A DNA stretch of 64,000 nucleotides from Candidatus Fermentibacterota bacterium. GTDB lineage: Bacteria; Fermentibacterota; Fermentibacteria; Fermentibacterales; JCC-6. The notes under the pieces were generated by a model. That model worked only from the letters and a program-made list of their open reading frames with translations, was not told the origin of the DNA and did not search any database. Positions 1 to 64,000 of the stretch are shown one piece after another (the stretch's first letter is position 1; each line of letters starts with the position of its first letter). The stretch is taken from positions 813,604-877,603 of the forward strand of contig CAWJQI010000005.1 in assembly GCA_963845085.1 (NCBI GenBank), written 5' to 3'. A program made the translations under genes and the position numbers.

Positions 1-578
1 ATTGCGGCCGTGACGAGAGCTCCCGTCGCAATGCCCATGAGACGGTTCGAAGTGATCCGCTGAAGGATGGTTTTCATCTTGTTGCCGGCCGCCTGCTGAA
101 GGTTGGTCGACATCATCTGCATGCCCATCAGGAAGATGGCAAGCCCGCCCAGGACCTGGAAAATGATGAAGAACATGTTGATCGAAACCAGGGTGATCGA
201 AGCCCTCGAAAGTTCGCCCCCGCTGTCGCCTGCGACGGCGGTGACGAGTATTTCGCCCATTTCGTCGCCGAACTCCAGGTTGACCATGGCGATGCCGGAC
301 GAATCGGTATACACCACGAAACCGGACAGACCGTCCTGCAGTATGGTGAGATAACCGGGATGCGGTTTGATCTCTGCGTCACCGCTCTGAACAACGAAAT
401 TGACAGGCACTCCGGCTGCAGGCGTGCAGTCCGATGAGTGGAGCACCCGAACAGAGACGGGTTCGGAAAGCATCTGGCCTGTGTTGCCGTAGGTCTTCCC
501 GAGGCATGAAGTGACCTGGAACTCACCCGCCAGAGCAAGGGAGCTAAAAAGAAGCAAAACGGCAAACAGCTTTTTCAT
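1..578 (-). CDS. Na+/phosphate cotransporter (NptA/YjbB-like) family protein, 5' portion; gene runs off window start
   Basis: ATG at 576-578 (minus) opens a frame with no stop down to position 1, which is why it is absent from the ORF track. Signal-peptide-like MKKLFAVLLLFSSLALA, then a ~110-aa soluble segment, then VLGGLAIFLMGMQMMSTNLQQAAGNKMKTILQRITSNRLMGIATGALVTA, typical of the Na/Pi-cotransporter N-terminus. Confidence 0.5.
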   Translation of the reverse strand, partial: MKKLFAVLLLFSSLALAGEFQVTSCLGKTYGNTGQMLSEPVSVRVLHSSDCTPAAGVPVNFVVQSGDAEIKPHPGYLTILQDGLSGFVVYTDSSGIAMVNLEFGDEMGEILVTAVAGDSGGELSRASITLVSINMFFIIFQVLGGLAIFLMGMQMMSTNLQQAAGNKMKTILQRITSNRLMGIATGALVTAA

Positions 579-697
579 GCAACAACTCCGTGATGACGGT
601 TCCGAAAGAGAGCCCCACCCCTGAAGGGAAAAGAGAATGGAATATGCTGATTTCAGCCGGGGTTGAAAACCATGCCCGGCACGCCTATCATACTCCC

Positions 698-1597
698 ATG
701 AAGGAAATGGGCGCACTTATCGAAAGCATGAGGCCCAAATCATGGACCAAGAACCTCTTTGTGTTCGCAGCCATGATCTTCGGCAGGGTGTGGTCAACCG
801 GAGCCCTTCTGGCATCCGCCGAGGCTTTTCTCGGCTTCAGTCTGCTCTCCAGTGCGGTCTATCTGATGAACGACGCGGTTGACCGGCGCCGTGACATGCT
901 GCACCCCTCCAAGAACCAGAGGCCGATACCATCGGGAAGGCTGCGGGTGGGAACGGCGGTCGCCGCATCGGTGATCGTCTCTGCTGCCGTGCTTGCCGTC
1001 TCATGGGCGGGCGCCCCGAGGCTTGCACTCGCGTACAGCATCTACCTCGTGATGCAGGTCGCCTATTCGCTGCGTTTGAAAAGCGAGGTCATCCTCGACT
1101 GCCTCATCATAGCGCTCGGATTCGTCCTCAGGGCCATGGCCGGCGTTGCCGTTCTCGATGACACGGGGCTTCACATGATTCTGTCGCCATGGCTGATCCT
1201 ATGCACCTTCTTCCTTGCCTCCTTCCTTGCTTTCGCCAAGCGCCGCAACGAGATATCCGTACTGGGCGAGGATGCCACAAACCACAGGAAAAACCTCAGG
1301 GAGTACACTCCCGCTCTTCTCGATCAGATGATGGGGGTGAGCGCGGGCGCGAGCATCATGGGGTACGCCCTGTACACCGTGAGCCAGCGAACTCTTGAAC
1401 AGGTGAGCCCGATGCTCTGGGTAACGGTGCCCTTCGTGGCCTACGGGATATTCCGGTACGAGTACCTTGTCTACAGCAGGGGCCTGGGAGGCAATCCCGA
1501 CAAGCTGCTGCTTTCCGACAGACCGATGATCCTCAACATCCTTCTCTGGGGCGCAGTGGTGCTTGCCGTTCTGATGTTCTTCCCGTCCGTTCAATGA
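698..1597 (+). CDS. UbiA-family prenyltransferase (decaprenyl-phosphate phosphoribosyltransferase-like)
   Basis: ORF 590..1597. NDAVDRRRD Asp-rich motif and multiple TM segments. The likely start is the internal ATG at 698 (MKEMGALIESMRPKSW) rather than the GTG at 590. The stop overlaps the ispE start. Confidence 0.6.
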   Translation: MKEMGALIESMRPKSWTKNLFVFAAMIFGRVWSTGALLASAEAFLGFSLLSSAVYLMNDAVDRRRDMLHPSKNQRPIPSGRLRVGTAVAASVIVSAAVLAVSWAGAPRLALAYSIYLVMQVAYSLRLKSEVILDCLIIALGFVLRAMAGVAVLDDTGLHMILSPWLILCTFFLASFLAFAKRRNEISVLGEDATNHRKNLREYTPALLDQMMGVSAGASIMGYALYTVSQRTLEQVSPMLWVTVPFVAYGIFRYEYLVYSRGLGGNPDKLLLSDRPMILNILLWGAVVLAVLMFFPSVQ

Positions 1598-2544
1598 TTA
1601 CGGTAAAAGCGCCCGCCAAGGTGAACCTCGGCCTCCGCATCCTCGGCAGGAGGCCGGACGGGTATCACGACATTCACAGCCTGTTCTGCCCTGTCTCGCT
1701 CTGCGACCTGATAAGTGTCTCGTCCACACGGCACCGGGGGGAGATAAGCCTCCGCGCAAGCGGAATCCCCGTGCCGGAGGGGCCTTCAAACATTGTCTGG
1801 AAGGCAGCCGCGCTGTTCATTGAGGCCACGGGCGCGGAGATGGGCGTTGAAATCGGCCTTCACAAGGAAATTCCTTCGCCCGGGGGGCTTGGCGGCGGCA
1901 GCAGCGACGCGGCTGCCGTCCTTCTCGCCATGGCGGCGCTCAGCGGGGATTGGGGTCAACTCGACAGCCTTGCCCTTGAACTCGGCAGCGACGTTCCCTT
2001 CTTTCTCGGAGACGGGGCTGCCCTCGTCGGGGGCAGGGGCGAAAAACTCACGCCGGTCACCATTCCGTCCTTTCACGCGGTTCTTGTCGATCCCGGCGAC
2101 GCGGTTCCCACTCCCTGGGCGTACGGCCTCTGGGACAGCTCGCACTTGACAGAACCACGTGTCCCGTGCGATGTTTCGGGCCTGATTACAGCGCAGTGGC
2201 ATGAGGGTAAGCCTTATCCCGTTGACCTTCGAAACGACTTTTTTCCCCTACTCTCAGAGCGTCTCACGGGGATCGGAAGGGTTTCCGAAGCCCTTTCAGG
2301 CGTCACGGGGGACTGGGGGCTGAGCGGTTCCGGGCCGGTGGCATACGGTCTGTTCCGCTCCCGGCGGGAAGCCGGGAAGGCGGCGAAGGTCTTGCGGGAT
2401 AGCTTCACCCGGGTGTATACCGCGGAATCGTTGTTTACGCTGGGGCGTCGTCAAATGGTTAAGACACAGGGTTTTGGTCCCTGCATTTGGGGGTTCGAAT
2501 CCTCCCGCCCCAGCCAGTCTTCCGTACACCGGGAAAGGATATAG
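1594..2544 (+). CDS. ispE: 4-diphosphocytidyl-2-C-methyl-D-erythritol kinase
   Basis: N-terminal PAKVNLGLRILGRRPDGYHDIH and GHMP-kinase motif PSPGGLGGGSSDAAA. The ORF has no stop until 2544 and so reads through tRNA-Gln; the true C-terminus is uncertain. Confidence 0.8.
   Translation: MITVKAPAKVNLGLRILGRRPDGYHDIHSLFCPVSLCDLISVSSTRHRGEISLRASGIPVPEGPSNIVWKAAALFIEATGAEMGVEIGLHKEIPSPGGLGGGSSDAAAVLLAMAALSGDWGQLDSLALELGSDVPFFLGDGAALVGGRGEKLTPVTIPSFHAVLVDPGDAVPTPWAYGLWDSSHLTEPRVPCDVSGLITAQWHEGKPYPVDLRNDFFPLLSERLTGIGRVSEALSGVTGDWGLSGSGPVAYGLFRSRREAGKAAKVLRDSFTRVYTAESLFTLGRRQMVKTQGFGPCIWGFESSRPSQSSVHRERI
2441..2516 (+). tRNA. tRNA-Gln (anticodon UUG)
   Basis: 76-nt cloverleaf read by eye. Acceptor stem TGGGGCG/CGCCCCA, anticodon stem CAGGG/CCCTG with loop TTTTGGT (anticodon TTG), T-arm GGGGG-TTCGAAT-CCTCC, discriminator G, encoded CCA. 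Confidence 0.85.
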
Positions 2545-2546
2545 TA

Positions 2547-3161
2547 ATGCCGTTGGAACTCAACATCGAAAAGCGAACCAGAACAGGTTCACGCGAGGCG
2601 CGTCGTCTTCGCCGCGAAGGGCTTGTGCCGGGCATCCTCTACGGTCGTGGCGGAGAGGTGCCTGTATCGGTCGAAGCCCGCCACTTCATGACGACAGTTG
2701 GCTACAACCCCTCCACGGGCATCATCAAACTCAATCTGCCCGGTGAGAAGTCCGTGAACTGCATCGTGAAGGAAGTCCAGTGGAACGTCATCAACGATAA
2801 GCCCGTGCATATCGACTTCCTCAGGGTGCTTCCGTCACAGATCATCACCGTGCCGGTGCCTGTGCACCTTGAAGGCAGTCCCGCCGGCTTGCTTCAGGGC
2901 GGGATCCTTGACCACATGCTCCACGAAGTTCAACTCACCGTGAAAGCCTCGGCCATTCCCCCGAGCATCACCGTCAATGTGAGCGCGCTTTCAATCGGCG
3001 ACTCTATTCATGTCTCCAACCTCGACCTTCCCGCCGGCATGACGGTGGATATGCCTGGCGACCCCGTGATCGCCTCCGTCATCATGCCCAGGGTCATGAA
3101 GGCCGCCGCCGAAGCTGAATCCACGGAGGAAGAAGCCGCCAAACCCGCCGAAGGTGAGTAG
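2547..3161 (+). CDS. rplY: 50S ribosomal protein L25 / general stress protein Ctc
   Basis: ORF 2487..3161. Start moved to the ATG at 2547 (MPLELNIEKR), which has an AAAGGA RBS. L25/Ctc family with an acidic C-terminal tail. Conserved ctc-pth adjacency. Confidence 0.85.
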   Translation: MPLELNIEKRTRTGSREARRLRREGLVPGILYGRGGEVPVSVEARHFMTTVGYNPSTGIIKLNLPGEKSVNCIVKEVQWNVINDKPVHIDFLRVLPSQIITVPVPVHLEGSPAGLLQGGILDHMLHEVQLTVKASAIPPSITVNVSALSIGDSIHVSNLDLPAGMTVDMPGDPVIASVIMPRVMKAAAEAESTEEEAAKPAEGE

Positions 3162-3743
3162 GTGCCGGAAGACGGAATAGGCCTTGTACTCTGTCTGGGC
3201 AATCCGGGTCCCCGGTACGCCCTGACTTGGCACAATGCCGGCTTCTGGGTGGCCGACATTCTTGCACGCGAGGCCGGCGTTTCATTCAAGAACGCCGGCC
3301 TTTTCCATGTTGCAGTCCTTCCGGGAGGGCTGCACCTCGCAAAGCCCGTGACATTCATGAACGAGAGCGGGAGGGCGGCCGGAGCGCTGTTGAACTCCAG
3401 GGGTCTTGATCCCTCCGAGATGCTGGTCGTTTGTGACGATGCCAACCTCCCGCTGGGCACCATCCGTCTCAAACCTGACGGATCAGCCGGCGGCCAGAAG
3501 GGGCTTTCGAACATCATCGAGGTGCTCGGAACAGAGGTATTCCCGAGGCTCAGGCTTGGCATCGGCCCGGTGCCCGAGCGGGTTCCCCTTGCTGATTACG
3601 TGCTTGGCAGGGTTCCGAAAGACCTTGAGGAAGAGGCTTCGCTGATGGCCCACAGGGCTGCGGACTGCGTGCTGCATGCAGTCAATGAAGGAATCGCAGC
3701 CGCTCAGTCCGTTTACAACACAAAGGCGCGGGAGGCGCCCTGA
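3162..3743 (+). CDS. pth: peptidyl-tRNA hydrolase
   Basis: GTG start. LGNPGPRYALTWHNAGF motif (GNPG..Y..TRHN). 193 aa, typical Pth size. Confidence 0.9.
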   Translation: MPEDGIGLVLCLGNPGPRYALTWHNAGFWVADILAREAGVSFKNAGLFHVAVLPGGLHLAKPVTFMNESGRAAGALLNSRGLDPSEMLVVCDDANLPLGTIRLKPDGSAGGQKGLSNIIEVLGTEVFPRLRLGIGPVPERVPLADYVLGRVPKDLEEEASLMAHRAADCVLHAVNEGIAAAQSVYNTKAREAP

Positions 3744-3765
3744 GGCGCCCCCCGCCACGGGATCA

Positions 3766-5355
3766 CTACTGCTGCGACTCCATCGCGAGCGAGCCGATGA
3801 AATTCACAAGCTCGGCGCCGGACAGCACCGTGCTGGATTCCAGAACACCGTCAGCCGCAGTGACACCACCGGTTACCCAGAGCGTGGGAATGCTGGCCGG
3901 CAGTGATATGTCTTCGGGGCTGAACTGGCGGATCATTCCGAGGTAGCCGCCTATTTCCATGGCATAGCTGAACATGCCGTCTCCGGTGAGACCGGGAATG
4001 TCGGCTGCGGGGGAGAAGTCTCCCGACAAGGCCTGGAGGATGCCCGCGGGGACATCGCCGGTTTCCACGAAGAAGAGGCCGTCATCCGAAGCGAACCAGT
4101 AGGTGATGGCGAGCGAGTCGGGAATGCCCTCTTCTGGCGGCATGAGAACGGTGAACCGTGTGGTCATGAATTCGACGCCTTCGATCACTGTGCTTTCAGT
4201 CGGGGAGTATGTGATCATTCCGGCCATTTCCGGGGGCAGGAACGACTGTGACTGGGCTGCCATGTCCATGATCATGACGGACATGCTCGCGAGATCGGCG
4301 TCGGCCGGCATGTTGTAGACAGCCATGAACCTCATGAACCCGTCGCTGAAGAACGACATGGCGGCGCAGCCGCTCATTTCGGTCCAGGTGGCGAGTGCCG
4401 CGGGGTCGAGGTTCATCCCTATTGCTTCGTAAACACTGCTCAGGATGATCCCGGTGAGTTCGGGAGGCATCTTGACCTGTGCGGACATTACCTGTCCCGC
4501 GGGGATCCTGTCGAGCAGGGACGGGTTGGAGGGGGTCACGACAAGCCTCGCAAGATCGCTGCCCTCCTTGAAAACCACGATCTGTTTGATATTGATGCTG
4601 TCGGCACCGAAGGTGAGCGTCATGTCATAGCGCTCGGTCTGGTTCAGGAAAACAACCGCCGCGTCGAAGTAGAGGTTGAGGAAGTTCTGTGCGAAGGGCG
4701 GAATCTCGGAATCCATGGTGGCGGTCTGTGCTATCATGGGGAGCTGCGAAGCGGCCATGGGGCCAACCATGGCGATATTGACAGAAGAGAAGATGGAGGC
4801 CGGCGGAATGTCGATCGACGGGTCGGGACCGAGGGCTTCGGCCATCGTGGAAAGCTTGTTCCGCGTCATGGTGAGTATGGCAACGCCGCGGGATTCGGCT
4901 GCATAGATCGTTCCGTTCTCGTAGGGCGCCTGAAAGACTTCAAGCTTGTCAAGCGGCTGACCGGGGACGAACTCGAGGCCGATCCTTCCCAGCAGTGAGA
5001 GAAATGCCGGAAAATCTGTGACGGAAACAGCCATGGACATGGACTGCGGCATCATGCTTTCCATCCAGAAGACAATTGCGCCCTCGGGATCGATGCCGAG
5101 AGAGTCAAGATCGTCGAGGCTTTCGACCTCAAGGTAGCCCACGGCTGCATTCTCGACAACCCCGGTGCCGAGGAACGGTGCGCCCGAGGCGATGTAGGCA
5201 TCCATGTTCCGCACCGCTGCAACCGGTTGCGTGAGAACGACCGAAACCATGGCGTTTTCCGGCAGAAGTGACAGGGGGCTCGCCGGTTCCTGTCTGCCGC
5301 AGCCTGACAGGGCCAGCATGAGCAGGCAGATGAAAACCGTAAACCTTGGAAACAT
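3766..5355 (-). CDS. lipoprotein, function unknown
   Basis: Signal peptide with lipobox LALSGC. 529 aa, no recognisable catalytic motifs. Convergent with pth. Confidence 0.55.
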   Translation of the reverse strand: MFPRFTVFICLLMLALSGCGRQEPASPLSLLPENAMVSVVLTQPVAAVRNMDAYIASGAPFLGTGVVENAAVGYLEVESLDDLDSLGIDPEGAIVFWMESMMPQSMSMAVSVTDFPAFLSLLGRIGLEFVPGQPLDKLEVFQAPYENGTIYAAESRGVAILTMTRNKLSTMAEALGPDPSIDIPPASIFSSVNIAMVGPMAASQLPMIAQTATMDSEIPPFAQNFLNLYFDAAVVFLNQTERYDMTLTFGADSINIKQIVVFKEGSDLARLVVTPSNPSLLDRIPAGQVMSAQVKMPPELTGIILSSVYEAIGMNLDPAALATWTEMSGCAAMSFFSDGFMRFMAVYNMPADADLASMSVMIMDMAAQSQSFLPPEMAGMITYSPTESTVIEGVEFMTTRFTVLMPPEEGIPDSLAITYWFASDDGLFFVETGDVPAGILQALSGDFSPAADIPGLTGDGMFSYAMEIGGYLGMIRQFSPEDISLPASIPTLWVTGGVTAADGVLESSTVLSGAELVNFIGSLAMESQQ

Positions 5356-5472
5356 TTTCCACCTCCATGAAGCGAAAGGATAGCAACTTGCGTCAATGCT
5401 AACAAAATCCGTACCCCTGTGTCAAAAATCGCCCTTCTTTGCAAACGCTTCGCGCAGGATTAGAATTGACAC

Positions 5473-6276
5473 ATGACTTCCAGTTACGACCTTTTTTCGA
5501 GCTTCGAGGAAGAACCGGGAACGGTTCTTTTCGTTGACACCGAAACCACCGGGGCCGACCCCGGAGAAGACCACATAGTCGAAGTCGCTCTGATGCTGTC
5601 CGAGTACCGCGGAACTTCCCCGAACGATTCCATCGAGGAGTATTCGTCACTCGTCAAACCGCCGGTTCCCATCCCTCCCGAGGCATCCGCCGTTCACCAC
5701 ATTACCGATGGGATGCTTGTCGGCGCCCCTGCTGCAGCGGAGATAGCAGGCGCGGTGCAAACTTTCGCCGACAAAGCCATGTTCATCTGCGCCCACAACC
5801 TCCCCTTTGACATGGCAATGCTCCAGCGGGGCTTTCCCGGTGTTTTCAACCGTTTTGCAGAGGAACAGCGGATAGACACGCTCAGGCTTGCAAGGCACTG
5901 CTGGGCGGACATTCCGTCCCATTCACTCCAGGCGCTCCGCTACAGGCACGGGCTTGACGGCATCGTGGCATCAGGCGACGCCCACAGGGCGCTGTTCGAC
6001 ACAAGGCTTGTGAAGGCGCTTCTCGATACAGTGCTCTCGCAGAATCTCACCGGCGTCACCGGCCTTTCAGAACTGGTCAGGTACATAGCGAAGCCTCTCG
6101 AGGTGAAGATCTTCAACTTCGGCAAGCACAAGGGCTGCCTGGTGGAGGATATCGCCGCCACCGATCCCGACTACATAAGATGGCTTCTGAAGCAGGAATG
6201 GCTTCCCACCGAATACCCCGACCTGTTCCACACGCTTCTGAGGAAATCCGGCGGAAATGGCAGCCATGCCGGCTGA
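5473..6276 (+). CDS. DnaQ-like 3'-5' exonuclease (DEDD family) with C-terminal KapD/ExoX-like domain
   Basis: Exo I motif LFVDTETTG, Exo III-like HRALFD. C-terminal FGKHKG...DPDYIRWLL segment. Confidence 0.7.
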   Translation: MTSSYDLFSSFEEEPGTVLFVDTETTGADPGEDHIVEVALMLSEYRGTSPNDSIEEYSSLVKPPVPIPPEASAVHHITDGMLVGAPAAAEIAGAVQTFADKAMFICAHNLPFDMAMLQRGFPGVFNRFAEEQRIDTLRLARHCWADIPSHSLQALRYRHGLDGIVASGDAHRALFDTRLVKALLDTVLSQNLTGVTGLSELVRYIAKPLEVKIFNFGKHKGCLVEDIAATDPDYIRWLLKQEWLPTEYPDLFHTLLRKSGGNGSHAG

Positions 6277-7552
6277 TACCTGGAAGGTCCGGGGCGGCTG
6301 CCGGCTCGAGGGCACATTGATGCCCGCGGGCAGCAAGAACGCCGCCCTGCCCGAACTCGCAGCCTGCCTGCTCACCGATTCGTCGTGCACGCTTACGAAC
6401 ACACCCGGAATTCGCGACGTTGAGGCGATGAAGGGCATACTCGAGGGCATGGGGTGCAGCGTGGTTTCCGAGGGGCATTCCGTTTCCATCGACCCGGGCA
6501 ACGCCTCGCCCGGCCTTCTTGATAAAAACCTGTGCAGGAACATCAGGGCTTCGATCCTGCTTGCGGCTCCCATGGTCGCAAGGTTCGGCGAAGTCGAACT
6601 CCCGCCACCGGGCGGCGACATCATCGGCAGGCGCAGGCTCGACACGCATTTCCTCGCCCTCGAGAAGCTTGGCGCAGTTGTCGAGTACGAGCGGGACAGA
6701 ATCAGGATAACCGCCCCGGCGGGCCTTGCCGGCGCCAGGATCCACCTCGACGAGCCTTCCGTCACGGCCACCGAGAACGCACTCATGGCCGCCTGTGCAG
6801 CGGAGGGAGCAACCGAGATCTACAACGCGGCATGCGAGCCGAATGTGCAGGACCTCGCAGCCTTGCTGAGTGCGATGGGCGCCGACATTCGGGGCGCCGG
6901 AACGAACCTGATCCTTGTCCGGGGGCGGGGCGGTCTTCTCGGGGGGGCGTGTCACACGGTATGCCCCGACCACATCGAGATAGGCAGCTTCATCGGCCTT
7001 GCGGCCTGCTGCAGGGGGCGGGTTGAGATCCCGGGCGTTCCCGAATCCATAATTCAGCCCATCATGACAGGCCTTGGCAAGCTTGGCGTTGAGATAACGA
7101 CCAGCTGCGGCGGAATCGTCATCCCCGCCGATCAGCCCCTCGAGGTGAGACCCGACATCAGCGGCGACATACCAACCATCTATGACGGGCCCTGGCCCGG
7201 CTTTTCACCCGATCTTACGAGCACCGCCGTTGTGACGGCAACCCAGGCGAGGGGAACGAGCCTGATATTCGAGAAGATGTTTGAAAGCAGGCTGTTCTTC
7301 ACTGACAAGCTTACCGCGATGGGAGCAAGGCTCATTCTTTGCGACCCGCACAGGGTTGTCATTGCCGGCCCCTGCAGGCTGCATGGAACCGAGGTGTCGA
7401 GCCCGGATATAAGGGCGGGAATGGCTCTTCTCACGGCTGCGCTGTGCGCCGAGGGCGACACTGTCATACACAACGTGCGACAGATCGAGAGGGGCTACGA
7501 AAACATCGTGCAGAGGCTTTCCGCCCTGGGCGCCAACATTGAGGTCTGTTAG
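6257..7552 (+). CDS. murA: UDP-N-acetylglucosamine 1-carboxyvinyltransferase
   Basis: KVRGG.RL.G....GSKNAALP motif near the N-terminus. 431 aa EPT family. Start could be the ATG at 6266. Overlaps the upstream gene by ~20 nt. Confidence 0.9.
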   Translation: MAAMPADTWKVRGGCRLEGTLMPAGSKNAALPELAACLLTDSSCTLTNTPGIRDVEAMKGILEGMGCSVVSEGHSVSIDPGNASPGLLDKNLCRNIRASILLAAPMVARFGEVELPPPGGDIIGRRRLDTHFLALEKLGAVVEYERDRIRITAPAGLAGARIHLDEPSVTATENALMAACAAEGATEIYNAACEPNVQDLAALLSAMGADIRGAGTNLILVRGRGGLLGGACHTVCPDHIEIGSFIGLAACCRGRVEIPGVPESIIQPIMTGLGKLGVEITTSCGGIVIPADQPLEVRPDISGDIPTIYDGPWPGFSPDLTSTAVVTATQARGTSLIFEKMFESRLFFTDKLTAMGARLILCDPHRVVIAGPCRLHGTEVSSPDIRAGMALLTAALCAEGDTVIHNVRQIERGYENIVQRLSALGANIEVC

Positions 7553-7560
7553 GAGGAACA

Positions 7561-8481
7561 GTGAAAAGGGTCGTTCCGGCTGCTGCGGTACTGCTTGTGA
7601 CGGGATGCGGTGACAACCCGCAGGGAACGGAACCCTGGCCGGACGGTGCAGAACTCATTGCAACCTCGAATTACGCCGACACCGCCCTTGCATTCTCGCC
7701 CCTGGGGCACATACTTCTCCTGAGCAACCAGTGCGACATCTGGGGTTTCGACGGCGTGGCCGACCCGGCGCGGTGCACCTACTCTCCGTTCGATGAATCC
7801 ACCGGGCCCAACGGTTGCTGGAACGGCGAGAACTGCCTCATTGTCTATTCCGCAACCGACGACTCGACCGGTCACGGCCAGATCAGAACGATCCCCGGCA
7901 ATGGAACCGCTGTCACCGTTCTCTTCGATCCCGACCTCGCGGTGGCATTCCCGTCCTGGAACCCCGCCGGCGACAGCCTCGTATTCTCCATGAAGCCTGT
8001 GGGCTCGTGGAGCAGGCGTCTTTTCACGATGCCCCACGAGGCTGACACGCTCATCCCCGTCGAGATACCGATCCTTTCGGGCGACTGCGTCAGGGCGTCG
8101 TACAGCCCCGACGGCGAGTGGATCCTCTTCCAGTACAGGGAAACACAGGATTCCCCCTGGAGCATCTGGATAGCACGCCCGGACGGAAGTGAAGCCAGGT
8201 CCGTTGCACAGGGCGGGCAGTGCGTGCATCCATGCTGGGGTCCCTACGACGGCTGGTTCGTCTTCTCCTCCGATCGCTGGGGCAATTATGAGCTTGCGGC
8301 GGGCCACATCGAAGCCGATACCGTGATCCGGATCACCGATGACGACTCAAGCGATCTTTACCCGGCCTGGAATCAGTCCTTCGGCTGGATAGCCTTCTCA
8401 AGCGACCGCCTCGTCGGCTTCGACATCTTTAGCATCGACGAGCCGGAAATTCCTGTCATTCAGCCCGGAGGCGCAAGATGA
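7561..8481 (+). CDS. TolB-like beta-propeller lipoprotein
   Basis: Lipobox LLVTGC. Repeated PD40/WD40-like units (PSWNPAGDSLVFS, ASYSPDGEWILFQ, PCWGPYDGWFVFSSDR, PAWNQSFGWIAFSSDR). Confidence 0.6.
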   Translation: MKRVVPAAAVLLVTGCGDNPQGTEPWPDGAELIATSNYADTALAFSPLGHILLLSNQCDIWGFDGVADPARCTYSPFDESTGPNGCWNGENCLIVYSATDDSTGHGQIRTIPGNGTAVTVLFDPDLAVAFPSWNPAGDSLVFSMKPVGSWSRRLFTMPHEADTLIPVEIPILSGDCVRASYSPDGEWILFQYRETQDSPWSIWIARPDGSEARSVAQGGQCVHPCWGPYDGWFVFSSDRWGNYELAAGHIEADTVIRITDDDSSDLYPAWNQSFGWIAFSSDRLVGFDIFSIDEPEIPVIQPGGAR

Positions 8482-8533
8482 TCATTTCCGTCCGGTAACT
8501 GGCGCAACAGGTTTTTCGCCGAACCGGAAGGGA

Positions 8534-10024
8534 TTGATCATGTCCGCTGTTCTATCGTTCCGAAATGTTTCCTTTACGTATCCCGGAGCCGCAGAGCCCG
8601 TTTTCAAGGGGCTTTGCTTCACCGCATCCCGGGGCTGGACAGTTTTCGCAGGCCCGAACGGCATCGGCAAGACAACGATATTGAGCCTTGCCTGCGGCCT
8701 CTTAAAGCCTTCCGATGGAGAGGTTTCCTTCAGGGGCAGTGCTTACTGCTGTCCCCAGAGGACTGACGACCCTCCGGAAGGCATGATCGGCCTGATCGGG
8801 ACCGGCCTGCACTCAGAGCCCGCTTACATGCTCGGAATCGGTTCGGACTGGTATGAAAGGTGGCACACTCTCTCCCACGGAGAGAGAAAGCGCGCGCAGC
8901 TGGCAACCGCTCTCTGGAGCGAACCGGACCTGCTTGCCGTCGACGAACCTGTCAATCATCTCGACCCGGATGCCAGGGCTTTGGTTTTCAATGCCCTGTC
9001 CCGGTTTCAGGGAGTCGGGCTTCTTGTCTGCCACGACCGCAGCATGATGGACAGCCTTGCGGTGCAGTGCGGATTGCTTTCCGAAGGTGGATTGCTCTTC
9101 TGTCGTGGCGGTTACACCATGGCCGAGCAGGAGGACAGGCTGCTCGAGGAGGGAAAGCGCGAGGAAAGACGCCGCGCGGAGAAGCACTGGCTCAGGCTGA
9201 AGAGGGATGCGCGGATGCGCCTTCTGAACGCCACGATGATTCAGGCGAGTGGCTGCGGGAGGCGTGTGTCTTTTCGGGACGTCTGCAGGTTCAACATCGA
9301 CGGGCCCTCACGAGTCGACGGTGCGGTGCAGAAGGCCGGCAGGCTTTGCAGGATCGCGTCGGCCAGGGCGGAGAAGGCCAGGGAAGCCATGGAATCGGTC
9401 ACCTACCGGAAGGAATACGACAGGGGCATCCACTACCCGGCTTCCGACTGCGGAAGGAACACCCTGTTCGACCATCAACCCGAAGTTGTTCCCCTTACCG
9501 GTGGTTCACTGGCGCTTCCCTCCCTTGCAATCCGCCCCGGCGACCGCATTGCGCTCACCGGCGCCAACGGCTCGGGGAAAAGCACCCTTGTCGGATGGCT
9601 CGTTGACCACCTTCAGCTTCCCCCGGGAAGGGTTCTTCACATTCCGCAGGAGATCACCGCCCGCGAGTCGTCGGCCATTCTTGAAAGTGCTCGTGCTTTG
9701 CCCCGTGACGAGCTTGGAATGGTCATGACGGGTGTGAGAAGGCTCGGGTCGCGTCCAGAAGCCATTCTTGAGAGCGGCCTTCCAAGTCCGGGTGAGACCC
9801 GGAAACTGCTGCTGTGTCTTGGCATGCTGAAGAAGCCCTGGGTGCTTTTCATGGACGAGCCGACCAACCACATGGACCTGCCGGGCATTCGTTGCCTTGA
9901 AGAGGCACTGGATGAGCTTTCCTGCGCAATTCTTCTGGTCAGCCACGACAGTGTATTTCTCAAGCGGATCACCCGGGTTGAGTGGAGGATCCGGTCGGGT
10001 GTGCTCCAGGTGTTGCAGGGATGA
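8534..10024 (+). CDS. ABC-F-type ATPase (two tandem ATP-binding cassettes, no TM domain)
   Basis: Two Walker A motifs (GPNGIGKTT, GANGSGKST), two signature motifs (LSHGERKR, LSPGETRK), two Walker B motifs (LLAVDEP, VLFMDEP). A charged Arg/Glu-rich linker lies between the cassettes. Confidence 0.75.
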   Translation: MIMSAVLSFRNVSFTYPGAAEPVFKGLCFTASRGWTVFAGPNGIGKTTILSLACGLLKPSDGEVSFRGSAYCCPQRTDDPPEGMIGLIGTGLHSEPAYMLGIGSDWYERWHTLSHGERKRAQLATALWSEPDLLAVDEPVNHLDPDARALVFNALSRFQGVGLLVCHDRSMMDSLAVQCGLLSEGGLLFCRGGYTMAEQEDRLLEEGKREERRRAEKHWLRLKRDARMRLLNATMIQASGCGRRVSFRDVCRFNIDGPSRVDGAVQKAGRLCRIASARAEKAREAMESVTYRKEYDRGIHYPASDCGRNTLFDHQPEVVPLTGGSLALPSLAIRPGDRIALTGANGSGKSTLVGWLVDHLQLPPGRVLHIPQEITARESSAILESARALPRDELGMVMTGVRRLGSRPEAILESGLPSPGETRKLLLCLGMLKKPWVLFMDEPTNHMDLPGIRCLEEALDELSCAILLVSHDSVFLKRITRVEWRIRSGVLQVLQG

Positions 10025-10046
10025 GGGTGGTTGTGTTGAAAACGCA

Positions 10047-10072
10047 GAAGGGGGCGCCGAAGCGCCCCCTTC
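10047..10072. terminator. bidirectional stem-loop between convergent genes
   Basis: Perfect inverted repeat GAAGGGGGCGC-CGAA-GCGCCCCCTTC, 23 nt after the ABC-F stop and 19 nt before the stop of the convergent lipoprotein gene. Confidence 0.5.
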
Positions 10073-10090
10073 CGTCCCGCATGGGTGCGG

Positions 10091-11206
10091 TCAGTTCTGA
10101 AGCATGCCCTCGATGGTCTGGGCAAGCTCGATCACGAAGTCGGGATCGTCAATGGCGATATCGAGGCCGAAACCGCCGTACTGCACCTCGAACAGCGTGA
10201 ACCGGAACTCCTGCTGAAGGAAGGTCATGGCGGCAGCCATGCCCAGCACGTTGTTCCTGTTCATCCCGGAGTGTTCGAAAGCGTAATCCCCGCCATCGTA
10301 GACCCCGAAGGCGGCCGTAAGGCCGGCGATCATGTCGCCTGAAAGCCCCTTGGCCATCTGCAGGGCTGCGTAACCTGTCATCGCGTTGCGCGTGAAGTCC
10401 GTCGCAGCAGCTGGCAGGTTGTAGGTGGAGTAGTCGAACCTGACGTCGTTCGTGGCCATGATCCAGGTGCGGTAGTTCGTTCCCTCGGCAGTGTACTGCC
10501 TGTAGGGAACATTGAGGTAGACCGAAACCTGGCCGTTATTGTTCACCAGGGAGTCAACCCTGATGTTCTCGTTGAGCGACCACTCGTTCACCGCCGAAGT
10601 CATGGCGAAGAAATCGGTGATCTCGGGCTCATACCTGTACTTGAAGGCGATGGCGCCGTACTTGGGGCTCTGGGGGTCGTTGTGGTCGGCGTTGAAGGGG
10701 GAGGCGCCGTACAGGAATGCGCCGATGATCAGGTTGTCGATGTAGGTGGTGTCGCCATCGACAGGCCAGTCGTACCATGTCTCACCGTAGGCCTCGATGA
10801 CCGACATGGTGCTCTCGCTGAGGATCGGGTCGATGCATTCGAAAACGGTCCAGTCGATGTCCTGCTGAATGGTTGCGGCGTTGGTCGCAATGGGCCAGCT
10901 TCCGCAGTCATTCTGGGCGGTCATGAAGAAGTAGTCGCCACCGACGTTCCAGTAGTCGCTCAGGTGGACCGAACTCCAACCGGCGCCGAGGTAGGCGTCG
11001 GGACGGGTCACATCCACACCGATTGCTTCCTGGAACTTCTCCATGGCGGTGCTGTAGTCGCCCTGGTCGTACGCTTCCCAGCCTTCCGCGACAAGACCGT
11101 TGTAGCCTATCACGTCAGGGATGTCAGAGGGAAGCTTGTCCCCGCAACCCGCCAGCAGAACGAGGGCGAGACCCGCAAGCAGTGCTATTGTGCGCTTCAT
11201 TTTCAC
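10091..11206 (-). CDS. lipoprotein, function unknown
   Basis: Signal peptide with lipobox LLAGC. 371 aa. Confidence 0.55.
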   Translation of the reverse strand: MKMKRTIALLAGLALVLLAGCGDKLPSDIPDVIGYNGLVAEGWEAYDQGDYSTAMEKFQEAIGVDVTRPDAYLGAGWSSVHLSDYWNVGGDYFFMTAQNDCGSWPIATNAATIQQDIDWTVFECIDPILSESTMSVIEAYGETWYDWPVDGDTTYIDNLIIGAFLYGASPFNADHNDPQSPKYGAIAFKYRYEPEITDFFAMTSAVNEWSLNENIRVDSLVNNNGQVSVYLNVPYRQYTAEGTNYRTWIMATNDVRFDYSTYNLPAAATDFTRNAMTGYAALQMAKGLSGDMIAGLTAAFGVYDGGDYAFEHSGMNRNNVLGMAAAMTFLQQEFRFTLFEVQYGGFGLDIAIDDPDFVIELAQTIEGMLQN

Positions 11207-11214
11207 CCTCCTTC

Positions 11215-13698
11215 CTACTCAACCATCATGATCTTCTGGGTGAGAACCTGGCCCTGCGCCTCGAGGCGGCAGAAGTAAACTCCTGCACCGAGAGGCTGGC
11301 CGTTTCCGTCGGTTCCGTCCCAGATGACGCTGTGGTTCGCTGCGGCCATTTCTTCATTGGCCAGGGTTCTTACAAGCCTGCCGCTGAGGTCGAAGACCCT
11401 CATGGTCACATGACCCTGCACGGGCGTGGCAAAACTGATTACCGTCTGGGCACTGAAGGGGTTGGGATGGTTGCCCTGGAGCTGCACCTGCGCGGGAAGG
11501 GACGGGCTTGTCACGCCGGGCGCCTCTCCCAGTACATAGATGCCCCCTTCGGAGACGGGCGCGCAGATTCTGCCGTTCTGGAAGTAGCTTTCAAGCCTGA
11601 CCCAGTTGTCGCCGTCGTGACGGTAAACCGATGCACGGGCGTTCTGGGCCGGGAAGGAAAGCGTTCCGTCGACGGAGGGAATGCTGACCGGGCCGGCGAG
11701 CACGCCAGTGAGCATGCCGGAGGCATCGGCCATGTTCGCGCCGGTGGCAAGGGAAAGACCCAGCATGCCGGTTTCACTGAGGACCACGCGGGAACCGGGG
11801 GCTGCTGCGCCCTCGGGAACCTCGAGCCTTATCCCCCTCACATCGAGGGTGAGTTTGCCGGAAACCGTGCCCACGGCCATCTCGACACTGTTCGAGATGG
11901 CGATGCCGCTGCTGTCATAGCCGGAGAAATCGAGCGTGTAGTTGCCGTCGGATGTGAGGTCGACCGCGCCCCTCCACATCATGCCGTTGTAGAACTCCTC
12001 CATCTTGAGCGGAGCGCTGGTTTCGCCCAGTGTTACGTTCAGGATGGGTCCGACCCAGTCGAAGCCCTCGATAGCCATCGTCTGCTGGTCGAGCGCAACA
12101 GCGTAGACGCTCGCGTAGTTGTCGGACACCTGGTTCTGGTGAACAGCAACTTCGAGGCTGGGCGCGTCGTAATCCTGGCTGAGGAAGTAGCGCAGGTTGA
12201 GGGCGCCGCCCGGGTTGTTGTTGGTGATGATGAGGTAGGTGGCATCGCCGTTAAGCTCGAAACTGCCGTTGTAGAGCTCGTCGAAGGTCACATCGGTGAC
12301 CGAGAGGAATTCCTCCCCGGCTTCGTTGAAGCTTACAACCTTCGCCTCCCAGCGGCCGTTGACTGCGCCTTCGCCGCCGGAGCCGTCAGAGTACTCGGCG
12401 TTGATTAGAACGTCGAGCTCATCGCCCGTCAGATTGCGGAAGAAGCAGTACTGCGAGGCCCAGATGGGGGCGGCCATCGCACTGGTCGGCGCGGCGATGA
12501 ACTTGAGGGGATACTCGTCGAACTTGCCGGTGAAACCGGCGTTCGCACGGGTGTTGGCATGGCCGAAGTCCTCAAACTCGGTGCCGACGAGGAAATCGTA
12601 CATGTAGATGCCGCCTGCGTAATCGCTCAGGAACCTGTGGTTCAGGTTGCAGATGAGCCAGTCCCAGTAGAGCGGGACAACTTCGTCCTGAATGGCGGTT
12701 TCAGGGGCGGCATCGGGGTTGATCGAAAGGGCCACGTTCATCATACCGGTCGTGTCGCCCTGGGCGATGGCCTGGATGATGCCTTCACCAAGGCGCTGGC
12801 GAAGGTACATGAAGAACATGAAGCCCTGCCCCCTGGAGCCCACGAAATCGTTTCCACCAGCGCCGGTCTGATGGTTGATGAGCTCGATGTAGGGAGCCTT
12901 CTCGAAGTTGGAAAGCAGCATGGAGTGCCCGTACTGGCCTGTGGAAGTGAAGCCGAAGCTTTCGTACTGGGCAACTTCTGCCATGCCCCTCACGACCCAG
13001 CCTTCCTCGGCGAGGTTCCGGCTGTAACGGCAGATGGCGCTGAGGCCGTTGGCCAGATTCCACTGACGAAGCTGCAACGCATGGGGGAGAAGGTTCGGGG
13101 CGTACGCCACGCCGTGCACGTTGAGGTAGACGATGTCGTGCGCGTTGAATTCGCCCTGAAGGTCTTCAGGGTTCACGTAGTACATCTGGTTCCGGGGAGT
13201 CTGGGAGGTCTGGGAACTGTTGTACTTGGTGGGGATGGCCGTAATGGCAATCCAGATCTTGTCGGCATCAGGAGCGGTGAGGACAGGCTCGCCCCAGATA
13301 CCGGTCACGGTGCCCCAGACGGTGTTCTCGAAAACCTCGGTGAGGTTCTCGAACTCGTCCATGGTCATCATGTCACCGATGACGCGGACGTCCCAGCCGT
13401 ACATGTCGTGAAGGGAGAGCTCCCCGTAGAGCAGCGAGTCAAGCTCGGTGATCACGCCGCCCTTGGAATCCACCCAGCAGGTGTCCTGCACCAGCCAGAG
13501 GGCATGGGGAGTCTCGGCCAGCACTGTGAACTGCCTTGAAACCGGATTCTGTGGGAACTCGGCAAGGTCAGGCACCAGAAGATTGACGTGGTCGCCAACC
13601 CCCTGGGCGTTCGCCGTGCTGAAACCGAGAAGCGGCATCAGGATCGCGGCCAGGAGAGCGAGGACCGCCCCACTGCCCCTTCCTGAAGTGGTTCTCAT
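11215..13698 (-). CDS. large secreted protein with T9SS C-terminal sorting domain (Por_Secre_tail)
   Basis: ORF 11215..13830. Start moved to the ATG at 13698 (strong AAGAGGAGG RBS, then signal peptide MRTTSGRGSGAVLALLAAILMPLLGFSTANA). The C-terminus HPNPFSAQTVISF...VFDLSGRLVRTL...WDGTDGNGQPLGAGVYFCRLEA...KIMMVE matches the T9SS CTD consensus. Confidence 0.7.
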   Translation of the reverse strand: MRTTSGRGSGAVLALLAAILMPLLGFSTANAQGVGDHVNLLVPDLAEFPQNPVSRQFTVLAETPHALWLVQDTCWVDSKGGVITELDSLLYGELSLHDMYGWDVRVIGDMMTMDEFENLTEVFENTVWGTVTGIWGEPVLTAPDADKIWIAITAIPTKYNSSQTSQTPRNQMYYVNPEDLQGEFNAHDIVYLNVHGVAYAPNLLPHALQLRQWNLANGLSAICRYSRNLAEEGWVVRGMAEVAQYESFGFTSTGQYGHSMLLSNFEKAPYIELINHQTGAGGNDFVGSRGQGFMFFMYLRQRLGEGIIQAIAQGDTTGMMNVALSINPDAAPETAIQDEVVPLYWDWLICNLNHRFLSDYAGGIYMYDFLVGTEFEDFGHANTRANAGFTGKFDEYPLKFIAAPTSAMAAPIWASQYCFFRNLTGDELDVLINAEYSDGSGGEGAVNGRWEAKVVSFNEAGEEFLSVTDVTFDELYNGSFELNGDATYLIITNNNPGGALNLRYFLSQDYDAPSLEVAVHQNQVSDNYASVYAVALDQQTMAIEGFDWVGPILNVTLGETSAPLKMEEFYNGMMWRGAVDLTSDGNYTLDFSGYDSSGIAISNSVEMAVGTVSGKLTLDVRGIRLEVPEGAAAPGSRVVLSETGMLGLSLATGANMADASGMLTGVLAGPVSIPSVDGTLSFPAQNARASVYRHDGDNWVRLESYFQNGRICAPVSEGGIYVLGEAPGVTSPSLPAQVQLQGNHPNPFSAQTVISFATPVQGHVTMRVFDLSGRLVRTLANEEMAAANHSVIWDGTDGNGQPLGAGVYFCRLEAQGQVLTQKIMMVE

Positions 13699-13810
13699 GT
13701 TAACCTCCTCTTTGCTGTCTGCGGTTTTAGCCGCACTGTGGAATCTATTCTTTCCGGGCCCTTCACAGGGTCCGCAGGTTCGGTCAAATCTTTCCTTTCC
13801 GGTGTAGTAC

Positions 13811-15139
13811 CTACCATTCATCTGAATCATCCCCAGAGCTGTCGCCGGACGTTGACTGGTGAATCCTGATCATGTCCTGCCAGTTGTTGAAGGAGACCTC
13901 GCCAGGAACGTTCGAGTAAACCTGGCGGAAATCACCGCTGGCATTCATGTCGGCGAAAACGAACACCTTGCTGCCGCCTTCGAGGTACTGCCATGACTCG
14001 TAGGGCATGTTGTCGGTTGTGAAGGCGCTTCGCTCGACCTCGACAGGTTCGCCGTAGATGACGTACACCCGTCCGCGGTCGGTCCTGAAGCCCGGCACGC
14101 CCATGTAGGAGAACCTTTCGACTTCACGGCAGCGCTCTTCAAAGCTCTCCCGGTCAGCCGGCGAGTTCTGCCAGAACTGCTGGTAGTAGGCGGCGCGTCC
14201 CTGTTCATCAAGGCTTTCGTAAAGCTCGGCGTGGCTCTCGGGAAGAAGCAGGATGAACTCTTCGAGGTGTTCGGGTGTTCCGGCTGCTTCCGCAGGGGAT
14301 GGCAACTCCGGCAGAAAGGCAACCGCCTCGACAAGCATCGGCTTGGTCGAGAGACCAAGCGTGTCGCCGTTCTCGGAGGTGTAGAGAATGTACAGGCTGT
14401 AGAGTCCCGAAACCCCGGCGGGAGTGAGATCGAGGCTGTCGACGAGACTGACGGAGTTCATCCCCTCGGGGATCGGGAAGGTTTCGGCGGGTCTGGCAAA
14501 CACCACCCGGCCATCGGGTCCGGTGATGCCGGTCTGCCTGTGAAGTGTCGTCCCCCCAAGGTCGTAGAGTTCCTGGTAGGTGTACACCCTCGTCTCGGCA
14601 GGAACGCTGAAGGTGTTTGACGCTGCCGGGAAGACTATCAGAGCGCCTTTTCTGAGAGCGTTTTCACTGCCCTCGACCACGGGCATGAGCGTTCTTGCGA
14701 TCTCCACCTCGCTCATGAAACCCGGGGCTTCGATCGTCAGGTTGCGCTGCGCCGTGCCGACCAGGCCGTTGAGGTTGTCGGTGACAGTCACTGCAAGCGC
14801 CCTTTCACCCGGGGTGACAGGAAGCATGACGGCATTTATGGCGCTTCGCCCTGAAGCCCATTCAGTTTCGGAGCGCCACGCCTCGTAGGCGAGAGTGTCA
14901 CCGGCAGGTCCGGTCATGACCACGACCGTTGTGAAGGAAGCCGTTCCGTCCGCATCCCGGGAGAGGTTGTCAAGCGGGATCTCCTGGTAGACTTCCAGCA
15001 TCTGGGCGTGATCTGTGCCGCTGCGGAAAAGGGCGGTGTCGATTGAAAACCGAACATCCCCCCTGCCCGGAGTAGCCAGCTGTTCGCCGATGCCCGCAGC
15101 AGCAAACGCAAGCAGAACTGCAATAAGCCTAGTAGACAT
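13811..15139 (-). CDS. GWxTD-domain protein
   Basis: ORF 13811..15175. Start likely the ATG at 15139 (GGGAGG RBS, signal peptide MSTRLIAVLLAFAAAG). C-terminal GFRTDRGRVYVIYGEPVEVE matches the GWxTD-domain core. Confidence 0.7.
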   Translation of the reverse strand: MSTRLIAVLLAFAAAGIGEQLATPGRGDVRFSIDTALFRSGTDHAQMLEVYQEIPLDNLSRDADGTASFTTVVVMTGPAGDTLAYEAWRSETEWASGRSAINAVMLPVTPGERALAVTVTDNLNGLVGTAQRNLTIEAPGFMSEVEIARTLMPVVEGSENALRKGALIVFPAASNTFSVPAETRVYTYQELYDLGGTTLHRQTGITGPDGRVVFARPAETFPIPEGMNSVSLVDSLDLTPAGVSGLYSLYILYTSENGDTLGLSTKPMLVEAVAFLPELPSPAEAAGTPEHLEEFILLLPESHAELYESLDEQGRAAYYQQFWQNSPADRESFEERCREVERFSYMGVPGFRTDRGRVYVIYGEPVEVERSAFTTDNMPYESWQYLEGGSKVFVFADMNASGDFRQVYSNVPGEVSFNNWQDMIRIHQSTSGDSSGDDSDEW

Positions 15140-16277
15140 ACCATGCCTCCCCGAGGCTGAAAGCCCGTTCAACATCCTGCCAGTCGCCTTCGAACTCGTA
15201 GTAACCGTATCCGAAGCGGTCGACGAAGGTCATCGTAAGCCGGGGATTGAAATAGGTCCACACCTGGAACGGATACCCCTCGGTCTGAAATGGGTGATCC
15301 TCGACCATGTCAGGCTCGCCAAGTTTGGCATAGGCGTGCCCCATGTCCGAGAGGATCCCCCTTGTCACTCCCGAGGTGAATGTTCGTTCGATGTAATCCA
15401 GTCTTCTGCGGTAGGTGTCGAGGAATTCGTTCTCCCTTGTGGCCGGGTTGGGATCGCGTCTGAGCCAGAACTCGCTCATCACGGCCTGCCTCTGGCCCGT
15501 GCCCTGGGCGCCCTCGAGTTCACTGATCTCCCTTGATGATGCGATGGGGCGGATCAGCGTGAGGGTTTCCTGCATGTCGTCGCCCCACAGGTCCCAGGAG
15601 GAGAGCAACCGGAATGAGCTCGAGGAAGTGGCCATGATGACCGGTCCGTCCATGGCGGCCGTGTTCACCCTGTACTGGCCCCGTTCGAGCCCGCCAAGCG
15701 AGATCGTGCAGGTGTAGGAGGCTATCCCGTCATCGCGTCGGGAAGGTTCCATCCAACCCTCCCTCATGATGTTGAGGTCGTGGTCGAGAATGGCGTAGGC
15801 GGCCCTTATCTCGCCCGATCCAACGGGAGGGTACACGTCCCAGAGAATGCTCATGTTCCCGAGAGCCCTGACCGTTCCTGACGGAGTGATCCTGAGCCCT
15901 GCGGATGACCATGTCTCAGCGTTCGTGCTGTCGATGACCACCTCAACGCTCTGAGAGACCCTCTCACCTGTTTCCAGGTCGAGAAGGCTCGCCTCAAGAG
16001 CGTGAACACCCGCTGAAAGCCCCTCAAACACCAGTTCCTCCACGACGGGAAAACCCTCTTCCCCTACCTGGCCCCCCGCCCTTGTAAAACTGCCTGCCAT
16101 CTCGGCCGTGACCTCGTAGCGGGCCGTTCCTGAATCGGCTGAAAACACGGTGACAAGGTCATCGCGTTCGATGATCACAGTCACCGTTGCGGAGCCGCTG
16201 CGAACGGGACCTGATGGAACCGTTGTCCAGCTCACCGCAAAGCCGGTCAGGACTGCAGGAATCAGGGAAACCATCAC
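15129..16277 (-). CDS. GWxTD-domain protein (paralog of the downstream gene)
   Basis: GTG start. The C-terminal half (..TRGILSDMGHAYAKLGEPDMVE..) aligns with the GWxTD domain of the adjacent gene. Confidence 0.65.
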   Translation of the reverse strand: MMVSLIPAVLTGFAVSWTTVPSGPVRSGSATVTVIIERDDLVTVFSADSGTARYEVTAEMAGSFTRAGGQVGEEGFPVVEELVFEGLSAGVHALEASLLDLETGERVSQSVEVVIDSTNAETWSSAGLRITPSGTVRALGNMSILWDVYPPVGSGEIRAAYAILDHDLNIMREGWMEPSRRDDGIASYTCTISLGGLERGQYRVNTAAMDGPVIMATSSSSFRLLSSWDLWGDDMQETLTLIRPIASSREISELEGAQGTGQRQAVMSEFWLRRDPNPATRENEFLDTYRRRLDYIERTFTSGVTRGILSDMGHAYAKLGEPDMVEDHPFQTEGYPFQVWTYFNPRLTMTFVDRFGYGYYEFEGDWQDVERAFSLGEAWYVY

Positions 16278-16297
16278 CTTCGAATCACCTTTCCCGC

Positions 16298-16323
16298 CCG
16301 GGGGGGGCGTCCGCCCCCCCCGG
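16298..16323 (-). terminator. G8/C8 homopolymer hairpin downstream of the PorV-like gene
   Basis: CCGGGGGGGG-CGTCCG-CCCCCCCCGG, a 10-bp all-GC stem with a 6-nt loop, between the PorV-like stop (16335) and the GWxTD start (16277). There is no clear U-tract, so it may be a processing/attenuation structure rather than an intrinsic terminator. Confidence 0.35.
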
Positions 16324-16334
16324 ATTCTGGGCTA

Positions 16335-17318
16335 TCAGAACGCAACGCCGAGGCTGGCCCTGTGGACCATTTCCAGGCGGTTGAAGTCCTGATAAGCGTA
16401 ATCGAGCGAAAGGGTGCTGCCGCCCATGGGGATCCGGAAACCGGCCCCGGCCGCAAGACCCTCTTCGTCCGTGTTTACCCTGTAGCCGCCCCTGAGGGCG
16501 AACATGTTGTTGAACCAGTACTCGGCGCCCATGTTCACCTGTTCAAGGTTGTCGGGCGGGTGAACGCCGTCGACCTCGACCGTGATGTGGTGGTTGGCGC
16601 TCTGCAGCACATCCATTGCCATGCCGATCTTGAAGGTCATGGGCATGGAGTAGGAGTCGTAGGTGTGCAGCGAGTCGTCACCGCTGAAATACGTGGTGAA
16701 CTCACCGTTTGGCGTGAGCTCAGGCCCGAAGTGCTGAATGGTCATGCCGATCCGAAGAGTCTTGAACCCCGTGTCGTAAAGGGTTCCGAGGTCGACTGCG
16801 ACCCCGCCCGCGGAAACGTCATCCCACGATTCCCTGACGTACTTCACGGTAAGGCCCGCGCTGAACCTGTCCGTGAGCATTCTGGAAAACGTGAGGCCCG
16901 CCACCATGTCGGAGCATGTGAACGTCTCGCCGGTGCCGTCGGGATCCTCAACGGTCGTCACGTCCATGTCGCCGCTGCTGAGAAGGCCGAACTGGAACCC
17001 GAAAGTTCCAACCCCGGGCTGCTCATGCGTGACGAGTCCGCTTCCGTAGAGAATGTCGCCGTAAAGCTGGGTACCGGAGAACTGCACCTGGGTGCCTTCT
17101 GCCTTGACCACGGCGCCCGGGTTCCAGTAGACGGCGCTGGGATCGTTTGCTGTGGCGATGAAGGCGCCGCCCATGGCAACACCCCTGGCGCCCACACCGA
17201 TCTGAAGGAACTGGGCGCCGGTGGTGCCGACCTTGGCGAATGAAGAGGCTTCCGCATCGGCAGGGATCAGCAGGAAGGCAACCACCGCCACTGCCAGAAT
17301 CATTCCTGTGAGCTTCAT
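16335..17318 (-). CDS. PorV/UPF0164-like outer-membrane beta-barrel protein (T9SS-associated)
   Basis: ORF 16335..17387. Start moved to the ATG at 17318 (GGAAAGGAGG RBS, signal peptide MKLTGMILAVAVVAFLLIPADA). N-terminal AQFLQIGVGARGVAMGGAFIATANDPSAVYWNPGA is the signature of this family as I recall it. Ends with an aromatic residue (F). Confidence 0.55.
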   Translation of the reverse strand: MKLTGMILAVAVVAFLLIPADAEASSFAKVGTTGAQFLQIGVGARGVAMGGAFIATANDPSAVYWNPGAVVKAEGTQVQFSGTQLYGDILYGSGLVTHEQPGVGTFGFQFGLLSSGDMDVTTVEDPDGTGETFTCSDMVAGLTFSRMLTDRFSAGLTVKYVRESWDDVSAGGVAVDLGTLYDTGFKTLRIGMTIQHFGPELTPNGEFTTYFSGDDSLHTYDSYSMPMTFKIGMAMDVLQSANHHITVEVDGVHPPDNLEQVNMGAEYWFNNMFALRGGYRVNTDEEGLAAGAGFRIPMGGSTLSLDYAYQDFNRLEMVHRASLGVAF

Positions 17319-17334
17319 GGTTATCCTCCTTTCC

Positions 17335-19563
17335 CTACTTGATAATGGCAAATTTGCCGATTGTGAAGTCATCCTCTGTCTCAACACGGTACACGTAGAG
17401 GCCGGTCACCACGTCCTGCTCGTTCCTGGAAACCAGGTCCCAGTATTCCGTGCCGATCTCCCCGCTGAAGTCCCGGTGTTCGAGGGTGACAACATGATTG
17501 CCGGCCAGGGTGTAGATGTGGATGTTGCACATGGCCGGAAGATTGATGAAGGCGATCTTGTTGAAGTAGATGGCTTCCCAGGCGGCGCTGCCGCGATACG
17601 GGTTGGGCACCACGGCCACGTTCTCGGTCCAGTTGGAGTCAACTCCCCAGCTGGGGACCACCGCGATGGGTGTACCCTCGACGGTCTGCTTGTAGTTCGA
17701 GCGGGTGCTCTCCACCATCGTCTCGGCGTCGTAGGAGCAGACCACGTAGAAGTAGGGGAAGCCGTTGGTGACGGTGTTGTCGGTGTAGGTGTAGGTGCCG
17801 GGACCGCTTACCGTTCCGATGAGCTCCCAGTTGCTCGGTGCAAACGCTGCCCTGTAGATGTTGTATCCGCCGAAGGGGCTGTAGCTTTCGGCATTGGCGC
17901 CCCACTCGAGAAGCACTGCGCCATCCTGTGCCTCGTAGAAGAGGATCGGGGTCGGCGGAAGCTGCGGAACGCCCCAGCCGCCGTTGCGGTAGTAGGCGTC
18001 GAGCATGTTGTCGGCCGCGGTGCGAAGACCGTCAAGGCCTGCGCCAAGAACCCAGCCGCCAACGATGTGCAGGCTGTCGCCCGTTTCGAGGTTGACCGGG
18101 CCCATGCTGGGCAGGAAACGGTAATCGAACACGGGGTAGCCGAGGGCAAGGGGGTTCTCGTAAACAAAGGGGAACGGCCCGGCGTTCGACGCAACCCTCG
18201 CGTTGGGGGTGTTGGGGTTGCCCACCCAGTCGGCGAGGTAGGCGGGGCCGCTGAACTGGCCGTTCTCATCCGGGAAGTCGCCCCACATGTACTGATACTT
18301 TTCCTCGTCGGTGCCGGGGTCGCTTTCCCAGTTCCACCAGCCGTGGCTGATCGGAATGGGCACGCCGTAGACATCGACAGGTCTTTCGATCGTGCCGTCG
18401 GCTTTCTTCACCCAGAGGTCCATCAGCCGCCAGCCGATGAAACCGACAACCGGGGGTGTGAGCTCCTGCTCACCGGTGTCGTCCGCTGTGCTGCCCGGGC
18501 CGTCGCCATCCCACATGTAGCTCATGTTCCTGGGAACAACAGCGTAAGTGGTGTCGCCGACAGTGTGCAGCCAGTAGTTCTCGGGCATGCCGTCGGTGAA
18601 GCGGTAAAGGCCGTTCTCGGGGATGAGCGTGTAGATGGTGTCGGCGCCCGCGATCCTGAAGAGAATGGTGAAGTGGTCGGAAACACCGTTTCCGTCGACA
18701 TCGTTGTCGAGAATGCCGTCAGCCTCGACGTAGTTGTAGTGGTAGAACACGTTGTTGGGGTCGGTGGGGTCGAGCGGGCTGTCGGCGTTCTGACGGTAGG
18801 TGTAGATGTCCTGCTCGCTTGCGTTGGTGCCGTTCTGGAAAACGTACTCGAAGGTTGCGTCGGGGTCGTTGCACCAGATGGCATGGCCGTCGTAGTAGAC
18901 GTTGTCGTCGATGGCCGCTTCAACGGGGTCGATCGTTGCGAGGTCGCAGTCGCCCCTGACGCCGAAGAGAAGGCCGTCGAGCGACGTGAGGTTCGAGGTG
19001 TTGTACTCGGCATGGTATGTCACGATGTGGTGCTGGGCCACGAAGTCGTTGAAACCCGGAGTGCCCCAGCTGTAGTTGCTTTCGTAGTTGAGGAAGCCGA
19101 AGGGCCTCTCATTGACCGTGGACAGCCAGTCGTCGTAGCCGAACATGGACTGCTCAAGGGCGATGGGGCCCGGAACAAGCTTCACGACCGGGAAACCCTC
19201 GCTGGGTCTGAGCTCGTAACCGGTGAAGTCGGCGCAGCTGGCAAGATACCTGTCGGGGCTTTCCGCTCCCGACGGATCGAAAACCGATGCCCAGATGTCA
19301 CCGGAATAGAGGTAACTGCTTGCCTGGCCGCCCGGCCATTCCATCGACGGGTAGTTGGCATCGGGATCGCCGATACGGCCGATGTTCAGAACCGCGCTCC
19401 ACAGGTTGCCCAGATTGTGAAGCGTCCACTGCAATGGGGGACGGTCATCCGTTTCGCTTCCGTCCGGACGCGGAATTTCGCGGATAGTCGCGGAAAAACC
19501 GGGGACGGCGAACGCCAGCAGCAGGAACAGAATAATGAACCTGCTGAACCTTGTGTTCCTCAT
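17335..19563 (-). CDS. secreted protein with T9SS C-terminal sorting domain
   Basis: ORF 17335..19731. Start moved to the ATG at 19563 (GGAGG RBS, signal peptide MRNTRFSRFIILFLLLAFAVPGFSA). The C-terminus VVPNPYRG...IHIYTLAGNHVVTL...WDLVSRNEQDVVTGLYVYRVE...KFAIIK is T9SS CTD-like. Confidence 0.7.
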   Translation of the reverse strand: MRNTRFSRFIILFLLLAFAVPGFSATIREIPRPDGSETDDRPPLQWTLHNLGNLWSAVLNIGRIGDPDANYPSMEWPGGQASSYLYSGDIWASVFDPSGAESPDRYLASCADFTGYELRPSEGFPVVKLVPGPIALEQSMFGYDDWLSTVNERPFGFLNYESNYSWGTPGFNDFVAQHHIVTYHAEYNTSNLTSLDGLLFGVRGDCDLATIDPVEAAIDDNVYYDGHAIWCNDPDATFEYVFQNGTNASEQDIYTYRQNADSPLDPTDPNNVFYHYNYVEADGILDNDVDGNGVSDHFTILFRIAGADTIYTLIPENGLYRFTDGMPENYWLHTVGDTTYAVVPRNMSYMWDGDGPGSTADDTGEQELTPPVVGFIGWRLMDLWVKKADGTIERPVDVYGVPIPISHGWWNWESDPGTDEEKYQYMWGDFPDENGQFSGPAYLADWVGNPNTPNARVASNAGPFPFVYENPLALGYPVFDYRFLPSMGPVNLETGDSLHIVGGWVLGAGLDGLRTAADNMLDAYYRNGGWGVPQLPPTPILFYEAQDGAVLLEWGANAESYSPFGGYNIYRAAFAPSNWELIGTVSGPGTYTYTDNTVTNGFPYFYVVCSYDAETMVESTRSNYKQTVEGTPIAVVPSWGVDSNWTENVAVVPNPYRGSAAWEAIYFNKIAFINLPAMCNIHIYTLAGNHVVTLEHRDFSGEIGTEYWDLVSRNEQDVVTGLYVYRVETEDDFTIGKFAIIK

Positions 19564-19652
19564 ACCCTCAGTCACCTCCAGTTCCTGTCTCGACCGGGAA
19601 CCCGCCCGGCCATCCGTTTGATGTAGAAAACTCCACGCATGTCTCAAACCTT

Positions 19653-20318
19653 TCAGTTCGTGAGCACGAAGCGGTACGTAAGCGATGTCCAGACACCGAC
19701 GGGAACGTTGTTGTTCCGGGCCGGTGTCCACCTGGTGTTCCGGGCGGCCGCAAGGGCTGCCTGGTCAAGGCTTCCCACACCGCTCGAGTTGTAGAGCTGA
19801 ACGTCCGCGACCGTGCCGTCTGCCCTGATGTAAAGCCAAAGCGTGACATTCCCCTCAACACCGGCCTGACTTGCCATTTCAGGGTACGCGGGGGCCGGCT
19901 GGTAGGTGCAGACCGGGAAAACCTCGACCGGCATGAACCGGGGAGGTCCCATCTCGTCTCCGCCCTGCTGGGACAGCTCCTCGGTCTGCTGGAAGGTCGA
20001 GACCTCGGTGAGTCCCTCGGTGTTCTCGCTGAGGGAAAGGGTGACTTCTATCTCCTGGATCATTTCCAGGGCATCCTGTTCCAACTCCTGGCTTTCTTCC
20101 TCGACTTCCTCCTCCTGCTCCTCCACCGTGTCATCGAACGCGAGATCGGCTTCGACCGCCTCCATCTCGCTGTCGGTGGTGCGCGTGGAGAGGCGCCCAA
20201 GCTCGCTCGAGGGGATCAGTTCGAACATGAGGATCAGAGCCGCGAGACCCATTACCATCCCCCATTCGAAGCCGAGGGAAGACTTCTCGCGTAGTTCAGC
20301 ATTCGCCCGTGTAAGCAT
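19653..20318 (-). CDS. tonB: energy transducer TonB
   Basis: N-terminal TM helix, acidic/Pro-rich spacer, C-terminal TonB domain (PAPAYPEMASQAGVEGNVTLWLYIRADGTVADVQL). Start chosen at the ATG at 20318 with a GAGGGGAGGGG RBS. Confidence 0.7.
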   Translation of the reverse strand: MLTRANAELREKSSLGFEWGMVMGLAALILMFELIPSSELGRLSTRTTDSEMEAVEADLAFDDTVEEQEEEVEEESQELEQDALEMIQEIEVTLSLSENTEGLTEVSTFQQTEELSQQGGDEMGPPRFMPVEVFPVCTYQPAPAYPEMASQAGVEGNVTLWLYIRADGTVADVQLYNSSGVGSLDQAALAAARNTRWTPARNNNVPVGVWTSLTYRFVLTN

Positions 20319-20328
20319 TCCCCTCCCC

Positions 20329-20793
20329 TCAGAGCCCGGATCCGAACTCTTCAGCATTGAACTGAATGCTGTAGAGCTCCTCGAATCGCAGGGCGTTGAA
20401 CAGGCTGATGATGTCGCTCATGGGTACTCTGGCGTCAGCGTTGAGTACGATGACGTCAAGGCGCTTGTTCTGTTCGCGCCAGAACTTGTCGTTCAGACGC
20501 GTTAACTGCTCGGCCACCTGGTTCAGGGGAACATCGTAGTCACCTATTCTTGCGATGACCTCGCTCCCCGCCTCGCCGGGTTCCATCTGCTTGATCCAGA
20601 CCTCGACGGTGAGGTTCTGCTTCCCAAGCTCGCTCATGACCTCGGGGTGCGCCTGGGGGAAGCGAATCCGCAATCCCCCGTCCGACTTGAAGATGGTGGT
20701 GGCCATGAAGAACACCAGCAGCAGGAAGACTATGTCGGCCATGGTACCGGTGAAAATCATGCCGGAAGCTTTCATCCGTCTTTTGATCTTCAT
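20329..20793 (-). CDS. exbD: biopolymer transport protein ExbD/TolR
   Basis: ADIVFLLLVFFM TM helix and ExbD-fold length (154 aa). Confidence 0.8.
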   Translation of the reverse strand: MKIKRRMKASGMIFTGTMADIVFLLLVFFMATTIFKSDGGLRIRFPQAHPEVMSELGKQNLTVEVWIKQMEPGEAGSEVIARIGDYDVPLNQVAEQLTRLNDKFWREQNKRLDVIVLNADARVPMSDIISLFNALRFEELYSIQFNAEEFGSGL

Positions 20794-21539
20794 TGCGCAC
20801 CACCCCCCAGTCTCTCCTGAGTCGTGATTCCGGTTCGGCTGACGCCGTTGCGCCTGAGAGTGTCGAGCGCGCGCACCATGCCGTTGTAATCACAATCAGG
20901 GAAGAACTTGAGTATGACCACAAGTTCGCTCTCCCTGACCACTGATGCGATGTCGCCCTGCCGGGCGTCGGCCAGTACCAGTGTATCGCCGAATGCCACG
21001 TCTCCGAAGAAGGGATCGGTCTCAACGGGGACTTCGGCGCCGAGATGCCTGCGGATAACCCCTTCCCGAAGAACGGGGGTGAGGTTCTCCGTAGAGATCG
21101 CGGAGGCGAGGTTTGCGTAAGTGCCGGCGGATACTCCCTTGGCTACTTCGAGGTTCACAAGCAGCCGCCTGGTGGTGGCGGACACGGTCTCCACCCTGTC
21201 CGCGGCAAGGGTCATGATCCCGTCCTGCAAGCCGGGATCCTCAAGGCTGACATCCTCGCCTGCCCGGGCCCTCTGAAGGGCTCCATTCGGGGGGGCCTGG
21301 TCGATAAGCGCCACATACTCGTCCTGACCCCATTGCTTGATGGTCATCACGAGCCTGTTGTTCTCGTCGATCACCACTTCCTCGGTCTCTGCGTCGGGCT
21401 TTTTAGGCAGCCTGTAGCTGATGCCCCTCTGGACCTCGAAAGTGGTCGTGACAAGGAAGAAGATCAGCAGCAGGAACGCAATATCGGACATGGAGGCATC
21501 TGGGATGGCTCCTGTTGCCCGGGGTCTTTCCTTGCGCAT
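20790..21539 (-). CDS. ExbD/TolR-family protein, long variant
   Basis: SDIAFLLLIFFLVTTTF TM helix at the N-terminus. ~100 extra C-terminal residues. Stop overlaps the downstream exbD start by 4 nt. Confidence 0.65.
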   Translation of the reverse strand: MRKERPRATGAIPDASMSDIAFLLLIFFLVTTTFEVQRGISYRLPKKPDAETEEVVIDENNRLVMTIKQWGQDEYVALIDQAPPNGALQRARAGEDVSLEDPGLQDGIMTLAADRVETVSATTRRLLVNLEVAKGVSAGTYANLASAISTENLTPVLREGVIRRHLGAEVPVETDPFFGDVAFGDTLVLADARQGDIASVVRESELVVILKFFPDCDYNGMVRALDTLRRNGVSRTGITTQERLGGGAQ

Positions 21540-21553
21540 GCGTTCTCCTTAAC

Positions 21554-22384
21554 CTACAGCTGCTTAAGGTGCTCCATATCGGCCAGCTGGTCGACAAGGA
21601 ACATGCTGGCTTCCTCCATGTCGGTAACAAATCTGCCGATTCTGGCGATGTAGTAGTTGTTGGCCATCTGTATGGGAATAGCGATGATAAGACCTGCAGC
21701 GGTGGTGATCAGGGCTTCCTGGATACCACCGGCGACAAGGCTCGCCTCAACGTTCTTCGCCGCAGCGATCTCTCCGAAGGCCCGGATCATACCTGATACC
21801 GTTCCCAGGAACCCGAGCATCGGGGCAATGCTGGTGACGGATGCAAGAACGACGAGACCCTTCTCGAGATAGGCCATCTCGATGCCGCCCGAGCTTTCAA
21901 TGGCCTTTTCAACATCCTCCAGACCCTTGTCCCTGCGGAGCAGGCCGGCCCGGAGTATCGCAGCCACGGGGCCGCGGGTTCTGTCGCAGAGGTCTTCCGC
22001 GCCCTGGAGGTCGCCCTTGCGGATGTAGCCGCCGAGCTGCTCAAGGAGCTTTGGAACGTTCTGCTGAGCCCTGCTGTAGGTCACAAACCTCTCGATGGCA
22101 ACGCCAACGCCGAGAAGAAGAGAGATGAGAAGCGGCCACATGAAGATACCGCCGGCGATGAACAGGTCTTTGAGATCCATGCTGGCACTCTGCTGCCTGG
22201 GGATCTCTTCCTCCGCCGGAGCGGCTTCAGCGTCGACGGGCTCAGTGGCAGGCTCCGGAACTGGGGCCGGCTCTTCAACTACTTCCTCGGTGGTTTCCTC
22301 CGCTGTAACAGGCTCTCCCTCCGTCGCCTGCGCGAAGGCCAGGGGCGCCAGAAGCAGCAGGAGAACCATCAGGATATTTCGCAT
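21554..22384 (-). CDS. exbB: MotA/TolQ/ExbB proton-channel protein
   Basis: Signal peptide plus acidic Pro-rich periplasmic N-terminus, then the TolQ/ExbB core (GIFMWPLLISLLLGVGVAIER ... MLGFLGTVSGMIRAF). Confidence 0.8.
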   Translation of the reverse strand: MRNILMVLLLLLAPLAFAQATEGEPVTAEETTEEVVEEPAPVPEPATEPVDAEAAPAEEEIPRQQSASMDLKDLFIAGGIFMWPLLISLLLGVGVAIERFVTYSRAQQNVPKLLEQLGGYIRKGDLQGAEDLCDRTRGPVAAILRAGLLRRDKGLEDVEKAIESSGGIEMAYLEKGLVVLASVTSIAPMLGFLGTVSGMIRAFGEIAAAKNVEASLVAGGIQEALITTAAGLIIAIPIQMANNYYIARIGRFVTDMEEASMFLVDQLADMEHLKQL

Positions 22385-22439
22385 ATGCAGTCTCTCCCGG
22401 TTTGTGGGCGGGCCCTCCCGGGCCCGCCCAATTCAGTTG

Positions 22440-25271
22440 TTACCACTCAAACTCAAGGCCGAAGCGAAGCTGACGCCTTGTGTCGTAAGCGTCGGGCGTT
22501 CCGAACGCACCCCTCGGGTCGTGGTCGGGCTCGCCGTTCCCGTCCTGGTCGGCATCGTACCAGGCTGTATCGATGATTCTGGCAACGTTGGTTCTGTCGA
22601 AGAGGTTCCTTACCCAAACGCTGAGATCCACCGATGTGCCGCCGATCCACCAGGTCTTGTTCACCTTGAGGTCGGTGGTTTCAGTCCAGGGCATACGCTG
22701 GCCGTTGATCTCGGGGTCTGCTGTTCCCTGGGCGCTTGCGGTGTACGGGTATCCGCTTCCGTAGCCGAACTGGACAGTTGCGCCGAAGCCTTCAAGCCAG
22801 TGGTTCGCGCCCCACAGCGGGCCTTCGCCCCTGGGAATGCGGAAGTCGAAGCTGGCGTTGACGCTGTGGCGCTGGTCCCAGTTGAGGGGGCTCTCGCGGC
22901 GGGGGACAACCCAGCCGGCCCAGTTGTAGGTGTAGTTCTGGGTGGCGTTGGAGCTCTTGCCCTGGGAAATTGAATAGGTGTAGTTGGCATTGAAGCTGAT
23001 GAAGTTCGACGGCCTTCTCATTATTGAGAACTCGGCGCCCCTGACATTGCCGTAGTCTGCGTTGATGTAGATGTCGTAGGCGTCGACGGCGCTGAAGAAG
23101 TTCTTCTGCATGTCGGTGAGGCCGGTGATGTCTTTGTAGAAACCGGTCACGTCGAGCAGCGTTATGTCGTCGAACTGGTGCTTGATGCCGACTTCGTAGG
23201 CGATGGTCTCTTCAGGTGCGAGGTCGGGGTTGCCGATGATGGGGTATGCGCCTGTGAGGTCGAAGTTGGAGCCGTCGTAGAGGTTCCCGAGCATGGGAAC
23301 CTGGAAATAGTGGCCGTACGTGAAGTGAAGCACGTCCCTCTCGGTGATGGGGTGGCTGAAGCCAACCCTGGGGCTGAGGTGGTACTTCGCGCTGACGCTC
23401 ACCGGGTTGCGGATGTAGTCGGGGTCGCCGGGGGCCGCATCGGGGTTCACGGGGTCGGTGAGGTCGGCGGGGTACTCGTCGAAGTTGGGGTCGAAGTAGT
23501 CGAAACGAACACCCGCGTTCACGATCATGCCGCGGAATTCCATCTTGTCCTGCGCGTAGGCTGCGAACTGGTGCGGGAAGTGATGGTAGTAGGAAGTGTA
23601 GATGTTGCCGCCGCTTGCCGTGTCGACGCTGTAGGTGAACACGTCGTAGTAGTTGCCCTCGATACCGAGCTTGAGCTGGTGCTGCTGGTTCACCTGGCTG
23701 GTAAGGTCGACGCGGGCGGTGCTGGTGACGCTCTGCTCGTCATCCCATGCGAAGCGCGAGGCGCCGGAACGGTAATAGCCGTTGGCGTCCTGCACTCTGG
23801 TGGGGGTGTAGTTCAGCCAGTCTTCAATTGTCCAGTCCTCACCGAGCCAGCCGCCTTCCGGGTCGCGGATCTTGTAGGAATACTCGGAAGTGTACTGGTT
23901 CAGCTTGAACTCGAGGAAGCTGGCATCGCTGAGTGTCTGGGTGAGGTTGAAACCGTAGCTGCTGTTGGTCCAGAACCTTGAGGGAAGAGCGTAGCCAACG
24001 GACTGACCGAGAATGGTGTCGCCGCTGTTGGGATCGATGTAGTCCTGCTCGAAGAGGTTGTAGGACCAGCCGTACTGCGGGTCGTTGCTGTAGAAACCGG
24101 CCTGCTGATCGCGGAAGGTGGTGGTCAGGTTGATCTTGGTGCGGGGCGTGGGGCGTATTGTGAGTTTGCCGTTGCCCGACCAGGTTTCCTGCCAGTTCCA
24201 GTTGCGTATGGCGTAGTTGCCGTCTTCGCCGCCGCCGGTCTGAAGCCATTCAACGCTTCCAAACAGACGAACGTCGCCGCCGACGTTGAGGCCCATGGCA
24301 GGCAGAAGCAGCTGGGTGATGGGCTCGGGACCGCCGATGGATGCTTCGGCGTTCAGCCTTGCCTCGGCAAACATGGCGGGTTTGTTCCCTGCGAATTCAG
24401 TGCCCTCAAAGTCGTCACCGGGCCACCAGGTGCCGGGGTAACCCCAGGTCCAGTCGGAGGCGAGGCCGAGGGTCTGGAAGTCGTTGCCGTTCATGGAGAG
24501 GGAACCGGAGTAGTTCTGGCCGCCTTCGCGGGTAACCACGTTGATGATGCCGGACTGAGCGTTGCCGTACTCGGCGCCGAAACCACCGGTCATGACCGAT
24601 GTTTCAGCAACGGCTGAAAGCGGGATGCTGGCATCGTATGTGTTGGTCTGGGGGTCCATCTGGGCAACGCCGTCTACGATGTAGGCGACTTCGCCGCTAC
24701 GGCCGCCGCGAACGCGGAGCGTTCCGCCCTGCTGGCTCGTTCCGGCCTGCTGTCCCACGATGTCGGCCACACCCGCTACGGGCATGGTCTTGATTTCGTC
24801 ACGGCTCACGACGGAGACACTGGCGGACTGACCCATTGTGATGAGCCCGCGCTGGTCGGTGACCGTCACGACCGTGCTTCCCACGGTGACGGGGTTGAGG
24901 GTGAGATCGACCCTGGTGGTCATGTCCACCAGAACCGAAACGCCCTGCATGGTCTGATCGCCCATGCCAACCATACGACCGATCACGTCGTAGTTGCCGG
25001 GCTGGAGGTTGATGATGAAGTACTCGCCGTTCTGGTCGGTCATGGCGCCGTAGCTGGTTCCGACGATCATGACCGTGGCCCCGATGAGGGGGGTTCCGGA
25101 GGCGTCGGTGACACGGCCGGCGATCTTACCGGTCGTGGCGGCCATTGCGGAAACGGCCATCAACAGCACCAACGCGAAGGTAATCGTACTCGCTTTTCTG
25201 GGCACCGTTGCAGCTCCTTTCAAATTAAGGTTACCAAACCCCTTCGCCCGTTCCGAAGGTACTGAAACCAC
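22440..25271 (-). CDS. TonB-dependent receptor with N-terminal carboxypeptidase-regulatory-like domain
   Basis: 943 aa. N-terminal CarbopepD_reg-like segment (GKIAGRVTDASGTPLIGATV), plug-like region, C-terminal ...RQLRFGLEFEW ending in an aromatic residue. Heads the exbB-exbD-exbD-tonB operon. Exact start uncertain. Confidence 0.8.
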   Translation of the reverse strand: MVSVPSERAKGFGNLNLKGAATVPRKASTITFALVLLMAVSAMAATTGKIAGRVTDASGTPLIGATVMIVGTSYGAMTDQNGEYFIINLQPGNYDVIGRMVGMGDQTMQGVSVLVDMTTRVDLTLNPVTVGSTVVTVTDQRGLITMGQSASVSVVSRDEIKTMPVAGVADIVGQQAGTSQQGGTLRVRGGRSGEVAYIVDGVAQMDPQTNTYDASIPLSAVAETSVMTGGFGAEYGNAQSGIINVVTREGGQNYSGSLSMNGNDFQTLGLASDWTWGYPGTWWPGDDFEGTEFAGNKPAMFAEARLNAEASIGGPEPITQLLLPAMGLNVGGDVRLFGSVEWLQTGGGEDGNYAIRNWNWQETWSGNGKLTIRPTPRTKINLTTTFRDQQAGFYSNDPQYGWSYNLFEQDYIDPNSGDTILGQSVGYALPSRFWTNSSYGFNLTQTLSDASFLEFKLNQYTSEYSYKIRDPEGGWLGEDWTIEDWLNYTPTRVQDANGYYRSGASRFAWDDEQSVTSTARVDLTSQVNQQHQLKLGIEGNYYDVFTYSVDTASGGNIYTSYYHHFPHQFAAYAQDKMEFRGMIVNAGVRFDYFDPNFDEYPADLTDPVNPDAAPGDPDYIRNPVSVSAKYHLSPRVGFSHPITERDVLHFTYGHYFQVPMLGNLYDGSNFDLTGAYPIIGNPDLAPEETIAYEVGIKHQFDDITLLDVTGFYKDITGLTDMQKNFFSAVDAYDIYINADYGNVRGAEFSIMRRPSNFISFNANYTYSISQGKSSNATQNYTYNWAGWVVPRRESPLNWDQRHSVNASFDFRIPRGEGPLWGANHWLEGFGATVQFGYGSGYPYTASAQGTADPEINGQRMPWTETTDLKVNKTWWIGGTSVDLSVWVRNLFDRTNVARIIDTAWYDADQDGNGEPDHDPRGAFGTPDAYDTRRQLRFGLEFEW

Positions 25272-25618
25272 TCCTTCCTGCCTTCGGAAAGGGCAATTAC
25301 ACCAACTTCACCGGGTTTCACCCGCTTCTCTATTTCAATGCCGTGCACGCCAATATGGCTGCACTACCAAAAACGCGTACTGCCCTTTGGAAACGAGAAT
25401 AAGCTTGCCCGAAAAGAGTGTCAAGCCGTGCTCTGGAACCGGCACCTAACACCCGGGATAGAGCTTTGCCGTGGACTGAGAGGATCAGGTTTCGTAACCT
25501 TCTCGATCGAATGCAGCTGGAGCCCGGCGGGTGTCAGGCGCCACGCACGCTTGACCCGGGGCTCATCTGTGGCAAGTTTTGACCCTGCGCCGGAAACGTC
25601 CCACCGGAAACCAGGGGT

Positions 25619-28603
25619 TTGCATGTGAACATCGACGAGCTCGAAAAACTTGCTGAGAGAAGGGGTTCGGATCCCGTCCCGCTGGATTCGCTCATGTCCC
25701 GAAGGGTTCGCAACATCCTTCTCATCTCCAGCCTGTACGATTCATTCACCATGCAGTCCGACGGGCGCTTCACCGAGGTGCTCTTCACAGAATACCTCAA
25801 GCTGAACCTCAGCTACGCCCCCTCCGTTGTGAGGGTGTCATCCCTCGAGGCTGCCACCGGCCTTCTCGCGGCAGGGCAGTTCGACCTTGTTATTTCGATG
25901 CTCAGGGTCGGGTCGATAACCGCCGACAGGATGGCAAAAAGCCTTAAATCGATGCATCCCGACCTGCCGTTCGTTGTGCTTGCCCACAACCAGAGGGATT
26001 TTGAGGAATTCCGCGATGCCGGTCTGCTTGCCGACGTGGATTACAGCTTCATCTGGCAGGGCGACGTCAGGCTGTTCCTCGCCGCGGTGAAACTTGTCGA
26101 GGACAGGCAGAATGCCCGGCGCGACGCTGATCTTGCAGGTGTGAAGTGCATCCTCCTTGTCGAGGATTCGCCCAGGTTCGCGTCGTCATACCTTCCAATG
26201 CTCTACAGTGAGATCATGAAGCAGACGCAGTCGCTCATGAGCGACGGGGTCAACCGAATGCAGAAGCTGCTCCGGATGAGGGCGAGACCCAAGATCCTCC
26301 TGGCGGATTGCTTCGAGAAAGCTGTGGAGCTGCTCGACGAATTCCAGGGCAACCTCCTGGGAGCGATCCTCGACTGCAGGTTCCCTCGGGATGGATACGA
26401 AAACAGGGAGGCTGGTTTCGCGCTGGCCGAACTGATGCGGAAACGCCTTCCGGACTGCCCCGTGCTCTTCCAGTCCTCCGAGCCGGAAAACCGTGAGAGA
26501 GCTGTCGCGCTCGGTGCTGCTTTCATCGACAAGGGTTCGCGTTCCCTGCTCACCGAGGTGGTCGGTTTTCTCCAGGAGTTCCTGGGTTTCGGAGACTTCC
26601 GGTTCAGGGCGCCTGACGGAGCTGTCGAAGCGGTTGCGGCAGACCTCCGCGGACTCGAGCGGGCTGTCAGGGAAGTGTCGGACGAAGCCCTGCTGCGCCA
26701 CGCCGAGCGGGATGATTTTTCGACGTGGCTGATGGCCAGAACCGAATTCGACCTTGCCCGGAGCCTCAGGCCGAGAAAAGTGAACGAGTTCTCCTCGCCC
26801 GGGGAATTGAGGAAATTCCTTGCACAGACCCTTCGTGACTGGAGGCTCGGCTTCCGGACCGGCGAGGTCGAGGAGTGGCACGGTGAAACCTTCAACGAGG
26901 ACACGGACTTCGTAAGAATCGGCGGCGGATCGCTGGGCGGCAAGGGCAGGGGGCTTGCATTCGTGCACTACCTGCTCGGCAGGTACCACATCGGAGACCG
27001 CTTCCGGGGATTGAGGGTCTTCGTGCCCCCAACCATCGTCATAGGAACGGATTGCTTTGACCGCTTCATCGCCGGCCTTCCCTCCGGAGGGATCGACCTC
27101 TACTCGGTTCCGCCGGAACACGACGCCGCGGGAAGGGATGCCGCGGTAAGGGAACTCTTTTTGCGGGCTGCTCTTCCCGAAGAGGTTTCCGAATCGCTCG
27201 GGCTCTTCCTCAGGCAGGTCGCCTACCCCCTGGCCGTCCGCTCCTCAAGCCTTCTCGAAGACTCGGCCAGTGAGCCGTTTGCCGGGGTCTACGACACTTT
27301 CATGCTGTCCAACTCCCACCCGGACCCCGATGTAAGGCTCCAGGAACTGTGCACCGCCGTGAAACTGGTCTATGCCTCCATGTTCAGATCGGATTCCCTC
27401 GGCTACATGGAGTTCACCCCGCACAGGCTCGAGGAGGAGAAAATGGCAGTGGTGATCCAGCAGGTTGTTGGAGCACCGCACGGGGGATTCATCTATCCCG
27501 ATGTGTCCGGGGTTGCCAAGTCCTGCAACTTCTACCCGGTGAAGGGCATGGAAGCCGGGGACGGCGTTGTGAGCGCTGCGCTGGGTTTCGGGAGGACAGT
27601 GGTCGACGGAGAAAAGTGCGTCCGCTTCAACCCCCGGAAGCCGAAGGTCCTCTACCAGTTCTCTTCCACCCGCGCCTTCCTGGAGAACTCGCAGAGGGAT
27701 TTCTACGCGCTTTCACTGCAAGGTCCCTCACCGCAGGCCGAGTTCGGCCTTGAGAAACTCCCGATTGAAACAGCAGGAGAGCACGGCGTGCTGTCTCCAC
27801 TCGCTTCGGTCTACTCCCCACAGAACGACATGATCTACGACGGCGTGTTCAACGATGGACCACGGCTGATCACAATGGCCGGGATCCTGAAACAGGACGG
27901 TTTTCCCTTCACCGAAGCGCTCGCCTATCTGCTGGAGGTAGGTAAAACAGCATTTTCCACCGACATCGAGTTCGAGTTTGCCTTGACTCTCAGGCAGGGC
28001 GGGCAGGGGCTCGAGGGGGAGATGGGGTTCCTTCAGATACGCCCGACCGGGTACGACCCCGGCGACGCTGCCCCGGTTCTGCTCGATGAGGAGAGGGCAT
28101 TCTGCGTGTGCGAGAGCGTTCTCGGGATCGGTGTCATCAGGGGTATCCACGACATCATACTCGTTCCCTCCGAGGGGTTCGACCGCAGCAACACCATGAA
28201 GGCCGCCCAGCACATCGAGCGGATCAACCGCAGGCTTCAGGCTGCGGGCAGGAAGAGCCTCCTGATAGGCCCCGGCCGCTGGGGCAGCGCCGACCACTGG
28301 CTCGGGATCCCGGTGGGCTGGAGGCAGATCTCCACCGCGAGGTGCATGGTGGAAGTTCCCTTCGGCGACCTTGATGTCACGCCATCACAGGGAACCCACT
28401 TCTTCCACAACATAACCTCACTGGGGATTGGCTACTTCACAATCACCCACTCGCCCCCCTCCCGTCTGGACGAGACCTGGCTGCTCGGTCTGCCGGCCGA
28501 GGAGGACACCGGTCTGGTCAGGCACATCAGGTTCAGCGAACCGCTTGTGGTGCGCATGGACGCCAGGGCCTCGAGGGGCGTGATCCTGAAACCGTACGAG
28601 TAG
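25619..28603 (+). CDS. receiver (REC)-domain protein fused to a PEP-utilising-enzyme ATP-binding domain (PPDK_N / PEP synthase N-terminal-like)
   Basis: CheY-like segments (KCILLVEDSPRF..., ...ILLAD...). The C-terminal half carries LAVRSSSLLEDSASEPFAGVYDTFM, which matches the AVRSSATAEDLP.ASFAGQ signature of PEP synthase/PPDK nucleotide-binding domains. 994 aa. Confidence 0.6.
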   Translation: MHVNIDELEKLAERRGSDPVPLDSLMSRRVRNILLISSLYDSFTMQSDGRFTEVLFTEYLKLNLSYAPSVVRVSSLEAATGLLAAGQFDLVISMLRVGSITADRMAKSLKSMHPDLPFVVLAHNQRDFEEFRDAGLLADVDYSFIWQGDVRLFLAAVKLVEDRQNARRDADLAGVKCILLVEDSPRFASSYLPMLYSEIMKQTQSLMSDGVNRMQKLLRMRARPKILLADCFEKAVELLDEFQGNLLGAILDCRFPRDGYENREAGFALAELMRKRLPDCPVLFQSSEPENRERAVALGAAFIDKGSRSLLTEVVGFLQEFLGFGDFRFRAPDGAVEAVAADLRGLERAVREVSDEALLRHAERDDFSTWLMARTEFDLARSLRPRKVNEFSSPGELRKFLAQTLRDWRLGFRTGEVEEWHGETFNEDTDFVRIGGGSLGGKGRGLAFVHYLLGRYHIGDRFRGLRVFVPPTIVIGTDCFDRFIAGLPSGGIDLYSVPPEHDAAGRDAAVRELFLRAALPEEVSESLGLFLRQVAYPLAVRSSSLLEDSASEPFAGVYDTFMLSNSHPDPDVRLQELCTAVKLVYASMFRSDSLGYMEFTPHRLEEEKMAVVIQQVVGAPHGGFIYPDVSGVAKSCNFYPVKGMEAGDGVVSAALGFGRTVVDGEKCVRFNPRKPKVLYQFSSTRAFLENSQRDFYALSLQGPSPQAEFGLEKLPIETAGEHGVLSPLASVYSPQNDMIYDGVFNDGPRLITMAGILKQDGFPFTEALAYLLEVGKTAFSTDIEFEFALTLRQGGQGLEGEMGFLQIRPTGYDPGDAAPVLLDEERAFCVCESVLGIGVIRGIHDIILVPSEGFDRSNTMKAAQHIERINRRLQAAGRKSLLIGPGRWGSADHWLGIPVGWRQISTARCMVEVPFGDLDVTPSQGTHFFHNITSLGIGYFTITHSPPSRLDETWLLGLPAEEDTGLVRHIRFSEPLVVRMDARASRGVILKPYE

Positions 28604-28641
28604 GATGTGCCCGGGGCGCCGCTTTTCCTGCAATCAACGGT

Positions 28642-30531
28642 TTACCGGTTGCCCACCAGCACGAAGCTTCCCCGAAGAACCTGGTCCCCCGCTGTCATGC
28701 GGACGAAGTAGGCGCCGGAGGGAAGGGAAGCAAGCTGAACCGAGTGTTCACCACCCGACACCTCTCTGTCCATCGGCAAGGAGACCAACCGGCCGCACAG
28801 GTTGAATACCTGAATCGCAACGGGACCCGGCTCCGCAAGATTGAACCGTATCTCCACAGGACCTGAACTTGGATTGGGGGTGACGGGGTGAAGACGAGTC
28901 ACTCCTTCAGCCCCCACCACTCCAAGCCACTCCCAGTAGAACAGCACCTGATAGAGAGTGGGGGTAACGAACCGGCCGGCCGGTTCCATGTGAACCCGGT
29001 ACTGGAGGTAACGGTGGGTGCTGTCAACAAACCCCGACAAGGCTGCCCGGCTCCTCAATGTAGCCCGACCACTCTCCCATGTCTTCGGGATCGTTGGAAC
29101 TCCGAACGCGGAACCTCAGGGAAGAACCGGCAGGAACGCTGTCCTGCCACTGAACTTCCTGCCAGTGGGGGTAATTGTTCACGTCCAGTATCGAGGAGGT
29201 CAGTGTTCCAGTGGAGGGGTAGCCAAGAGCGATACCAGGATATGTGGCTTCCCGAATCGAACGTGACCCCACCACATCCAGAGTATCGTCTCCATCAATG
29301 TCCCCGACTGAAAGCCCGTACGTACATTGGGACCATACTCAACGAAATGCCTTCTCCAGTTGCCGACCTGCGCCATCAATGTTTTCCCAGACAGCGAAAC
29401 ATTGGGTCATGGAACAGGCCCCGAGTATCGTCGGCATCTCCATCCAAGGTCCACATCGAACACCACTATCGAAGTTCCGGATACAATAGGATCAGTGAAG
29501 CTGCATGAATCAACCCATGAGTGACCGGTTCCGTCAGTGTTTTCGAACCAGGAAACCCACTCGGTCCAATCAGCGGCAATTACATCAAGATCTCCATCAT
29601 TGTCGACATCGGCCGCGCATGACTGCGTATGGCTCCCAAAGAGTGCTGTTGGCAGATGGAGTGCGTTCAGCCCAATTGTCTCCGGTTCCGTCCAAGGTTC
29701 TCCCAGAAAGAAATCTGTCTTGTACCCGGGTTGACTGTTGTTCGCAACATTGACCACATCCATCCAACCATCGCCGTTGATGTCTGCGGCACAAAGGTCC
29801 TGAGGGCTCTTGTAGCCGATGAAGTGCTCTGTCCATCCATCAAAGGGTTCCAACCGGACAGATTCAGGATTTTCATACCATACGAGATGCCCATCCGGTC
29901 CAGCTCTCTGAACAAGAATGTCCTGGTTCCCGTCTCCATCAATGTCCGTGGGTATGACTCGAATCGGAGCCGTGAGAAGATTGTCATCGATGATGCTCGT
30001 CTCCCAGTTCAACCCGCGTTCCGTCGGTATTGGTCCAGAGATAGATTTTTCTGTCGTAGTTAGTGGATCCCTCGCCTCCGACAACATCCAGGTCGCCATC
30101 GTTGTCAGCATCCACAGCGCAGACGGACCGAAGTATAAAAGTCTCCCCTGAATTGCTTATCGCATGACTTTCCCAGCCTCCGCCTGCACCATCATTCTCG
30201 AACCAGTAGACCTTATTGAAATTGTAACTGTAGCCGTTGGGTTCGCACAGACTATGTCGAGATGACCGTCACCGTTGATGTCAGCCACCACTCCCGGAGA
30301 TCGAGTACTCCACGTAGATCGGTGACCTGATGCTTATCGCCCCTCAGATTCAGGTACAGCTCTCCCGTCGTGCCCTCGTAGTCCATGTACTGGTGGAGGT
30401 CGAAGGAGTCGCTCCAATCGGTGACGGGACCGGTTACTCCAGGACCTGAAGACCAGTCGGTCTGAATGGACTCACCCGAGTAGAGAAACGCCGGCAACAG
30501 AAAGCAGGGCAGCAGGACAAGAGCCTTCACA
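28642..30531 (-). pseudogene. decayed gene for an FG-GAP-repeat secreted protein with T9SS C-terminal domain
   Basis: Four consecutive minus-strand ORF fragments in different frames (30252..30692, 29407..30111, 29024..29275, 28642..29058). Signal peptide at the 5' end (VKALVLLPCFLLPAFLYS), FG-GAP-like DIDGDGNQDILV / DVDNDGDLDVIAAD units, and a T9SS CTD at the 3' end (PNPSSGPVEIRFNL...VFNLCGRLV...GAYFVRM). At least three frameshifts. Confidence 0.6.
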
Positions 30532-31100
30532 ACGCCCCCCTCTCCAGCCGTATCCAGCCCAACCGTATGGACAGGGGACCGGGTACGACGCCCTGGCCCG
30601 GCGGATCCATCTGGAACCTTATCCCCACATCGTGAACTTCGCCGTTCCAGCCGGAGACTCCGCTCAGGTCCAAAGGTCCGAACTCTCTCCACATCTCACG
30701 GCCATTGCCAAGCCCACGACCAAAGCCGTTGCTCCCGTGAAGCTCAAGTATGTGCCCCGTTTCCGTGGAATCCTTCCAGAACAGGAACATGCCGCATCCG
30801 AAGCTGCTGCCGGTAATGTTGGGATTTAAACTGACCCCGGCCATGCCCAGCAATGAAGTTTATTAAGCTGATATAGCACCTGTCAATGGACCTCGATCTG
30901 CTTTTGAAAGCCACGGGAAGGTCGGGACGCTCAGATTGAGAGTCGTTCCTGTAAAGAAGAGCCCGAAACGTCCGGCAAAGTAATTCTGCCTTATCGCCCG
31001 TTTCAAGCAGGGGAATCTCCCAGCGCTGCAATCGTACTTCGGATATTCCTGCGATCAGTATTGCAGATGCAGGCTTTTTGCTCAACAGAATAGGTTCGAT

Positions 31101-31140
31101 GGAAAACACTTCCGGGGCGCCGCTTGACGCGACGCCCCGG
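31101..31140 (-). terminator. rho-independent terminator after the membrane-protein operon
   Basis: On the minus strand, just after the stop at 31151: CCGGGGCG-tcgcgtcaagcg-GCGCCCCGG, then GTGTTTTCC. Confidence 0.5.
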
Positions 31141-31150
31141 AACATGCTTC

Positions 31151-31795
31151 TCAGAGGTTGATCCCCATGGTGGGGAGCCAGTCGAAGAGAAGGAACTGGG
31201 CCTGGCCGATGAGCAGGCTGATTCGGGCCATCACCGTGTACCCGAAGCTTGCGCCGAAGGCAACCATCAGCACGGTGATGCCGACACCGGCAGCCCTGCC
31301 CGTGAGACCTTCATGGGGTTTTGAGAAGAAGAAATAAACAAGGCCGCACACAACTCCCACCACGACGATCAGGTTGTTGATGAAGCCCATCGTGCCAACG
31401 CCGGAGAGGGGCATTATCGTGCCCTCGATCTGGCTAAGGCAGTTCGTCTGAAGCGTGCTGACGAGGCTGAGCCCCGCGCCGGTTCCGACTATCATCGCGA
31501 GGGCGAGCCTGGACAGCCCCGCTATCTTGGGAACAAGCCTGGCCAGCATGAACAGGCCGAACACTCCGGGAATGATCATGAGGTAGTCGGGAGTGCCGTC
31601 GCCCGCGCCGGTGAGTTCATCGTAGAAGTTGGGCTTCAAAACGTTGAAGATGTTGTAGATGACCCAGTACCCGGCGCTCATGCCTACGAAAAGGTGCTCG
31701 GCGAACTTGTAGAACGGGTTGTCGCGGTACAGGAAACTGTAGAGCATCAGTGTGAGGACCGCGCCGAACCAGATTCCCATTATCTCCCAGTTCAT
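31151..31795 (-). CDS. integral membrane protein, unknown function
   Basis: 214 aa, ~6 predicted TM helices. Last gene of a 4-gene operon with overlapping stop/start codons. Confidence 0.5.
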   Translation of the reverse strand: MNWEIMGIWFGAVLTLMLYSFLYRDNPFYKFAEHLFVGMSAGYWVIYNIFNVLKPNFYDELTGAGDGTPDYLMIIPGVFGLFMLARLVPKIAGLSRLALAMIVGTGAGLSLVSTLQTNCLSQIEGTIMPLSGVGTMGFINNLIVVVGVVCGLVYFFFSKPHEGLTGRAAGVGITVLMVAFGASFGYTVMARISLLIGQAQFLLFDWLPTMGINL

Positions 31796-32652
31796 TTCGG
31801 GGCCCCCTTCCTGCGCTTGTGGAGCACGAGATACGAAATGTTGCCTATCACGATGAACGCCATGATGACAAGGTGGGAGATTGACTGCGCGGCCATGCCC
31901 GGTGTGGCGAGACCGGCCGGGGTTTCCCCCCTGCCTTCACGGATCATGGTCTCGTAGTCGGCGGCACCCTTGAGCCCGCCGAGAAGGCCAACCAGCTGCC
32001 CGGTTCCCAGGTATGTGTAGAACTCGGGCGCACTGACCGCCGTGCATCCTCCGCCGACCGGCAGGCCGAACCTGTCGCCGGCCATCATGACCCAGGCGTG
32101 TATACCGGGATCACCCGCGGAGAGGCATACGACGAGGTCGATGTCGCGAAGGCTCTGAACGCGTGTGAGAAGGGGAATCGAATCGTAGGGGACACCATCG
32201 CGATCCTGCGGGAACACCGCCCGGATGGAGCTGCCCATCCGCACGATGGAAACCCCGGCGCCAACGGTGTAGCCAAGGTTCACCCAGTCGTTGAACTGGG
32301 TTTTCCCCAGGCTGTCGCCCACCGCTGTCAGGGCCTCCTGGCTGAGGCTGGCGCCCTGCGGCCAGAGAGCCATGGCAATGATCCTGTGGCCGCGGGTGAA
32401 CATGTGCTGGGTGAGGGCGACCGCCATCGGCTGAAGCTCGGGCATGGTGGACGGGTCGTAGTCGTAGCTGACGAGGATAACCGCACCCGGTGGCAGGGAA
32501 TCTATCGCGTTGAACAGCTCACGGCTGGGCCCCTCCCCCACCGGAATGGGGTAGCTGAGCCTGAGAGCAAGAGGGATGAACACGGACAGGGCCATCAGCA
32601 GGTAAATGACCCTGCGGTCAACCCTGTCAAGCTTTTCAAGAAGCTTTTTCAT
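31792..32652 (-). CDS. membrane-anchored protein, unknown function
   Basis: ORF 31792..32781. Start moved to the ATG at 32652 (MKKLLEKLDRVDRRVIYLLMALSVFIPLAL), which overlaps the upstream stop (ATGA). N- and C-terminal TM helices flank a soluble domain. Confidence 0.5.
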   Translation of the reverse strand: MKKLLEKLDRVDRRVIYLLMALSVFIPLALRLSYPIPVGEGPSRELFNAIDSLPPGAVILVSYDYDPSTMPELQPMAVALTQHMFTRGHRIIAMALWPQGASLSQEALTAVGDSLGKTQFNDWVNLGYTVGAGVSIVRMGSSIRAVFPQDRDGVPYDSIPLLTRVQSLRDIDLVVCLSAGDPGIHAWVMMAGDRFGLPVGGGCTAVSAPEFYTYLGTGQLVGLLGGLKGAADYETMIREGRGETPAGLATPGMAAQSISHLVIMAFIVIGNISYLVLHKRRKGAPK

Positions 32653-33275
32653 CAGTCGGTACCTCCCAGGTAGCTGCGCTCGATGCCGAAGATCATCCTG
32701 AGGGAGGTGGCCACGACGCCAAGTGCGGCCCCGATCATGACCGCCCGCTGGCCCGCCATGTTGGGTACCTGCATCATCCACTCACTGATGGCGGGGATGT
32801 GCTTCCAGATCATCCCGCCGATGGGAACCCTGCCCAGCATGACGATGAAGGCGCTTGCAAGAAGAAGCGTCGCGCGCCAGTTGCTGGCCCTGAACGCCCT
32901 GAACGCAGCGCTCGCCACGAAAAAGGCAAGAAGGCTGAACATGGTGGCGCCCATGGGAACCACCATTGTCTGGAACATGTAATCGAACGGAAGGGTTTCC
33001 TCAACGCCCCACACCAGCCCTGCAACCATCATGGCCAGAAAGCCCGCAAGCACCACGGGGCTGTACTGCCAGTTCCTGGCCCTGGTGTTGATGCGGTGCA
33101 CATGGACCTGAACCAGGTTCACAGCACCAAGGAAAATGGCGGCTGAGGCCACAATCATGAACCAGTCCGTGAGCCCGTCGCCGATGGTGGAGATCGGTCT
33201 GTGAGGGATGAAGAAGTGCAGGATCATCACCATCCCGCAGATGAAGGTCACTATAAGCGGAAGAAACAATCTCAT
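32652..33275 (-). CDS. integral membrane protein, unknown function
   Basis: 207 aa, ~6 TM helices. Confidence 0.5.
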   Translation of the reverse strand: MRLFLPLIVTFICGMVMILHFFIPHRPISTIGDGLTDWFMIVASAAIFLGAVNLVQVHVHRINTRARNWQYSPVVLAGFLAMMVAGLVWGVEETLPFDYMFQTMVVPMGATMFSLLAFFVASAAFRAFRASNWRATLLLASAFIVMLGRVPIGGMIWKHIPAISEWMMQVPNMAGQRAVMIGAALGVVATSLRMIFGIERSYLGGTD

Positions 33276-33285
33276 TTCACCCCTC

Positions 33286-34431
33286 CTACTCTACATGGGT
33301 GAGGAAGCGCAGGAACTCGGCGACCCTGCCCGCCGGCTCCCACCAATGGCCCGCTGTGGCTCCGAGCACTCCGACAACTATCAGGATCATTATCACGAGT
33401 TTCGCCGCATCCTGCCCTTTGAGGCTCCCGAGAAGCTTCGGCTCCCGCGACAGGTATGCGCTTGCCGCATAGAGTTCCTCACCGATGAGGGTATAGTCGC
33501 AGGCGGCGATGAAGAACGGGATCTGGCTCACCATGGCGGTCCCGGCGATCTGGATCGCCCCCACGCTCTTCCCGGTCTCGGCAAGGATGAGGCTCTCCGC
33601 ATAGAACGTGCCGAGAAGGAAGATGGCCGCAGGTCTCTGACGGACCATCATGCCGTCGACACCGGCTGCGTAGCCGAACTGGTCGTCGGTCAGGTACGTG
33701 ATGTTGTCGCGGCGATATGCGTCGGGACGACCGGTCTGCAGGTAGGCCTCTTTCACGACCTCCTGCGATACGCTCATCACAACGCTTCGACATGTTGGAA
33801 CGAGCAGAGAGGAGCCGTATTCGGCGGCCTTCCGGGCCACACGGCCCAGAATTACCATGCTGGCAATGGTCTGGATGTCATCCATGTCCATGATGCCGGG
33901 CACGTACATGACCGGCCTGCCCATCTCCGTGGCGCGGCCCACTGCGTCCTCCACAGCGTTGAGCCCTGCGATGCGCCTGACGAACAGGTTCTTGCCCCGC
34001 TTGCCGGCCTCGATGTAGAGCAGGATGATGGTGCAGAGCAGCACCGTTATCACCAGCATTCCGATCCGCCCGGAGTGAAGCCATTTGACGGCGGGCATCG
34101 CGCTGACGACGGGACCCGGTTCGCCGGGAACTCCCTGCAGCCAGGGAACCAGCCTGTACGAGTATTCCGTTCCGTTCTCAAGTTCGCTGTCGGTGTATCT
34201 GCCGTCTATCGGGGCCACCGAACCCACGAACTCCCATTCGCCGCCGGGGGCCATCCGCTCCACGACGATGGAGTCGGGCACAACCAGATCAGGGCTCACC
34301 GTCCACTCAAGGCCGATCCTCCCCCCGTCGTCATCGGGGACATCGGAAGCTTCCGTGGTGGTGATGAACCCTCCTCCCGAAGCCGCAGCTGCCGTCAGCA
34401 TCAGGAGAAGCGCCGGAAGAAATGCTTTCAT
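33286..34431 (-). CDS. membrane protein with N-terminal signal peptide and FN3-like domain, unknown function
   Basis: MKAFLPALLLMLTAAAASG signal peptide, then a fibronectin-III-like segment (RIGLEWTVSP...GTEYSYRLVP), then TM segments. First gene of the operon. Confidence 0.5.
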   Translation of the reverse strand: MKAFLPALLLMLTAAAASGGGFITTTEASDVPDDDGGRIGLEWTVSPDLVVPDSIVVERMAPGGEWEFVGSVAPIDGRYTDSELENGTEYSYRLVPWLQGVPGEPGPVVSAMPAVKWLHSGRIGMLVITVLLCTIILLYIEAGKRGKNLFVRRIAGLNAVEDAVGRATEMGRPVMYVPGIMDMDDIQTIASMVILGRVARKAAEYGSSLLVPTCRSVVMSVSQEVVKEAYLQTGRPDAYRRDNITYLTDDQFGYAAGVDGMMVRQRPAAIFLLGTFYAESLILAETGKSVGAIQIAGTAMVSQIPFFIAACDYTLIGEELYAASAYLSREPKLLGSLKGQDAAKLVIMILIVVGVLGATAGHWWEPAGRVAEFLRFLTHVE

Positions 34432-34561
34432 TTTTCCTTGTGACCCCTTTCATGCCTGTGAACAATGCACGAAGATAGTGCGGCGCCCCCCGGGCGAAAA
34501 GCGGTTTCGTACGGGTGGAAAACCGGCGTGATTCCGGTGGTTCGATAAGAATACTTCATTA

Positions 34562-35233
34562 TTAACAAGGCACCCCTCTCCCCGCAAGAAATTCCGCCAT
34601 CTCCAGAGGTGAGCGGAAGACATGGTCGGGCCTGGCCAGAGAGATCTCCCGGGATGATCCATACCCCCACGCAGCTGCAGCGGAAGCTACTCCGCACTGT
34701 CTGGCCCCATCGATGTCGTGCACCCTGTCGCCCACCATAAGGGTGCGGGTCGGATCCAGCCCGAGCTCATCAAGAATGTGGCGGATCAGTTCTCCCTTGT
34801 TCGTGAGCCTCCCGTCAAGTTCGCTCCCGAAAACCCGGCTGAACATCCCCGACAGTTCGAAATGTTCGAGCACCCTTCCCGCGAACACCAGGGGCTTCGA
34901 CGTCGCCAGAACAAGATCAAGGCCGGAACCTGCCATGTGGAACAGCGCTTCGGGAATTCCCGGATACACTCGATTCTCATAGATGCCGACATCGGTGAAC
35001 CTGTCCCTGTAGAACTGCACCGCCTTCTGAAGCAGAGCCTCATCATCGCTCTGGAGAAGTGCGGCGAACGAATCCTTCAGCGGTGGTCCGATGCACCAGG
35101 TGAGGTCATCTCCCGGGGGGCTGACGGCGCCGAGAAGACCGAGCGCATGCCGGATGCAGCGGGTGATTCCCTCGCGGGGATCGGTCAGCGTGCCGTCGAG
35201 GTCGAGCAGTATCGTCTGGTAACGTATCGGCAT
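34562..35233 (-). CDS. HAD-family hydrolase (phosphoglycolate-phosphatase-like)
   Basis: ORF 34562..35317. Start moved to the ATG at 35233 (MPIRYQTILLDLDGTLTD = HAD motif I). Motif III-like VGDRVHDIDGA. Confidence 0.75.
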   Translation of the reverse strand: MPIRYQTILLDLDGTLTDPREGITRCIRHALGLLGAVSPPGDDLTWCIGPPLKDSFAALLQSDDEALLQKAVQFYRDRFTDVGIYENRVYPGIPEALFHMAGSGLDLVLATSKPLVFAGRVLEHFELSGMFSRVFGSELDGRLTNKGELIRHILDELGLDPTRTLMVGDRVHDIDGARQCGVASAAAAWGYGSSREISLARPDHVFRSPLEMAEFLAGRGVPC

Positions 35234-35234
35234 G

Positions 35235-36434
35235 TCAGCGCGAAAGCGCCGGGACAAGGTCACGCAGGGCTCTGGCAGCGCCCGCAAGCACACCGCAGTC
35301 GACAAGCTCCGGCACATCCCGTTCCGTGTGCGTTATTTCGGAACAGAGATGTGCGATGCTTTCGGAAACCAGCGCCATTGCCGGCCGCCCCCTCGATACG
35401 AAAACCATGTGGTCGCCCTGGTACCAAACGGGCCCCTCGAACATGCCGTCATGCCTCAGAACGGCTTTCCGGGCTGAATCGGCGAGCCCTTCAGGGCATC
35501 CGTAGAAGGAAATGCCGGTCCGCCCTTCCCTGTAGCCCACCAGGTCCATGTTCACTGCAAGTACGATACGGTCGAGTTCATCCCCGGGAAGCGCAAGGTA
35601 CAGGGACTGCCCGGGGGCGGAGTAGTAGTCCTCCCCGTTCAGCGCCAGCAGCTCCACGCAGAGGTTTCCTTCATACCCTTCCAGGAGCTTCGCAAGGGCG
35701 AGAAGAACGCACACCCCCGAGGCGTTGTCGAGCGCTCCCGGTGTTCCCTTCTTGGCATCGATATGGGCGCAGAACACAAGCCGGGGTCTGTCGGGTGAAC
35801 CCTTCATTCCCCGCACGTTGCAGCCCGTGGAGGGTATTCGCAACGATCCGACGGAAAGGTGCGCGTCGCTGCCGCACGCTCCCAGAAGCTTCTCCCCCTC
35901 GATGTCGGTTATGTACACCGACGGGATGGAAAAGTCACCGTCCTCGATCAGGGGGAAGGGATAGGCGGCACCCGCCAGTTCGGGATTGCGACCGGTCGCG
36001 GCAATGATCGCCGCCGGAGCCTTGGCCTCGAGTAGTGCTGCGAGCCCGGGGAAACTTGCCGGAATGAAGAAAGGAAAGTTTTTTGGTATGAGCTGCTCGC
36101 GTGCGAGCTCGCCGTGTATGAGAAGTATCCTGCCGGCGGCGTCGAGGGCGGAAAGCCCGGCAAGCGTCGATGCGGCGACGAGCGGGGCCGACCCCGAGTA
36201 TGGAAGGGTGTAGGGGGAGGGGTTCGCAGGAAGGGTCACTCCACCGATCCTGATAAACGCCTCGCCCGGTTCCCAGTCCAGGCAGTCGAATTCCTGCTGC
36301 ACCGCTTGGAATCCGCACAGGCGCATGTGATGCGCGAAGTAATCAGTCGCTTCACGGTTCCCGGGGCTTCCGACGTGCCTGTTCGGGATCCGCCGGCACA
36401 GCTCGTACAAATGCTTTTTAATCAGCTCTTCCAT
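35235..36434 (-). CDS. M28-family peptidase (aminopeptidase-like)
   Basis: FCAHIDAKKGTPGALDNASG metal-binding motif typical of M28. ALNGEDYYSAPG segment. Confidence 0.7.
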   Translation of the reverse strand: MEELIKKHLYELCRRIPNRHVGSPGNREATDYFAHHMRLCGFQAVQQEFDCLDWEPGEAFIRIGGVTLPANPSPYTLPYSGSAPLVAASTLAGLSALDAAGRILLIHGELAREQLIPKNFPFFIPASFPGLAALLEAKAPAAIIAATGRNPELAGAAYPFPLIEDGDFSIPSVYITDIEGEKLLGACGSDAHLSVGSLRIPSTGCNVRGMKGSPDRPRLVFCAHIDAKKGTPGALDNASGVCVLLALAKLLEGYEGNLCVELLALNGEDYYSAPGQSLYLALPGDELDRIVLAVNMDLVGYREGRTGISFYGCPEGLADSARKAVLRHDGMFEGPVWYQGDHMVFVSRGRPAMALVSESIAHLCSEITHTERDVPELVDCGVLAGAARALRDLVPALSR

Positions 36435-36491
36435 TCAAGCTTCCTGATCGGCGGGGACTCTCGCGACAGTGGTGCGAAGGCCGCCCGTCTG

Positions 36492-36917
36492 CTAGAACTC
36501 GGAAACCTCGGAGGTCATGCCGGAGAGAAGGGTCGCCGGCGACCAGGTTCTGACCTCGCCCTTTGAAAGCCGGAAAAGTGTCAGCGCACCCCATCCGTAC
36601 TTCTCAACAACGGGCTTGAGGAAAGTGAAACGAGTCTCAACGATGTTCTTCAGAAGATCCAGGTCGGAGAGCTTCTCCATGCGGCCGCGGATCCTTATCT
36701 GAACAGCCTTCCCGCCGTCCCAGTAACAGAGTTCCACCGAGGGATCGGCAATCAGCTGGATTGCAACATCCTTTGTCGAACCCGTGCAGAACGTCAGGCC
36801 GTTCTCGTCAACATGCGGAGTGTCCATTGCCCTGACCCGGGGCAGACCGTTCTCCACAGTGGCCATGAATGAAGTCGTGCAGTTCCTTACGAAATCCAGA
36901 ACCTCTCTGCGATCCAT
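36492..36917 (-). CDS. pyridoxamine 5'-phosphate oxidase-like FMN-binding (split-barrel) protein
   Basis: 141 aa. PNPOx/general-stress-26-like pattern (LPRVRAMD...DENGLTFCTGSTKD...YWDGG..VQIRIRG). Confidence 0.65.
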   Translation of the reverse strand: MDRREVLDFVRNCTTSFMATVENGLPRVRAMDTPHVDENGLTFCTGSTKDVAIQLIADPSVELCYWDGGKAVQIRIRGRMEKLSDLDLLKNIVETRFTFLKPVVEKYGWGALTLFRLSKGEVRTWSPATLLSGMTSEVSEF

Positions 36918-37068
36918 AACATCCCCTCTCTTTTGAGCCGGCGGAAAATAAGCGGCCTCACGGTGGACGAACAGCCGGGCTGACCCCGCCGCAGGTTGAC
37001 CGGGTTATCAGTGGGGGCTTATTCTCCATGCGAATGCTTGGTTCCCGGCATACACCCGAGGAGGGGTT

Positions 37069-37611
37069 ATGAAACACCTGTTGGCCGCAACGATTCTTTC
37101 TGCCGCCGTTTTCACGGCCGTCGCCGATGACGAGGCTTCGAACCGTCCTGTTGTATGGGCGTCGGAGTATGGCATCACATATGCAAAAAGCGTTCCGACT
37201 GAAGACTACGGCCAGGAGGGTCGCACCGTGCTGTATTCGGTGGAGGCGGAAGAGGACGTGCTGATTGCGAGTTACGACTGGTACTCCGGGGAGATGTACA
37301 TAGGCGGCCCGGGCGGGACCACCATTGTCAGGCTCGGGCCGTGGCAGCGCGGCGCATCACCCGGGGAAGATCATTTTGCGATCGGTTTCTACCGTGATTC
37401 CCGAACCCTCAGGGAATACTCAACCCTCGACCTCGAGGCCATGGGAAGCGGGATCTCGAACAGCGTGTCACATTACGAGGTGTTCGGCGAGCGCCTGGGT
37501 TTCCGATGGATCACCGGAAACGAATACGTCTTCGAGATAGCGGGGGTCAGCGGCAGGGTGTTCAGTTTCAGCCTGGAAACCGGTGAGATTCTTGAGGAAG
37601 CGGACAAGTAG
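37069..37611 (+). CDS. secreted hypothetical protein
   Basis: Signal peptide MKHLLAATILSAAVFTAVA. 180 aa. Confidence 0.45.
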   Translation: MKHLLAATILSAAVFTAVADDEASNRPVVWASEYGITYAKSVPTEDYGQEGRTVLYSVEAEEDVLIASYDWYSGEMYIGGPGGTTIVRLGPWQRGASPGEDHFAIGFYRDSRTLREYSTLDLEAMGSGISNSVSHYEVFGERLGFRWITGNEYVFEIAGVSGRVFSFSLETGEILEEADK

Positions 37612-37678
37612 CACGGAACAGGCAGATCAGTTCAGGCATGCCCGGCTTCTCGGGCAAAAAGGCAACTCCGAGCACTGA

Positions 37679-38902
37679 TCATGCCCGGACAAGACCGGGT
37701 GGTGAATTCAGCGTTTTCTCAAGCTGCCTGACCTTCTCAAGCGCAGCTTTCAGTCGCTTTTCCGACTCTGTGACCCTTCTTGTGGCATCGGCTTCTATCT
37801 CTCTCTCCCTGAGGCAGGTTTTGACCTCCGCGGCAATCCTGATCCGGGAGAGCTCGTCGTCCATGATCTCGGAGTGAAGATCCTCCTCCATCTCGACCAC
37901 CTCGGAGAGAACTTCATACGCCTCGGAGTGCCTCCCCAACAAAGCAAGCGCCCTGGCCTTGACGCGTTTCATCTCGCTCTTCGTGCTGTGGTAACCGGGA
38001 ATCATCGAGTACATCTCCTCGCACTCGTTCAGCACGCGAAGGGCCTCATCGGGGCTTCCCAGGTCAAGATGGCTTTTTGCGAGGTTCAACAGCACCAGAG
38101 CCTTGAGATTGGGTTTAAGCCCTGTTTCGGCAAGCACAAGGGCCTCTCCGCATATCTCCCTCGCCTGCTTCGGCAGACGGGCATCGAGAAGGGCGCTCGC
38201 CATGTTGATCAGCGAAAGGAGAACCTCGTACTGGTTGCCCAGTTCCTTCCTTATTCGCAGTGCCTCCCGATGACAGGAAAGGCTTTCCCTGGAGTTGCCC
38301 AGTTTGCCGTGCATCTGTGCGATTCCGTCGAGGCTGTAGGATACCCCTGTCCTGTCGGTGAGCGATGCAAAAACATCCATTGCCCGTTCAAGCATGACCA
38401 GCGCGGAATGGTACTCTCTGCGGCTTTTCAGGATCATTGCGATGTTCACCAGTGCGCGGGCCTTCTGCTGCTCGAGACCGTGCTTCTCGGACAGGTCAAG
38501 CACCTTCAGCTGGTACTCGTATGCGGTGGCCTTGTCGCCGAGGTTGTGGAGAAGGGCACCGCAGTTCCCGTAGACCACGGCGGCTCCGATGTAATTCCCG
38601 CCGGCCAGCATAAGTTCTGCGGCGTCAAGATTCTTTTCGAGCGATTCCTTCAAACGGCCATGTTTAAAATGATGGTTCGCGAGAAGACGGGTGAATTCGG
38701 CTCTTACTCCGGCCAGGCCCGTCACCCCGTCCGTGAGTTTCAGGGCCTTCGAACAGGTTTCTTGCGCCAACTCGTCCCGGTCGCCCTCAAGGGCTTTCTC
38801 GGCGAATGCAAGAACCTTTTTGGCAAGGTCGGCAAGGCGTGATGGATCCGCTGAGCGGATCTCATTTCCGAGCAACTCGAGTTCAGGGCAGGCTGATTCC
38901 AT
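37679..38902 (-). CDS. tetratricopeptide-repeat protein
   Basis: ORF 37679..38950. Start likely the ATG at 38902. Multiple TPR-like helical repeats (AYEYQLKVLDL, ALVNIAMILK...). C-terminal coiled-coil. Confidence 0.6.
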   Translation of the reverse strand: MESACPELELLGNEIRSADPSRLADLAKKVLAFAEKALEGDRDELAQETCSKALKLTDGVTGLAGVRAEFTRLLANHHFKHGRLKESLEKNLDAAELMLAGGNYIGAAVVYGNCGALLHNLGDKATAYEYQLKVLDLSEKHGLEQQKARALVNIAMILKSRREYHSALVMLERAMDVFASLTDRTGVSYSLDGIAQMHGKLGNSRESLSCHREALRIRKELGNQYEVLLSLINMASALLDARLPKQAREICGEALVLAETGLKPNLKALVLLNLAKSHLDLGSPDEALRVLNECEEMYSMIPGYHSTKSEMKRVKARALALLGRHSEAYEVLSEVVEMEEDLHSEIMDDELSRIRIAAEVKTCLREREIEADATRRVTESEKRLKAALEKVRQLEKTLNSPPGLVRA

Positions 38903-39146
38903 TCCACCACTTTCGCAAAAGCAACACAAGGATACATTACCGAACGACAATAGGCAAGCTCAGGCATATGCAATGCGTATGACTGACACTAAGGCGCAAG
39001 GTAAATGGTGTTTCAATAAACGTGGAATGAAATATTCCCCCGCATGCAAAGGTACCCGTATTTTTCTTCAGTGGAAACAGATACATGGATGAATGCAGGT
39101 TTCCCGGCATGGCCTTGAAACCGCTGCCCTCTGCTTCCGGTCCGGG

Positions 39147-40385
39147 CTATCTGATGAAGAGCACCCTGGCGGATGCCTTCTGTTCAAGGTTTCGCAGCAC
39201 CACGAAATAAACGCCTGCCGCAAGATCGCTGCCCTGCGAATTCCTGCCGTCCCAGAAAGCGGTTTGCACGCCCGCCGGACAGCTGCCGAGTTCCTGCGCG
39301 TGAACAAGGCGGCCGGCAGTGTCATAGACTTCGAGGGTCGTTGCGGAAAGGCCCGGTGATTCAAACACAACCGAAGTACCGGTGCTGAAGGGGTTGGGCT
39401 GAACCGAAACGATCTCCAGCATGCAGGCGGATCCGCCCTCACCTGCTGAGTTCGTTATCTCCCTCAGACCGAGGCTGTGGTAGTTCCCCGCCGCGACTCC
39501 GACAAAAGACTCGTTCGGAGGGGGAACATCGCATTGAGCGTAATAGTTGTAGCCCCAGGCCGAAATGGTTCCGTCATTGCGCAGCCCCAGGCTGTGCGAA
39601 TCCCCCCCGACCGCCGAATTGAAACCCGTGTTTGGCGAGGGCACCTGGCACTGGCCGTACGAGTTGTAGCCCCAGGCGATGAGGGTTCCGTCAGCCTTGA
39701 GGCCGAAGCTGTGATCGGCCCCGCACCCGACCGCCACAAAACCCGTGTTGGGCCAGGGCACTTCACACTGGTCGTGCGCGTTGGAGCCCCAGGCGGCTAT
39801 CGTGCCGTCCGACCTGAGGCCGAGGTTGTGATGCGAACCGGCGGCTATGGCAATGAAACCCTCGTTGGGCTCGGGAACATCGCACTGGCCCATGTCGTTC
39901 CGGCCCCATGCCTCGATCGATCCGTTGTCCCTCAACCCCAGCGAGTGCTGGTAGCCGGCCGCAATTGCGATGAACGACTCGTTCGGTTCAGGCACGTTGC
40001 ACTGGCCGTACTCGTTGTAACCCCAGGCAACGATCGAGCCCGACTCCTTCAGGCCCAGGCTGAAAACCAGCCCGCCGGCAACCGCTTCGAAGCCTTCGTT
40101 GGGCTCGGGTACGTCGCACTGACCCACAATGTTGTAGCCCCAGGCGACAATCTCACCGCTTTGAAGCAGGCCCAGGCTGTGGCTGCCGCCCGCAGCGACC
40201 GCCACGAACCCCTCGTTGGGCTCGGGAACATCGCACTGGCCGTACTCATTGTTTCCCCATGCGAGAATCCCGCCGTTGTAGTCGGCTCCGGCAGCCCCGG
40301 AAAAAACAAGCACAAGAATCGGAACAAACGTCTTTTTAAACAGCCTTTTCACAACATGCCCTCCTGTTTTTGCATAATTCAGCAA
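39147..40385 (-). CDS. RCC1-like repeat protein with T9SS C-terminal sorting domain
   Basis: ~8 tandem ~34-aa units of the form (I/V)(V/A)AWG.N..GQCDVPEPNEGF(V/I)A(V/I)AAG..HSLGL. C-terminus QPNPFSTGTSVVF...VYDTAGRLV...AAGVYFVVLR...RVLFIR is a T9SS CTD. Confidence 0.7.
   Translation of the reverse strand: MLNYAKTGGHVVKRLFKKTFVPILVLVFSGAAGADYNGGILAWGNNEYGQCDVPEPNEGFVAVAAGGSHSLGLLQSGEIVAWGYNIVGQCDVPEPNEGFEAVAGGLVFSLGLKESGSIVAWGYNEYGQCNVPEPNESFIAIAAGYQHSLGLRDNGSIEAWGRNDMGQCDVPEPNEGFIAIAAGSHHNLGLRSDGTIAAWGSNAHDQCEVPWPNTGFVAVGCGADHSFGLKADGTLIAWGYNSYGQCQVPSPNTGFNSAVGGDSHSLGLRNDGTISAWGYNYYAQCDVPPPNESFVGVAAGNYHSLGLREITNSAGEGGSACMLEIVSVQPNPFSTGTSVVFESPGLSATTLEVYDTAGRLVHAQELGSCPAGVQTAFWDGRNSQGSDLAAGVYFVVLRNLEQKASARVLFIR
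39485..40280 (-). repeat. nucleotide-level tandem repeats (~100 nt period) encoding the RCC1-like units
   Basis: Recurring ...gtgccccgagcccaacgagggcttc... / ...gcctgggg(c/t)tacaac... blocks visible on the plus strand as reverse complements. Confidence 0.5.
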
Positions 40386-40599
40386 TTTGGTATCTGTATC
40401 TCCGTTACATCCAAGTCAACCCTTGGTGCGCCCTTTCGGGGAAGATCACAGAAAGTGCTCGGAACGGGAGGCGGGCTCTTTTTCCGATCGCTGCAATATC
40501 GAAAAGATGTTCATTGTGTGCTCCCCGGATGCTCCGGGGTGATGAAGAAAGGGAGGCCTCGAACCGAAGCCTCCCGCGTGATTCATGGAAGAATAAACC

Positions 40600-40764
40600 T
40601 CAGTGGCTGCAGCAGCAGCATCCTCCGGCTTTCTTTCCCTTTACTTCCATCGGTTCGCCGCAGCAGATAACTTCGCAGTCCTCGCACCCGCAGCTCTTCG
40701 TTACTTCAAGCTCCACGCCGCATTCCTTGCAGACGAGTTTGTCCCCGACCTTGATTGGCTGCAT
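40600..40764 (-). CDS. desulforedoxin-like small metal-binding protein with poly-Cys tail
   Basis: 54-aa ORF, below the 60-aa track cutoff: MQPIKVGDKLVCKECGVELEVTKSCGCEDCEVICCGEPMEVKGKKAGGCCCCSH. Matches the desulforedoxin pattern GD..x.C..CG....V........CCGE.M.. (D. gigas Dx: [33 protein letters not shown]). AAGGGG RBS 7 nt upstream. 215 nt upstream of the RCC1-like gene on the same strand. Confidence 0.6.
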   Translation of the reverse strand: MQPIKVGDKLVCKECGVELEVTKSCGCEDCEVICCGEPMEVKGKKAGGCCCCSH

Positions 40765-40956
40765 TTCATCCCCTTTCCAGGGCTGGCATTACTGAAGGGG
40801 CACTCCTTCGAGCACCGATGATTCCGATCGTTTGCATGAGAATATAATTCCCTGTTCGAACAGGGAGGAATTCCGGGCACCTTGTCACAGAACTCCGCCG
40901 GAGCGATTGTCGTGCTTGTCACACGGCGGCGGACGGAGAGAGAAAGGCTGGCACAC

Positions 40957-41907
40957 ATGATCGATCCGGCAGGCAGGAAAACCCTCATCAGGGCCGCGGT
41001 ACTTGTCGTGCTCGCCGTTCTGACGCTGCTGGGCGTCACGAACATTCTGCTCGACAACACCGTTGGGAAACTGATCGTGGACCCGGCCCGGGCATACGTG
41101 GCTGATGCCAGGGAGGAGGCGCTGAACGGGTTCCTTTTGCTGAGCGCGGTAAAGGCCATTGTGGCGATCGTTGAAGATTCCGATGTCGGCGGGTTGCAGG
41201 TGGGCGACATCGTGCAGTCGCTTTATGACGCAATAGACATCTGCTGGAAGATGATGTTCGTCAGCCTGTCGACCCTCGTCGTGCTCGAGTTCCTGCTCTC
41301 CCTCTCCTCGCTGCTGTCCAAATGGATGATCGGGATCACTCTGCTGGCCTGGCTTTTGTTCACCGTCACGAAGAGGGATCTCCCGAGGAGGCTGCTCACG
41401 TTCTTCGCCTCTATGGCCTTCCTCTTCTACCTTGCAGTGCCCGTTTCACTCGTTCTGGCCTCCCACATCTCAAGGAGCATCACTGAACCGGTCAGGAACG
41501 AGTTCGACACAGCGCTCGAAGAGCTGAAAACGAAGTACGAGGCGGAGGTGGAGCTGCTGAGGCAGGACAATATCGTGGGCTTCGGCGTCACAACCAATCC
41601 GGCGAACTTCCTCGGCGCAACGGTGAACCTGCCGACGGCGGTCAACCTGTCATTTCCCCTGATCGACTCGGTGGAGAGACTGGCGGATGAGCTGAAGGAT
41701 GTTTATGAGAAACTTGTCGAGCTTCTCTTCACTTCAGGCATCGCCTGGCTTTTCGACGTGCTCATTGTTCCGGTTGGCCTGCTGTACGTTTTCTACAGAA
41801 TAAGCCTTATCCTGCTTGAGAAACTTGTCGGAGGCGATTCGGCATCACACCTGCAGAATGCCGTTGAGAAGGCATTTAAGAAATCCGGTGCCGGCAAGGC
41901 TTCGTAA
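40957..41907 (+). CDS. membrane protein, unknown function
   Basis: ORF 40882..41907 has a TTG start; the ATG at 40957 (MIDPAGRKTLIRAAVLVVLAVLTLLGV) is more plausible. Several TM helices. Confidence 0.5.
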   Translation: MIDPAGRKTLIRAAVLVVLAVLTLLGVTNILLDNTVGKLIVDPARAYVADAREEALNGFLLLSAVKAIVAIVEDSDVGGLQVGDIVQSLYDAIDICWKMMFVSLSTLVVLEFLLSLSSLLSKWMIGITLLAWLLFTVTKRDLPRRLLTFFASMAFLFYLAVPVSLVLASHISRSITEPVRNEFDTALEELKTKYEAEVELLRQDNIVGFGVTTNPANFLGATVNLPTAVNLSFPLIDSVERLADELKDVYEKLVELLFTSGIAWLFDVLIVPVGLLYVFYRISLILLEKLVGGDSASHLQNAVEKAFKKSGAGKAS

Positions 41908-41970
41908 GGCTGCGGGGGCATCGTGGCGCAGGGATCGGAACGCAACCTGAAGGCCCCACGACCGGTCCGG

Positions 41971-42456
41971 TCAACCGACAGCTTCCCCCACCGCCTCCAG
42001 AACAGCTGCCACGTGGCCAGTTACCTTCACGTTTGGCCAGACCTTCTCGACGATGCCTTCGGGGCTGATAAGAAAAGTTGATCTGGCAGCGCCAAGGTAT
42101 TCCCTGCCGTAATTCGCCCTGAACCTCCAGGCGCCGTACGCTTCGTGGACAAGATGGTCGGGGTCGCTCAGAAGCGTGATGGTCAGGCCATTCTTTTCCC
42201 TGAAGCTCCGGTGAGTGGCGCGGGTGTCACGGCTTACGCCTGCGATCACCGCACCAAGCTTCTCAAACTCGTCCTTCCTGTCGGAGAACTCCCGGGCCTC
42301 GGTGGTGCAGCCCCCTGTATTGTCCCTGGGATAAAAATAGAGAACCAGCCATTTCCCCCTGAAATCCCCGAGTCGAACTTCCCGCCCGTCATGATCCTTC
42401 AGGGCGAATTCGGGGGCCTTCGACCCCTGAGCCGGGATTGTGTTTTCCATAGCCAT
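41971..42456 (-). CDS. bcp: thiol peroxidase / peroxiredoxin Bcp
   Basis: FYPRDNTGGCTTEA (peroxidatic Cys in the ...P.D.T.GCT.E motif). 161 aa. Confidence 0.85.
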   Translation of the reverse strand: MAMENTIPAQGSKAPEFALKDHDGREVRLGDFRGKWLVLYFYPRDNTGGCTTEAREFSDRKDEFEKLGAVIAGVSRDTRATHRSFREKNGLTITLLSDPDHLVHEAYGAWRFRANYGREYLGAARSTFLISPEGIVEKVWPNVKVTGHVAAVLEAVGEAVG

Positions 42457-42778
42457 TCCTTTCGCGCTGTTTCCGCGCGGAATATGGAGCGGCTTTTCTG
42501 CGGTGCCCAGCCGGACAGGGGCTGCTGTCTGTCAATGCGCTTCACTTGCTGTATCTGCGCATTCGGGCCCTTGAAGCACGAATACACGCTTTGCATTGAT
42601 TGGCATTGATTTCCGGAAGTAATTTTGAATCCCTGCAGGGTTGCGGTATCTTTTGCGTGTTTTTCCATCCCTGTGAATCTCTCCGAGCCCCCGGGGCTAA
42701 AGCACGGTGCCATGCCCCCCGGGCCGATAGGGTGTACCTGGAAACGGTTGCGCCTCCCGCATTGGAAAGGAGACTACC

Positions 42779-44401
42779 ATGAACGCCATTCTGCAGATTC
42801 CGAGGCCCGGCAACGAGCCGGTTCTGGACTACCGCCCCGGAAGCCCTGAGAGAGAGGCTTTGAGTGCTGCTCTCTCATCATTCCGTTCCTCACAAACGGA
42901 GATTCCGCTTCTTATCGGAGGCAGGGAGGTTCGGACGGGAAACCTCGGGGAATGCCATGTTCCTCATGATCATGGTCACAAACTGGGCGTTTTCCACAAG
43001 GCCGGGGCCGCCGAGGTCGCCCTTGCCGTGGAAGAGTCACAGAAGGCCTGGAAGACATGGTCGCGCACGCCGTGGGAGGAGCGGGCCGCAGTCTGTCTCA
43101 AGGCGGCTGAACTGGTTTCCAAAAGATTCCGGAACGTTATCAACGCCTCCACAATGCTCTGCCAGAGCAAAACCGTTCATCAGTCGGAGATAGATGCGGT
43201 TTGCGAGATGGCGGATTTCCTTCGGATGAACACTTGGTTCATGCAGCGGATCTATCAGATGCAGCCCGAGAACTTCGCCGCTACCTGGAACAGGCTTGAA
43301 TACAGGGCGCTTGAAGGCTTCGTGTTCGCCGTCTCGCCGTTCAATTTCACGTCGATCGGAGGCAATCTGTGCATGGCGCCGGCGCTTGCCGGGAACACCA
43401 TCATCTGGAAACCAGCCTCAACGGCAGTGTACTCGAACTGGGAACTGATGAAGGTGTTCCGTGAGGCCGGTCTTCCCGATGGAGTGATCAACTTCGTTCC
43501 CGGCGACTCGGGTGAAGTAGGACCCGCGGCACTTCTGGACCGCAGGCTTGCCGGAGTTCATTTCACCGGTTCGAACCGCGCCTTCAACAGCATGTGGAAA
43601 ACCGTGGCGGGAAACATCGACAGGTACAGGACCTATCCGAGAATCGTCGGGGAAACCGGCGGCAAGGATTTCGTTGTTGCGCACGCCTCGGCCGATGTGA
43701 GAGGCCTTGCAGCATGCCTGATCCGTGGAGCATTCGAGTTCCAGGGGCAGAAATGCTCGGCCACATCGAGGGCATACATCCCGAAATCGCTCTGGCCCTC
43801 CCTCAAAGATATCATGGCACAGGACCTGGCCACGGTTAAAACAGGTCCTGTCGAGGACTTCGGCAACTTCATCGGCGCGGTCATAGACAGGGCTTCCTTT
43901 GACAACATCCGTTCGTACATCGACTACGCCCGCAAATGCCCGGACTGCGAGATCGCCATGGGTGGCAGGTGCGACGACTCCACGGGCTATTTCGTCGAAC
44001 CCACTGTCGTTTTGACGACCGACCCTCACTGCAGGCTGATGGAAGAGGAGATCTTTGGCCCCGTCCTGACGGTTTTCCTCTACGATGAGGCCGGGTATGA
44101 CGATGTGCTCGAACTCTGTGACAGCACATCCCCATATGCCCTCACCGGAGGCGTCTTCGCAACCGACAGGGCCGCAGTCCGCCTTGCTGAGGAGAAACTT
44201 GTTCACGCAGCAGGCAACTTCTACATAAATGACAAGACAACAGGCGCGACTGTTGGTCACCAGCCATTCGGAGGAGGGCGCTCTTCCGGCACGAACGACA
44301 AGGCCGGCTCTATCTACAACCTGCTTCGATGGGTGAGCATCCGCACCCTGAAAGAGTGCTTCAACACAGCCAGGGACTTCAGGTACCCGTTCCTCGGGTG
44401 A
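42779..44401 (+). CDS. pruA: L-glutamate gamma-semialdehyde (1-pyrroline-5-carboxylate) dehydrogenase
   Basis: Aldehyde-dehydrogenase family (ETGGKDFVV, FEFQGQKCSATSR catalytic Cys region, FGPVLTV). ~540 aa with the N-terminal extension typical of RocA/PruA. Confidence 0.8.
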   Translation: MNAILQIPRPGNEPVLDYRPGSPEREALSAALSSFRSSQTEIPLLIGGREVRTGNLGECHVPHDHGHKLGVFHKAGAAEVALAVEESQKAWKTWSRTPWEERAAVCLKAAELVSKRFRNVINASTMLCQSKTVHQSEIDAVCEMADFLRMNTWFMQRIYQMQPENFAATWNRLEYRALEGFVFAVSPFNFTSIGGNLCMAPALAGNTIIWKPASTAVYSNWELMKVFREAGLPDGVINFVPGDSGEVGPAALLDRRLAGVHFTGSNRAFNSMWKTVAGNIDRYRTYPRIVGETGGKDFVVAHASADVRGLAACLIRGAFEFQGQKCSATSRAYIPKSLWPSLKDIMAQDLATVKTGPVEDFGNFIGAVIDRASFDNIRSYIDYARKCPDCEIAMGGRCDDSTGYFVEPTVVLTTDPHCRLMEEEIFGPVLTVFLYDEAGYDDVLELCDSTSPYALTGGVFATDRAAVRLAEEKLVHAAGNFYINDKTTGATVGHQPFGGGRSSGTNDKAGSIYNLLRWVSIRTLKECFNTARDFRYPFLG

Positions 44402-44407
44402 TCATGC

Positions 44408-44433
44408 GCGCGCCGGGCTTCGGCCCGGCGCGC
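44408..44433 (+). terminator. rho-independent terminator downstream of pruA
   Basis: GCGCGCCGGGC-TTCG-GCCCGGCGCGC perfect 11-bp stem starting 7 nt after the stop, followed by TTTCCTC. Confidence 0.6.
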
Positions 44434-44565
44434 TTTCCTCAATTGAAAACTTGTCAAAACGCCTTAACGATGAGGCCCACACCGAAGCAACAATCAGGCT
44501 CAGCGGATTGCTGTCACGCCCACCCAAAGCTTGGCGGCAATACCGCTGCAGCCGATAGTTGTGCT

Positions 44566-44841
44566 CTATCCTGAAAACAACTCGGAATGGGAACCTGCTC
44601 TTTCAAAGATCAGCATATCGCTTTCAATCTTATAGATAAGGAGCCAATCGGATTCCACATGGCATTCCCGTCTGCCGATATAACTGCCAACAAGCTGATG
44701 ATCCTTAAAGATCGGATCAAGTTTCTTCCCGGCGATCAACGACCTGGCAATCAGCTTGAATTGATCAATGTCTTTCCCCTGTTTTTCCGCAAGTTTGATG
44801 TCTTTTTTAAATTGCTTCGTGAAAACAGGACGATACATCAA
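44566..44841 (-). CDS. yafQ: type II toxin YafQ (RelE/ParE superfamily mRNA interferase)
   Basis: 91 aa. ...DHQLVGSYIGRRECHVESDWLLIYKIE... matches YafQ HxL.G...G.RECHI.PDWLLIY. Overlaps the upstream antitoxin gene by 4 nt. Lower-GC DNA. Confidence 0.8.
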   Translation of the reverse strand: MMYRPVFTKQFKKDIKLAEKQGKDIDQFKLIARSLIAGKKLDPIFKDHQLVGSYIGRRECHVESDWLLIYKIESDMLIFERAGSHSELFSG

Positions 44842-45104
44842 ATACCAAGCTTCTTGAACATGTCCTCCGCATTCTCGCAGAGAACAAGACCTTCACCGGA
44901 ATCGGTTTCATCCATCGTTCTCCTGGTAAGAGACGACGGTACAACCACATCAAAAGGCAGGCCGTTATTCATCTCTATCTGTTTGTAGTACAGTGTAATG
45001 GCTTGAGTTGTGGATAAGCCCAGACTCTGAAGGATTTCCTCTGCTTTTTCTTTAAGACTTGGTTCAAGCCTTGCTCTTACAGTAGCCGTCTTGCTCACAT
45101 TCAC
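44838..45104 (-). CDS. dinJ: antitoxin DinJ (RelB/DinJ family)
   Basis: 88 aa. N-terminal ribbon-helix-helix-like TVRARLEPSLKEKAEEILQSLGLSTTQAITLYYKQI. Immediately upstream of yafQ. Confidence 0.75.
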   Translation of the reverse strand: MNVSKTATVRARLEPSLKEKAEEILQSLGLSTTQAITLYYKQIEMNNGLPFDVVVPSSLTRRTMDETDSGEGLVLCENAEDMFKKLGI

Positions 45105-45175
45105 CTCGCTCTCATTTCGAATGTAGCTCGGTTAGGCTACATAGTCAAGCGATATAATCCGCACAACAAAGGTTG

Positions 45176-46267
45176 TTACTGCAATTCCATCATGTACACC
45201 AGAGGGTATAGCTCCGGGTTTTCAGGAAATGCAAGTATTCCCTCCCTGCCGACATGGAACCGCCAACGGTCACACTCCTGCCAGTCCGGCAGGCGCACGG
45301 TGCAGGTGAATGCGCGACTGCCTTCGGAGTCGAAAACATCGAATACCGGGTTCAGGTAGTCGCCTCTCAGAACCCAGAGCCTGCCTTCGCCGTCCATACC
45401 CATGCAGTCCACCATACAGAAGCACTCTGGCACCGTTATGGTAAAATCGACCGGGTTTCCGGTGGACCTGGTCCACATCGAATCGATGTACTCCATTTCA
45501 TCCTGAATCATTTCAGGTGGTTTCGGCTGCATGTGAACATCGGGAAGACGCATTTCCGTGATCAACTCCCCCTGAGTGGTGTAACCCTCGATCAGGTATT
45601 CATCAGCAACAGCTGCAGAAACGTAAACAATGCCGTCTGTTCCGGCTGATACAATGAAGTCGGCACCAAAAATGATCGGGTAGTGGGGGACAGTATTCTG
45701 GCAGAGGATCCTTTCAAGTGTGCCATCCCCTTCAAGCATCACCACCGCCTGCGTTACGGAATCCGAGTGATCCGGCATCAGGAACACTCCACAGAATTGT
45801 TCTCCCTGTACCGGGACGACCATGTGTGAAATCCCGTAGCCTGGGTCTTGAAGCTGAACCTCTCTTACGAAGCCCAGGGTATCGTCAAAAAGTACGACCT
45901 TTCTTTCCATTGCCCCGGCCTGAAGCCAGAATCCCCCCGTATTCGCGGGCACAACAAGCTTAACGTTCTGAAACTCGCCCGGACCGTTGCCGGCCAGCTG
46001 CCGCTGATGAAGACATTCACCAAGAGGAGAGAACATGAAGACTGTTTTCCGGGCTGCGTCGAGGACGACAAGATTTCCGTTGTCAATAATGCAGGCGGAA
46101 ATAACCGATCCAAACACAACCGGACCGGTTTCCGTACCAATTGAATCAATGACCGCAAGCTCCCGTTCCATCATCATGGAGGCCTGCTCTTGGTCGGCGC
46201 AGGCAAGAAGGCACATGATAAGAACAGGCAACAATTTGGCCGTTACTACAACTTGTGTCACGGACAT
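45176..46267 (-). CDS. six-bladed beta-propeller-like lipoprotein, unknown function
   Basis: ORF 45176..46309. Start moved to the ATG at 46267 (GAGAAGG RBS, lipobox LLAC). Low-GC island. Immediately downstream of the Cys-rich peptide ORF. Confidence 0.55.
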   Translation of the reverse strand: MSVTQVVVTAKLLPVLIMCLLACADQEQASMMMERELAVIDSIGTETGPVVFGSVISACIIDNGNLVVLDAARKTVFMFSPLGECLHQRQLAGNGPGEFQNVKLVVPANTGGFWLQAGAMERKVVLFDDTLGFVREVQLQDPGYGISHMVVPVQGEQFCGVFLMPDHSDSVTQAVVMLEGDGTLERILCQNTVPHYPIIFGADFIVSAGTDGIVYVSAAVADEYLIEGYTTQGELITEMRLPDVHMQPKPPEMIQDEMEYIDSMWTRSTGNPVDFTITVPECFCMVDCMGMDGEGRLWVLRGDYLNPVFDVFDSEGSRAFTCTVRLPDWQECDRWRFHVGREGILAFPENPELYPLVYMMELQ

Positions 46268-46333
46268 CACCTTCTCGTTATTGCGGTTGACATGAACTGC
46301 CGGCGCCACGCGTCAATCCCGTTACAGGAATTG

Positions 46334-46471
46334 TTAGAACTGCAGACAGAGATCGAACGGGAGGCACCAGAACGGCTCCGAGCACTGGAAAATCATGCTG
46401 CACTTGTGCCAACCACAGATCTGCTTGTTCGCCTGAAAAACGGGAACCGTTGTTCCAACAAAGATTTCCAT
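46334..46471 (-). CDS. candidate Cys-rich precursor peptide (45 aa)
   Basis: MEIFVGTTVPVFQANKQICGWHKCSMIFQCSEPFWCLPFDLCLQF. Not in the ORF track (<60 aa). ATG with AAAGGG 8 nt upstream. 5 Cys with hexad periodicity. Lies between the rSAM/SPASM gene and the beta-propeller lipoprotein gene, on the same strand. Confidence 0.45.
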   Translation of the reverse strand: MEIFVGTTVPVFQANKQICGWHKCSMIFQCSEPFWCLPFDLCLQF

Positions 46472-46652
46472 TTGTGTTGCCCTTTCTATGTCAGGTTTGG
46501 ACACAGGCCATAGTTACCGCAGTCAAACTCACCGCCGCACGAAAATGTCAGGCTGCATGCAAGAGCGTTGCACTGCTGTTTACCGATACCCCCCACGAGG
46601 GGAACACTTGATGAGACAATGACCTCCAAGGCAATCTCCCTTCAGAAGGACA

Positions 46653-47921
46653 CTATGGATGCTGTTCTTTGCTGCGCACATGCAGGTAATACTTCTCTCT
46701 AATGAATTGCTCGTATGAGGATTCGGAGAACAGGCAATCGGGTTCGGTTCCAAACACGTGGTTGTACGGGCAACCACCAGCACAGGCTGGAAGCATTTTG
46801 CAGTCATAGCACGTGCTGGAATTGTTATAGGGATTGAAGGCATCCCATTTCGCATGCGTCATTACAATGCTTCGGACATCAAGGCCATAAGGCATTTCAT
46901 ATCTTTGTGTTTCGTTGGATGCAACTTCTCGCCAGCACTTCGCGATTCGGCCATCCGGCAGAACAACGATGCCGCTCATGTTCGTTGCAGTGCAGCCCGG
47001 CTGTCTTACCCCCAGGCAGTAGCGTGACATAGTGTCAGCTCCAACACATTTTGTAAGAATGTCACGATCTGGTTCGGCGCAACTATGTTTTGGGTAGTTT
47101 TTAATGGCTGCCGGGTATACATGCACCTGTGAATTGCTGCTGAACAGGTTTTTAACGTACTGAAAACTGCCTGCGGTCTCTGAATCAACATTCACGCGCA
47201 CGTTGATCCTCATGTGTTTTGATGCGCTGACAATGTTCCTAACCACAGTACGGTACGTTTCAATGCCACCGATCAATGGTCTGTTCCTGTTATGCCTTTC
47301 TGGAGGCCCATCCAGTGTGACCTGAGCAGATGTGACACCTATTTTAGATAATATTTTTGCTGTTGCTTCCTCAAGCAGGAACCCGTTAGATATAATTTGT
47401 GCCTGAAATTCGCATCCTTCGATTGAGTTCATTTCTTCCAGCAAAAAAATGCAAACATCCAGGTTGCAAAGCGGCTCACCCCCATAGAGAGTTATGAATG
47501 CGGCTTCTGAACCAAATTGCCTGCAGGCTTCGGCGATTGAGGATGCGGTCGCTTTGCTCATCGAAACCGGATCAAGACGCTTTTCGGTTTCGTAGCAGTA
47601 CCGACAATCGAAGTTGCATATTGTTGTCATTACTGCCGTTACTGCAAACGTTCCCTTGTGCTTCGCATTATCTGTAAGGATTCTTAGGTATTGCCTCTCA
47701 TCGAATGTTCCAGGTATCAGTGCGCCCATCTCGCAAAGTGTTTGGAACGTTTGCTCATCCTGGAAATGCAGGTCATCGGGACAAAGTGTCGATGACATCA
47801 CCTTCTCGAGCATTCCCCTCTTCCTGTCGTCGACCACTTTTACAAGCGCACCCGTGAAGCCGTTGTAAATAAGAAGGTAATCGCCCTCATCCAGCCACCA
47901 GTTGTACTGCGATAACTTCAT
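46653..47921 (-). CDS. radical SAM/SPASM-domain peptide-modifying enzyme (anSME-like maturase)
   Basis: ORF 46653..47954. The ATG at 47921 (MKLSQYNWW) with a GGAAG RBS is the likely start. CNFDCRYC radical-SAM cluster motif ~110 aa from the N-terminus (N-terminal extension). GGEPL motif. C-terminal CYDCKMLPACAGGC (CX2CX5CX3C SPASM). Confidence 0.8.
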   Translation of the reverse strand: MKLSQYNWWLDEGDYLLIYNGFTGALVKVVDDRKRGMLEKVMSSTLCPDDLHFQDEQTFQTLCEMGALIPGTFDERQYLRILTDNAKHKGTFAVTAVMTTICNFDCRYCYETEKRLDPVSMSKATASSIAEACRQFGSEAAFITLYGGEPLCNLDVCIFLLEEMNSIEGCEFQAQIISNGFLLEEATAKILSKIGVTSAQVTLDGPPERHNRNRPLIGGIETYRTVVRNIVSASKHMRINVRVNVDSETAGSFQYVKNLFSSNSQVHVYPAAIKNYPKHSCAEPDRDILTKCVGADTMSRYCLGVRQPGCTATNMSGIVVLPDGRIAKCWREVASNETQRYEMPYGLDVRSIVMTHAKWDAFNPYNNSSTCYDCKMLPACAGGCPYNHVFGTEPDCLFSESSYEQFIREKYYLHVRSKEQHP

Positions 47922-48222
47922 GCTTCCCTGGTTTCCCATCACAATACTGCACAATTTTGTTCGAGTAAATCAGGAGATAGCCCATTAGTTTCAGAAGCGC
48001 ATTTTCCGGTTGGTGCTCTCCCCCTCTTGGTGGCCGCAATGCTTGTCATTCCGAAGGTTCTTCAGCCTTTCCAGTACATCCTTTATTCCAAGTACGGCCC
48101 TGGGTCCACAATTTTCAAGTCAGCAATGAATCCACCCTTGCATGAGGATTCGCTCAACACCGCTCTCCCCTTCCGCTTGACATGCACCCGAGAAGCCCGA
48201 ATAGTGGCCACAGGGGTAGTAG

Positions 48223-50595
48223 ATGGATGCAGGGGGAAGGGGAATCGAGCTGAACAACGAAAACGCCGAACTCAAGCGGCGCGTTGCTTCCCTTGAAATG
48301 CAGCTTGGAGAACTTCAGGCCGATCATCGCCGGCTGCTTGAAGTTGAATCCATTCTTGACAGGCTTGCTGAACTCACCAGGGCCATCTTTTGGGAGACCG
48401 ACGCCGAAGGGCTGTTTACAAGGATAAACGACCTTTCGGAACTGGTCATCGGTTACAAACCGGATGAGATCATTGGAAAGATGCACTTCTTCGACCTGTT
48501 CCCCGAAGAGGGGCGCGAAGAGTTCCGCCGCACAAGCATGGAAGCCTTTGCGAGGAAGGATTCCTTCCGCAACGTTGGAAACCCTGTTGTGACGCGTGAT
48601 GGCCGCATTCGCTGGCTTGTCACCAACGGCGTTCCCCTTCTCAACCCTGACGGAAGCCTCAGAGGGTACAGGGGGCTGGATGTTGATATCACCGAGAGAA
48701 AGGCGTCCGAAGAGGCGCTTCTTGTGAAGAACTACGTTTTCGACGTCTCCATCGCCGCCAACAGCATCTCCGACACGAACGGGCTTGTGACTGAGGTCAA
48801 CGATGCGTTCCTTCGAACATGGGGATATCCGGACCGTTCAGCAGTGATAGGGAAGGCATTCACAGACTTCCTCGCGCATCCCGATGTGGCCGACGGTTTC
48901 CGGGAGAGGCTGCTGAGGGAAGAGCAGTGGGAGGGGGACTACGAGGCCAGACGGATGGACGGTTCCACCTTCATAGCCCACGGCCTTGCCACCACGTTGA
49001 GGGACAAGTCGGGAATGCACATCGGTTATCAGTCATCGGTGATAGACATTTCCGAAACAAAACAGGTCGAGGGCCAGCTCAGGGAGAGCGAGGCCAGGAA
49101 CACGGCCATCCTCAACGCACTTCCGGATCTGATGTTCCTTCTCGACAGCGAGGGCTTTTTCGTTGACTTTCATACAGCCAGTGATGCCCAGCTTCTCATG
49201 CCGCCCGAGTTCTTCCTCGGCAAACGCATCCAGGATGTTCTTCCCGATGAAATCTGGAGGCCGACAGTCGCCCGCATCCAGTCCCTGCGCAACGGGCAGG
49301 AGACAACGCCCTTCAAATACGAGGCAAAAATGGGCGATGACACCAGATACTTCGAAAGCAGGCTTGTCTCCTGCGGAGATGACCGTTTCATGTCCATCGT
49401 CCGGGACATCACCGATCTGCGTCTCGGAGAACTCGAGCAGGAAAAGCTTCACGCCCAACTCAGGCAGGCGCACAAGATGGAGTCGGTCGGCAGGCTCGCC
49501 GGCGGGGTTGCCCACGACTTCAACAACATGCTGAGCGTGATCCTTGGCCATGTCGAGATGGCCATGGAGAAAACACCTCCTTCACATCCTGTCATGGCCG
49601 ACCTGCTTGAGATTCTGCAGAGCACTGAACGTTCCGCGGAACTCACACGGCAGCTTCTTGCGTTCGCCCGCAGACAGTCCGTATCACCCAGAGTCCTTGA
49701 TCTCAACTCCACTTTGAACGGCATGCTGAACATGCTCCGAAGGCTCATCGGCGAGGACATCGAGCTTCGCTGGTTTCCTGGCGGCGACCTGTGGCCTGTG
49801 CTGGTCGATCCCCCACAGATGAGCCAGATGCTTGCAAACCTTTGCATAAATGCACGACAGGCTCTGTCCGGTACCGGCCGGATCACGATCAAGACCGGCA
49901 ACGTCACCCTCGAGGACGATTTTTGCAGGGAGCACCCGGGTTCCCGAAAGGGCGACCATGTTCTGCTGGTCATCAACGACAACGGCTGCGGGATGGACAG
50001 AGAGATCATCGACCACATCTTCGAACCCTTCTTCACAACAAGGCAGCCGGGGCAGGGAACGGGGCTCGGGCTTTCGATGGTGTACGGAATAGTGAAACAG
50101 AGCAACGGCTACATCGATGTGGAGAGCGAGCCCGGGAAGGGAACGGAATTCAGGGTCTACCTTCCCAGAAGCAGAACACCCGTTCAGCCGCTTCTTGAAT
50201 CCGTCGACACGTCCGTCAGGCAGCGCGGAAACGAGACCATACTGCTCGTGGAGGACGAAAAGTCCATTCTCGAGATGGCGGGCATAATGCTGGAAAACCT
50301 CGGCTACACGGTTCTCTACGCCTCAACACCATCAATGGCGCTTGAACTCGCAAGGGAAAACCAGGGCAGCATCCGTCTCCTGATTACCGACGTCATCATG
50401 CCGGAACTCAATGGGAGGGATCTGGCCTGGAACCTCAGGAGGATAATTCCCGGCCTGAAATGTCTGTTCATGTCGGGCTACACATCCAACGTGATTGCGC
50501 ACCATGGCGTTCTGGACGAGGGAGTGCACTTCATTCCCAAGCCCTTTACCTCGAAGAAGCTGGCCGCAAGCGTGAGGAATGCATTGGGCGGGTAG
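48223..50595 (+). CDS. hybrid sensor histidine kinase (coiled-coil, PAS domains, HisKA-HATPase, C-terminal receiver)
   Basis: [14 protein letters not shown]-box. G-box [10 protein letters not shown]-terminal REC domain ([13 protein letters not shown]...[12 protein letters not shown]). Confidence 0.8.
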
Positions 50596-50753
50596 CCTCG
50601 CGTCAGTGCGAATACTTGGCGGGTTATTGACCCCGCCCGTCGGTCAACACTATCATTCTCAGCGGGAAAATGGTTTGTAGAGCTGCGCCGTCGGCCGGCA
50701 CTTGTGTCGCGCTCGTAACCGCGCATGCAGGCACTTCAGCAAGGGGGGAACGG

Positions 50754-51827
50754 ATGAAATCGGTTCTGCTTGTTCTTGTGGCTTTTGCAGCAATCCCCGG
50801 CGCCACTGTAATTGACCACACATGCACCGATCTTGAAAGTATTCCCGCCACCTGGATCGACCTTGTCCAGAGCACCATGAAAAGCCACTACGCGCACACC
50901 TCCCACGGCGGCCAGCTCACATACGGGCTGGAATTCGTCGAACAGGGCGATCCCGCATACGCCTATCTCGTCGGAAGCAGTTACCTGCCATCCTCATCGA
51001 CTGCTTACTGCGTCTTCGACGGTCAGGAGTCAGAAACCTACATCACCCCCGAGCTTTACTGGGAAAGTGCAGCGGGCATCCAGATGACAAGGGATGTTCT
51101 CAACCACAATCCAACCATCTGCACGTCGATGTGGAGCTGGTGCACCCAGTGCGACTACTACTCCCAGGAGCAGGTTCAGGACTACCTCGATGTGATGAGC
51201 CAGCTTGAAAGCGAGTTCCCCGACGTTACGTTCATCTACTTCACCGGCAACGCGCAGTCGGAGGGATCAAGCGGCTACAACAGACATTTGCGGAACGAGC
51301 AGATCCGGGCCTACTGCCAGAGCAACGACAAGGTTCTTTTCGACTTCGCCGACCTCGACTGCTGGTGGTTCAACCCGGCGACGCAGACCTGGGAGCAGAA
51401 CACCTACTCCTACGGGGGGAGCGCCGTCCCCTCCGAACACCCCCACTTCTCGGGCGACGAGTACGGCCATACAACAGCTGAGAGCTGCGAGCAAAAGGGC
51501 CGTGCGTGGTGGTACATGATGGCTTTGCTTGCCGGCTGGTCGGGAACGGGGATCTCGGGACCCGCTGAAGGTCTCCTCCCTGCCGCCGTGACCGTATCCC
51601 CCAACCCGTCATCCGGCGTTTCATGCATTACCGTCGATCTCGCTTCCTCCGGGCGGGTGCGCGTGAGCGTGCTCGATCTCGCGGGAAGGGTTGTATACGA
51701 GTCCGACTCCACGCTCGAGAAAGGCATGCACACGTTCCCCGTCGTTCTCGGGCAGAGCGGCGTCTTCCTTGTCTCTGTCGAAGCGGGTGCCGAACGGCAC
51801 ATTTCAAGGCTTGTCACACTGGAATGA
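50754..51827 (+). CDS. secreted protein with T9SS C-terminal sorting domain
   Basis: ORF 50670..51827. Start moved to the ATG at 50754 (AAGGGGGG RBS, signal peptide MKSVLLVLVAFAAIPGA). C-terminus VSPNPSSGVSCITVDL...VSVLDLAGRVVYES...GVFLVSVE...RLVTLE. Confidence 0.65.
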   Translation: MKSVLLVLVAFAAIPGATVIDHTCTDLESIPATWIDLVQSTMKSHYAHTSHGGQLTYGLEFVEQGDPAYAYLVGSSYLPSSSTAYCVFDGQESETYITPELYWESAAGIQMTRDVLNHNPTICTSMWSWCTQCDYYSQEQVQDYLDVMSQLESEFPDVTFIYFTGNAQSEGSSGYNRHLRNEQIRAYCQSNDKVLFDFADLDCWWFNPATQTWEQNTYSYGGSAVPSEHPHFSGDEYGHTTAESCEQKGRAWWYMMALLAGWSGTGISGPAEGLLPAAVTVSPNPSSGVSCITVDLASSGRVRVSVLDLAGRVVYESDSTLEKGMHTFPVVLGQSGVFLVSVEAGAERHISRLVTLE

Positions 51828-51911
51828 CATGATCCCGGGTTCCGGAAAAGAGCTTTTCGCCGGGAAAGACAGCCGCGGGGACTGCGGGTCCGATGTCCCT
51901 ATATTTCCGGG

Positions 51912-53951
51912 ATGAAAGGCTTGAAACGTTTGCCTTCGTTCCTCCGCCGATGGGAGACCATCTGCTTGCTGCTCGGAGTGGCTCTCCTCGCAGCGGCGCC
52001 CCTTCTCGAGGAACGCATGCAGGACGAAAGAGCATCCGGGATCATCTTCACAGCGGGGCTTCTTCTTACGATGGTGGCCTGCACAGCCCTTGCAGTACGC
52101 CTGCTCAGGCTTCTGGCAGGGCTTCTTTTCCACAGGGTGCGCAGCAGGATAATAGCCAACTATGTGCTCACCGGCGTGCTCCCGCTGCTGCTGGTGTTCA
52201 TGCTTGTAGCCTCGCTTTCCCATTTCTTCATGCTTCAGCTTGCCAGCACCCAGCTGAAACAGGCCATCGAACGAGAGTTTCTTCGCCTCGAGGCTGCGGC
52301 CGTCAGAAGCTCCTACCTCGTCAACGAGTCCACTGACACTCTGAGCGCCGAATGCCGAGGGTTCCTTGAACGCGAGTATGCAGGCTTCAGGCTTGCCGTG
52401 ACTGATTCATCGGGAACAGGTGACTCCCTCACAAGCCTGACTGTGGGAAGGTTACGCTACGTCCCGGCTTGCGATTCTCTTCAGGGATCGTTCCTTGTAA
52501 TGCAGGACACGGTTTTCCTGGCAGTGTCGGTTCCCGCGGGCGCATGTCCGGGCGGCAGACCCCTTGTGCTGGCGGTTCCGATACGGGGCAGGCTTCTCGA
52601 GGAGATTGAGCGCGAACTCGGCGGGAACTGCATGTTCTCCTACGGCACCGGCATCACCGATGAACAACCCGAGCCCGGGAGGGGTTCCCTAAACTTCCAG
52701 ATCAGCGCAGGACCCGAAGGCTCATCTGGCTTCAGCTTCACCCAGTCGTCGGATCTGGAACGCAGGGTAAACGAGTGGACAATGGCCCAGCCGGACGGGT
52801 TTCCCCACATCATCTCCTACTCCCTCAATGCAGGTTTCCTTGTGGATGATGAAGGCATGGCCAGCGAGGTGATGGTCCTCGGCCTGGTCAGCACAACGTA
52901 CACATTCGTTGCCGGAAGGATCATTCAGGGAGCGATTCCCGAGGACGTGCCCATGAAGAGGGTGTTCCTGTGGGGAGCGATCATTCTCGCCGCGATCTTC
53001 AGCGCGATCGAACTGGTTGCGCTCATAATCAGCCTGGTGCTCTCGCGCTCCATCACGAAAACCATCGCCCAGCTTCACAAAAAGGCGGATTGTGTGGCCA
53101 GGGGTGACTTTTCATACCGGATCAACTCGGAGCGGAAGGACCAGCTCGGCCTTCTCGCAAACTCGTTCGACAGAATGTCTGACTCGCTCGAGCTTCTTCT
53201 CGAACAGGTGAAGGAGAAGGAGAGGATCGAGCATGAGCTTGCCATAGCCCAGGAAGTGCAGCGGATTTTCTTCCCGAAGAGCTTCCCCGAGGTCAACGGG
53301 ATCAGCCTGCTCGGAAGGTGCCTGCCCGCCCGGATGGTCTCGGGTGACTACTACGACTGCATTCCCCACCAGGAGGGGATGATAGACTTCTTCATCGGCG
53401 ACATCAGCGGCAAGGGAATCTCGGCCGCGCTGCTCATGGCGGGCTCCCAGACTTTTCTGAGATCGGAGGCCGCAAGGCGCCCTCTTCCACCGGTAACCCG
53501 GATCGTGGAAAGCTTCAACAAGTACCTTGTCCAGTACAGCGCCGAGGGCAAGTTCTCGTCGCTCTTCTATGGAAGGCTCGATCCGGCGAAACGAACCCTC
53601 ACCTGCTGCAACGCGGGCCATCCCAGACCGTTCCTCTTCAGACGCGGTGTCGTGACCGAATTGACGGTGGGCGGCCTCATCCCGGGTGTGCTGCCAACAG
53701 CCCCCTACGGGGAGGAAACGATCCAGCTTGAAGAGGGGGACCTTCTTGTGGCATTTACGGACGGCTTTACCGAGGCATTCAACCCCGATGATCAGGAGTT
53801 CGGAGAGAAGCGCCTCTCGGATACGGTCGAAGCATATCTGAAGGAAAGCCTGGAAGGCATCTGCGACCATCTCGTCAAGACCATAGACAGCTGGTCGGCC
53901 GCCCGTGTCCAGGCCGATGACATGACGATCTTTCTTGTGAGGGTGGGATAA
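51912..53951 (+). CDS. membrane sensor with HAMP domain and PP2C-type (SpoIIE/RsbU-like) serine phosphatase domain
   Basis: TM segments. HAMP-like LSRSITKTIAQLHKKADCVARGDFSYRI. PP2C motifs (ELAIAQEVQ, GDYYD, FFIGDISGKGISAAL, DGFTEA). Confidence 0.75.
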   Translation: MKGLKRLPSFLRRWETICLLLGVALLAAAPLLEERMQDERASGIIFTAGLLLTMVACTALAVRLLRLLAGLLFHRVRSRIIANYVLTGVLPLLLVFMLVASLSHFFMLQLASTQLKQAIEREFLRLEAAAVRSSYLVNESTDTLSAECRGFLEREYAGFRLAVTDSSGTGDSLTSLTVGRLRYVPACDSLQGSFLVMQDTVFLAVSVPAGACPGGRPLVLAVPIRGRLLEEIERELGGNCMFSYGTGITDEQPEPGRGSLNFQISAGPEGSSGFSFTQSSDLERRVNEWTMAQPDGFPHIISYSLNAGFLVDDEGMASEVMVLGLVSTTYTFVAGRIIQGAIPEDVPMKRVFLWGAIILAAIFSAIELVALIISLVLSRSITKTIAQLHKKADCVARGDFSYRINSERKDQLGLLANSFDRMSDSLELLLEQVKEKERIEHELAIAQEVQRIFFPKSFPEVNGISLLGRCLPARMVSGDYYDCIPHQEGMIDFFIGDISGKGISAALLMAGSQTFLRSEAARRPLPPVTRIVESFNKYLVQYSAEGKFSSLFYGRLDPAKRTLTCCNAGHPRPFLFRRGVVTELTVGGLIPGVLPTAPYGEETIQLEEGDLLVAFTDGFTEAFNPDDQEFGEKRLSDTVEAYLKESLEGICDHLVKTIDSWSAARVQADDMTIFLVRVG

Positions 53952-54218
53952 GCGGGGCTTTCAAAACCTGCCGACAGCCCCGGCCAGGGTTCAGGTCATT
54001 TCCATGACCCTCGATGGAATCACGGGTGATCACAGCTCACAGCAGGCGGGTGAAGCCCCGCGTTCCGCAGATATTTGCCGTGATGCATGAAATCATTCCC
54101 GGGATAGCGCCGACCAGAACCCCTTCTTGACTCCCCCCGCAGTTGCCCGATAGTATCCCGCTGACAGCGGTTCTGCAAACATCATCCCGGGATGCCCCCC
54201 CTCTGAAAGGCGGATCAA

Positions 54219-54911
54219 ATGGTCACTGCCCTTGCGCTTGCCCTGACGGCCGGAACGGCCTGGATCTCGATGCCGGGCGACCAGGCACCGCTCCAGGTAG
54301 GCACTGTCGAAATTGCGCTCGAAGGAGGGGGTATACGGACGCTTCTGGAGTGGCCGATTGTGATCGGCGAAGCTTCCGATCCGGCCGTCGATGCGATCAA
54401 CGAGGCCCTTGCATGGGAGACGGTGACGGGAGAGCCCATTGAGGAAACGATGGCCATCTACTCGGAGATACAAAGAGGCCATACCGGGGCGGGTTATGTT
54501 GTCAACTGGAACAGGAACGGTATCCTTGACCTCACCATAAGGCTTGACTACCTGGGGGCGTACCCGTCAACAAACCACAGGTACTTCTGCTTCAACGCCG
54601 CGACCGGAGAACCCGTCATTTTCAGCGATCTGCTGCTCCCGGGAGGAGCGGAAGCCCTTGCTCAACGGCTCGATTCCATGCTTGCGGAGAACATCGCGGC
54701 ATGCATGATGCCGGACCGGGTTGATCCCGCGATCTATCAGGGGTACACCTTCGAAGTCGGAAACCTCGACAGTTTCAGCATAACGGGTGACGGGGTGTGG
54801 TTCCACTACGACTTCGGCTTCCCTCATGCCGCGCTTGCGGCGGAACCGGACGGGGAGCTCTTCCTTCCGTCTGCCGAGATCATCCCGTTCCTCGCTGAAC
54901 CTTACCGATAG
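54219..54911 (+). CDS. hypothetical protein (possibly DUF3298/RsiV-like)
   Basis: 230 aa. No strong motif; weak resemblance only. Confidence 0.4.
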   Translation: MVTALALALTAGTAWISMPGDQAPLQVGTVEIALEGGGIRTLLEWPIVIGEASDPAVDAINEALAWETVTGEPIEETMAIYSEIQRGHTGAGYVVNWNRNGILDLTIRLDYLGAYPSTNHRYFCFNAATGEPVIFSDLLLPGGAEALAQRLDSMLAENIAACMMPDRVDPAIYQGYTFEVGNLDSFSITGDGVWFHYDFGFPHAALAAEPDGELFLPSAEIIPFLAEPYR

Positions 54912-54940
54912 GGGACACTGTTCCGGGGGGCTTCACCCGA

Positions 54941-55201
54941 TCATTTGTCGGCCATGGCGATGATCATCACCATGCCTGCCATGAGAATGATTGCCGCTGC
55001 AATGCCCGCGACGATGCAACTGAGCCTGGATCTCTGCGGGTACTCCATCTTTTCGTTATCGCCTGAAGCCTGAGGGATCGGGAGTTCCTCGGCCTGCAGC
55101 ATCACCCCGCAGTTGGGGCACTCCTTTGAGGCGCTGACAAACACGATCTTCTCGCACGAAGGGCACTTGGCAAAACTCACGTCTCCATCACCTCTTTCCA
55201 T
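54941..55201 (-). CDS. zinc-ribbon protein with C-terminal TM helix
   Basis: ORF 54941..55237; the ATG at 55201 is the likely start. CPSCEK...CPNCG zinc ribbon, then hydrophobic IVAGIAAAIILMAGMVMIIAM. Overlaps the 3' end of the rSAM gene by ~25 nt. Confidence 0.5.
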   Translation of the reverse strand: MERGDGDVSFAKCPSCEKIVFVSASKECPNCGVMLQAEELPIPQASGDNEKMEYPQRSRLSCIVAGIAAAIILMAGMVMIIAMADK

Positions 55202-56220
55202 CCGGCGTTGTGAACCTCGGGACAACCTGCATCGCAATCATATCGCTTTTCGCATGCGCCGCAGAAAGCAGGCATTCCGAACGTTCCAAGGGCGAAGTTC
55301 CTCCAGCGGGGATGCGAGGAGGCCTTCCTCCATTCCGTATGGTGGGCGATGCGCACACGGGAGTGGTTGCATACCCTGAGATAGCCCGATGGATCAATGG
55401 CGAAAAAGGTCTTTACCGCACTGCAGCGATACCCCACATGCAGCTTCCTGAGATCGGAAAGCCCCTCTACGCAAACCGGGAACTCGGTGCCGGTTGCCCC
55501 CGGAACACCCGATGCCACAAGCACGTCATCCGCGATGCGGATCATCTCCGAGAGGTCCCTCATATCCAGGGAAAGCTCGCCGATGTGCTTAAGCCCGCGC
55601 CCCCCGGGCAGGAAACGGTTCAAAAGAACCTGGCCGGCCCCGGCAAGGATCGCAGCGCTCATCGTCTCATAGAGTTCGAAAAGGTTCTTTTTTGTGACCG
55701 TGATGTTGGCAGTGGTTTTGACCCCGGCCTTCTTCGCCCTGCCGAAAAGGCCCAGGATCATCTCTGCGCCGGGATGCCCAGTATGCCATTCGTAGGTTGA
55801 AAGACCGGGCAGGCTGAGGCTGAGGGAAACTCCGAGACCGGAAAGCTCCCTGAGTACGGCTGAGGTGACCGTCCTGCCGTTTGAGAGAAGTGTGACCGTG
55901 GGTTGAACGCTTCTTGCGGCAAGCACACCGTCCACCTCCTCAACCAGCTCCACCTGCCGGTTGCGGGCGTGGGCAACCAGTTCGAGGCAGTCTTTCCGCA
56001 GCAGCGACTCGCCCCCTGTGAAGCCGAAGGAACTCACCCCCAGACCGCAGAGGGTGTCGATGAGACCCTTCCACTCCTGTGTGTCCATTTCCGGAAGCCT
56101 GGGGAAGTCATCACCGTACTCCCATGGGCATGAGCAGTACCTGCAGACGTGGTTGCACATGTAGGTGAGCTCAAGCACCGCCATCGATGGCAGGAAGGAG
56201 GGCGCTGCGACCCGGTTCAT
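55177..56220 (-). CDS. radical SAM/SPASM-domain enzyme (anSME/QhpD-like, no N-terminal RRE)
   Basis: CNHVCRYCS radical-SAM motif at residues ~22-30. GGESLL motif. C-terminal CGACEKRYDCDAGC (CX2CX5CX3C SPASM). Its ATG overlaps the upstream paralog stop (ATGA). Confidence 0.8.
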   Translation of the reverse strand: MNRVAAPSFLPSMAVLELTYMCNHVCRYCSCPWEYGDDFPRLPEMDTQEWKGLIDTLCGLGVSSFGFTGGESLLRKDCLELVAHARNRQVELVEEVDGVLAARSVQPTVTLLSNGRTVTSAVLRELSGLGVSLSLSLPGLSTYEWHTGHPGAEMILGLFGRAKKAGVKTTANITVTKKNLFELYETMSAAILAGAGQVLLNRFLPGGRGLKHIGELSLDMRDLSEMIRIADDVLVASGVPGATGTEFPVCVEGLSDLRKLHVGYRCSAVKTFFAIDPSGYLRVCNHSRVRIAHHTEWRKASSHPRWRNFALGTFGMPAFCGACEKRYDCDAGCPEVHNAGWKEVMET

Positions 56221-56804
56221 TCGATTCCCAGGATCGCCTGCAGCCTGTCGCCGTGTTCCCTCAGCGGACGCCTGGCATCGTAATTGTCGGTGTAGGACAG
56301 TTCCCCCGCAATGAACCCCTTGAGGATCTGAAGGTCGTTAAGGGTGACAGAGGTTCTCACGGTGTCGCCCTCGGCGTACACCAGAACGAGCCTGACGCCA
56401 CGCGAAGATTCTTCGTCGGGAAAACAGCGGCTGCAGTAGGTTTCCTCGAGAGACAATTCAAAGAAACCGTTGCCGGCCATTTCCTCAGTCATTCTGCGCA
56501 TCGTGGGAAGAAAGTACTGCACATTTTCTGCATCGGCATAGCCGTAGATGGTTCTTTCGCCGCACACCGGACAGATGTAGTCAGCCCTGTCGGGAAGGGC
56601 AATCGGCTCATAGCACATCGCTCCCATCACAAACTCGGGCTCGGGCTCCCTCTCCAGACGGTTGAGCATTACCCTGAGCCTTTCCCTGCCGCTCTCGATC
56701 CACCTCACTATGTTGGCCGGGGTTTTCTGCGCCCTTGCATGTCCGACGCCGTATGCGATCCCGGCCGCGGACAGAATGATGAACAAAACGTGCATCCAGC
56801 TCAT
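56217..56804 (-). CDS. signal-anchored Cys-motif protein, paralog 1 of 4 (novel family)
   Basis: 195 aa. N-terminal hydrophobic helix. Invariant GAMCY, CPVCGERT, ETYCSxC, EGDTVRT, L..ILGIE shared with three upstream paralogs. Confidence 0.6.
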   Translation of the reverse strand: MSWMHVLFIILSAAGIAYGVGHARAQKTPANIVRWIESGRERLRVMLNRLEREPEPEFVMGAMCYEPIALPDRADYICPVCGERTIYGYADAENVQYFLPTMRRMTEEMAGNGFFELSLEETYCSRCFPDEESSRGVRLVLVYAEGDTVRTSVTLNDLQILKGFIAGELSYTDNYDARRPLREHGDRLQAILGIE

Positions 56805-56823
56805 GGGTTCTCCTGTTCAGGCA

Positions 56824-57408
56824 TCACTCCATGCCGAGAATTGTCCGGAGGCGTTCCACCCTGTCCTTCAGGGGAAGAAGTGCATCCCTGTCGCTCCGGA
56901 ACACAAGACCTCCGCGCAGCAAGCCCTGGATCATCATCAGATCCTGACTGTTTACGACGGTTCTGACCGTGTCCCCCTCTTCGTATACGATCACGAGCCG
57001 AACACAGCCCTGATCGCCGGGATGGCAGAAACTGCAGTAGGTTTCCTCGAGAAAAGCCTCGAAGAACCCTGTTTCCGACAGACCCTCAGCCATTCTGCGC
57101 ATGCTTTGCAGGTCATTCTGAAGGAACCCTGCTTCCGGAGAGCCGTACAGCGTTCTCTCCCCGCAGACCGGGCATACGTACTCGGCCCTTTCGGGATGGG
57201 CCATCGGCCCGTAGCACATTGCACCCGGCACATACTCGGGGGCTTCCTCGAGTTCCACCCGTTCAAGCAGCCGCCGGATGTCTTCCCTGCGGCTCTTCAC
57301 CAGGTTGAACGCGCTGTTGGCTTTCCTTTGACCGCCCGCACCCAGCCCGACGCCGCAAGCTATCCCGGCGGCGGACAGGATGATGAGCAGAACGTGCAAC
57401 CAGCTCAA
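56824..57408 (-). CDS. signal-anchored Cys-motif protein, paralog 2
   Basis: 194 aa. Same motifs (GAMCY, CPVCGERT, ETYCSFC, EGDTVRT). Confidence 0.6.
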   Translation of the reverse strand: MSWLHVLLIILSAAGIACGVGLGAGGQRKANSAFNLVKSRREDIRRLLERVELEEAPEYVPGAMCYGPMAHPERAEYVCPVCGERTLYGSPEAGFLQNDLQSMRRMAEGLSETGFFEAFLEETYCSFCHPGDQGCVRLVIVYEEGDTVRTVVNSQDLMMIQGLLRGGLVFRSDRDALLPLKDRVERLRTILGME

Positions 57409-57423
57409 GCAGCTCCTCCCGGT

Positions 57424-58008
57424 CTACTCGATCCCGAGTATTGCCCGGAGCCTTTCGGTGTTGCCCTTGAGGGGCGCGATTGATTCATTGTTGGTCTCGT
57501 AGCTGAGTTCACCGTTGAGCAACCCTGTGATCATCTGAAGATCGGTCATGCCAACTGCCGTTCTGACCGTGTCGCCCTCGGAGTAGACCAGCACGAGTCT
57601 GGTTTCACCTGTTGAATCGGCGGGGTTGCAGTTGCTGCAGTAGGTTTCCTCGATGGAAGCCTCGAAGAACCCGTTGCCGCTCCACTCCTCGACCATCCTT
57701 CTCATTGCGGGAAGCTCCCACTGAATGCGTGCCGCCTCGCTCTGGCCGTAAAAGGTTCTCTCTCCGCACACGGGGCAGATGTACTCGACACGGTCCGGCG
57801 GGGCGACCGTGCTGTAGCACATGGCGCCCATCACGTACTCGGCCGCGTTCTCGCGTTCCACACGCTCGAGGAGAAGCCTCAGCCGCTCCCTTCCGCCGTG
57901 CATCATCCTGACCATCTTCATGGGATTTGCCAGAAATCCGGCGTGCCCGACACCGAAGGCAATCCCCGCGGCAGACAGTGCCAAAAGGGCAACAGCAATC
58001 CAGTTCAT
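57424..58008 (-). CDS. signal-anchored Cys-motif protein, paralog 3
   Basis: 194 aa. Same motifs (GAMCY, CPVCGERT, ETYCSNC, EGDTVRT). Confidence 0.6.
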   Translation of the reverse strand: MNWIAVALLALSAAGIAFGVGHAGFLANPMKMVRMMHGGRERLRLLLERVERENAAEYVMGAMCYSTVAPPDRVEYICPVCGERTFYGQSEAARIQWELPAMRRMVEEWSGNGFFEASIEETYCSNCNPADSTGETRLVLVYSEGDTVRTAVGMTDLQMITGLLNGELSYETNNESIAPLKGNTERLRAILGIE

Positions 58009-58028
58009 GGTTCAGCCCCCCTCAGTAA

Positions 58029-58692
58029 TCACTCGACACCGAGAACAACACGAAGCCGTTGGATCCTGTCCTTCAGAGGCTGCAGCGAGTCATAACTGTC
58101 TGCGAAGCTCAGTTCGCCCTGCACGAAACCGACGAGCATCTGAAGGTCGGACAGGTTCACGGCGGTGCTGACGGTGTCGCCGTCAGAGTAGACCAGATCA
58201 AGGATGAAACCCGGTTCGGATGATCGAATCGGCGCCCGAGCAGGTGCTGCAGAACGCGGATTCGTCAAGGAACGCCTGAAAGTACGGCGTTCCGTTGATT
58301 TCAAGCATGGCCCTCCGCATGGAGTCAGCCTCACGGGTCAGGGTGTAGGCGGCCTGTCCGCCGTACCATGTCCTCCCGCCGCAGACCGGGCAGATGTATT
58401 CCGCCCTTTCCGGAACAGCAGCCGTGCGGTAGCACATCGCTCCCATGACCACGTCAGGGGTCTCTTCGCGTTCGACCCTCTCAAGGAGAAGCCGTATGCC
58501 CTCCCTGCCGCTCCTGACGAGGCGGTTCACCGACACCGGCCCCTTTCCCTGCAACGAAAACCCGCGCCCAACGCCAAAGGCTGTTCCGACGGCTACAGCT
58601 GCCAGCACAATAACAACCCAGTTCATGAAAACCTCCCCGTACCGCTGATACACCCGAAACACCCTGCGGATTCCGCTGCCGGCCCCGTGCAT
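58029..58692 (-). pseudogene. paralog 4, split by a 1-nt frameshift
   Basis: ORF 58198..58692 carries the N-terminal two-thirds (GAMCY, CPVCGGRT, CSTC) and stops after ...GADSIIRTGFHP. ORF 58029..58334 in another frame carries the C-terminal third (ILDLVYSDGDTVSTAVNLSDLQ...VVLGVE). The junction lies at a ccgggttt homopolymer run. Confidence 0.5.
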
Positions 58693-58730
58693 GTATTATT
58701 CACACACTTTGGCCGGGAGGGAACACCGCA

Positions 58731-59585
58731 ATGAGTACGGAGAAAAACGTTGAGATGCTGGTCAGACCCGCCACTTCCGCCGATCTGCCGGGTCTTGAGG
58801 AGATATCAAGGCTCACCTGGGACGGGTACGACTACCTTGACCAGGTCGCTGGCGACTGGATAAGCGAGGGAAATCTCTTCACCGGGATATCCGACGGCAG
58901 AGTCGTGGCCTGCGCCCGGTTCACAAGGGTGCCGGGGGACATCCTGTGGCTCGAGGGGTTGAGGGTTCACCCCGACTACAGGGGACGGGGGTACGGCAGG
59001 ACGATCAGCGAACACATCCTGGAGCAGTGCAGAAAGCTTGTGGAGTCTCGCGAGGCCAGGGGCATAGAGTTCTCGACCTACTCGCTCAACGCCGAGAGCC
59101 GGGGGCTTTCCGAGAAGCAGGGCTTCAGGGTCACGGAATGGTTCCACATCCTCTACCGCGAAGGGATGCCCGCCGCCCTCTGCGGCATCGAGCCCTACGA
59201 ACCGGTCATCGAGGATTTCTCGATTTACCCGGAAAGGGTCTCGGTGGGGTGGAAGTATGCCCGCTGGCATGAACCGGGTTTCCTCGACTGGTTCAGGAGC
59301 GTGGCGCGGGCCTGGCGCACCGAGACGGGCGCAACCTTCCTCACAAGCCTGAGGGACGACGAAGCCTCGCCGCTCGCCTCCGCCTTTTCAGACAAGGATG
59401 GATTCTTCAACGGTCTGCGTGCATTTGCATCGCTGCATGCAAGAACAAACCTGGAGCTCTTCCTGCACGATTCGATGAAGGACATGATTGCTGCGGCTAA
59501 AACCCACGGCTGGGGCTACTGGGAGAATCCTGACAGCTCGAATGTGCCGGTGTATTCATTCGGGGAATCACCAGACTCAGAATGA
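58731..59585 (+). CDS. GNAT-family N-acetyltransferase
   Basis: Acetyl-CoA-binding motif region VHPDYRGRGYGRTI. Divergent from the paralog operon. Confidence 0.7.
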   Translation: MSTEKNVEMLVRPATSADLPGLEEISRLTWDGYDYLDQVAGDWISEGNLFTGISDGRVVACARFTRVPGDILWLEGLRVHPDYRGRGYGRTISEHILEQCRKLVESREARGIEFSTYSLNAESRGLSEKQGFRVTEWFHILYREGMPAALCGIEPYEPVIEDFSIYPERVSVGWKYARWHEPGFLDWFRSVARAWRTETGATFLTSLRDDEASPLASAFSDKDGFFNGLRAFASLHARTNLELFLHDSMKDMIAAAKTHGWGYWENPDSSNVPVYSFGESPDSE

Positions 59586-60329
59586 TGCCCGGTGAATGAG
59601 CGACAGGCTTGTCTTGTTATAGTGTCCATCGATGCCTTCAGGTGGAATGACGACTCTGGATAACGTTCTTGAGCCGTCGAGGGATAGCCGGTCGGTGAGA
59701 TGAAGCCAATCTGATTTCTGCAGCGAGTTTTGCCGAACATTATGACCGCCAGGCCAAGAGCGCCTGCTCCAGGTTGTATCTGTTGTACTGCTCGGGCGAA
59801 TGGATGTTGTTGATCGGCACAAGCAACTATAACTTGATACAAAGCAAGATTATTCGGCTCCAGCTCCTTCTCCGCACCCGTTCCTAACAATTCGGTTCGT
59901 TCCTATTCCAGCTAATCTTTTCCTCCCGTCCCACTCAATCCGTTGAGTCTTCGGAAAACACCTTGTAGTATTCGTGCTTGATATGATCACTAATTACCGG
60001 GATTCTTTGTCCCATTCGGGTTCAAACACCAGTCGAACCACCCGTCCCTGATCTCCTAAGGCTACTTCTGTGCATTCCACCATGTACTATATTGCATAAT
60101 ATGGCACGTTTCAATTAGCCTCTGTGCAATTTTAACAAACACAGGTTATTAGTCTGTTACAGTACCGTAACAATTCCCGAATTGCATTTGGTGGTTCTGT
60201 CACATGTAAATGCATAGTCAATACTGCTTTGGATCAGTCTCTACGTTTGGAATATTTAGCTACTTGACGTTAGTGTAAGGTTGTTGTATTCAATTTATGT
60301 GATTTTTACTCTTGGATAGGAGGTTGAGT

Positions 60330-60800
60330 GTGAGAAATTTGCTGCTGCTTCTGGTTCTCGTCATGCTTTGCACTAGTGTGGCAACCGCGGACAACTCGGT
60401 AACATGTGCTGAGTATTCGCATGTTTATGGACGAATTCGACTTGACAATGCTAACTGGTACCACTACACAATTGAGGTATACAACGCTGGTGATTCAGAG
60501 CCTGAGTCCGAATTAACCACGGAAGGCAGCTTTACAGGATATGCAGTATACTTCGAGACACCCACATACACAATAGCTTATGGAAGAATGAATGATGTAG
60601 ATGTGGAGTGCACAGTCATTAATGCTGCAAGTCAGGTTGTGCTCCATGAGATCCAGTACAGCATATTCTCCTTACCTAATCCAGGAACTTACGTCGAGTT
60701 TCCTGGTACTAAAGACGGCAGCCCCGAGGGGGTTCAGATATGTGCAGAGCCCCTCTCCCTCGATGAATCTACTTGGGCCTCTATAAAAGCTACATTCTAA
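60330..60800 (+). CDS. secreted hypothetical protein (AT-rich, likely foreign)
   Basis: ORF 60312..60800. The GTG at 60330 with an AGGAGG RBS gives signal peptide MRNLLLLLVLVMLCTSVATA. Confidence 0.4.
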   Translation: MRNLLLLLVLVMLCTSVATADNSVTCAEYSHVYGRIRLDNANWYHYTIEVYNAGDSEPESELTTEGSFTGYAVYFETPTYTIAYGRMNDVDVECTVINAASQVVLHEIQYSIFSLPNPGTYVEFPGTKDGSPEGVQICAEPLSLDESTWASIKATF

Positions 60801-60877
60801 CTATCCGGTTTATGGCCGGTATCTGTGTCATGCAGATACCGGCTTTTCTCTTGGACTTCAGAAAGCAAAGTGCTTTA

Positions 60878-61138
60878 TCAATTCAATTGTGTCCTCCAGT
60901 TTAGATCGAATGTGAGCACCAACAGATTGTTACCACTCTTCTGAGCCTTCAACCGCAAGAAATTGTTATAAATTGCCACACCATCAATATTTCTGAACAG
61001 ATATTTAAGCGAAAATTCTACGATACCAATGCGGTGCTTTTTCCTCATTAAGCCTATACCCATAAACTGATATGGATACTTCAATTGTTGGTATAATTGG
61101 GTATTGATGTTGTTCACAAAGTAGAGGTTTCTTCCCAA
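60878..61138 (-). pseudogene. possible DDE-transposase C-terminal fragment
   Basis: ...KHRIGIVEFSLKYLFRN... faintly resembles the ...RW.IE.FFK.LK... C-terminal motif of IS4/IS5-type transposases. Very weak. Confidence 0.2.
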
Positions 61139-61195
61139 TGCAAAAACATCTCTGTGCTTTTCCTGACGGTTGCGCTTCCCCTGTTTCCCCCGTAA

Positions 61196-64000
61196 ATTCG
61201 AGGCAGGGCAAGGGAGGGTGCACTGACAGGCACCGAGGGTTTCCCCGAGTACGGCGAACTGGTCGCCATCCTTGAGGAGGGCGCCAGCAGGTTTTCAGGC
61301 ATTCAGGGGCTCTCATCGGGCAGAACCGAAAAACTCATAGACGGCGAGCGCCGCAGGGTTGTGGTTCTCTTCCTTGACCTGGTCGGCTTCACCAGGCTTT
61401 CCGAATCCCTTGATCACGAAGTGCTTCACCGCGTCACAAGCCGCATCATGGGGCTTCTTTCGGCTGTGGTGCGCTCATACGGCGGCTATGTCGACAAGTT
61501 CGAAGGCGACCGCATCATGGTCCTCTTCGGCGCCCGTGTTGCGGCTGAGAATGACAGCGCCCGGGCCACGGCTTGCGCGCTTCGTCTTCTGAGCCTTCTC
61601 ACTGAGCTGTCCCCGATGCTGCCGGCCGGAGGGCTGCCCGCGAGGGTGGGTCTTTCGTGCGGCCCTGTGACTGTGGCGCCCGACGCCGGAGGGCATCTTA
61701 CTGCAATCGGAACGCCGGTGAACCTTGCATCCCGGCTTGAGGAGATGGCCTCGCCGGGAACCGCGCTCGTTGATTCCGCAGTGATGAAGGAATGTGCCGG
61801 GTTGTTCCTCTGGCGCGACGCCGGAGAACTCAGGGTGCGGGGGCTGACCGAGCCCGTACACTGTTTCGAGCCCGTCGAGCCCAACCCGGTCAGGCGTGAA
61901 AGGTGGCACAGGCTGGCCGATCCTTCCCGAGCCCTGATGGTCGGAAGGAAGGAGGAGCTTGATGTTTTGCTTTCGTGGTGGAATGGCTGCCGATCTGGCC
62001 GTGACAACCCCGTTCTCGTCCAGATCACAGGTGAGCCCGGCATTGGCAAGTCCAGGCTTCTTCATGAGTTCATCGCCGGGATCGGCGACGGGGTGTGCAT
62101 ACTGCACGGCCACACCGATCCTTTCACCCAGCCCCCCCTCCATCTCTGGACCGGGCTTCTCAGGGAGCACCTGCTGAACGTTCATGATGGCGCTGCCGAC
62201 ATTGCGGGCGCCCTGGCGGCGCTGGCCGATTCCTGTCCCGACCGGGAAACCGCACAGAGCCTCAGGCAGGTCACCCCTTTGCTCTGCGGTCTTCTGAGCC
62301 GGGACAGGGATGCAGGCCTCGAGACCGGCGGCGACGCAGGCGGGAGAAACTCCGCAGCCATCAGGATACTCGTAGACGCGATCGGTGCGGGCTCGCCCCT
62401 TGTGCTGGCGCTCGAAGACCTTCACTGGATGGATGAACCATCGCTTGCGACCCTGCGTCTGATCCTGTCAGGTGCCGAACGCAGTCGACCCCTGCTCGTA
62501 GTCACCACCGAACGCCCTCCACGGTTCGATCCAGCCGGACTGGCTGTAACCGCAGGCCACATCCCCCTCGAACCGCTGTCGGATGTGGATGTTCTGTCCC
62601 TCGCACTCCGTCTGATTGATCCCTCGGAAACAAGCGATGCCACGATAGACCTCGGTGCCGGCGACCTCATCATCCGGGGGGCGAGGGGAAACCCCTTCTT
62701 CGCTGAAGAGCTTACGCTCGGCCTTCTCGATTCGGGAAACCTCAAGGAGGGGCCCGACGGAGAGTGGCTTCTTACGGTTCACCCATGGGAAATAGTGGTT
62801 CCCGACTCGGTTCAGGGGCTGGTGCAGGCACGGATAGACAGGCTTCCCAGCCGCGAGAGAATGGTTCTGCACTTCGCTTCCGTCCAGGGTGCGGTGTTCC
62901 GGACCGATGTTCTCGAGATGTCGATCAGGGATTACGAGCCCGGCCTCGATGTGTCGGCTTCCGTGGCGGAGCTTTGCTCGATGGGATTTCTGTCACGGGG
63001 CGGGGGGGAGATCCGCGCGTTCCGGCACGACCTTGTTCAAAAGGCTTCCTACGGTACGATGCTGCGCCACAACAGACGCGTCGTCCACCGGAGCGTGGCC
63101 GGGGCAATCGAAAAGCTTCCGCCCGAGGAGAGGATGGCTCTGGGACCGGCGCTGTTCCGCCACTGGAGGGAGGCCGGCGAGATCCCGAAAGCGCTGGAGT
63201 GCGCCCCGGATGCGATGAACACCGCCGGTGACGGCGGGCAGATTGAGGAGGCGCTCCGCATCTCCAGGTGGATACTGGATGTGACGGAAGACGACACATC
63301 CGACCGGGGCTTCCAGGCGAAGATGAAGGCGCTTGCCACCAGGCAGTCCCTGCTCTACCGTGCGGGGCGCAACGATGAAGCGGGTGCGGTGGTCGCCGAG
63401 ATGCTTGCGGCGGCGGCGGGCAATGTCCACTGGGAGGCCGAGGCTCTCAGGGCAAAGGCCATCGGCCTGCACGAGGCAGGCTTCATGGACCGGGTCGAAC
63501 CTCTTCTCACCGAGGCTCTCTCGAAGGCGGCTGAAGCAGGCTCGGAGGAGCTTGCCGGGAGGATCCTCGGATCGCTTGCAAACTACCACAGCGACACGGG
63601 CAACCTTGAAGAAGCGCTGAGCCTGTTCCAAAGATCGCTCGCAATACGGGAACGGCTGTTTGACAAACCCAAGACCGGCGTTCTCTTCAGCAACATCGCC
63701 AACCTGTACTCGCGGACGGGAAATTACGCACTCTCCGAGGAGTACTACAGGAAGGCGGTTGAAATACACACTTCACAGGGCGACAGGGTCAGCCTGGGTT
63801 ACGCCCTCAACGGCCTTGCCATCTGCCTCGCCAGGGCAGGCAGTGTCGATGAAGCCGGCGGGATCTTCATGCAGGCCCTTTCGGCACATACCGACACAGG
63901 AAACAGGAGGGAACAGGCAGCCGTTCTGACCAACCTCGGAACGCTTGCCAAGATGCGTGGGGACTACGAGACCTCGCTCGCCTACCGGACCCGCTCTCTC
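61196..64000 (+). CDS. class III adenylate/guanylate cyclase domain - AAA+ (STAND-like) ATPase - TPR protein; no canonical start codon, runs off window end
   Basis: Frame opens right after a TAA at 61193-95. CHD core RRVVVLFLDLVGFT...DKFEGDRIMVLFG...GTPVNLASRLE. P-loop GEPGIGKS. C-terminal TPR-like repeats. No ATG/GTG/TTG upstream of the CHD first strand; first in-frame ATG ~61447. Confidence 0.65.
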   Translation, partial: MRGRAREGALTGTEGFPEYGELVAILEEGASRFSGIQGLSSGRTEKLIDGERRRVVVLFLDLVGFTRLSESLDHEVLHRVTSRIMGLLSAVVRSYGGYVDKFEGDRIMVLFGARVAAENDSARATACALRLLSLLTELSPMLPAGGLPARVGLSCGPVTVAPDAGGHLTAIGTPVNLASRLEEMASPGTALVDSAVMKECAGLFLWRDAGELRVRGLTEPVHCFEPVEPNPVRRERWHRLADPSRALMVGRKEELDVLLSWWNGCRSGRDNPVLVQITGEPGIGKSRLLHEFIAGIGDGVCILHGHTDPFTQPPLHLWTGLLREHLLNVHDGAADIAGALAALADSCPDRETAQSLRQVTPLLCGLLSRDRDAGLETGGDAGGRNSAAIRILVDAIGAGSPLVLALEDLHWMDEPSLATLRLILSGAERSRPLLVVTTERPPRFDPAGLAVTAGHIPLEPLSDVDVLSLALRLIDPSETSDATIDLGAGDLIIRGARGNPFFAEELTLGLLDSGNLKEGPDGEWLLTVHPWEIVVPDSVQGLVQARIDRLPSRERMVLHFASVQGAVFRTDVLEMSIRDYEPGLDVSASVAELCSMGFLSRGGGEIRAFRHDLVQKASYGTMLRHNRRVVHRSVAGAIEKLPPEERMALGPALFRHWREAGEIPKALECAPDAMNTAGDGGQIEEALRISRWILDVTEDDTSDRGFQAKMKALATRQSLLYRAGRNDEAGAVVAEMLAAAAGNVHWEAEALRAKAIGLHEAGFMDRVEPLLTEALSKAAEAGSEELAGRILGSLANYHSDTGNLEEALSLFQRSLAIRERLFDKPKTGVLFSNIANLYSRTGNYALSEEYYRKAVEIHTSQGDRVSLGYALNGLAICLARAGSVDEAGGIFMQALSAHTDTGNRREQAAVLTNLGTLAKMRGDYETSLAYRTRSL

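Follow-up and report, generated by a model that had tools for sequence, protein, structure and literature searches.

The linkage between a family of small zinc-ribbon-like proteins carrying an invariant A-M-C-Y motif and a radical SAM/SPASM enzyme is near-obligate in both directions. This pair is best read as a not yet described version of a familiar type of system, that of protein-modifying radical SAM/SPASM enzymes. In the window, which refers here to the entire 64,000-nucleotide stretch of DNA that was analyzed, four tandem copies of the family precede the enzyme. These proteins of ∼195 residues are probably dedicated substrates of the co-translated enzyme, which lacks an RRE and would modify them in a motif-directed manner. 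The positions of the relevant features are provided in Table 1.

Table 1. Features of the operon and of its A-M-C-Y motifs
Feature	Positions	Strand	Remarks
Copy A, AMCY/zinc-ribbon family	58029..58626	(-)	Frameshifted; placed by homology, family HMM and ortholog comparison
Copy B (P0001), 194 aa	57424..58008	(-)	Intact
Copy C, 194 aa	56824..57408	(-)	Intact; TTG start
Copy D, 195 aa	56217..56804	(-)	Intact
Radical SAM/SPASM enzyme, 347 aa	55177..56220	(-)	Without RRE
Small zinc-ribbon protein, 79 aa	54941..55180	(-)	C-terminal TM helix
A-M-C-Y codons, copy A	58429..58440	(-)	Putative modification site; direct sequence reading
A-M-C-Y codons, copy B	57814..57825	(-)	Putative modification site
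A-M-C-Y codons, copy C	57211..57222	(-)	Putative modification site
A-M-C-Y codons, copy D	56610..56621	(-)	Putative modification site

Copies A through D display mutual identities of 46-58% over their full lengths. The spacers between them are 20, 15, and 19 nt, within the 15-20 nt given in an earlier note on this DNA. As that note also described, the stop codon of copy D overlaps the start codon of the radical SAM gene (ATGA), and the latter gene overlaps the next one. The second overlap (GTGA) joins the stop codon of the radical SAM gene to the GTG start of a gene whose small zinc-ribbon product has a transmembrane helix at its C terminus. In each of the four copies, a hydrophobic segment at the N terminus is accompanied by GAMCY, CPVCG(E/G)RT, CSxC, (E/D)GDTV, and LG(I/M/V)E, elements that the earlier description also gave as shared, there with EGDTV as the fourth motif. 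The count of four paralogous genes holds in that four related tandem copies are present, but only B, C, and D are intact open reading frames. Relative to its orthologs at two other loci (L011 and L012), copy A contains one extra base near 58228-58232; its reading is split across ORFs at 58198-58692 and 58029-58334, and its span of 598 nt corresponds to 3n+1. By homology it begins at the ATG at 58626 (MNW...), rather than at 58692 as previously placed, with a ribosome-binding site, GGGGAGG, at 58631-58637. The frame-corrected product of ∼198 residues retains every motif. The family HMM scores the individual copies at 1e-48 to 1e-78, and the dN/dS values of copies B, C, and D, calculated against orthologs in the MAG UBA6080, are 0.12-0.23. 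The tandem paralogs are thus not a chance pattern, and the AMCY/zinc-ribbon family is real and evolves under purifying selection. Rfam, promoter, and terminator scans of the operon yielded nothing useful.

Radical SAM enzymes are characterized by a partial TIM barrel with a CX3CX2C motif, which holds the [4Fe-4S] cluster that binds SAM. In the enzyme encoded here this motif, CNHVCRYC (followed by SC), is found at residues 22-29 (56134-56157), and the protein matches Pfam PF04055 with an E value of 1.2e-17. The SPASM hallmark is CX9-15GX4C ... CX2CX5CX3C ... C, with two auxiliary clusters. Direct reading reveals C266-x12-G-x4-C284 and C320-x2-C-x5-C-x3-C333, along with C250. These seven cysteines, encoded at about 55222-55473, are invariant or nearly so in 31 homologs; the Pfam SPASM model, PF13186, gave no match to the enzyme. 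There is no N-terminal domain, since the radical SAM core begins at approximately residue 13, and an RRE (PqqD-like) domain is neither fused to the enzyme nor encoded among its conserved neighbors. The earlier description of an RRE-less radical SAM/SPASM enzyme with a cluster motif near residue 22 is thus accurate. The best NCBIfam similarities, which include the small-molecule enzymes AhbD and NirJ, lie far below the cut-offs, and the weak matches over the full length, in NCBIfam and the PDB, include MftC and PqqE. The nearest structural neighbors modify peptides or proteins. Neither the QhpD model (TIGR03906) nor the anSME model (TIGR03942) is among the 25 best NCBIfam matches, and no specific tie to either enzyme was found. 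A reading of the locus as a defense system was dropped, the only PADLOC matches being viperin models on the generic radical SAM core.

The gene for the radical SAM enzyme lies directly downstream, on the same strand, in 47 of 54 testable family loci from GTDB genomes, at a median distance of 12 nt. Conversely, one to five family modules are positioned directly upstream in 71 of 76 testable metagenomic radical SAM loci. As for the other five, a family member is directly downstream at two (L114 and L137), a divergent or short AxCY-motif protein is directly upstream at two more (L133 and L134), and at L147 the upstream protein carries "ADCY", the HMM having aligned just its CPKCG knuckle. Seven family loci are orphans, and for six of them the same assembly contains a linked locus as well. 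The copy number ranges from one to five per locus, and fusions of two to three modules exist. The pairing spans Fermentibacteria, the PVC phyla, Armatimonadia, Bacteroidales, and Melainabacteria, with at least six phyla represented, and the earlier suggestion of a dedicated radical SAM partner is borne out by it. No further gene is conserved around the pair in the neighborhoods of homologous loci; a protease, a transporter, or an extra tailoring enzyme is not conserved beside it in any lineage. The small zinc-ribbon/TM gene (motif CPSC...CPNC) was rejected as a core component, for it occurs only in six close Fermentibacteraceae relatives. It is a lineage-specific accessory.

The family amounts to ∼1,000 clusters at 50% identity, and hundreds of uncultured anaerobes carry the pairing, with some human-gut metagenome contigs among them. 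None of 63 family members matched a Pfam model at E ≤ 0.001, scans of the paralogs against NCBIfam, PADLOC, and PHROGs gave no family match, no relative of known fold in the PDB was detected for the ∼195-residue proteins, and literature searches covering the GAMCY motif, Fermentibacteria radical SAM enzymes, and SPASM enzymes with zinc-ribbon or Tat-lipoprotein partners turned up no description of the family. The earlier view of an unrecognized family and a candidate undescribed system therefore stands.

Copy B comprises a transmembrane segment (residues 3-21), a helix (39-52), the AMCY motif (62-65), and two knuckles, C78/C81 and C124/C127. Strands 73-77 and 84-88 flank the first of these, C78-P-V-C81-G; the second, C124-x-x-C127, follows strand 116-121. 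In a Cys4 zinc ribbon, two CxxC knuckles at β-hairpin turns bind one metal ion. Zinc-ribbon matches were weak, both in Pfam (E 0.009-0.09) and in the PDB (Nop10 and L37ae, E 0.006-0.04); the knuckle cysteines are kept in 414-428 of 428 unique modules. The simplest reading of these sequences is that four of the five conserved cysteines form a structural zinc ribbon with a putative metal site. Ala 62, Cys 64, and Tyr 65 are each retained in 425 of the 428 modules, and Glu 121 and Asp 156 are nearly invariant. In a mean-field DCA of the same modules for contacts of the AMCY loop, gap artefacts dominated, and the sole signal, 63-146, was too weak for use.

The element that always accompanies this radical SAM clade is A-x-C-Y, and it is embedded in very different scaffolds. 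These include N-anchored zinc-ribbon proteins, anchor-less forms (L148, L133, and L147), fusions of two to three modules, fusions to a DksA/TraR zinc finger that keep the motif and adjoin the enzyme gene, and Tat-lipoproteins of 60-110 residues. The latter, confined to a minority lineage, consist of only a signal peptide, a helix, and AxCY; they lack the Cys4 site and are encoded in tandem upstream of the same radical SAM clade. Short and divergent forms match the family HMM weakly, with 5-11 bits, and their assignment rests on the motif and gene position. We infer that A-M-C-Y is the modification site. The DksA/TraR-finger fusions hint at a signaling or regulatory role.

A substrate relationship between the family and the enzyme is suggested by several of these observations. 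The gene linkage is two-way, one enzyme appears to serve many substrates (one to five copies, module fusions, and orphan loci in linked assemblies), A-x-C-Y is constant while the scaffold varies, and the pair lacks any further conserved neighbor. In addition, the exported variants use Tat, as would be expected if modification precedes export and takes place in the cytoplasm. The enzyme would act in the cytoplasm and recognize a short linear element, namely the invariant A-M-C-Y loop, usually positioned after a conserved amphipathic helix. Through hydrogen abstraction by the 5'-deoxyadenosyl radical it would modify the cysteine, the Cys-Tyr pair, or a residue brought adjacent, and the product may be a thioether or other crosslink or an oxidized cysteine. 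The remainder of the protein would be a structural Zn(Cys)4 ribbon within an α/β domain, with the N-terminal helix of the window copies serving as a membrane tether. By analogy, the logic is best read as motif-directed and resembling that of anSME or QhpD. The widespread pairing of the enzyme with an invariant-AMCY protein points to an undescribed enzyme-made protein modification. A more specific proposal, put forward tentatively, is that enzymes of this clade introduce a modification not seen before into the Cys-Tyr pair of A-x-C-Y, perhaps a radical-made Cys-Tyr or Cys-X crosslink or an oxidized cysteine, and thereby create a new protein-derived cofactor or crosslink for membrane-tethered zinc-ribbon proteins and mini-lipoproteins.

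Several points count against the assignment of these proteins as substrates. They are folded, ∼195 residues long, and conserved over their whole length, unlike typical peptide substrates; conservation in RiPP precursors usually peaks in the leader rather than in the core; and the weak HMM matches of the short and divergent forms must also be weighed. Furthermore, co-operonic linkage is also compatible with an obligate partner subunit. The family proteins could then be membrane tethers or scaffolds, or a rubredoxin-like iron Cys4 electron donor to the enzyme, as Dph3 is for Dph1-Dph2, and the enzyme would in truth act on some small molecule, lipid, or unlinked protein. Whereas the tight linkage of translationally coupled genes, the folded domain conserved throughout with its Cys4 site, and the similarity, far below cut-off, of the enzyme to AhbD and NirJ all accord with this explanation, a partner subunit would be expected to show a fixed stoichiometry, which is at odds with the variable paralog number, the orphan loci, and the module fusions. 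The short Tat-lipoproteins without the Cys4 site keep AxCY and still precede the enzyme, an exported protein would be unable to serve a cytoplasmic enzyme, and the nearest structural neighbors of the enzyme act on peptides or proteins. A partner role is, on balance, unlikely.

The earlier note envisioned secreted or periplasmic Cys-rich proteins crosslinked by a dedicated radical SAM enzyme; on its precedent of QhpD, several of their cysteines would be joined to Asp or Glu. The SPASM enzyme without an RRE and the near-invariant Glu 121 and Asp 156 fit such a model. Additionally, Tat-plus-lipobox signals mark a minority of the relatives as exported, and ∼20% of the N-anchored members have a lipobox-like cysteine after the hydrophobic segment. 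The window copies, however, have no Lys or Arg before the hydrophobic segment, have such residues soon after it, and lack a Tat (RR) motif, and some relatives are anchor-less or fused to the DksA/TraR finger, so a secreted or periplasmic location is not supported for the window copies. Judged from charge rules alone, the N-terminal helix of the window copies most likely tethers the domain to the membrane, with the domain on the cytoplasmic face. A firm cytoplasmic assignment by the positive-inside rule was softened because of the Tat-lipoprotein relatives and because the post-anchor Lys and Arg residues lie partly in the conserved helix. With four of the five cysteines in two CxxC knuckles on β-hairpins, as is typical of a zinc ribbon, only the AMCY cysteine stands out as a candidate crosslink donor. 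Given also that no qhp-like genes (dehydrogenase subunits, protease, flavoprotein, or exporter) lie nearby and that TIGR03906 is outside the 25 best matches, the model of the earlier note is improbable. There is likewise little probability of a classical RiPP pathway, whose precursors would be cut to release a modified peptide of small size or a cofactor, as with PQQ or mycofactocin, for although multi-copy tandem genes immediately upstream of a SPASM maturase, the precursor-like look of the short relatives, and a conserved Tyr after Cys (compare MftA, ...CGVY, and PqqA, E...Y) recall one, the processing and transport genes are not conserved near the pair, the motif is midway in a conserved folded domain, and the lipobox and transmembrane anchors argue for a membrane-retained product.

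To our knowledge, whole proteins serve as substrates for just a few radical SAM/SPASM enzymes, namely anSME, QhpD, and a handful more. Each of them has revealed new chemistry or a protein-derived cofactor. The dedicated-substrate reading would add a portable two-gene unit, an enzyme and an invariant four-residue motif, that encompasses ∼1,000 clusters without annotation in at least six phyla. The natural short forms would be ready-made minimal substrates, and a family model would name several hundred "hypothetical protein" clusters. If recognition of a short motif proves true, the enzyme could be used for site-specific protein modification.

Comparison with known systems places the pair as follows. 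As with MftC and MftA or PqqE and PqqA, the target of a SPASM enzyme would be a ribosomally made protein or peptide with an invariant motif that includes Tyr; those precursors, however, are peptides of 20-30 residues and need an RRE chaperone (MftB or PqqD) and downstream processing, both absent here. The RiPP maturases of the SkfB, CteB, SuiB, and PapB/SCIFF type share with the present system several precursor-like genes directly upstream, a helix before the motif that is, or here would be, modified, and short products, here the relatives of 60-110 residues. They differ in that the system described here has no RRE in cis or nearby and no conserved protease or exporter, in that its usual substrates would be folded zinc-ribbon proteins of ∼200 residues (194-195 in the window), and in that the putative core motif, usually variable in such maturase substrates, is invariant here.

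QhpD forms intra-protein Cys-to-Asp/Glu thioethers in a single-turnover manner (PMC7876137). As in the QhpD/QhpC system, the radical SAM gene shares an operon with the presumed protein substrate, which likewise contains a conserved Cys and near-invariant Glu and Asp residues. In contrast, QhpD needs the 28-residue leader of QhpC, which has no counterpart here, and QhpC is processed by the protease QhpE, exported, and partnered with QhpA, QhpB, and QhpG; no qhpABCDEG-like genes for these proteins lie among the neighbors here. There is also a single candidate donor Cys in the AMCY proteins and no specific sequence relationship between the enzymes.

The anSME enzymes modify full-length proteins, which may be exported later, at a short linear motif that contains Cys, and they do so in the cytoplasm. 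They, too, are RRE-less radical SAM/SPASM enzymes with two auxiliary clusters, and here as well the proteins differ greatly while a short Cys motif stays constant. The motif, however, is A-M-C-Y-x-(P/T) rather than C/S-x-P/A-x-R, no sulfatase domain is present in the AMCY proteins, and the enzyme resembles the anSME model too little in sequence for that model to rank among the top NCBIfam matches. Finally, the enzyme gene in the present system always adjoins those of its putative substrates and is translationally coupled to them.

As indicated in the table, the operon comprises six closely spaced minus-strand genes running from 58626 to 54941. Copies A-D, the four tandem proteins of the AMCY (A-x-C-Y) family, are 46-58% identical over their full lengths and are separated by spacers of 20, 15, and 19 nt. 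The earlier note had described all four as full-length paralogs; the tandem relationship stands, but only copies B, C, and D (194-195 residues) are intact. The span of copy A, 598 nt, equals 3n+1, and its alignment with the orthologs in L011 and L012 (L-numbers denote homologous loci from other genomes or metagenomes) places one surplus base near 58228-58232. Given that all conserved motifs are retained once the frame is corrected, the break represents either an error of assembly or a very recent mutation that has only just turned the gene into a pseudogene. Split copies are also observed within the arrays of L048 and L154. Purifying selection acts on the three intact copies: against the orthologs of MAG UBA6080, dN/dS is 0.12 for B, 0.23 for C, and 0.18 for D. 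The overlaps previously noted at both ends of the radical SAM/SPASM gene (hereafter rSAM) are indeed present in the sequence.

Coordinates of the operon genes, their surroundings in the window, and related features at other loci
Feature	Location	Strand	Remarks
Copy A	58029-58626	(-)	promoter-proximal; ATG at 58626 preceded by GGGGAGG ribosome-binding site; split into two ORFs
Copy B	57424-58008	(-)	intact
Copy C	56824-57408	(-)	intact; TTG start
Copy D	56217-56804	(-)	intact
rSAM, 347 aa	55177-56220	(-)	ATG overlapped by copy D stop
79-aa protein	54941-55180	(-)	CPSC...CPNC zinc ribbon and C-terminal TM helix; GTG overlapped by rSAM stop
Copies B-D aligned with L010	56102-58008; L010 6001-7904		85.6% identity
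GNAT acetyltransferase	58731-59585	(+)	PF00583, E 5e-13; divergent
Second radical SAM gene, 433 aa	46653-47954	(-)	N-terminal extension
Two overlapping genes, 91 and 88 aa	44566-45104	(-)	edge of low-GC stretch
Sorting-domain protein	50670-51827	(+)	Por_Secre_tail/CHU_C
Sorting-domain protein	39147-40385	(-)	Por_Secre_tail/CHU_C
Short Tat-lipobox proteins	L134 101-469; L153 4752-5690; L154 5329-7759		tandem
DksA/TraR fusions P0293, P0347	L151 3761-4837, L152 1527-2603		motif GACCY
173-aa protein and 404-aa rSAM/SPASM gene	L002/L070 10321-12078		Melainabacteria; downstream of pair

Copies B-D match the three-copy UBA6080 locus L010, which lacks the rSAM yet retains ~118 nt of its 5' end, whereas L011, a second UBA6080 locus, is the counterpart (69-71% identity) of copy A, the rSAM, and the flanks. 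The operon thus resembles a mosaic, suggesting duplication and recombination among arrays. The adjoining GNAT gene keeps its position only in the closest relatives, L011-L016. Elsewhere in the window, the 433-aa radical SAM protein shows similarity to RiPP maturases (FlmE/OhkG family, E 3.5e-48; TIGR04463; CefB), all below cut-off. Its gene lies inside a low-GC stretch at 44-48 kb (GC 0.49-0.52 versus ~0.60 elsewhere) and is unrelated to the AMCY operon. By eye, the 91- and 88-aa proteins resemble a toxin-antitoxin pair with a toxin of the RelE/YafQ type. The C-terminal sorting domains are of the type IX secretion kind, which fits a Fermentibacteria/FCB-group origin of the window; one of the two proteins also contains RCC1 repeats.

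The ~195-aa family has no model in Pfam, NCBIfam, PADLOC, or PHROG, and none of 63 members matched Pfam. An exhaustive HMM search returned 1,009 clusters (50% identity) at E <= 1e-3, 826 of them at E <= 1e-10. In the predicted model of copy B, which is confident (pLDDT 85.7, pTM 0.76), a TM helix (3-19) and two further helices (29-36 and 39-52) precede the AMCY loop (61-65), which leads into an alpha/beta domain. The C78-P-V-C81-G and C124-x-x-C127 segments lie at β-hairpin turns resembling two zinc-ribbon knuckles, and the CxxC pairs are most simply explained as a structural zinc ribbon rather than as crosslink donors. Across 428 unique modules (single family domain units), C78 is invariant, followed by A62, C64, and Y65 (425 each), E121 (423), C127 (420), C124 (419), D156 (415), and C81 (414).

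The rSAM matches Pfam only through its Radical_SAM core (residues 17-186), and every NCBIfam match, the best being AhbD, PqqE, ScmF, NirJ2, and MftC, falls far under cut-off. Its AlphaFold model is confident (pLDDT 92.5). Because the core begins at approximately residue 13, an RRE domain would not fit, in agreement with the earlier description of an RRE-less enzyme. The canonical SPASM cysteines are complete (C250; C266-x12-G-x4-C284; C320-x2-C-x5-C-x3-C333) and invariant or nearly so across 31 homologs, which likewise keep the clade signature CNHxCxFCSCPW and NRFLPGGRG.

The pairing with this rSAM was recovered from both sides. Scanning one genome per GTDB species yielded 61 family loci, all from MAGs, in Fermentibacteria (Hyd24-12, Aegiribacteria, Sabulitectum), Verrucomicrobiota, Kiritimatiellia, Planctomycetia/Anaerohalosphaeraceae, Armatimonadia, Bacteroidales, and Melainabacteria. 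The rSAM lies immediately downstream on the same strand in 47 of the 54 with sufficient downstream DNA, following one to four modules at a median gap of 12 nt; for six of the seven orphans, a linked locus is present elsewhere in the assembly. Starting from the rSAM, 80 metagenomic loci were returned, and 71 of the 76 testable ones display one to five modules immediately upstream. In L114 and L137 the module is immediately downstream, whereas immediately upstream lie a divergent anchor-less "AMAMCY" protein (L133), a short form (L134), and an anchor-less protein with "ADCY" and CxxC knuckles whose HMM alignment is limited to a CPKCG knuckle (L147). L142 and L148 are human gut metagenome contigs carrying the pair; in L148 (110 kb) a 188-aa anchor-less family protein overlaps the rSAM start, and a large helicase-like gene lies upstream.

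The A-x-C-Y motif, usually ~12 residues past an amphipathic helix (...REEL..L..L...P), recurs in several scaffolds: N-anchored zinc-ribbon proteins such as the window copies; anchor-less proteins (~10 of 227 sampled); two- or three-module fusions anchored on the first module only; anchor-less modules with a C-terminal DksA/TraR C4 zinc finger (PF01258, E 4e-11) immediately before the rSAM, which may hint at a link with transcription; long forms whose signal combines a textbook Tat motif with a lipobox (L154 and L146); and short proteins of 60-112 aa in which A(C/M/D)CY occurs once or twice. The short proteins comprise little beyond a Tat-lipobox signal, A(C/M)CY a few residues past the lipid-anchor cysteine, an acidic linker, and the helix with another motif, A(M/D)CY, after it. 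They immediately precede the same rSAM clade in L134 and L154, the latter also containing a frameshifted long form.

A single enzyme sits beside differing numbers of neighboring genes, whose products exchange scaffolds but retain an invariant four-residue motif; this pattern points to a motif-directed maturase and its substrates. By analogy with anSME and QhpD, the family proteins are most likely substrates of the rSAM, with the AMCY loop as the putative modification site. Candidate chemistries would be thioether formation with a neighboring residue, considered in light of the near-invariant E121 and D156, a Cys-Tyr link, or cysteine oxidation. That the family protein is instead an obligate partner, either a tether or a rubredoxin-like electron donor, is compatible with the gene linkage but unlikely, being at odds with a copy number that varies, with the additional orphan loci, with fusions of several modules, and with short forms that lack a Cys4 site.

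The earlier note had favored secreted or periplasmic Cys-rich proteins crosslinked by a dedicated rSAM. Such a secreted, multiply crosslinked QhpC-like protein is improbable and unsupported for the window copies: qhp-like genes are absent, and the charge pattern favors an anchor oriented N-out/C-in, which would leave the domain in the cytoplasm. K/R residues precede the hydrophobic segment in only 7 of 174 anchored members, whereas 129 are net positive just past it; the window copies carry no RR motif. Against this placement, part of the positive charge belongs to the conserved helix, and approximately 20% of anchored members display a lipobox-like cysteine past the segment. Tat carries proteins folded beforehand in the cytoplasm, and the clearly exported variants use Tat; a co-translationally exported domain would miss the cytoplasmic rSAM. 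For the window copies, the cytoplasmic placement is an inference.

A released RiPP or cofactor is similarly improbable, for no conserved protease, exporter, or tailoring enzyme lies near the pair. Indeed, no further conserved gene was found at the surveyed loci, the small zinc-ribbon/TM gene being restricted to six close Fermentibacteraceae loci. The downstream genes in L002/L070, one encoding a repeat-rich, secreted-looking protein, may constitute a separate maturase cluster.

Neither a curated model nor a solved structure was found for the putative substrate family or the pairing, and the open-access literature contained no paper on either, in keeping with the initial view of a candidate undescribed system. 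Systems in which an rSAM/SPASM enzyme modifies a ribosomal product are known as a kind; what is new here are the motif, the fold of the putative substrate, and the range of scaffolds. The RRE-less anSME modifies full-length proteins prior to export, at a cysteine within a short motif, and the rSAM described here is also RRE-less and accompanied by full-length proteins with a short cysteine motif. The gene for QhpD shares an operon with that for QhpC, the substrate that it crosslinks (PMC7876137), and this rSAM likewise lies in one operon with its putative substrates.
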